This document shows, in pieces, positions 1-27,149 of a DNA stretch of 27,149 nucleotides; position 1 is the stretch's first letter, and each line of letters begins with the position of its first letter. A program made the translations under genes and the position numbers. The notes beneath the pieces were generated by a model. That model did no database searches. It had not been told where the DNA came from and saw only the letters and a program-made list of their open reading frames with translations. This DNA comes from Atribacterota bacterium (lineage in GTDB: Bacteria; Atribacterota; Phoenicimicrobiia; Phoenicimicrobiales; Phoenicimicrobiaceae), in the NCBI GenBank assembly GCA_030599445.1, contig JAUVOA010000001.1:1-27149 (forward strand). The letters run 5' to 3'.

Positions 1-104
1 CCAATATCACTGAGGGATTACTCGACCGAGGTTATAAAGAGAGAGAAATTGAAAAAATATTAGGTGGCAATTTTTTAAGAGTGTTTAAAGAAGTGGTAGG
101 ATAA
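1..104 (+). CDS. 3' end of membrane/renal-type dipeptidase (peptidase M19), truncated by the window edge
   Basis: Manual translation from nt 3 gives NITEGLLDRGYKEREIEKILGGNFLRVFKEVVG*, matching the typical M19 C-terminal RGY..EEI.KILGGNFLRV pattern. Not in the ORF track. Confidence 0.8.
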   Translation, partial: NITEGLLDRGYKEREIEKILGGNFLRVFKEVVG

Positions 105-139
105 TAATTTATTCTAATACAAAAATAGAGGGAGTATTT

Positions 140-910
140 ATGAAATATTTGAGATTTTTTCAAAATGGAAATATAAGATACGGATTACTTGAAAAAGATA
201 ATATAATTAGAGAAGTAGCTGGTGATATTTTTAGTAACCATAAAAATACGGAAAATATATATCCTTTATCAGAAATAACTTTTTTACCCCCCTGTGTACC
301 GACTAAAATAATAGCTGTGGGATTAAATTATTTTGATCATGCGAATGAAGTTCAGATGAAAATTCCCGACGAACCGTTGATATTTATGAAACCTCCAAGT
401 ACGCTTATTGCTCATAACGATAATATAATTTATCCTAAAATGAGTAAGCAATTAGATTATGAAGCAGAATTAGCAGTGATTATTAAAAATAAAATTAAAA
501 ATATTGAGCCCGAAGATGTCTTTGAAAATATTCTGGGATATACTTGTTTTAATGATATAACTGCCCGAGATTTACAAAAAAAAGACGGACAATGGACAAG
601 AGCTAAATCATTTGATACCTTTGCGCCAGTTGGACCTTTTATTTCTATTGAGTTAAATCCTGATAATCTTCAAATAAAACTTTATAAGAATGGTCAACTA
701 ATGCAGAATTCCTCCACCAGTAATATGATTTTTAAAGTCGATAAAATAGTCAGTTTTATTTCTAAGATAATGACTCTATTTCCAGGGGATATAATTGCTA
801 CCGGAACTCCTTCTGGAATTGGACAATTAGAAGCAGGGGATAAGGTAGAAGTAGAAATTGAGGGGATTGGAATTTTAAAGAACACTGTATTTTTAGAAAA
901 AAATGATTAA
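140..910 (+). CDS. Fumarylacetoacetate hydrolase (FAH) family protein
   Basis: Motifs KIIAVGLNY, PLIFMKP, LDYEAELAVII, GYTCFNDITARDLQ, WTRAKSFDTF, GDIIATGTPSG. Confidence 0.92.
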   Translation: MKYLRFFQNGNIRYGLLEKDNIIREVAGDIFSNHKNTENIYPLSEITFLPPCVPTKIIAVGLNYFDHANEVQMKIPDEPLIFMKPPSTLIAHNDNIIYPKMSKQLDYEAELAVIIKNKIKNIEPEDVFENILGYTCFNDITARDLQKKDGQWTRAKSFDTFAPVGPFISIELNPDNLQIKLYKNGQLMQNSSTSNMIFKVDKIVSFISKIMTLFPGDIIATGTPSGIGQLEAGDKVEVEIEGIGILKNTVFLEKND

Positions 911-1054
911 AAATTCCAGTTTATATAATTTATTAAGAAGATAGATTTCTATTTTTTTAAGAGTTATAGATGTAGAAAAGCAATTAATTTAATAAATGAT
1001 AATTGCAGTATGAAAAGGAGGTGGGCTGAGTACAAGTTAGATAAGATATTTTGT

Positions 1055-1169
1055 CAGAGTAGATGGCCTGCGTTAAGTGTTAGAGAATGGGACGTTGTCT
1101 CTAAACGAAAGGATTAAGGTTTTCTATAGGGAAATTCTTTAGTCCTGCGGTAGGTCATCGCGTCCGCTG
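1055..1169 (+). ncRNA. THF (tetrahydrofolate) riboswitch aptamer
   Basis: CAGAGUAGAUGGCCUGCGUUAAGUG..GGGACGUUG..ACGAA..GCGGUAGGUCAUCGCGUCCGCUG matches the THF aptamer consensus; lies directly upstream of a folate ECF S-component. Confidence 0.93.
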
Positions 1170-1268
1170 CTACATCGAAAATGCCTTTTACAAAGACTCT
1201 TCTTGATGTAGCAGATATAGAGCTATATCTATTATAATAATGCTATATCAAGGAGGAAAAGAAAAAGA

Positions 1269-1799
1269 ATGAAAATATCGTCCTATAAAATTACCACTAT
1301 GGGTCTTCTAATTGCTTTAAGTATAATTTTAACTCGGGTAGCCAGTCTACGTGTTGCTATTGGAGGAGTAGAGGGAATCAGGATCGGTCTGGGAAAATTA
1401 CCCATAATCTTAGGAGGTATTATATTTGGTCCATTAGCCGGAGGATTAATCGGAGCCTTTTCTGACCTGTTGGGATACTTCATCAATCCTATAGGCGCGT
1501 ATATGCCTCACTTTACTCTAACCTCTGCTTTGACCGGAATAATTCCAGCAACTATCTTGGTTTTAATGAAAAAAAATGAACCTAATGTTTTTGATTTGGG
1601 TATAGCTATTATCGCGGGTCAGGTGATAACTTCTATTATTTTAATACCGTATTTTTTAAATATTTTATTCGGACTTTCCTGGAAAGTGTTAATGCCCCCG
1701 CGAATGGTGGCAGAACCCATTCAAATATTTATCTATACCTATACCATAAATATAATTTTAAAGAGAAATATTTTAATTACCAAATCACATAAGATTTAG
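1269..1799 (+). CDS. folT: Folate ECF transporter substrate-specific (S) component
   Basis: Multi-TM protein with LLIALSIILTR, IRIGLG, GPLAGGLIGAFSDLLG motifs; THF riboswitch upstream; SD AGGAGG at 1251-1256. Confidence 0.88.
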   Translation: MKISSYKITTMGLLIALSIILTRVASLRVAIGGVEGIRIGLGKLPIILGGIIFGPLAGGLIGAFSDLLGYFINPIGAYMPHFTLTSALTGIIPATILVLMKKNEPNVFDLGIAIIAGQVITSIILIPYFLNILFGLSWKVLMPPRMVAEPIQIFIYTYTINIILKRNILITKSHKI

Positions 1800-1914
1800 G
1801 ATTTACTAGTTTAATTAATATTATTTTTAGCCATTAAAGTTAAAGAAGGATGAGAGGAGACTTGTAATATTAAAAAATATGAGAAATAAAAATTTAAATT
1901 TCAAAAATAATACC

Positions 1915-2940
1915 ATGAAGGCAGCTGTATTTTACGCACCTCACCTGGTAAAATTGGAAGAAATTAATATTCCCGATATCGGTCCTGACGAAGTTTTAGT
2001 AAAAGTGAAAGCCGCACTTACCTGCGGGACAGATCGTAAAACCTACTTAAGAGGGCATCACTTATTTAATCCGCCTTTTGTTTTTGGACATGAGTTTGCC
2101 GGTGATATAGTAGAAGTAGGCAGTAAGGTTAAAAAAATCAAACCAGGAATGAGAGTAGTGGCCGCTAATTCTGCCCCTTGTAATTCCTGTTTTTACTGCA
2201 AAAATGGTGAACATAGTTTGTGTGATAGTTTATTTATTCAATTAAGCGGTGCTTTTGCAGAGTATATAAAAATTCCCGGAATAATTGTTTCCCAAAATTT
2301 ATTATTATTTCCCGAGATAGTAAGCTATAAGGAAGCAGCATTTTTAGAACCTCTTTCTTGTGTAGTTCATGGAGTTGAAGAATCAAAAATTAATTTAGGT
2401 GATACAGTGGTTATAAACGGAGCAGGTCCGATAGGTTTAATGTTTTTGCAAGTAGTTAAATTAAAGGGAGCAAGGGTTATTATAACTGATATGCTTGAGG
2501 AGAGACTAAAATTAGCCATTAAGTTAGGGGCTTATAAAGTAATAAATGTTTCTAAAGTGCAGAATCCTGTTGAAGAAGTGAAAAAACTTACTGAAGATAA
2601 GAGAGGAGCAGATGTAGCTATTGAAGCAGTCGGGTTACCAGAGGTTTGGGAGCAGACTATTTCGATGGTAAGAAAAGGAGGAATGGTAAATCTTTTTGGC
2701 GGATGTAAAAGAGGAACGAAAGTATCTATTGATGCCAGTTTGATTCACTATTCCCAAATAAACATAAAGGGAGTTTTTCATCATACACCTGGGCATGTTA
2801 AAAGAGCATTAAATTTAATTTGTAATAAGGCGATTGATATTGACTCATTGATTACTGACGAATTTCCCCTTAGTGAAATATCTAATGTAATAGAGCTGAT
2901 GTTGGCTCATAAAGGCATTAAAATAGCTGTGATACCTTGA
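1915..2940 (+). CDS. Zn-dependent medium-chain dehydrogenase (sorbitol/threonine dehydrogenase-like)
   Basis: CGTD, GHE, structural Zn site CNSCFYC..C, GAGPIG NAD-binding motif. The ORF is open from 1879; MKAAV at 1915 is the more typical start. Confidence 0.88.
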   Translation: MKAAVFYAPHLVKLEEINIPDIGPDEVLVKVKAALTCGTDRKTYLRGHHLFNPPFVFGHEFAGDIVEVGSKVKKIKPGMRVVAANSAPCNSCFYCKNGEHSLCDSLFIQLSGAFAEYIKIPGIIVSQNLLLFPEIVSYKEAAFLEPLSCVVHGVEESKINLGDTVVINGAGPIGLMFLQVVKLKGARVIITDMLEERLKLAIKLGAYKVINVSKVQNPVEEVKKLTEDKRGADVAIEAVGLPEVWEQTISMVRKGGMVNLFGGCKRGTKVSIDASLIHYSQINIKGVFHHTPGHVKRALNLICNKAIDIDSLITDEFPLSEISNVIELMLAHKGIKIAVIP

Positions 2941-3400
2941 TCCGTATATCGTATCTCGTGAATCGTATCTCGCAAAAAACAAATAGTTAGAAATATTAAA
3001 AAATTAAAAAAGTTGTGTGTTTGAATTTATTTATCTTTCAAGACACTAGATACGAGATACGAACAACGAAATTGTATTGCGTATCGCGTATTGCGTATCT
3101 CGTATATCGTTAATTAGTTACTTGGTTAGTTGGTTAAAAAAACAGAAGAAGGAAACCAGGAGACAGAATAAATACGTATCTCGTGAATTAGCGTAGAGCG
3201 TACAGCGTATAGCGGATAGTGAAGAAAGAAGAACAAAGATAAAGTCATAAGGTATAAGTAGAGACAGACCTTATATCTGCCCGAAATGAGCAATACCCAA
3301 TGAGTAATAAGAGAAGAGTTAGCTGGTTAAGATAGTCGTTTTTAGTAATTTGTATTAAACCAACTAACCAATTAACTAGCTAACCATCTAACTAATATAA
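2941..3400. repeat. Intergenic block of period-7/period-8 degenerate tandem repeats plus a GTAG REP-like palindrome
   Basis: cgtatat-cgtatct-cgtgaat-cgtatct (2943-2972); gtattgc-gtatcgc-gtattgc-gtatctc-gtatatc (3074-3110); period-8 taaccaat/taactagc/taaccatc tract (about 3357-3395); gtagagacagaccttatatctgccc (3258-3282). Confidence 0.8.
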
Positions 3401-3444
3401 AATAAGCAGGATTGGTGACCTTGTAAATGGAGTAAAAGAAAGAG

Positions 3445-4470
3445 ATGAAGGCTTTAGTTAAATACGGGAAAGGCGAAAATGATATAGAATTGAGAGAAAT
3501 TCCCGAACCTATTCCTCAAAGGAATGAAGTAAAAGTTAAAGTGGAGGCTACGGGAATCTGTGGAACTGATCTTTATGGTTATTCAGCCCTAAAACCTCCG
3601 GTGGTATTGGGACACGAAACTGCTGGAATTGTGGTAGAGGTAGGGGAAGAAGTAAAAAATATAAAAGTAGGAGATAGAGTTACTACTGAAACTACTGCCT
3701 ATATCTGTGGTCAATGTAAATTTTGCCAGAGCAAAGATTATAATTTATGCATTTATCGTAAAGGATTGGGGTCCGCTGTTAACGGGGCTTTTGCTGAATA
3801 TTTTGCTATAAGAAAAGAAAGCATCCACCAAATTCCTCCTCATATTGATTTTAATTCCGCTTCTCTTTTTGAACCTTTATCTTGTGCTACGCATGCAGTA
3901 ATAGAACAAGCTAATTTATTACCCCATGAAATAGTTTTGGTATTAGGACCGGGACCTCTTGGGTTGTTAACTGCTCAAATTGCTAAGTCTTTAGGAGCAA
4001 GAGTAATTATTTGTGGAATTGAAGGTGATGAAAAAAGATTATCTACAGCAAAAAAACTTGGAATTAATCAAATTTTTAATATAAAAAAGAAGGATATTAA
4101 GAATTATTTGTCGAAATTAACAGTAGAGTATGGCGTAGATGTGGTTTTTGAATGTTCCGGTTCTGCTGAAGCTGTGGAGTATGGATTAAATCTTATAAGG
4201 AAAGGGGGTAGATATATTCAGGAAGGAATTATCCACCAACCGATTCAACTTAGATTTGATCAAATCTTATTTGACAAAGAGCTGAGTATTATTGGTTCCC
4301 GTACTCAGAAACCTTCTTCCTGGGATAAGGCAATAAATCTGGTAAACGAAGGGAAGGTAAATTTAAAGGAATTAGTTAGTGGTGTACTTCCCTTAAGTAA
4401 TTGGAAAGAAGGTTTTGGGCGAGCAAAGAAAAAAAATTCTATTAAAATAGTTCTTCAGCCGGATAAGTAA
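3445..4470 (+). CDS. Zn-dependent medium-chain dehydrogenase (second paralogue)
   Basis: CGTD, GHE, CGQCKFC..C, GPGPLG motifs. Confidence 0.9.
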   Translation: MKALVKYGKGENDIELREIPEPIPQRNEVKVKVEATGICGTDLYGYSALKPPVVLGHETAGIVVEVGEEVKNIKVGDRVTTETTAYICGQCKFCQSKDYNLCIYRKGLGSAVNGAFAEYFAIRKESIHQIPPHIDFNSASLFEPLSCATHAVIEQANLLPHEIVLVLGPGPLGLLTAQIAKSLGARVIICGIEGDEKRLSTAKKLGINQIFNIKKKDIKNYLSKLTVEYGVDVVFECSGSAEAVEYGLNLIRKGGRYIQEGIIHQPIQLRFDQILFDKELSIIGSRTQKPSSWDKAINLVNEGKVNLKELVSGVLPLSNWKEGFGRAKKKNSIKIVLQPDK

Positions 4471-4579
4471 TATTAGAAAAAATATCAGGTAAAATTTTAA
4501 TAACCCGATAGGCTACGAGATTATTGGTTAGTATCGCTTTTTCATTTAATCGTTAGTTTTAAATACAAATCACAAGATA

Positions 4580-4675
4580 AATTAGTTAATTGGTTTTCTG
4601 GTTAGCTAGTTAGTTTGTTTAGTGTTAATAATTTATTAACCAATAAACCAGCTGACTATGTAACTAACTAACGAA
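4580..4675. repeat. Inverted pair of period-8 degenerate repeat tracts
   Basis: aattggtt-ttctggtt-agctagtt-agtttgtt followed by the complementary taaccaat-aaaccagc-tgactatg-taactaac. Confidence 0.65.
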
Positions 4676-4710
4676 TCAAGATACAATATAATTAAAAAGG
4701 GGAAGAAAAA

Positions 4711-5127
4711 ATGATAGAATGTAATCTTAAAAAAGGTTCAAAAGGAATAGCTCAAACGACGGTAAATAAAGAAAATTCAGCAGAAAGATTTGCCAAACCT
4801 ATGCCACCTGCCTTTGCCACTCCTATGTTAGTTTCTTTAATGGATTTAGCTGCCATAAATGCGGTGAAAAAAAATCTTCCGGAAGGTTATATTTCAGTAG
4901 CTACCAAAATATCGATTACTCATTTGGCTGCTACTCCTATTGGTATGACGGTTACTGCCGATGCGACCTTAATTGATATTTTTCAAAATAGATTAATCTT
5001 TCAGGTAAACGCTTTTGATGAGGTGGAGAAGATAGGAGAAGGGACTGTAGAAAGATATATTATAGATTTAGGCAAATTTACCAAAAAGATTTTGGAAAGA
5101 AAAAAACCACGAGAGGTTGATTTTTAA
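4711..5127 (+). CDS. Hot-dog thioesterase (fluoroacetyl-CoA thioesterase FlK-like)
   Basis: FATPMLVSLMDLAA, ITHLAATPIGMTV, AFDEVEKIGEG..ERYII pattern; 138 aa. Confidence 0.8.
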   Translation: MIECNLKKGSKGIAQTTVNKENSAERFAKPMPPAFATPMLVSLMDLAAINAVKKNLPEGYISVATKISITHLAATPIGMTVTADATLIDIFQNRLIFQVNAFDEVEKIGEGTVERYIIDLGKFTKKILERKKPREVDF

Positions 5128-5649
5128 TTGATTAAAAAAGCTTTATTAATAATCGATATGCTTAACGATTTTATCAGGGAAGACGGAAAATTATATATAG
5201 GGGACGGTGGAGGAAAAATTATTTTACCCATTCAAAAAGAACTGGAGAGATTCAGGAAAGAAAAAAACCTTGTATTCTATATCTGTGATCACCATCGACC
5301 AAATGATAAAGAGTTTAATCTTTTTCCTCCACACTGCCTTTCCGGAACTGAGGGGGCAAATATAATCGAAGAATTAAAACCATTGAAAAATGATTTTATA
5401 ATCCACAAAAGAAGATACAGCGGATTTTTTCAGACCGATTTAGATGTTTCTTTAAGAGAAGAAGGGATTATAGAATTAGAGTTGGTGGGAGTATGTACCA
5501 ATATCTGTGTTTTATACACTGCTGTTAGTGCTAGGATGTTAAATTATAAAGTTACAGTTTTAAAAGATGCTGTGGCTTCCTTTGATCAAGAGGCTCATGA
5601 TTTTGCTTTAAAACAGATGAAAGATGTTTTAGGCGTTGAAATTAGATAA
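5128..5649 (+). CDS. Isochorismatase/nicotinamidase-family cysteine hydrolase
   Basis: LIIDMLNDF, CDHH, PPHC, KRRYSGF, GVCTNICV motifs; TTG start abutting the upstream stop. Confidence 0.88.
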   Translation: MIKKALLIIDMLNDFIREDGKLYIGDGGGKIILPIQKELERFRKEKNLVFYICDHHRPNDKEFNLFPPHCLSGTEGANIIEELKPLKNDFIIHKRRYSGFFQTDLDVSLREEGIIELELVGVCTNICVLYTAVSARMLNYKVTVLKDAVASFDQEAHDFALKQMKDVLGVEIR

Positions 5650-5708
5650 TAAATTCTATCTTGGCAGGGTAAACTACAGCGGGAATCAAATGGCTTAGTA
5701 GATATGGA

Positions 5709-6629
5709 TTGGAGTTAGAAGTAGTGGCAAAAGAAAAATTAAAAGTAGGATTAGCCTTAGGAGGAGGTGGAGCCCGAGGCCTCGCCCACATAGGAGTATT
5801 AAAAGTTTTAGAAAGAGAAAATATCCCCATTGACTTAATTACCGGTACCTCAATGGGGGCTATTATAGGAGCAGTATATGCCCTAAAAAAAGATATTTCT
5901 GCTATAGAAAAAATTACCGAGAAATATTCTAAAATTAGTGAATTTAATATAGATTTATCTTTTAGCGAAAAAGAAAGAAAAGATAAGCCCTTCTTTTTAA
6001 AAAGAATGTCCGATTTCTTAAAAAAAGGTTATATTCTCAATCTTGAACTCAGAAGAAAATATATAAATGATGGGGAAGGACTAAGAAAGGTTATTGAGGA
6101 ATTAGTGAATAACAAAACCTTCGAAGACACCCAGATTCCCTTTGCTGTGGTGGCGGCGGATTTAGTCAAGGGAGAAAAAGTAATTATAAGAAGAGGAAAA
6201 TTGTTTGACGCACTTTTGGCAAGTACTTCTATTCCGGGAATGTTTCCTCCTGTAATATTAGATAAGAAAATTTTAGTTGATGGAGGGATAGTTGATGTAG
6301 TTCCAATTGAGGTAGCTCAATCTTTAGGGGCAAATTTCGTTATTGCGGTTAGTGTGAGCCAAACTATTAAAAAGAGGGCTGAATTTAGTAATGCCGTAGA
6401 AATTTTTTTTCGGTCTGATTCTATTACATCTGCCGAATTAAGAAAATTACAGTTATCTTTTGCTGATGTAGTAATTACTCCTAAAGTAGGACGTTTTCAC
6501 TGGTCTGATTTCTCTAAACCTGAACAATGTGTTCGAGAAGGAGAAATAGCTGCTCAAAATGCTATTTTAGAATTAAAGAAAAAAATGAAGAAAGTAAAAC
6601 CAAGCTGGTGGAAAAGATTATTTTACTGA
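5709..6629 (+). CDS. Patatin-like phospholipase (RssA/NTE family)
   Basis: [18 protein letters not shown] (catalytic Ser), DGG (catalytic Asp). Start codon uncertain (TTG 5709 or GTG 5724). Confidence 0.9.
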
Positions 6630-6926
6630 AGTTTCCTTATCTTTCTTTTCTTTGATATTGGAGTTTGTCTTTTTGGAAGTTTTTTTCCTTTCTTGCCCTT
6701 CTGTTGAGGAAGCGGCTAATCTTTTCTTTTCCGATTTATAACTACCATTTCGATTATCTGTACTATAATATCCACTGCCCTTTAATATGAAGTTTCCATT
6801 TTTGCTTATTAATCTATAGACTTCTCCGTCACAACTTTTGCATTTTTCAATGGGATCTGCTGTAATGGATTGGAATTTTTCAAAAGTATTCCCACATTTT
6901 TTACATTTATATTCATATGTTGGCAT
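6618..6926 (-). CDS. FmdB-family zinc-ribbon protein
   Basis: [29 protein letters not shown]; overlaps the patatin 3' end convergently by 12 bp. Confidence 0.88.
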
Positions 6927-6960
6927 AATCAAATTTCCCTTCTAAAACATCTAACTGTAT

Positions 6961-6988
6961 ATTTTAAACAAATTTACATTTTTGTCAA
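6961..6988 (-). promoter_or_regulatory. sigma70-type promoter for the FmdB gene
   Basis: TTGACA (6988-6983), 16-nt spacer, TAAAAT (6966-6961) on the minus strand. Confidence 0.55.
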
Positions 6989-7278
6989 GATTTTTTTTCC
7001 GCTTGTTCCGTATTCTTGCGAAAGCAGGCAGTAGGAATCTATTTCCTTTAGATTGTTATTACAAAGTTTAATTATTTTCTTGACTGCCAGAAAAAGAGAA
7101 AGAAGGTAAGGGGCAGAAGAATTATTAAAAAAATATTATTATAAAAGAAGGGTTTTTAAAAATTGGAATTCTTAAGGTTTATATGGTAACATATAAAAGT
7201 TATTTTAAAAAATATATTTGAATCAATTGCTCGTGTATATTATTAATTTATTTATGATTAATTTAAATGAATATCTAA

Positions 7279-7371
7279 AAAAGTTGAAAAAGGCAAACTG
7301 TCCGAAAGGACAGGACGCAAAGTTATGGGTCTAAGGTATTTTATGCTATGATTGCCAAATTACCAACTTTT
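7279..7371 (+). ncRNA. c-di-GMP-I (GEMM) riboswitch
   Basis: GGCAAACUGUCC-GAAA-GGACAGGACGCAAAG..GGUCUAAGG..CUAUGAUUGCC..UUACC; P1 aaaagttg (7279-7286)/caactttt (7364-7371); G20-equivalent G7292 and C92-equivalent C7363. Confidence 0.92.
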
Positions 7372-7414
7372 ATTTTTTTGAAATATTTTAATAAACTTAA
7401 AAACGATTATTTAT

Positions 7415-10400
7415 TTGTATCGGGAGATAAACCAAATGGGAGATGGAGATAAAGATAAAGAGCAGTTGATGAATAAAACAATAAAATCTGAAGAACTATA
7501 CAATTTAATAGTTGAAAATACCACTGATGTAGTTACTTTAACTACCTTTACTTTGAACCCAGTATTTATCTACATTAATCCCTCGATTAAAATAAATACT
7601 GGCTACGAACCCGAAGAATTAATCTGTAAATCTCCTTTTGATTTTATCCATCCTGATGATAAAAAGAAATTATTTCCAATATTGATAAAATATATTAACG
7701 CTAAGGTAAAAAAACTCTTAACCGACAAAGAATTGCCTACCACCAAGAGAATCGAATTTCGTTTTAAGACGAAAGATGGAAATTGGCGCTATATTCAAAG
7801 TACTGGAAATATTGTAGGAAACCAGCTGCTTTTTATCACTAGAGATATCACTAGTCAGAAGAAACTTGAAGAAGCTTTACGCAAGAGTCAACAAGAATTT
7901 GCCAGTCTATTTAAGAGTAGTCCCGAGGCTTTAGTCTATACAGATGAAAAAAGTAATATTTTAGATATAAACCCCCGATTTACTGAACTTTTTGGCTATA
8001 CTTTAGAAGAGATTAAAGGTAGAAATATCGATGATGGCATGATTCACCCCCCTGATAAAATAGAAGAAGGCAAAGAGCTGGGCAGAATAGCACAATCTAA
8101 GGGTTATTTTAAATGTGAAACTATCAGGAAAAAGAAAAACGGAACTTTATTCCTTGTTTCTATCTATGGTTCTAATATCTCTATTGATGGTCAGTTAAAA
8201 GGTATGTTGGTAATATATATCGATACCACTGAACGAAAAAATATACTGGATAAATTGAAAAAGAGTGAGGAGAAATATCGCAATCTTTTTGAGAATATGC
8301 CCGGAGCTTATTATCGTACAGATAGAGAAGGAAATCTTATAATGATAAATCCGGAAGGAGCTAAATTATTTGGCTACAATTCTCCCGAGAATATCTTAGG
8401 GGAAAATATAGGTCAGCATTTATACTTTGCTCCAGAAGAAAGAAAAAGATATCTTAAAGAGTTAGAAAAGAATAAAGGGAATCTTAAAGACTTTGAATTA
8501 ACTTTAAAAAAGAAAGATGGCACTCCTCTGATTACCTCTGATACTGGCCATTTCTATTATGATAAAGATGAGAATATTGCTGGTGTAGAAGGCATTTTTG
8601 TAGATATTACTGAACGTAAAAAAACCGAAGAAGCCTTACGTAAAAGCCAAAAAGAATTCGCCAGTCTGTTTAAAAGTAATCCTGAAGCGTTAGTTTATCT
8701 GGATGAGAAAGGAATAATATTAGATGCAAATCTTTGTTTTTGTAAACTTTTTGGATACACTCTAAAAGAAATTAAAGGAAGAAATATTGATGATGGTATG
8801 ATTCACCACTCTGATAAAATAAAAGAAGGGAAGAGATTAACTGTAAATGGATTAAAAGGTTATCTTAATTACGAAACCATTAGAAAGAAAAGAGACGGAA
8901 CCTTATTTCCTGTATCTATATCGGCTACACCGCTGGTAATAGATGGGCAAGCTAAAGGGGAGATAGGAATATATATTGATATTACCGAACGTAAACAGAA
9001 CGAGACAATACAAAAAGTCCTGTACAATATCTCCAAAGCAGCCAACTCCCCTATCTCTCTTGGCCAGCTTTATCCTATAATTCATCAAGAATTAGGTAAT
9101 ATTATCGATACCACTAATTTCTATATCGCCTTGGTTGACGAAAATAAAGATGAATTATATTTCCCCTATTATATAGATGAAAAAGACGGAAAAATGCCTT
9201 TTGTAAAATATAGCATTACCAATACTCTTACTACTTATGTTATAAGGACAGGTAAGTCTCTGCTTAATAATAACGAGCAATATAAAGAAATGATTAATCA
9301 GGGAATATTGACTCCCATGGGCTCTACAACTGATGAATCTGTCTGGCTGGGCATTCCCCTGAAGATAGAAGATAAAATAATGGGTGCTATGGTCGTTCAA
9401 AGCTATATCAATCCCAATCTCTATTCCAAAGACGACATCAAGATCTTGGAATTCGTCTCCTCCCAAGTAGCTACTGCTATTGAGCGTAAAAGCTCTGAAG
9501 AGAAAATCAAATACCTAAGCTTCCACGATGCTCTAACTGGTCTTTACAATCGGGCTTACTTCGAAGAAGAATTAGAAAGGTACAATTTTCCCCGTTACTA
9601 CCCCTTAAGTGTGGTAATGCTTGATGTCAATGGCTTAAAAGTCATCAATGATACCTTCGGCCATCAAGAAGGGGACAAACTCTTGCAACACCTCTCCCAG
9701 ACCCTTACTTCCGTCTCTCGTCAGGGAGACATCCTGGCCCGTATCGGTGGAGATGAGTTTACCATTCTCTTACCCTCAGCCACCTCCGAGCAAGCCCATA
9801 ATTTCTGTGAGAGGATCAAGAAGGCCTGCCAGCAAGATAAGATAGAGCCCATTTACTTAAGACCGAATATCTCTTTAGGTCATGCCACCCAGAAAGGAGA
9901 ATATAAAGAAATAAACTCTCTCCTTAAGGTAGCTGACCGTAATATGTATCAAGATAAACTCTTCAATGGTAAAAGCAGAGAAAAACATTTCTTAGAGGCC
10001 TTCCGTATTGTCCTTGCCGAACGAGACCCTCATACCTCTGATCATGCCCAGAGACTCCAGGAGTTAGCCCTCTCTTTAGGTAAAAGGGTAGGGCTTACCG
10101 AGTACCAGTTAGGAAACTTAAAACTCTTGGCATTACTTCACGATATCGGTAAAATTGGTATTCCGGATAATATCCTCTTCAAGACCTATATCCTAACCCC
10201 TTCCGAATGGGAGAAAATGAGAGAACACTCTCGTATAGGCTATCGTATGGCTAAGAATATCCCTGATTTTGCCTCCATTGCCCAAGAGATTCTCTATCAC
10301 CATGAACACTGGGATGGTACCGGTTATCCTGAGGGTCTAAAAGGAGAAAAGATCCCTCTCCTTTCCCGTATTATCTCCATTGTCGATGCCTATGATGTGA

Positions 10401-10528
10401 TGCAATCCCGTAGACCTTATAAAGGATCCATAAGTAAGACTAAAGTCCTAAAGGAGATTAAAAGATGTGCCGGTACCCAATTTGACCCCCAGCTGGTGGA
10501 GATATTCTTGAAGATAGTAAAAACCTAA
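7415..10528 (+). CDS. 4xPAS-GAF-GGDEF-HD-GYP diguanylate cyclase/phosphodiesterase
   Basis: Four PAS/PAC repeats (..DITERK), a GAF segment, HDALTGLYNR, RQGD I-site plus GGDEF, HDIGK, HHEHWDGTGYP. The real start may be ATG 7436 or 7469. Confidence 0.93.
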   Translation: MYREINQMGDGDKDKEQLMNKTIKSEELYNLIVENTTDVVTLTTFTLNPVFIYINPSIKINTGYEPEELICKSPFDFIHPDDKKKLFPILIKYINAKVKKLLTDKELPTTKRIEFRFKTKDGNWRYIQSTGNIVGNQLLFITRDITSQKKLEEALRKSQQEFASLFKSSPEALVYTDEKSNILDINPRFTELFGYTLEEIKGRNIDDGMIHPPDKIEEGKELGRIAQSKGYFKCETIRKKKNGTLFLVSIYGSNISIDGQLKGMLVIYIDTTERKNILDKLKKSEEKYRNLFENMPGAYYRTDREGNLIMINPEGAKLFGYNSPENILGENIGQHLYFAPEERKRYLKELEKNKGNLKDFELTLKKKDGTPLITSDTGHFYYDKDENIAGVEGIFVDITERKKTEEALRKSQKEFASLFKSNPEALVYLDEKGIILDANLCFCKLFGYTLKEIKGRNIDDGMIHHSDKIKEGKRLTVNGLKGYLNYETIRKKRDGTLFPVSISATPLVIDGQAKGEIGIYIDITERKQNETIQKVLYNISKAANSPISLGQLYPIIHQELGNIIDTTNFYIALVDENKDELYFPYYIDEKDGKMPFVKYSITNTLTTYVIRTGKSLLNNNEQYKEMINQGILTPMGSTTDESVWLGIPLKIEDKIMGAMVVQSYINPNLYSKDDIKILEFVSSQVATAIERKSSEEKIKYLSFHDALTGLYNRAYFEEELERYNFPRYYPLSVVMLDVNGLKVINDTFGHQEGDKLLQHLSQTLTSVSRQGDILARIGGDEFTILLPSATSEQAHNFCERIKKACQQDKIEPIYLRPNISLGHATQKGEYKEINSLLKVADRNMYQDKLFNGKSREKHFLEAFRIVLAERDPHTSDHAQRLQELALSLGKRVGLTEYQLGNLKLLALLHDIGKIGIPDNILFKTYILTPSEWEKMREHSRIGYRMAKNIPDFASIAQEILYHHEHWDGTGYPEGLKGEKIPLLSRIISIVDAYDVMQSRRPYKGSISKTKVLKEIKRCAGTQFDPQLVEIFLKIVKT

Positions 10529-10842
10529 CAGGGGACGGTTCTTTGGCATAAAATATCATTTCTCTTTATCCTTTCTTCATTGAATTCCTGTTCTATTTTC
10601 AATATTGATTTTATAAATAATGTTTTGGTAAATTATATAACAAAGTATTCCTTATCTCTTTGTACCGAGGTTAATCATTGTGTTTATTGGGAAAGTTTGC
10701 ACTTCAATTCCTTGATATTTAAACTTTTCTTTGGTATATTAATGTACATAATACACTTTTAAAACAAATGACCATCCTTGGGATAAGCACAAAGAAAATT
10801 TCAAAAGTTATAAAGAATTCATTTTAAAGTATAGGAAACAAT

Positions 10843-11637
10843 ATGATAGAGTCAGCCTTTATGTACCTGACATTTTTTATTGCTTCAGGCATTAGCTCCA
10901 TGATTGGTATAGGTGGCGGAGTACTTTATGTCCCCATTTTATTAGCCTTTGATTTTCCTTTTTATCAAGCTGCGGCAATCAGTCTATTTATAATAATAGC
11001 TCTGTCCCTTTCCGCTACCTTAGTTTATTATCGAGTTCAATTAGTAGATTGGAAGTTAGCTTTAACAATTGAACCTATAATTGCTATCACCGCCCTTATA
11101 GGTGGATATTATTCTTCCTTTATTCAAATTAAGGGATTAAAAGTATTATTTGCTTTGGTCCTGATTATTTCCGGATATTTTATGATAAAGTCTATTAAAG
11201 AAATTCAAAATAAATTCATTAATAAGAGAAAATGGGGTTTCTGGCTAAGAAAATTTGGAGAAGAAGAGTATTCAGTTAATCTTTTAATCGGACTTCCGCT
11301 CACTGCTTTGGTCGGTTTAGTAGCGGGCTTATTAGGAACTGGAGGAGGGGCAATAAAAGTCCCTTTAATGGTTTTATTGCTGGGAATCCCTATGAAGATT
11401 GCAGTGGGAACATCTTGTTTTATGGTAGGGATAACTGCTTTATTCGGTTTTTGGGGGCATTATTTTGCCGGGCATTTTGAGCTTAAAATGGCTTTAATTC
11501 TGGCTTTAGTGGTTTTTGCCGGAGCTCAAGCCGGTTCTCGGATATCTATAAAAGTAGATAAAATTTTATTAAAAAAAATTTATGCTATATTTCTTTTTCT
11601 AATCTCTGCCTGGATGATGGTGAATGTGGTAAAATAA
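10843..11637 (+). CDS. TauE/SafE (TSUP) family membrane transporter
   Basis: GIGGGVLYVP and LGTGGGAIKVPLM repeats, AVGTS motif, about 8 hydrophobic segments. Confidence 0.88.
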   Translation: MIESAFMYLTFFIASGISSMIGIGGGVLYVPILLAFDFPFYQAAAISLFIIIALSLSATLVYYRVQLVDWKLALTIEPIIAITALIGGYYSSFIQIKGLKVLFALVLIISGYFMIKSIKEIQNKFINKRKWGFWLRKFGEEEYSVNLLIGLPLTALVGLVAGLLGTGGGAIKVPLMVLLLGIPMKIAVGTSCFMVGITALFGFWGHYFAGHFELKMALILALVVFAGAQAGSRISIKVDKILLKKIYAIFLFLISAWMMVNVVK

Positions 11638-11660
11638 TTAATAAAAAGAGGTAATAGTTA

Positions 11661-12389
11661 ATGAGAGTTATTGGTATTACAGGATATAAGAAAAGTGGTA
11701 AAACTACTTTAACGCTAAAACTATCCGATGAATTAATTAAAAGAGGCTATAAAGTAGCAGTGGTAAAACATATTAACGAAGACCTTGATCTGGTCAATTC
11801 GGATACTTCAAAATACAAAGAAGTTCTAACCCAGGTAGCGGCAATTACCACTAAAGAATCAGTATTTTTTCTAAAGAATAAAAAGAATTTAGAAGAGATT
11901 ATAAAATATTTTGAAGCCGATATTATCTTAATAGAAGGCTTTAAAAGGGAAAAAACTTTCCCTAAAATTGTGTGCTTAAGAGAGGAAAATGAAAAGGCTG
12001 AATTGTTTGATGGATTACAGCTTTGTACAGCTGGTTTTGTTTCTACGGAGGTAAACCCGAAGCTTTATGACTTTAATATTTTAAACGATGAGGATATAAA
12101 AAGGGTAGCAGAAATAGCAATTAATAAATCTTTTAAATTACCAAACTTAAATTGTGGGGAATGTGGATATCAAGATTGTTACGGTTTAGCTCGGGAGATT
12201 GTTAAAGGAAACAAAACTCTCGATGATTGTTCTTCTTTAGAACCTTCAACTTTAGTGAAAGTAAATGGGAAGATAATCTCGATGAATCCTTTTATAGCTA
12301 GAATTGTAAAGAACACCATTACCGGACTTTTGTCTTCTCTGAAAGGTTTTACTAAAGGGGATATTGAGATAAAGATAAAACAAAAATAA
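11661..12389 (+). CDS. mobB: Molybdopterin-guanine dinucleotide biosynthesis protein MobB with C-terminal Fe-S domain
   Basis: P-loop GYKKSGKTT, VAVVKH, LIEGFK; C-terminal NCGECGYQDC..C cluster. Confidence 0.8.
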   Translation: MRVIGITGYKKSGKTTLTLKLSDELIKRGYKVAVVKHINEDLDLVNSDTSKYKEVLTQVAAITTKESVFFLKNKKNLEEIIKYFEADIILIEGFKREKTFPKIVCLREENEKAELFDGLQLCTAGFVSTEVNPKLYDFNILNDEDIKRVAEIAINKSFKLPNLNCGECGYQDCYGLAREIVKGNKTLDDCSSLEPSTLVKVNGKIISMNPFIARIVKNTITGLLSSLKGFTKGDIEIKIKQK

Positions 12390-12392
12390 AAA

Positions 12393-12611
12393 CAGTATAT
12401 AGTATCGAGTATATAGTATATAGTAAAGAAAATAGCGGATAGAATAGGGAATTAGTTACCCAGTTACCCGGTTTGCCAGTTTTCTGGTTAAGGATTAGTT
12501 AACCAGTCATTAGCAAGACAGGTGTATGTAATTACTCCTGCCCACCGAAAACTGTAAACTGAAAACCTGTATTTAATACTAACGACTATTCACTATTCAC
12601 TAACGACTATT
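12393..12611. repeat. Intergenic period-7/8 degenerate repeat block
   Basis: cagtata-tagtatc-gagtata-tagtata-tagtaaa at the start of the block; taacgac-tattcac-tattcac-taacgac (12580-12611). Confidence 0.75.
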
Positions 12612-12631
12612 TTCATGGAGGTGACTCTTAA

Positions 12632-13633
12632 ATGCCAGTAGTATCGATTAAACCAAAAACAAGTAGCAAAAAAGAAACAAATGAAGAAAAAATATATGAT
12701 GCCGTAATAATTGGAGGTGGGCCTGCAGGCTTAACCGCAGGCATCTATCTTAGTCGAGCCAGAATGAGCACTCTATTAATTGAAAAAGCCCTTCCTGGTG
12801 GACAGGCAATCCTTACTGAAATTATTGAAAATTATCCTGGCTTTCCCCATGGCATTATGGGGCCTGAATTAATGCAAAAAATGGAGGAGCAGTCTGTAGG
12901 ATTTGGCTTAAAAATAGAATATGGAGAAGTAGCAGAAATTAAAATAAAAGAAGGTAAGGAAAATAAGGTAAAAATAGTAAAAATCAATAATCAAGAATAT
13001 AAAACCTTGGCTATTATTCTGGCTTCCGGAGTAGAAGCGAGTAAATTAGAAGTCCCCGGAGAAGTAGAATTAAGAGGAAGGGGAGTTTCTTATTGCGCTA
13101 CCTGTGATGCCCCCTTTTTTAAGGAGCAAAAGATAGTAGTGGTTGGTGGAGGAGACACGGCAATTGAAGAAGCTTTATATTTAACTAAGTTTGTTCGAGA
13201 AACAACTATTATTCACCGTCGAGATAGATTAAGAGCAACCAAGATATTACAGGAAAGAGTTTTTGCTAATAAGAAAATAAATTTTGCCTGGGATTCAGTA
13301 GTAACAAAAATATTAGGCAACGAAAAAGTGGAAGGTGTTTTGGTTCAAAACAAAAAAACAGGTGAAGAAAGGGAAATATCCTGTCAGGGCATTTTTGTTT
13401 TTGTGGGGAACATACCTAATTCAAAATTTTTTAACGAGTTAATAAAATTAGACAAAAAGGGTTATATTTTAACTGACGATAATATGATGACCTCACAAGA
13501 AGGCATCTATGCTTGCGGAGATGTTAGAAAAAAACTCTTAAGGCAGGTGGTTACTGCCTGTGGAGAGGGAGCTACTGCTGCCTTTGCTGCTCAGAAGTAT
13601 ATCGAAGAATTAAAAGGTACTTCCTATAAATAA
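12632..13633 (+). CDS. trxB: Thioredoxin-disulfide reductase
   Basis: GGGPAGLTA, RGVSYCATCD, GGGDTAIEEA, GIYACGD; SD GGAGGTG upstream. Confidence 0.95.
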   Translation: MPVVSIKPKTSSKKETNEEKIYDAVIIGGGPAGLTAGIYLSRARMSTLLIEKALPGGQAILTEIIENYPGFPHGIMGPELMQKMEEQSVGFGLKIEYGEVAEIKIKEGKENKVKIVKINNQEYKTLAIILASGVEASKLEVPGEVELRGRGVSYCATCDAPFFKEQKIVVVGGGDTAIEEALYLTKFVRETTIIHRRDRLRATKILQERVFANKKINFAWDSVVTKILGNEKVEGVLVQNKKTGEEREISCQGIFVFVGNIPNSKFFNELIKLDKKGYILTDDNMMTSQEGIYACGDVRKKLLRQVVTACGEGATAAFAAQKYIEELKGTSYK

Positions 13634-13652
13634 TACTAAGAAAGGATAGAAA

Positions 13653-14483
13653 ATGGAATTTGGAATATCAACTATGCCCCTTGAGGATTATCAATTAAAA
13701 TCAAAGTTACCTCTACTTAAAGAGGCTGGGATAAAATATATTGAGGTAAAACCGAAAGAAGGACATTTCAATTATCATGACCCCAAATATCTGGATGAAA
13801 TGTCTAAAGAATTTAAAAGAAATGGAGTAAAAGTAATATCAATGCATATGCCTACTCACGGAGCAGATATTTCCCTGATTGAGGAATATGACCGGATATG
13901 GTCTGTCCGGGAAGTGGAAAAAACAGCTCTTGCCTTACTGAGATTAGGAGGAGAGATTTTAGTAATTCATCCGGGAAGTGAAATTGAAGATAAAAAAATG
14001 AGGAAAGAACGACGAAAAAAGAGCGAACAAAGCTTAGAAGAAATACTAAAATTTTGTGAACACTGGGGAATTAAGATTGCTTTAGAGAATACTTTACCCG
14101 GAAAGATCGGTGACAGCATACCTGAAATTCTGGAGATAGTAAGAAAATTTAATTCAAAAAATCTGAGAATTTGTCTGGATACCGGACATTGTAACATAAC
14201 TTCTTCTCTTTATAATCATAGTGGAGTTGTGGAGTGTTTACCGGAAACAAAAGATTATTTATATCATTTACATATTCACGATAATTTTGGAAAGAGTGAT
14301 GACCATTCTCTGCCTTTTGAAGGCAATATAGATTGGAAAGGATTTGTAAAGAGCTTAAAAGAAATTAATTACAAAGGGGTATTTATGTTTGAATTAAGAA
14401 AAAAAACAAATAATGAAGAAATGCTCCGAACGACTAAAGAATCGTATCTAAATTTATTTAAGGAAGAAAAAAATGACCGATAA
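13653..14483 (+). CDS. Sugar phosphate isomerase/epimerase (AP endonuclease 2 TIM-barrel family)
   Basis: [44 protein letters not shown] motifs. Confidence 0.85.
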
Positions 14484-15351
14484 AAAAGAACATCTTTATT
14501 GGTTAAGAAGAAAATTACCCGACCAAAAAGTTTTAGAACGGATGGATTCATTATTAAAAGAACTAAATTTACATACAGTTTGTGATAGTGCCCTGTGTCC
14601 CAATCGAGGCGAGTGTTTTAAAAAAGGAACGGCTACTTTTATGATATTGGGGAATATCTGTACGCGAAACTGCAAGTTTTGTGCTGTAGAAAAGGGCAAA
14701 CCACTCCCTTTAGACCCGGAGGAGCCCCATCATATTGCCCAAGCTGCCAAACATTTAAATCTTAAACATATAGTGGTTACTTCTGTAACCAGAGATGACC
14801 TTCCGGATGGCGGAGCAAAACACTTTTCCTGGACCATTATGGAGATTAAAAAGTTGCTTCCTGAAAGTACCATGGAGGTATTAGTTCCTGATTTTGAGGG
14901 TTCCTGGGAAGCACTCCAAACAGTAATAGATGCTCAGCCAGAAGTTATAAATCATAATATTGAAACGGTTGTCCGCTTATATAATTTGGTAAGGCCAAAA
15001 GCAGTTTATAAGCGTTCCTTAGAATTATTAAGACAAATTAAGATTCGGGATAAAAATATTATCTCTAAATCGGGGATTATGGTAGGCTTAGGAGAGGAAA
15101 AGGAAGAAGTTATTAAAGCGATGAAAGATTTACGAGAAGTGGATTGTGACATTTTAACTATAGGTCAATATTTAAAGCCGTCTCCTCACCATTTAAAAAT
15201 CAACGAATATATTCATCCTGATAAATTTGATGAATATCAGAAGATAGGGATGTCTTTAGGCTTTAAATACGTAGCCTCGAACCCTTTGGTGCGCAGTTCC
15301 TATCGTGCCGGTGAAATATTAAAAAAAGTACAATTTAATTTTAATTTGTAA
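14473..15351 (+). CDS. lipA: Lipoyl synthase (radical SAM)
   Basis: Auxiliary cluster motif [12 protein letters not shown], radical SAM motif CTRNCKFC, C-terminal VRSSY. Confidence 0.95.
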
Positions 15352-15361
15352 GCTAATTTCT

Positions 15362-15390
15362 TTGATATATTTAAATATATCTGATAGAAT
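15362..15390 (+). promoter_or_regulatory. Extended -10 sigma70 promoter for the EF-G paralogue, with a palindromic spacer
   Basis: TTGATA-N17-TAGAAT with TG at 15382-15383; perfect palindrome gatatatttaaatatatc at 15364-15381. Confidence 0.55.
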
Positions 15391-15447
15391 TAAAATCAAT
15401 AAATCAAATATAAGAAAATTGACCAAGGATAAGGAGGACGGGTTTGT

Positions 15448-17547
15448 ATGACCAAATATGATATTAGTAAAGTAAGAAATATTGCCTTGGTGGGCCATGG
15501 TGATTCTGGAAAAACCTCGCTTACCGAGGCTTTGCTTTATGATTCAGGAATGATTACTAGATTGGGAGACATCAAACAAGGTAATACCACTACTGATTAT
15601 GATCCCCGAGAAATAAAGAAAGGAATAACCATCAATTCATCTTTAGCTTATTTAGATTGGAAGGGTTTGATGGTAAATATTCTCGATACCCCGGGTTACC
15701 TTGATTTTATTACTGATACCAAATTGAGCCTTAGAGTTGTGGATGGTACCATAATAGTTGTATGCGGGGTATCAGGAGTAGAAGTGCAGACTGAAAAAGT
15801 CTGGGATTTTGCCGATGAATACAAACTACCCCGAGCTCTTTTTATAAATAAAATGGATCGGGAAAGAGCCGATTTTTATCGAGTAAAAGATACGATTAAC
15901 AAAGTTTTTGGTTCATCCGTAATTTCAGTACAATTACCCATTGGTAAAGAAGAAAACTTCCAAGGTATAGTCGATTTAATAAAGATGAAAGCCGTTATTT
16001 ATAAAAAATCAGGAGATGGTAAGCCAATTTTTGAAGAACAAGAAATTCCTCAGGATATTAAAGAAGAAGCAGAATCTTACAGGAAGGAATTAGTAGAAGC
16101 AGTAGCTGAATTCGATGACGAGCTTTTAATGAAATATTTAGACGGAGAAACTTTGACCAACCAGGAAATTACTTCTTTGTTAAAGCAGGGTATAAAAGAA
16201 AGAAAGATTGTTCCCATTCTTTGCGGCTCAGCAACCATGAATTTAGGAATAGAGCTTCTTCTTGATTTTATAAGCGAATATCTTCCTTCGCCATCTGAAA
16301 CACCTCCTGTTGCAGCAAAAAATGTAAAAACTTCTTCCGAAGAATTAGTAAAAAATTCTATTGATTCCCCTTTTTCTGCTTTTGTTTTTAAAACTGTAGC
16401 AGACCCCTATGTGGGAAATTTAACCTATTTTAGAGTGTATTCAGGGAAATTACCTGAAGATTCAAATATTTATAATTCTTCAAAAAGCATAGATAATAAA
16501 GTAGGAAAAATTTATAAAATGCAGGGCAAGAATCAACGCCCTATTTCTGAGGTTTGTGCCGGAGATACTGCAGCTGTAGCTAAACTTAAGAATACTATTA
16601 CAGGTGATACTCTCTGTGATAAAGATAATCCTGTTTTATTTGAAAAAATAGAATATCCCGAACCAATAATGCTGCTGGCAATCTCTCCCAAGACTAAGGG
16701 AGATGAGGATAAATTAAGTACCGCTTTAAGCAAGATAATTGATGAGGATCCTACAGTTAAAGTTTACCGGGATGAAAATACCGGAGAGACCATATTAGCC
16801 GGCATGGGAGAATCCCATCTGGAAGTAATAATTGATACCATGGAGAGTAAATTTGGAGTAGAGGTTGAAAAGAGTACTCCTAAAGTAGGGTATAAAGAGA
16901 CTATCCGAAAAAAAGTTAAGGTAGAAGGGAAATACAAAAAACAGTCCGGTGGCAGAGGGCAGTACGGACATTGCTGGTTAGAGCTTGAGCCCAAAGCAAG
17001 AGGAGGGGGTTTTGAATTTGTAGATAAAATAGTTGGTGGAGTAATTCCGCGTCAGTATCGTCCTGCAGTAGAAAAAGGTGTGGTTGGAGCAATGAAAAAA
17101 GGAATATTGGCAGGATATCCCACCGTAGATATAAAGGCTATTGTTTATGATGGCAGTTATCACCCAGTGGATTCTTCAGAGATGGCTTTCAAGGTAGCCG
17201 GTTCGATGGCTTTTAAGAAAGGGGCCGTAGAAGCTAACCCGATCTTATTAGAGCCTATTATGGATATAGAAGTAATAGTGCCAAAAGAATATATGGGGGA
17301 TATAATTGGAGATTTGAATAGCAAAAGAGGGAAGATAATGGGCATGGAAGAATCTTCAAGTGGAAAACAGGCTATTAAAGCTAAAATACCCCAAGCAGAG
17401 ATTTTTAAATATGCTATCGATTTAAGGTCGATTACTCAGGGCAGAGGAACTTTTAGTTTGAAATTTTCCCATTATGAAGAGGTGCCTGCTAATATTGTAC
17501 AGGAAATAATTGCTAAATCCAAAGAAGAAGAGGAAGAGAAAAAATAA
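15448..17547 (+). CDS. fusA2: Elongation factor G paralogue (EF-G2/EFG II type)
   Basis: Full EF-G architecture (NKMD, GMGESHLEV, YKKQSGGRGQYG, SYHPVDSSEMAFK) with divergent G1 GHGDSGKT and G3 DTPGYLDF; not in a str operon context. Confidence 0.88.
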   Translation: MTKYDISKVRNIALVGHGDSGKTSLTEALLYDSGMITRLGDIKQGNTTTDYDPREIKKGITINSSLAYLDWKGLMVNILDTPGYLDFITDTKLSLRVVDGTIIVVCGVSGVEVQTEKVWDFADEYKLPRALFINKMDRERADFYRVKDTINKVFGSSVISVQLPIGKEENFQGIVDLIKMKAVIYKKSGDGKPIFEEQEIPQDIKEEAESYRKELVEAVAEFDDELLMKYLDGETLTNQEITSLLKQGIKERKIVPILCGSATMNLGIELLLDFISEYLPSPSETPPVAAKNVKTSSEELVKNSIDSPFSAFVFKTVADPYVGNLTYFRVYSGKLPEDSNIYNSSKSIDNKVGKIYKMQGKNQRPISEVCAGDTAAVAKLKNTITGDTLCDKDNPVLFEKIEYPEPIMLLAISPKTKGDEDKLSTALSKIIDEDPTVKVYRDENTGETILAGMGESHLEVIIDTMESKFGVEVEKSTPKVGYKETIRKKVKVEGKYKKQSGGRGQYGHCWLELEPKARGGGFEFVDKIVGGVIPRQYRPAVEKGVVGAMKKGILAGYPTVDIKAIVYDGSYHPVDSSEMAFKVAGSMAFKKGAVEANPILLEPIMDIEVIVPKEYMGDIIGDLNSKRGKIMGMEESSSGKQAIKAKIPQAEIFKYAIDLRSITQGRGTFSLKFSHYEEVPANIVQEIIAKSKEEEEEKK

Positions 17548-17682
17548 TTCTCAAAAAAATTTAAAAAATATTTTATAAAAAGAAGGATTTTTAAATCAGA
17601 TATAGTATATATTATATAGAGATAGACTTATTTATCGATTTGTACTAGTAAAATATTATAAAAAAAAGGGGAGGTGTAATAA

Positions 17683-17766
17683 ATGTTTGCAGATTTAGCT
17701 TGGTATTGGTGGGCAGCAATCATTGGGGCGATAGCGTATTTGATATGGTATTTTGCAGGAGAATAG
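17683..17766 (+). CDS. Putative 27-aa single-pass membrane peptide MFADLAWYWWAAIIGAIAYLIWYFAGE
   Basis: Strong SD GGGAGGTG (17669-17676) 6 nt before ATG, a continuous hydrophobic stretch, and a downstream intrinsic terminator. Below the ORF-track cutoff. Confidence 0.7.
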   Translation: MFADLAWYWWAAIIGAIAYLIWYFAGE

Positions 17767-17822
17767 AATAAAATATAAATTTTATTTAAATTACTACTAA
17801 AAATTATAAGAAACGTTTCTAT

Positions 17823-17860
17823 AAGTGCAGGGTAAAGCAAATTGTCCTGCACTTTATTTT
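17823..17860 (+). terminator. Intrinsic terminator downstream of the small ORF
   Basis: aagtgcagg (17823-17831)/cctgcactt (17846-17854) followed by tatttt. Confidence 0.7.
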
Positions 17861-18003
17861 ATAAAAAAGTTGGTGTAAACTTTAGTGGAGCAGCAAGAAA
17901 GAGGAAAAAATATTTATTACTTTTGTTTTCCTATCTTCATTTTTCTCTGGTTCTTTTTCTTTACGCGATACTCGATACGTAATACGCGATACGAATAAGG
18001 ATA

Positions 18004-18032
18004 TTGCAATATTTAAAAGTATACTCTATATT
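18004..18032 (+). promoter_or_regulatory. sigma70 promoter
   Basis: TTGCAA-N17-TATATT. Confidence 0.55.
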
Positions 18033-18076
18033 ATAAGCGTAACATGTAAAAAATATAGCTGATTAATTTAGCAAGG

Positions 18077-18955
18077 GTGATTAATTTGAAATTAAAAACC
18101 AAAAAAGGATATATTTTATTAATTTTGCTTTTCCTCATTTTCTTTATTATTGCTTATAAATCAAAGGCAGATGAAATAAACGGGGAAAACAGAGTAATCC
18201 CTTTAGGAGAAGTAGATTCATTAAAAGTGACTATAAAATTTGGGGCAGGAAAGCTGGACTTAATTTCCGGGGAAGAAGATGTGTTTAAAGGCAATTTTCA
18301 ATATGATAAAAGTATCTTAAAGCCTAATGTCCAGTATGAAATATTAGAGAAAACCGGTATTTTAATTCTATCGCAAAGTATTAAGAAAGACCTTGATTTA
18401 CCATTTCCTTATAAAAATAGATGGAATTTGAAATTACCTTCCAGTATCCCTCTGCAATTATATATCAACACCGCAACTTATAGTGGAGATATTAACCTAA
18501 CTAATTTACAGATAGAATATTTTCATCTTAATTCAGGAGCAAGTCAAACCAATATTGAATTTAATCAACCTAATCTTATAGACTTAAAAAATATTAATAT
18601 CAAAACAGGCGCCTCTTCTATAAAAATGTTAGGTTTAGCCAATGCAAATTTTAATGAAATGAATTTTACCGGTGGAGCAGGGAGCTACACTTTTGATTTT
18701 TCAGGTAACCTGACTAAAAAATCGAAAGTTAGTATTAATGCAGGAGCAGCCAAAATAATTTTGAAGATACCTGCGAACATGGGGGCTAAGATAATTTTTA
18801 GAAATTTTCCGGCTTCAAAATTAGATGTCAGGGGTTTTATAAAAATAAATGACCAGACTTATATTAGCCCGGAATATGGCAAAAGTGCCGCAGAATTAGA
18901 TATCGAAATCAAGGGAGGCCTTGTAGATGTTGAGGTAGTCTCACTAACCAATTGA
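18077..18955 (+). CDS. Exported/membrane-anchored beta-repeat protein (toast-rack/LiaF-LiaG-like)
   Basis: N-terminal basic plus hydrophobic anchor, then repeated GAG/GAS beta-strand units (IKFGAGKL, LNSGASQT, IKTGASSI, FTGGAGSY, INAGAAKI). Family assigned from pattern only. Confidence 0.6.
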   Translation: MINLKLKTKKGYILLILLFLIFFIIAYKSKADEINGENRVIPLGEVDSLKVTIKFGAGKLDLISGEEDVFKGNFQYDKSILKPNVQYEILEKTGILILSQSIKKDLDLPFPYKNRWNLKLPSSIPLQLYINTATYSGDINLTNLQIEYFHLNSGASQTNIEFNQPNLIDLKNINIKTGASSIKMLGLANANFNEMNFTGGAGSYTFDFSGNLTKKSKVSINAGAAKIILKIPANMGAKIIFRNFPASKLDVRGFIKINDQTYISPEYGKSAAELDIEIKGGLVDVEVVSLTN

Positions 18956-18980
18956 CTTTTATTTTTTTTTCAATTATACT
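18952..18980 (+). promoter_or_regulatory. sigma70 promoter of the leuS T-box/tRNA-Ala leader
   Basis: TTGACT-N17-TATACT. Confidence 0.75.
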
Positions 18981-19009
18981 AAAAACGAACTCAGAAAGAA
19001 AAAGACCGA

Positions 19010-19361
19010 GCGAAGGATTGAAGGGTATATTTTTTAAAAAGAGAATCAGCATTTGGTGAAAGCTGATAAGACACCTTTAAACTCACCTTCAAGTTTTGTA
19101 AGCGAGAAATTAAATTAATAATATTGATTTAAACATAGTTTACAACGTTAACAAGCGTTAATTGTTTAATAAGAGTAGATAATGTGGGGCTGTAGCGCAG
19201 TCGGGAGCGCGCCTCCTTGGCGTGGAGGAGGTCGCGGGTTCGATTCCCGCCAGCTCCACCAAATTATAATATATTAAATCTACTGAAAAAGGGTGGTACC
19301 ACGAGAAAGATCTCGTCCCTGGTAATAGTTTGATCAATTACTTGAGACGGGATTTTTATTT
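19010..19361 (+). ncRNA. Leucine T-box riboswitch (specifier CUC) upstream of leuS
   Basis: Stem I ttgaagg (19018-19024)/ccttcaa (19086-19092), AGAGA box, GGUG loop, CUC-A at 19082-19085; CGUUA stem IIA/B region; T-box AAGGGUGGUACCACG (19289-19303); terminator hairpin about 19310-19352 followed by a T-tract. Confidence 0.92.
19186..19261 (+). tRNA. tRNA-Ala(GGC), embedded in the leuS T-box
   Basis: 76-nt cloverleaf, acceptor GGGGCUG/CAGCUCC with G3:U70, anticodon GGC at 19219-19221, UUCGAUU T-loop, encoded CCA. Confidence 0.97.
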
Positions 19362-19381
19362 TTAAGGAGGAATATCTAAAA

Positions 19382-21883
19382 ATGGAAGATAGATATAATT
19401 TTACCGAAGTTGAAAAAAAATGGCAGGAGTATTGGAATAAAAATAATTATTTTAAATCTTATGTCGATTCTAAAAAACCGAAATATTATGTTTTAGAAAT
19501 GTTTCCCTATCCTTCGGGAGAGCCTCATATGGGACACGTGAAAAACTATGTTATCGGCGATGTAGTGGCCAGATATAAGCATTCTCAAGGATATAATATC
19601 CTACACCCCATGGGCTGGGATGCTTTTGGCTTACCTGCGGAGAACGCTGCTATAAAAAAGAAAATTCATCCTTCAATCTGGACAAAAAAAAATATTAAAA
19701 AAATGAAGAATACTCTAACCAATATGGGTATTAGTTACGATTGGGACAGAGAAATAGCCACCTGTAATCCGGATTACTACAAGTGGACTCAGTGGATATT
19801 TTTGCAATTATATAAAAAGGGATTGGCTTACAAGAAAAAAGCGGTAGTTAATTGGTGCAATTCTTGCAATGTAGTATTAGCCAATGAACAAGTAATAGAT
19901 GGAAAATGCTGGAGGTGTGAAACCGAAGTTGTTAAAAAAGAGTTGTCCCAATGGTTTTTTAAGATTACCGAATATGCTCAGAGATTACTCGATGATATAG
20001 AATGTTTAGAAGAATGGCCAGAGAAAGTATTAACTATGCAGAGAAATTGGATAGGCAGGAGCGAGGGAGCAAGGATTGAATTTCCCATAAAGGGGAGCGA
20101 TAAGACTATTCCAGTTTTTACTACCCGACCCGACACTCTCTATGGAGCAACTTATTTTCTATTATCTCCCGAACACCCTTTAGTAGAAGAGATTATAAAA
20201 GATTCTCCTCATAAAGTTGAAGTGCAGAGTTTTAAAGAGGAGATAAGTAAAGAGAGTGCTATAGATAGGGTATCAGGCATTTCAGAAAAAAAGGGATGTT
20301 TCACCGGTAAATATGTAATAAATCCCCTAAATGATGAAGAGATTCCTATTTGGATAGCAAATTATATATTAATGGACTATGGAACAGGTGCGGTAATGGC
20401 AGTTCCGGCTCATGACCAAAGGGATTTTGAATTTGCCAAAAAATATAATTTACCTATAAGAATAGTTATTCAACCAAAAGACAAGAAAGTTACCTCTGAT
20501 ACAATCGAGGCCGCTTTTGATGAAGAAGGCATTATGGTTAATTCCGGTCAATTTAATGGTTTGTCGAGTAGTAAGTCATTAGATGTTATAATTGATTATC
20601 TGATTAAAAAGGGGTCTGGGAAGAGAGAGGTTAATTACAGATTAAGAGATTGGCTTATTTCGCGTCAGCGTTATTGGGGCGCACCTATTCCCATGATTTA
20701 CTGTGCCGATTGTGGTATGGTTCCCGTACCTGAAAATGATTTGCCCGTTTTGCTTCCTGAAAATGTTGATTTCAGACTCAAGGGCATGTCTCCACTAGCA
20801 AACAGCAAAGAATTTGTCAATACAATTTGTCCAAAGTGCGGCAAGGGAGCCAAAAGAGAAACAGATACTATGGATACTTTTGTCTGCTCTTCCTGGTACT
20901 ACCTTAGATTTTGTTCTCCTAAAAGCAATACAGTACCATTTGATGTTGAAGAATTAAAATATTGGATGCCGGTAGATCAATATATCGGTGGGGTAGAACA
21001 TGCCATATTGCATTTATTATATTCTCGGTTTTTTACCAAAGCTTTATATGATATGAAATATGTTAATTTTAAGGAACCTTTTAAAAGGCTTTTTACTCAG
21101 GGAATGGTTTGCAAAGATGGGGCAGCTATGTCTAAATCCAAAGGCAATGCAGTTAATCCGAGAGAAATATTTTCTAAATTTGGCATTGATGCTACCAGAG
21201 TAATGATGCTGTTTGCCGGTCCTCCGGAAGCAGATATGGAATGGACTGATAAAGGGATGGAAGGGGCATCTCGATTCTTGAATCGAGTTTGGCGGTTAAT
21301 ATACAATAATATCGATTGCTTTAAAAAAGCAGGAAATAAAGAAGAAGTTTCCCCGGAAGATATAAGTGTTGAAGCTAAAAAAATAAAACAGCAGACCCAT
21401 CAAACCATTAAAAAAGTGACTGAAGATACCGAGGAAAGATTTCATTTTAATACTGCAATTAGTGCCATAATGGAGTTAGTTAATGAAGTATATAAGTTTC
21501 AGTTAGAAGCAGAAGAAAAACAGGGCAAAGAAGGAGATGTTTTTGTTTTAAAAGAGGCTTTAGAAATGATAGTCAGGCTTTTAGGTCCCATCGCTCCTCA
21601 TTTTTCAGAAGAGCTATGGCAAGAGATGGGTAACAAAGAAATTATCTACATACAGCCATGGCCCAAGTATGATGAGAAGATGTTAGAGGAAGAGGAGAAG
21701 CTCATTGTAGTCCAGGTAAACGGAAAGCTAAGAGGGAAATTGATTGTTCCTGCATCTTACGATGATGAGAAAATAAAAGAGGAAGCACTTTTTTTGCCCA
21801 AAATACAAGAAAAAATTGAAGGCAAAAAAATTATAAAAGTTATTGTTGTTTCTGGGAAACTGGTAAACATTGTGATAAAATAA
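19382..21883 (+). CDS. leuS: Leucine--tRNA ligase
   Basis: MFPYPSG.PHMGH, CP1 editing motifs TTRPDT and [44 protein letters not shown]. Confidence 0.98.
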
Positions 21884-21885
21884 CA

Positions 21886-22170
21886 TACAGCGTATAGCGT
21901 TTAGCGTATTCAGTATTTAGTATATAGTGAAAGATAAAAGTTACAGGAATTAGTAACCAGAAGCAGAGAATAAGTAGGGGCGTATTGCAATACGCTTTTC
22001 CAGGGGTAGGGGTTCGATTCATCGGACCCGTTAGGAAAATTGACAAAACAACCTGGGTCGGATAAATCCGATCCCATCAAATTTAGAACTCACAATGATA
22101 GAAAATATAATTAACTGATAAATTGATTTCAAATTAATTAACTAGCTAACTAAATTGACTGGTAGACTGA
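21886..22170. repeat. Composite intergenic repeat: heptamer tract, GTAG REP-like palindromes, octamer tract
   Basis: gtaggggcgtattgcaatacgc (21974-21995), gtaggggttcgattcatcggacccg (22006-22030), gggtcggataaatccgatccc (22055-22075). Confidence 0.8.
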
Positions 22171-22217
22171 AAGATTTTATAAATATTATTTTAAAATAAA
22201 AAGGAGGAAATTTTTTT

Positions 22218-22667
22218 ATGGCTACTTTTGGCGACTTAAACAGTTTTATTGGTATTGGCAGATTAACCAGAGACCCGGAATTAAGATACACACCTGGCGG
22301 AACGGGGGTATGTAAATTTGGCATTGCCATAAACAGAACGTATAGAAATCAGGAAGGAAATAATATAGAGGAAGTTCTCTTTATTAATGTAGTAACCTGG
22401 GGAAAACAAGCAGAAAATGTTTCACAGTTTTTAAAAAAAGGCAGAAGGGTAGCTATAAGTGGTGAATTAAGGTCTAATAATTGGCAGGATAAAGAAGGAA
22501 ACAAGAGAACTTCTTTCGAAATTAACGCCAGAACTGTACAATTTTTAGATTTAGTGAAAGATACAGGTATTACCAAAGAAGGCCCTCCCACAGAGGGAGA
22601 AGAGAATGTTTCTGATGAACCAACAAATGAAGATACCTCAATATCAGAAGACGATATTCCGTTTTAA
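22218..22667 (+). CDS. ssb: Single-stranded DNA-binding protein
   Basis: IGRLTRDPELRYTPGG, VVTWGKQAE, GELRSNNW, acidic tail DDIPF. Confidence 0.97.
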   Translation: MATFGDLNSFIGIGRLTRDPELRYTPGGTGVCKFGIAINRTYRNQEGNNIEEVLFINVVTWGKQAENVSQFLKKGRRVAISGELRSNNWQDKEGNKRTSFEINARTVQFLDLVKDTGITKEGPPTEGEENVSDEPTNEDTSISEDDIPF

Positions 22668-22672
22668 ATAAA

Positions 22673-22836
22673 ATAGTATATAGTATATAGTGAAGAAGAA
22701 AAAATACAGAAGCCAGGAGTCTGAATAAGTAGGGGCGTATTGCATACGCCCTTTTAGCTAAGTTGGCCAGCAGACCGGTGGACTGGTAGACTGGAAGACT
22801 AATTAAATAAAAACTAAATGCTAATGACTAATCTAA
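22673..22836. repeat. Second copy of the composite intergenic repeat
   Basis: tagtata x2-tagtgaag...ataagtaggggcgtattgcatacgccc (REP-like part 22729-22751), then agaccggt-ggactggt-agactgga-agactaat (22772-22803). Confidence 0.8.
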
Positions 22837-22843
22837 TTGGTGA

Positions 22844-22883
22844 ATTCAACATAATCGATAAGTCGATTATGTTGAATATTTTT
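22844..22883 (+). terminator. Perfect 15-bp hairpin, probable terminator after ssb
   Basis: attcaacataatcga (22844-22858)-taag-tcgattatgttgaat (22863-22877), followed by attttt. Confidence 0.55.
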
Positions 22884-22916
22884 GCAAAATTTCTAAATAT
22901 TATGCTAATATTATTA

Positions 22917-22945
22917 TAGACAAAGAAAAAGAGAGATGTTATAAT
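22917..22945 (+). promoter_or_regulatory. Extended -10 sigma70 promoter of the tRNA cluster
   Basis: TAGACA-N17-TATAAT with TG at 22937-22938. Confidence 0.75.
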
Positions 22946-22975
22946 ATCACTTGCATAGTAAAAAAAGAGATAAAT

Positions 22976-23051
22976 GGGCGGATAGCTCAGTTGGGAGAGC
23001 ACTGGTTTTACAAGCCAGGGGTCACAGGTTCAAGCCCTGTTCCGCCTACCA
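22976..23051 (+). tRNA. tRNA-Val(TAC)
   Basis: Cloverleaf, anticodon loop UUUACAA, encoded CCA. Confidence 0.96.
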
Positions 23052-23071
23052 TTTTTTAATAAAATTATAGT

Positions 23072-23150
23072 GGGGCCGTAGTGCAGCTTGGTTTAACACG
23101 CCTGCCTGTCACGCAGGAGATCGCGAGTTCAAATCTCGTCGGCCCCGCCA
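23072..23150 (+). tRNA. tRNA-Asp(GTC)
   Basis: Anticodon arm CCUGC-CUGUCAC-GCAGG, encoded CCA. Confidence 0.96.
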
Positions 23151-23188
23151 TTTTTTTAATAATATAATTATGTAGGGCGATTATAAAT

Positions 23189-23264
23189 GCCGAGATAGCT
23201 CAGTCGGTAGAGCAGTGGACTGAAAATCCACGTGTCCCCAGTTCAATTCTGGGTCTCGGCACCA
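23189..23264 (+). tRNA. tRNA-Phe(GAA)
   Basis: Anticodon arm GUGGA-CUGAAAA-UCCAC, encoded CCA. Confidence 0.96.
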
Positions 23265-23272
23265 GGTTTTTT

Positions 23273-23347
23273 GCGGAAATAGCTCAGTGGTAGAGCATTG
23301 CCTTGCCAAGGCGAGGGTCGCGGGTTCGAATCCCGTTTTCCGCTCCA
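23273..23347 (+). tRNA. tRNA-Gly(GCC)
   Basis: Anticodon loop UUGCCAA, U73, encoded CCA. Confidence 0.96.
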
Positions 23348-23367
23348 TCTTTATAAAAGTTAAACGT

Positions 23368-23441
23368 GGCGGCATCGCCAAGTGGTAAGGCAGAGGACTG
23401 CAAATCCTTCATCCTCGGTTCGAATCCGAGTGCCGCCTCCA
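23368..23441 (+). tRNA. tRNA-Cys(GCA)
   Basis: Anticodon loop CUGCAAA, U73, encoded CCA. Confidence 0.96.
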
Positions 23442-23483
23442 TTTAATTATTAATTTGTGTAACGATAGAAGCCTAAAGGAGAC

Positions 23484-23558
23484 GGGCGGTTAATTCAGTG
23501 GTAGAATGCTTGCTCGACGCGCAAGAAGTCACTGGTTCGAATCCAGTACCGCCCACCA
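23484..23558 (+). tRNA. tRNA-Val(GAC) with atypical anticodon loop
   Basis: CUUGC-UCGACGC-GCAAG anticodon arm, acceptor GGGCGGU/ACCGCCC, encoded CCA. Confidence 0.92.
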
Positions 23559-23584
23559 TTTTAAAATCTAAAAACAAAATAAGA

Positions 23585-23865
23585 TTAAGTAGAAAATAGT
23601 AGGTTAAGCTTTTTTAAAGAGAGTAGATATTAATAAAGGTGTAAGTGTCTGCATAAAAGTGTAATCGAATACCCTTTCTACATTAAATCCCTAATTTGAA
23701 ATTTCAAAAAGATGAGTAGGATTAGGCGGGTAATATCCGATGAAATATTTTTAAGCGGGTTTAAGTTAATCTTTAATATATTAACTTTAACTAAAAAAGG
23801 TGGAACCGCGAGATTATTAAATTAAACTTCTCGTCCTTTTCTGATTTAGGACAAGAGGTTTTTTT
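23585..23865 (+). ncRNA. Threonine T-box riboswitch (specifier ACC) upstream of thrS
   Basis: Stem I gtagaaa/tttctac, AGAGA box, GGUG loop, ACC at 23671-23673; T-box AAGGUGGAACCGCG (23797-23810); terminator cttctcgtcct/aggacaagagg followed by a T-tract. Confidence 0.9.
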
Positions 23866-23890
23866 GTTTAATTATATGGAGGTAAATATT

Positions 23891-25801
23891 ATGTCAGAAA
23901 TTAAAATTATTTTATTAGATGGTTCGGAAATAAAATTGAATAAAGGCGCTACTTTATATGATGCTGCTGTCAAAATAAGTCAAAAATTGGGTAAAGAGGC
24001 AATTGCCGGAATAGTAAATGGAGTAGAGAAGGATTTAAATTACGTCCTTAAGGATAATGACCGGGTTGAGATTATAACTTTTGCTTCACCTGAGGGCAGG
24101 CAAATTTATCATCATAGCAGTTCCCATATTATGGCTCAGGCGGTAAAAGAATTATTCCCCCAGGCAAAATTAGCCATTGGGCCAGCCATTAAGGATGGCT
24201 TCTATTATGATTTTGATTTAGACCGTTCCTTTACTCCAGAAGATATAGTACTTATTGAGAAAAAGATGAAAGAGATAGTGGGTAGAAATCTTCCCCTAAA
24301 AAGGATAGAAGTAAGCAAGAAAGAAGCTCATGAATTATTTAAAAAGCAAAAAGAAGATTATAAAATAGAACTTCTTAAAGACATAGAAGATGGTATAGTT
24401 ACCTTGTATCAGCAGGGTGATTTCATTGATCTGTGCAGAGGACCTCACCTTTCTTCTACCGGGAAGTTAAAAGCTTTTAAACTTTTAAGCATTGCCGGTG
24501 CATACTGGAGGGGAAATGAAAAAAATAAGATGCTGCAGCGTATTTATGGAACCTCGTTCGATAAAAAATCTGAACTAGATAATTATTTGAAATTAATTGA
24601 AGAAGCAAAAAAGAGAGACCATCGAAAATTAGGAAAGGATTTAGAATTATTTAGCTTTCATGATGAAGGAGTCGGTTTTCCCTTCTTTCATCCGAAAGGA
24701 ATGGTGTTAAGAAATATCCTGGAGGATTACTGGAAAGAGGAACATTATAAGAGTGGTTATACGGAAGTTAAAACTCCAATTATCTTAAATAAATCATTAT
24801 GGATGAAATCCGGGCACTGGGATCATTATAAGGAAAATATGTATTTTACCAAGATAGATGAGGAAGATTATGCTATTAAACCGATGAATTGTCCAGGAGG
24901 TATTTTAATTTACAGGACCACCCTTCACAGTTATAGAGATTTACCACTTAGAATGGGAGAATTAGGCTTAGTACACAGACATGAATTATCCGGAGTGCTT
25001 CACGGACTCTTCAGGGTAAGGTGTTTTACCCAGGATGATGCTCATATATATATGACTCCGGAGCAAATTAAAGATGAGATAAAAGGAGTAATCGATTTAA
25101 CTGATAAAATATATAAGACTTTTGGTTTTTCCTATCGTGTGGAATTAAGCACTAAACCGGAAAATGCCATGGGTTCTGATGAAATATGGGAAAGGGCTAC
25201 CAACAGTCTGGAAGAAGCTTTAAAAGATAAAAAGATAGATTATATTGTAAATGAAGGCGATGGGGCATTTTACGGTCCTAAAATAGATTTTCATTTACAG
25301 GATTGCATAGGCAGAAGCTGGCAGTGCGGTACCATCCAGTTAGATTTTATTATGCCGGAAAAATTTGATCTTTACTATATTAATAAAGAAGGCAACAAGG
25401 AAAGGCCGGTTATGTTGCACCGAACTGTTTTGGGAAGCATAGAGAGATTTATCGGGATACTTATCGAAAATTATGCCGGAGTATTTCCTTTGTGGTTAGC
25501 CCCTGTTCAAGTAAGATTGCTGCCTATTGCTGACAGGCATATTGAATATGGTACAAATATAGTGAATGAGTTAAGTAAATATAATATAAGGGCAGAATTA
25601 GACGAGATTAATGATAAAATTGGGGCTAAGATAAGAAAAGCTGAGATGGAAAAGATCCCCTATATGTTGATATTTGGGGATAAAGAAGTAGAAGAGGGTC
25701 TCGCTTCAGTAAGAAAGAGAGGAAAAGGAGACTTGGGGAAGATAAAATTAACCAAATTTATCGAAGATATTTTAAAAGAGATCGAAGAAAAAGCTTTATA
25801 G
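23891..25801 (+). CDS. thrS: Threonine--tRNA ligase
   Basis: TGS domain, HSSSH, DLCRGPH, RDHRKLG, KPMNCPG, GAFYGPKID. ATG 23891 follows SD GGAGGT; the ORF track's TTG 23864 lies in the terminator T-tract. Confidence 0.98.
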   Translation: MSEIKIILLDGSEIKLNKGATLYDAAVKISQKLGKEAIAGIVNGVEKDLNYVLKDNDRVEIITFASPEGRQIYHHSSSHIMAQAVKELFPQAKLAIGPAIKDGFYYDFDLDRSFTPEDIVLIEKKMKEIVGRNLPLKRIEVSKKEAHELFKKQKEDYKIELLKDIEDGIVTLYQQGDFIDLCRGPHLSSTGKLKAFKLLSIAGAYWRGNEKNKMLQRIYGTSFDKKSELDNYLKLIEEAKKRDHRKLGKDLELFSFHDEGVGFPFFHPKGMVLRNILEDYWKEEHYKSGYTEVKTPIILNKSLWMKSGHWDHYKENMYFTKIDEEDYAIKPMNCPGGILIYRTTLHSYRDLPLRMGELGLVHRHELSGVLHGLFRVRCFTQDDAHIYMTPEQIKDEIKGVIDLTDKIYKTFGFSYRVELSTKPENAMGSDEIWERATNSLEEALKDKKIDYIVNEGDGAFYGPKIDFHLQDCIGRSWQCGTIQLDFIMPEKFDLYYINKEGNKERPVMLHRTVLGSIERFIGILIENYAGVFPLWLAPVQVRLLPIADRHIEYGTNIVNELSKYNIRAELDEINDKIGAKIRKAEMEKIPYMLIFGDKEVEEGLASVRKRGKGDLGKIKLTKFIEDILKEIEEKAL

Positions 25802-25971
25802 CATGCGAAAATTCTTATATATCCATAAATTCTGATTATTTATAAAGGTTTATATTAGTGTAAACTTTAGTGGGGTATTTTAATAAGGAAAATAATAGTT
25901 TTTTAACTATTGTTTTTATTTTTTTTCTTTACGGGATATGCGATACTATATACTCAATACTGATTAATATA

Positions 25972-26000
25972 TTGACTATAAATAAAGAATATGTTATAGT
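25972..26000 (+). promoter_or_regulatory. Extended -10 sigma70 promoter of infC-rpmI-rplT
   Basis: TTGACT-N17-TATAGT with TG at 25992-25993. Confidence 0.7.
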
Positions 26001-26173
26001 TTTTTAAAAATAATGAAGGTTCGTATATATTTTAAGGAAATTTAAGAGCTATATTTTTTTATCTATTAAAATCAGTAAAATTATATTTTAAAGTTGAGCT
26101 AAAAAACTAATTTAAAATGTATAAAAATTGATGTATTGCTCATCTTTAAGCGGCGCAAAGGAGGAAAATAGGA

Positions 26174-26686
26174 ATTAAGTCAACACCAAAATTAAGAATA
26201 AATGAAAAAATCAGAGCAGAGAAGATCAGACTTATAGATTTTGAAGGTAAGCAGGTAGGGATAGTAAGTAAAAAGGAGGGTCTTGAACTTTCAGAAAAGA
26301 GCAATCTTGACTTAGTTGAAGTTGCACCAGATGCTAATCCTCCGGTTTGCAGAATTATTGATTACGGAAAATATAAATACTTACTGGATAAAAAAAATAG
26401 AAGTGGGAAGAAGAAGCAGAAAAGCGGCGGAATGAAAGAAATAAAGATGCGCCCTAATATTGGAGAACATGATTACAATTTTAAAGTTAAAAATCTATGT
26501 AAATTTTTAGAAGAAGGTAATCAGGTAAAAATTACTATAATGTTTAGAGGGCGAGAAATGAGATATTTAGATCTAGGAAGAGAATTATTGGACCGCATAA
26601 CTAAACATACCGAAGAAATTGCCAAGGTTGTAAAGGAGCCAAAGTTAGAAGGACGGAATATGATTTTAGTTTTAATGCCTAAATAA
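26174..26686 (+). CDS. infC: Translation initiation factor IF-3 with non-canonical AUU start
   Basis: The frame upstream of the track ORF (26432) reads LRINEKIRAEKIRLID..LDLVEVAPDANPPVCRIIDYGKYKY with no ATG/GTG/TTG; SD AAGGAGG (26158-26164) lies 9 nt before ATT 26174. Confidence 0.93.
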   Translation: MKSTPKLRINEKIRAEKIRLIDFEGKQVGIVSKKEGLELSEKSNLDLVEVAPDANPPVCRIIDYGKYKYLLDKKNRSGKKKQKSGGMKEIKMRPNIGEHDYNFKVKNLCKFLEEGNQVKITIMFRGREMRYLDLGRELLDRITKHTEEIAKVVKEPKLEGRNMILVLMPK

Positions 26687-26719
26687 TAAAAACATTACTA
26701 GAAAAGAGGTTAAACACAT

Positions 26720-26917
26720 ATGCCCAAAATGAAGACGCATAAGAGTTCGGCAAAAAGATTTAAGGTAAGCAGTTCAGGTATAATAATAAGGTCAAAGGCT
26801 TATAAAAGTCATATTTTGACTAAAAAAACTGCAAAGCGCAAGAGAAATCTAAGGAAAGGTACTACGGTTAGTAGTGCTGAGGTAAAAAAGGTTAAAGTAT
26901 TGTTACCGTATTCTTAA
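26720..26917 (+). CDS. rpmI: 50S ribosomal protein L35
   Basis: [29 protein letters not shown]. Confidence 0.97.
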
Positions 26918-26947
26918 TATTTTTAAAAATATTAAAACGTTATTTTT

Positions 26948-27075
26948 GCTATTCCGCACTTAATGCGGAATTCATAAGTAGGAGCACGATGCATAGTGCC
27001 CAAAAAAACCAGAAGATAGAAGAAGAATAGATTCCCGCTGCGGTTTACACTCACGAAAGTGGGTGCGGGATGACA
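26948..27075. repeat. Nested palindromic repeat between rpmI and rplT
   Basis: attccgcacttaatgcggaat (26951-26971), gtaggagcacgatgcatagtgccc (26978-27001), agattcccgc..gcgggatgaca (27029-27075). Confidence 0.7.
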
Positions 27076-27119
27076 TAAGAAAAATAATTCGGATATAGAA
27101 AAGATAAGGAGTGAATAGG

Positions 27120-27149
27120 ATGCCAAGAGCGACAAATAGTGTTGCCTCA
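27120..27149 (+). CDS. rplT: 5' end of 50S ribosomal protein L20, truncated by the window edge
   Basis: GGAG SD, then MPRATNSVAS; conserved infC-rpmI-rplT order. Confidence 0.8.
   Translation, partial: MPRATNSVAS

Follow-up and report, generated by a model that had tools for sequence, protein, structure and literature searches.

The leucyl-tRNA synthetase gene leuS in the DNA analysed here is preceded by a leucine T-box leader that houses a complete, non-cognate tRNA-Ala(GGC) gene in the loop of its Stem III. The locus lies in the window, a stretch of 27,149 nucleotides from an Atribacterota genome, and runs on the forward strand from a promoter through the T-box leader with its nested tRNA-Ala(GGC) to a terminator, a ribosome binding site and leuS (Table 1). 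The linkage of tRNA-Ala(GGC) to leuS is independent of the T-box, and this is the new piece that our analysis adds. The nested tRNA is probably a second product of the leuS transcription unit, carried by the riboswitch without being part of its sensor.

Table 1. Features of the leuS leader in the window and the evidence for each
Feature	Positions	Strand	Evidence
Sigma-70-type promoter-like site TTGACT-17-TATACT	18952-18980	+	Promoter scan, 10/12 matches
T-box leader, class I transcriptional (Stem I, Stem II, IIA/B, Stem III, antiterminator)	18999-19323	+	RF00230
Specifier codon CUC (Leu), followed by conserved purine A19085	19082-19084	+	cmscan alignment
Purine-rich string AUAAG (overlaps AAGAG), RRRxG element of the discriminator, 5' of Stem III	19169-19173	+	
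Stem III 5' arm AGTAGAT	19174-19180	+	RF00230 alignment, folding, covariation
tRNA-Ala(GGC), 76 nt, G3:U70, A73, encoded CCA	19186-19261	+	ARAGORN, RF00005
Stem III 3' arm ATCTACT	19278-19284	+	RF00230 alignment, folding, covariation
Linker GAAAAA after the Stem III 3' arm	19285-19290	+	
Antiterminator: helix A1, 7-nt T-box bulge UGGUACC (19294-19300), helix A2	about 19290-19320	+	
Intrinsic terminator hairpin and U-tract, 12 + 6 bp, then UUUUUAUUUUU	19309-19364	+	MFE and centroid fold
RBS AGGAGG	19365-19370	+	
leuS, leucyl-tRNA synthetase, 833 aa	19382-21883	+	ORF

The leader, the nested tRNA and Stem III

The T-box family model RF00230 aligns to the leader over its full length (model positions 1-219), with a score of 90.1 bits and an E-value of 2.2e-20. 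The gathering score of the family is 93, and the default Rfam cut-off reports no T-box here; the match is seen by E-value threshold. The score falls below the gathering value because the Stem III loop measures 97 nt where the model expects 5, and in the alignment this insert consists of the tRNA and short spacers. Stem I contains AGAGA, UGGUGAAAG and then AAA-CUC-A closed by CCUUC, which places CUC in the specifier position and upholds the assignment to leucine made in a preliminary description of this DNA. That description had also placed the tRNA within Stem III and called it non-cognate, and an alanine tRNA in the loop insert of a leucine T-box is what the alignment gives. The features that define class I T-boxes are present, namely the specifier loop and distal motifs of Stem I, a UGGNACC bulge and a competing terminator. 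The antiterminator reads GGGUGGUACCACGAG...CUCGUCCC at 19291-19319, flanking a 7-nt bulge of the UGGNACC type, and CUCGUCCC is common to the terminator hairpin and to helices A1/A2, making the terminator and the antiterminator mutually exclusive. A review describes the discriminator domain as a Stem III flanked by 5'-RRRxG and AA-3' (PMC7583486); the order in the window, AUAAG/AAGAG, AGUAGAU...AUCUACU and (G)AAAAA, corresponds to it. The tRNA-Leu(GAG) that matches the CUC specifier is encoded in the same assembly.

For the nested gene, ARAGORN calls tRNA-Ala(GGC), the Rfam tRNA model RF00005 scores 67.9 bits against a cut-off of 29, and G1-C72, G2-C71, G3:U70, the discriminator base A73 and CCA can be read directly from the letters, all in agreement with the complete 76-nt gene proposed earlier. 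The assembly comprises 316 contigs and 1.83 Mb at 34% GC, with 36 tRNAs, and at its completeness of 84% the nested gene is the sole tRNA-Ala of any kind, and hence the only tRNA-Ala(GGC), found in it. When the tRNA alone was used as query, 38 of 41 relatives each gave a single copy, in every case at the leuS leader; the three relatives without a copy are 63-87% complete, and two of them (G023 and G033) are also without a confident leuS match. In another phylum, too, three genomes (G386, G206 and G170) yielded no tRNA-Ala(GGC) besides the nested one. When 28 loci are aligned, pairing in the four tRNA stems is complete (100%) and includes compensatory changes, G3:U70 is present in 28/28, and CCA is encoded in nearly all of the nested tRNA-Ala(GGC) genes.

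Stem III is the element that has to accommodate the tRNA, and several lines of evidence indicate that it does so. Folding of 18988-19362 yields -105.4 kcal/mol (z = -4.2); in the MFE structure as well as in the centroid, the Stem III arms pair around the tRNA and the terminator hairpin is present. The arms had previously been drawn as AGTAGAT/ATCTACT with an inner extension, aatgt/atatt, so that the helix would close right at the 5' end of the tRNA. The outer arms form in both folds and covary; the extension is not conserved, position 19275 being A rather than T in most genomes of the same genus and in one metatranscriptome relative, and the conserved helix in the window therefore ends 5 nt before the tRNA. 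It is in the sister family that the arm abuts the 5' end (0 nt), with the 3' arm 2-6 nt after CCA. Spacer length is variable, 0-27 nt between the 5' arm and the tRNA and 0-31 nt between the tRNA and the 3' arm.

Comparison across lineages supports the same structure. An unanchored search for the longest helix returned AT-rich decoys, and only the anchored cross-lineage analysis, in which the 3' arm is required 5-7 nt before GGGUGG, is informative. It finds at least 5 contiguous Stem III pairs in 74/82 non-redundant loci, against 43% with a shuffled 5' flank, although for helices of 5-7 bp the significance at any one locus is weak (median p about 0.1). The 5-bp basal helices take 36 distinct forms, positions 2-5 each showing 5-6 types of pair, and their pairing falls to 21-44% when the partner is slid. 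The motif RRRNG stands ahead of the 5' arm in 40 of the 74 loci, compared with a background of 7.7%. The 28-locus alignment was seeded with coordinates from our own helix calls and so leans towards the structure; read with this in mind, five of six Stem III pairs have changed on both sides with 88.5% of cells paired, the antiterminator helices are 98-99% paired, and the whole structure is 97.9% paired across these diverse loci against 48-53% when slid. The arms thus covary around the tRNA, and the conserved layout and covariation bear out the earlier impression that the nesting is selected and not accidental.

Linkage of tRNA-Ala(GGC) and leuS across lineages

The leader was matched in 41/41 relatives, which span two families and 15 genera, and 37 of the 39 loci fetched from this taxonomic order have the same layout, with tRNA-Ala(GGC) 15-43 nt upstream of the GGGUGGUACC motif. 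The phylum to which the window belongs is represented by 86 species genomes in seven families. The nested pattern occurs in 23/29 genomes of family f1 and 19/22 of f2, and our scan of the 86 genomes found it absent from f3, f4, f5 and f7. Two pattern hits in f6 were rejected, as they consist of tRNA-Ser(GCU) with a chance GGGTGGTACC and have no T-box context. By comparison with this patchy distribution of the nested pattern, tRNA-Ala(GGC) stands immediately upstream of leuS in 84/86 genomes of the phylum.

How the tRNA and leuS are joined where the T-box is missing can be seen in f3-f7, where all eight loci that we read (among L169-L178, from genomes G041, G047, G054, G069, G070 and G072-G074) consist of a compact promoter, tRNA-Ala(GGC), a hairpin with a U-tract, a ribosome binding site and leuS. 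The promoters are strong (for example TTGACT-17-TATAAT, 11/12 matches), about 10-25 nt separate promoter and tRNA, and about 8-35 nt separate tRNA and hairpin. The hairpin, for example GCTCGTCCC...GGGACGGGC followed by the U-tract, retains the CTCGTCC motif of the T-box 3' half. None of the eight loci has a Stem I, II or III or a T-box bulge, and none has room for a second promoter; leuS in these families seems to be reachable only through read-through of the terminator of the tRNA. An intermediate state is found in the window's own family, in genus g2 (L027, G019:C47:18050-19100), where the T-box is decayed, Stem I and GGGUGGUACC are gone, and tRNA-Ala(GGC), a long T-box-type terminator and an intact leuS are retained.

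Since tRNA-Ala(GGC) is found at leuS without a working T-box in five families and in genus g2, it is not there to serve the switch. The conserved core is the series tRNA-Ala(GGC), terminator and leuS; some lineages have the T-box as a further layer of regulation and others do not. We infer that the T-box was lost at least two times within the phylum while the core stayed, with the direction of change, gain versus loss, being unrooted. Two further genomes, both of the window's genus, have shortened leaders. In G002 (L020/L160, C4) everything from Stem I through the Stem III 5' arm is missing and the tRNA, terminator and leuS are intact, which may represent a variant or an artefact. The leader of G005 (L039/L161, C40) is without the equivalent of window positions 19093-19275, from Stem II through the tRNA; we rejected it as a natural deletion variant on account of an unreliable assembly, in which leuS has an internal deletion and a frameshift and the genome is 63% complete.

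The nested arrangement extends well beyond this phylum. We scanned 185,579 species genomes for any tRNA T-arm followed by GGGTGGNACC within 24-54 nt; the pattern is limited to GGTTCRANTCC T-loops 24-54 nt before GGGTGGTACC, and tRNAs nested in other ways could escape it. Examination of the matches, at least 120 loci, with ARAGORN gave at least 50 loci in other phyla with tRNA-Ala(GGC) immediately before a genuine antiterminator, under labels that include Syntrophomonadaceae, Peptococcaceae, Thermoanaerobacteraceae, Desulfotomaculia-type genera, Thermomicrobiales, Ktedonobacteria, Anaerolineales and others. Among the matches listed there are three further T-box-like hits with no tRNA call, and no other type of tRNA stands before a T-box, the hits with other tRNAs being without T-box context. 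The phylum that contains the Thermosyntropha locus has the pattern in 37 of 301 sampled genomes (about 12%), with an Ala-type acceptor end in 36 of the 37.

LeuS is encoded directly downstream in at least 40 of the at least 50 loci in other phyla and is 45-65% identical to LeuS of the window. The remaining genes downstream of the loci listed are a class IV aminotransferase, an AMP-binding enzyme and a hydrolase, with four unresolved, and the module of T-box and nested tRNA has been duplicated or moved as a unit in other phyla. At two loci (L071 and L096) the nested Leu(CUC) leader precedes a gene for a class IV, branched-chain-type aminotransferase, as it does at L122 by N-terminal similarity only, and at L064, L107 and L091 genes for AMP-binding enzymes or an alpha/beta hydrolase take the place of leuS. 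The carriers recovered by the scan include two cultured strains, Desulfofundulus thermosubterraneus DSM 16057 and Desulfotruncus alcoholivorax DSM 16058, in which an AMP-binding enzyme is encoded downstream. On the Anaerolineales-like contig of L091, a second tRNA gene (2211-2283, minus strand) lies immediately upstream of the nested leader.

The specifier is as constant as the tRNA. It was assigned in 80 leaders by motif count with a reverse-complement control, and the context RAR-CUC-R occurs in 78/80, compared with 3/80 on the reverse complement; the other two also have CUC, so that the specifier is CUC in 80/80. For the odd case, L091, cmscan confirms the CUC specifier and gives a Stem III insert of 84 nt. 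We considered a T-box able to read two codons, given the GCU contained in GCUC of some leaders, and dropped it, as this is not conserved and most leaders have ACUC. The preliminary description had mentioned cognate tRNAs within the T-boxes of alaS; all of the specifiers recovered here are CUC, and no identified downstream gene is alaS. Our literature searches brought up no account of a T-box with a tRNA gene within it, a mention in the survey of Vitreschak et al. (2008) being possible, and the review PMC7583486 mentions unexplained T-box insertions and no tRNA gene.

Transcription of the locus and proposed mechanism

The leader stretch is present in RNA libraries from marine sediment and cold seep. 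A 355-nt contig, 98% identical to 19065-19420, begins in the 3' portion of Stem I, covers the tRNA and the terminator and reaches the start of leuS; a 736-nt contig of a relative, from another RNA run, covers 18962-19696; and a 171-nt contig with 100% identity to 19100-19270 bridges the 5' end of the tRNA. When RNA-library contigs are aligned to 18700-20100 they start at 18962-19006, and the upstream gene (18700-18934) has zero depth in all four RNA runs that cover the leader. This upstream gene (18077-18955) encodes a protein with a Toast_rack_N (DUF2154) domain. The contigs are assembled and have no strand or end information, DNA carry-over is possible, a single molecule is not proven by them, and ends near the tRNA may be branch points of the assembly produced by tRNA sequence common to different organisms. 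Within these limits they fit one transcript begun at the leader promoter. The case for a shared transcription unit of tRNA and leuS consists of one promoter-like site, one assembled contig that spans the leader, the tRNA and the start of leuS, and the zero depth on the upstream gene.

We think it probable that this one transcription unit makes two products, a Leu(CUC) T-box leader and a tRNA-Ala(GGC) carried as a passenger in a tolerant loop. A single strong promoter would drive a leader that is predicted to work as a Leu(CUC) T-box, giving many leader transcripts in which the apical loop of Stem III is replaced by what is apparently the cell's only tRNA-Ala(GGC) gene. Because the tRNA gene lies entirely upstream of the terminator, every leader transcript carries the tRNA whether it is terminated or read through, as the preliminary description had noted for the terminated form, and the abundant terminated leader most likely doubles as a pre-tRNA-Ala. 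Stem III is expected to close around the folded tRNA with the RRRxG and AA flanks intact, so that the discriminator could still sense uncharged tRNA-Leu(GAG) co-transcriptionally and govern how much transcription continues into leuS. From terminated and read-through RNAs alike, tRNA-Ala may later be freed by RNase P and 3' nucleases. The outcome would be a high output of tRNA and a low, leucine-tuned output of leuS from one promoter. We infer this order of folding and processing in the leader, and likewise that the output of tRNA is independent of leucine status.

Several other explanations of the arrangement have to be weighed. That the juxtaposition is an assembly chimera or arose by chance might be suggested by the state of the metagenome-assembled genome, fragmented into 316 contigs and 84% complete, but the layout recurs in dozens of independent assemblies, including single-contig genomes, and on RNA-library contigs at 98-100% identity, which refutes a chimera and leaves this explanation with a practically negligible chance. 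Nor does the insert look like a mimic, a tRNA-shaped structural module of the leader with no role in translation. Its unusual location is the one point that hints at this, and nothing direct does; against it, the gene is the only one for tRNA-Ala(GGC) found per genome, all identity elements are kept (G3:U70 throughout the 28 loci, A73, the GGC anticodon loop and, in almost every case, an encoded CCA), each of the four stems has compensatory changes, and the identical tRNA stays a stand-alone gene in families without the T-box. We regard a mimic as highly improbable. It is also very unlikely that the tRNA has a promoter of its own inside the leader, so that tRNA and riboswitch overlap physically and are expressed independently. 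By eye, a weak resemblance to a promoter (TTAACA-17-AAGAGT) can be made out at about 19148-19176, but the promoter scan finds no forward-strand site between 18981 and 19419, the site in Table 1 being the sole strong one ahead of leuS, as had been described. Moreover, the resemblance overlaps the conserved IIA/B and purine-string elements, the sister family and GC-rich phyla have no room for it or no similar sequence, and RNA-library contigs that include Stem I or Stem II continue without a break to the tRNA.

A more serious alternative is that the nested tRNA contributes to the working of the riboswitch, and it could do so in three ways. As a timer, the roughly 95 extra nucleotides and their stable fold ahead of the antiterminator would allow more time for tRNA-Leu to bind; as a processing switch, the insert would let RNase P cut Stem I and II off from the discriminator, leaving the leuS mRNA with a new 5' end and a different stability; and cross-talk between alanine and leucine could pass through the ACCA end of the tRNA, which is complementary to the UGGU of the bulge. 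The strict partnership of Ala(GGC) alone with CUC alone, held across phyla among the matches listed, speaks for such a role. So does the sister family, where the arm abuts the tRNA and the 3' arm lies 2-6 nt past CCA, as stacking could gate RNase P there, and tRNA-Ala and tRNA-Leu both have A73, matching the UGGU of the bulge. However, the variable spacers between arms and tRNA argue against a precise geometry, an embedded tRNA has no free 3' end during the termination decision, and the inner extension of the helix is not conserved. Furthermore, lineages without the T-box keep the tRNA at leuS, so its presence is independent of the switch, and the processing-coupled control and cross-talk between alanine and leucine raised in the preliminary description find no support. 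We therefore consider a working role doubtful. In its most elaborate form, the insert would be an evolved kinetic and processing module, in which folding and length delay the antiterminator for docking of tRNA-Leu and Stem III gates RNase P cleavage, and this too seems unlikely. Were it true, RNase P would cut the sensor away from the leuS mRNA and determine the 5' end and lifetime of that mRNA, and tRNA maturation capacity would be coupled to synthetase expression.

On balance we favour the tRNA as a passenger in a structurally tolerant loop and not as a component of the sensor. Two points weigh against the passenger model in its simplest form. Passive hitch-hiking alone fails to explain the constancy of Ala(GGC) and Leu(CUC), and pairing of leader and trailer in Stem III could hinder RNase P, so that processing is perhaps not simple. 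For this strict pairing the best explanation is one ancient origin that then became locked in. The tRNA needs the promoter of the leader, and Stem III needs the arms that flank the tRNA.

Known systems and significance

The leader resembles canonical class I T-boxes (RF00230; leuS and tyrS of the Bacillus type) in its stems, its purine string and AA, its UGGUACC bulge and the aminoacyl-tRNA synthetase gene downstream. It differs in that the canonical Stem III loop has a few nucleotides where the leader in the window has a complete non-cognate tRNA gene. Insertions in T-boxes are known as such: Stem Sa is a lineage-specific insertion in staphylococcal glyS T-boxes (PMC9177973), and the review PMC7583486 speaks of "curious insertions in every domain". 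Such insertions are simple helices that are thought to adjust the binding of tRNA or drugs (PMC9177973, PMC7583486). The insert in the window, by contrast, is predicted to give an independently functional gene product, crosses phyla and is always one tRNA species.

Outside the T-boxes, the closest likeness is to mixed tRNA-mRNA operons, in which a tRNA and a translation-related protein gene depend on one promoter, as is presumed for the locus in the window. In the thrU-tyrU-glyT-thrT-tufB operon of E. coli, a single promoter serves tRNAs and an mRNA, and processing of the joint transcript frees the tRNA. Unlike in the thrU-tufB unit, the tRNA described here sits inside a regulatory RNA, before a conditional terminator, and the outputs of tRNA and mRNA would thereby be uncoupled. 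The units without a T-box in f3-f7 share with the window the tRNA, its placement with respect to leuS, the upstream promoter and a hairpin with a U-tract between the two genes.

If our reading is correct, this would be a gene nested in a riboswitch, with a single leader RNA that regulates by sensing one tRNA and is the precursor of another, and a terminated T-box leader, otherwise "wasted", could be productive. That Stem III tolerates a structured loop insert of 76 nt makes the leader a natural case on which recent structural models of the discriminator can be tested. The linkage of tRNA-Ala(GGC) and leuS throughout the phylum, with or without the T-box, may likewise serve as a natural series for studying the gain and loss of a riboswitch around an attenuated operon. 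Moreover, nested leaders are missed by the Rfam cut-off, which has consequences for annotation pipelines for both T-boxes and tRNAs.

The window contains further structured RNAs in addition to the leuS leader. About 1.1 kb downstream of leuS lies a cluster of six tRNAs (22976-23558: Val-UAC, Asp, Phe, Gly-GCC, Cys and Val-GAC). Elsewhere in the window there are a c-di-GMP-I riboswitch (7282-7367, 82.9 bits) and a THF riboswitch (1053-1171, 71.1 bits), the latter with a 27-nt insert in one loop.
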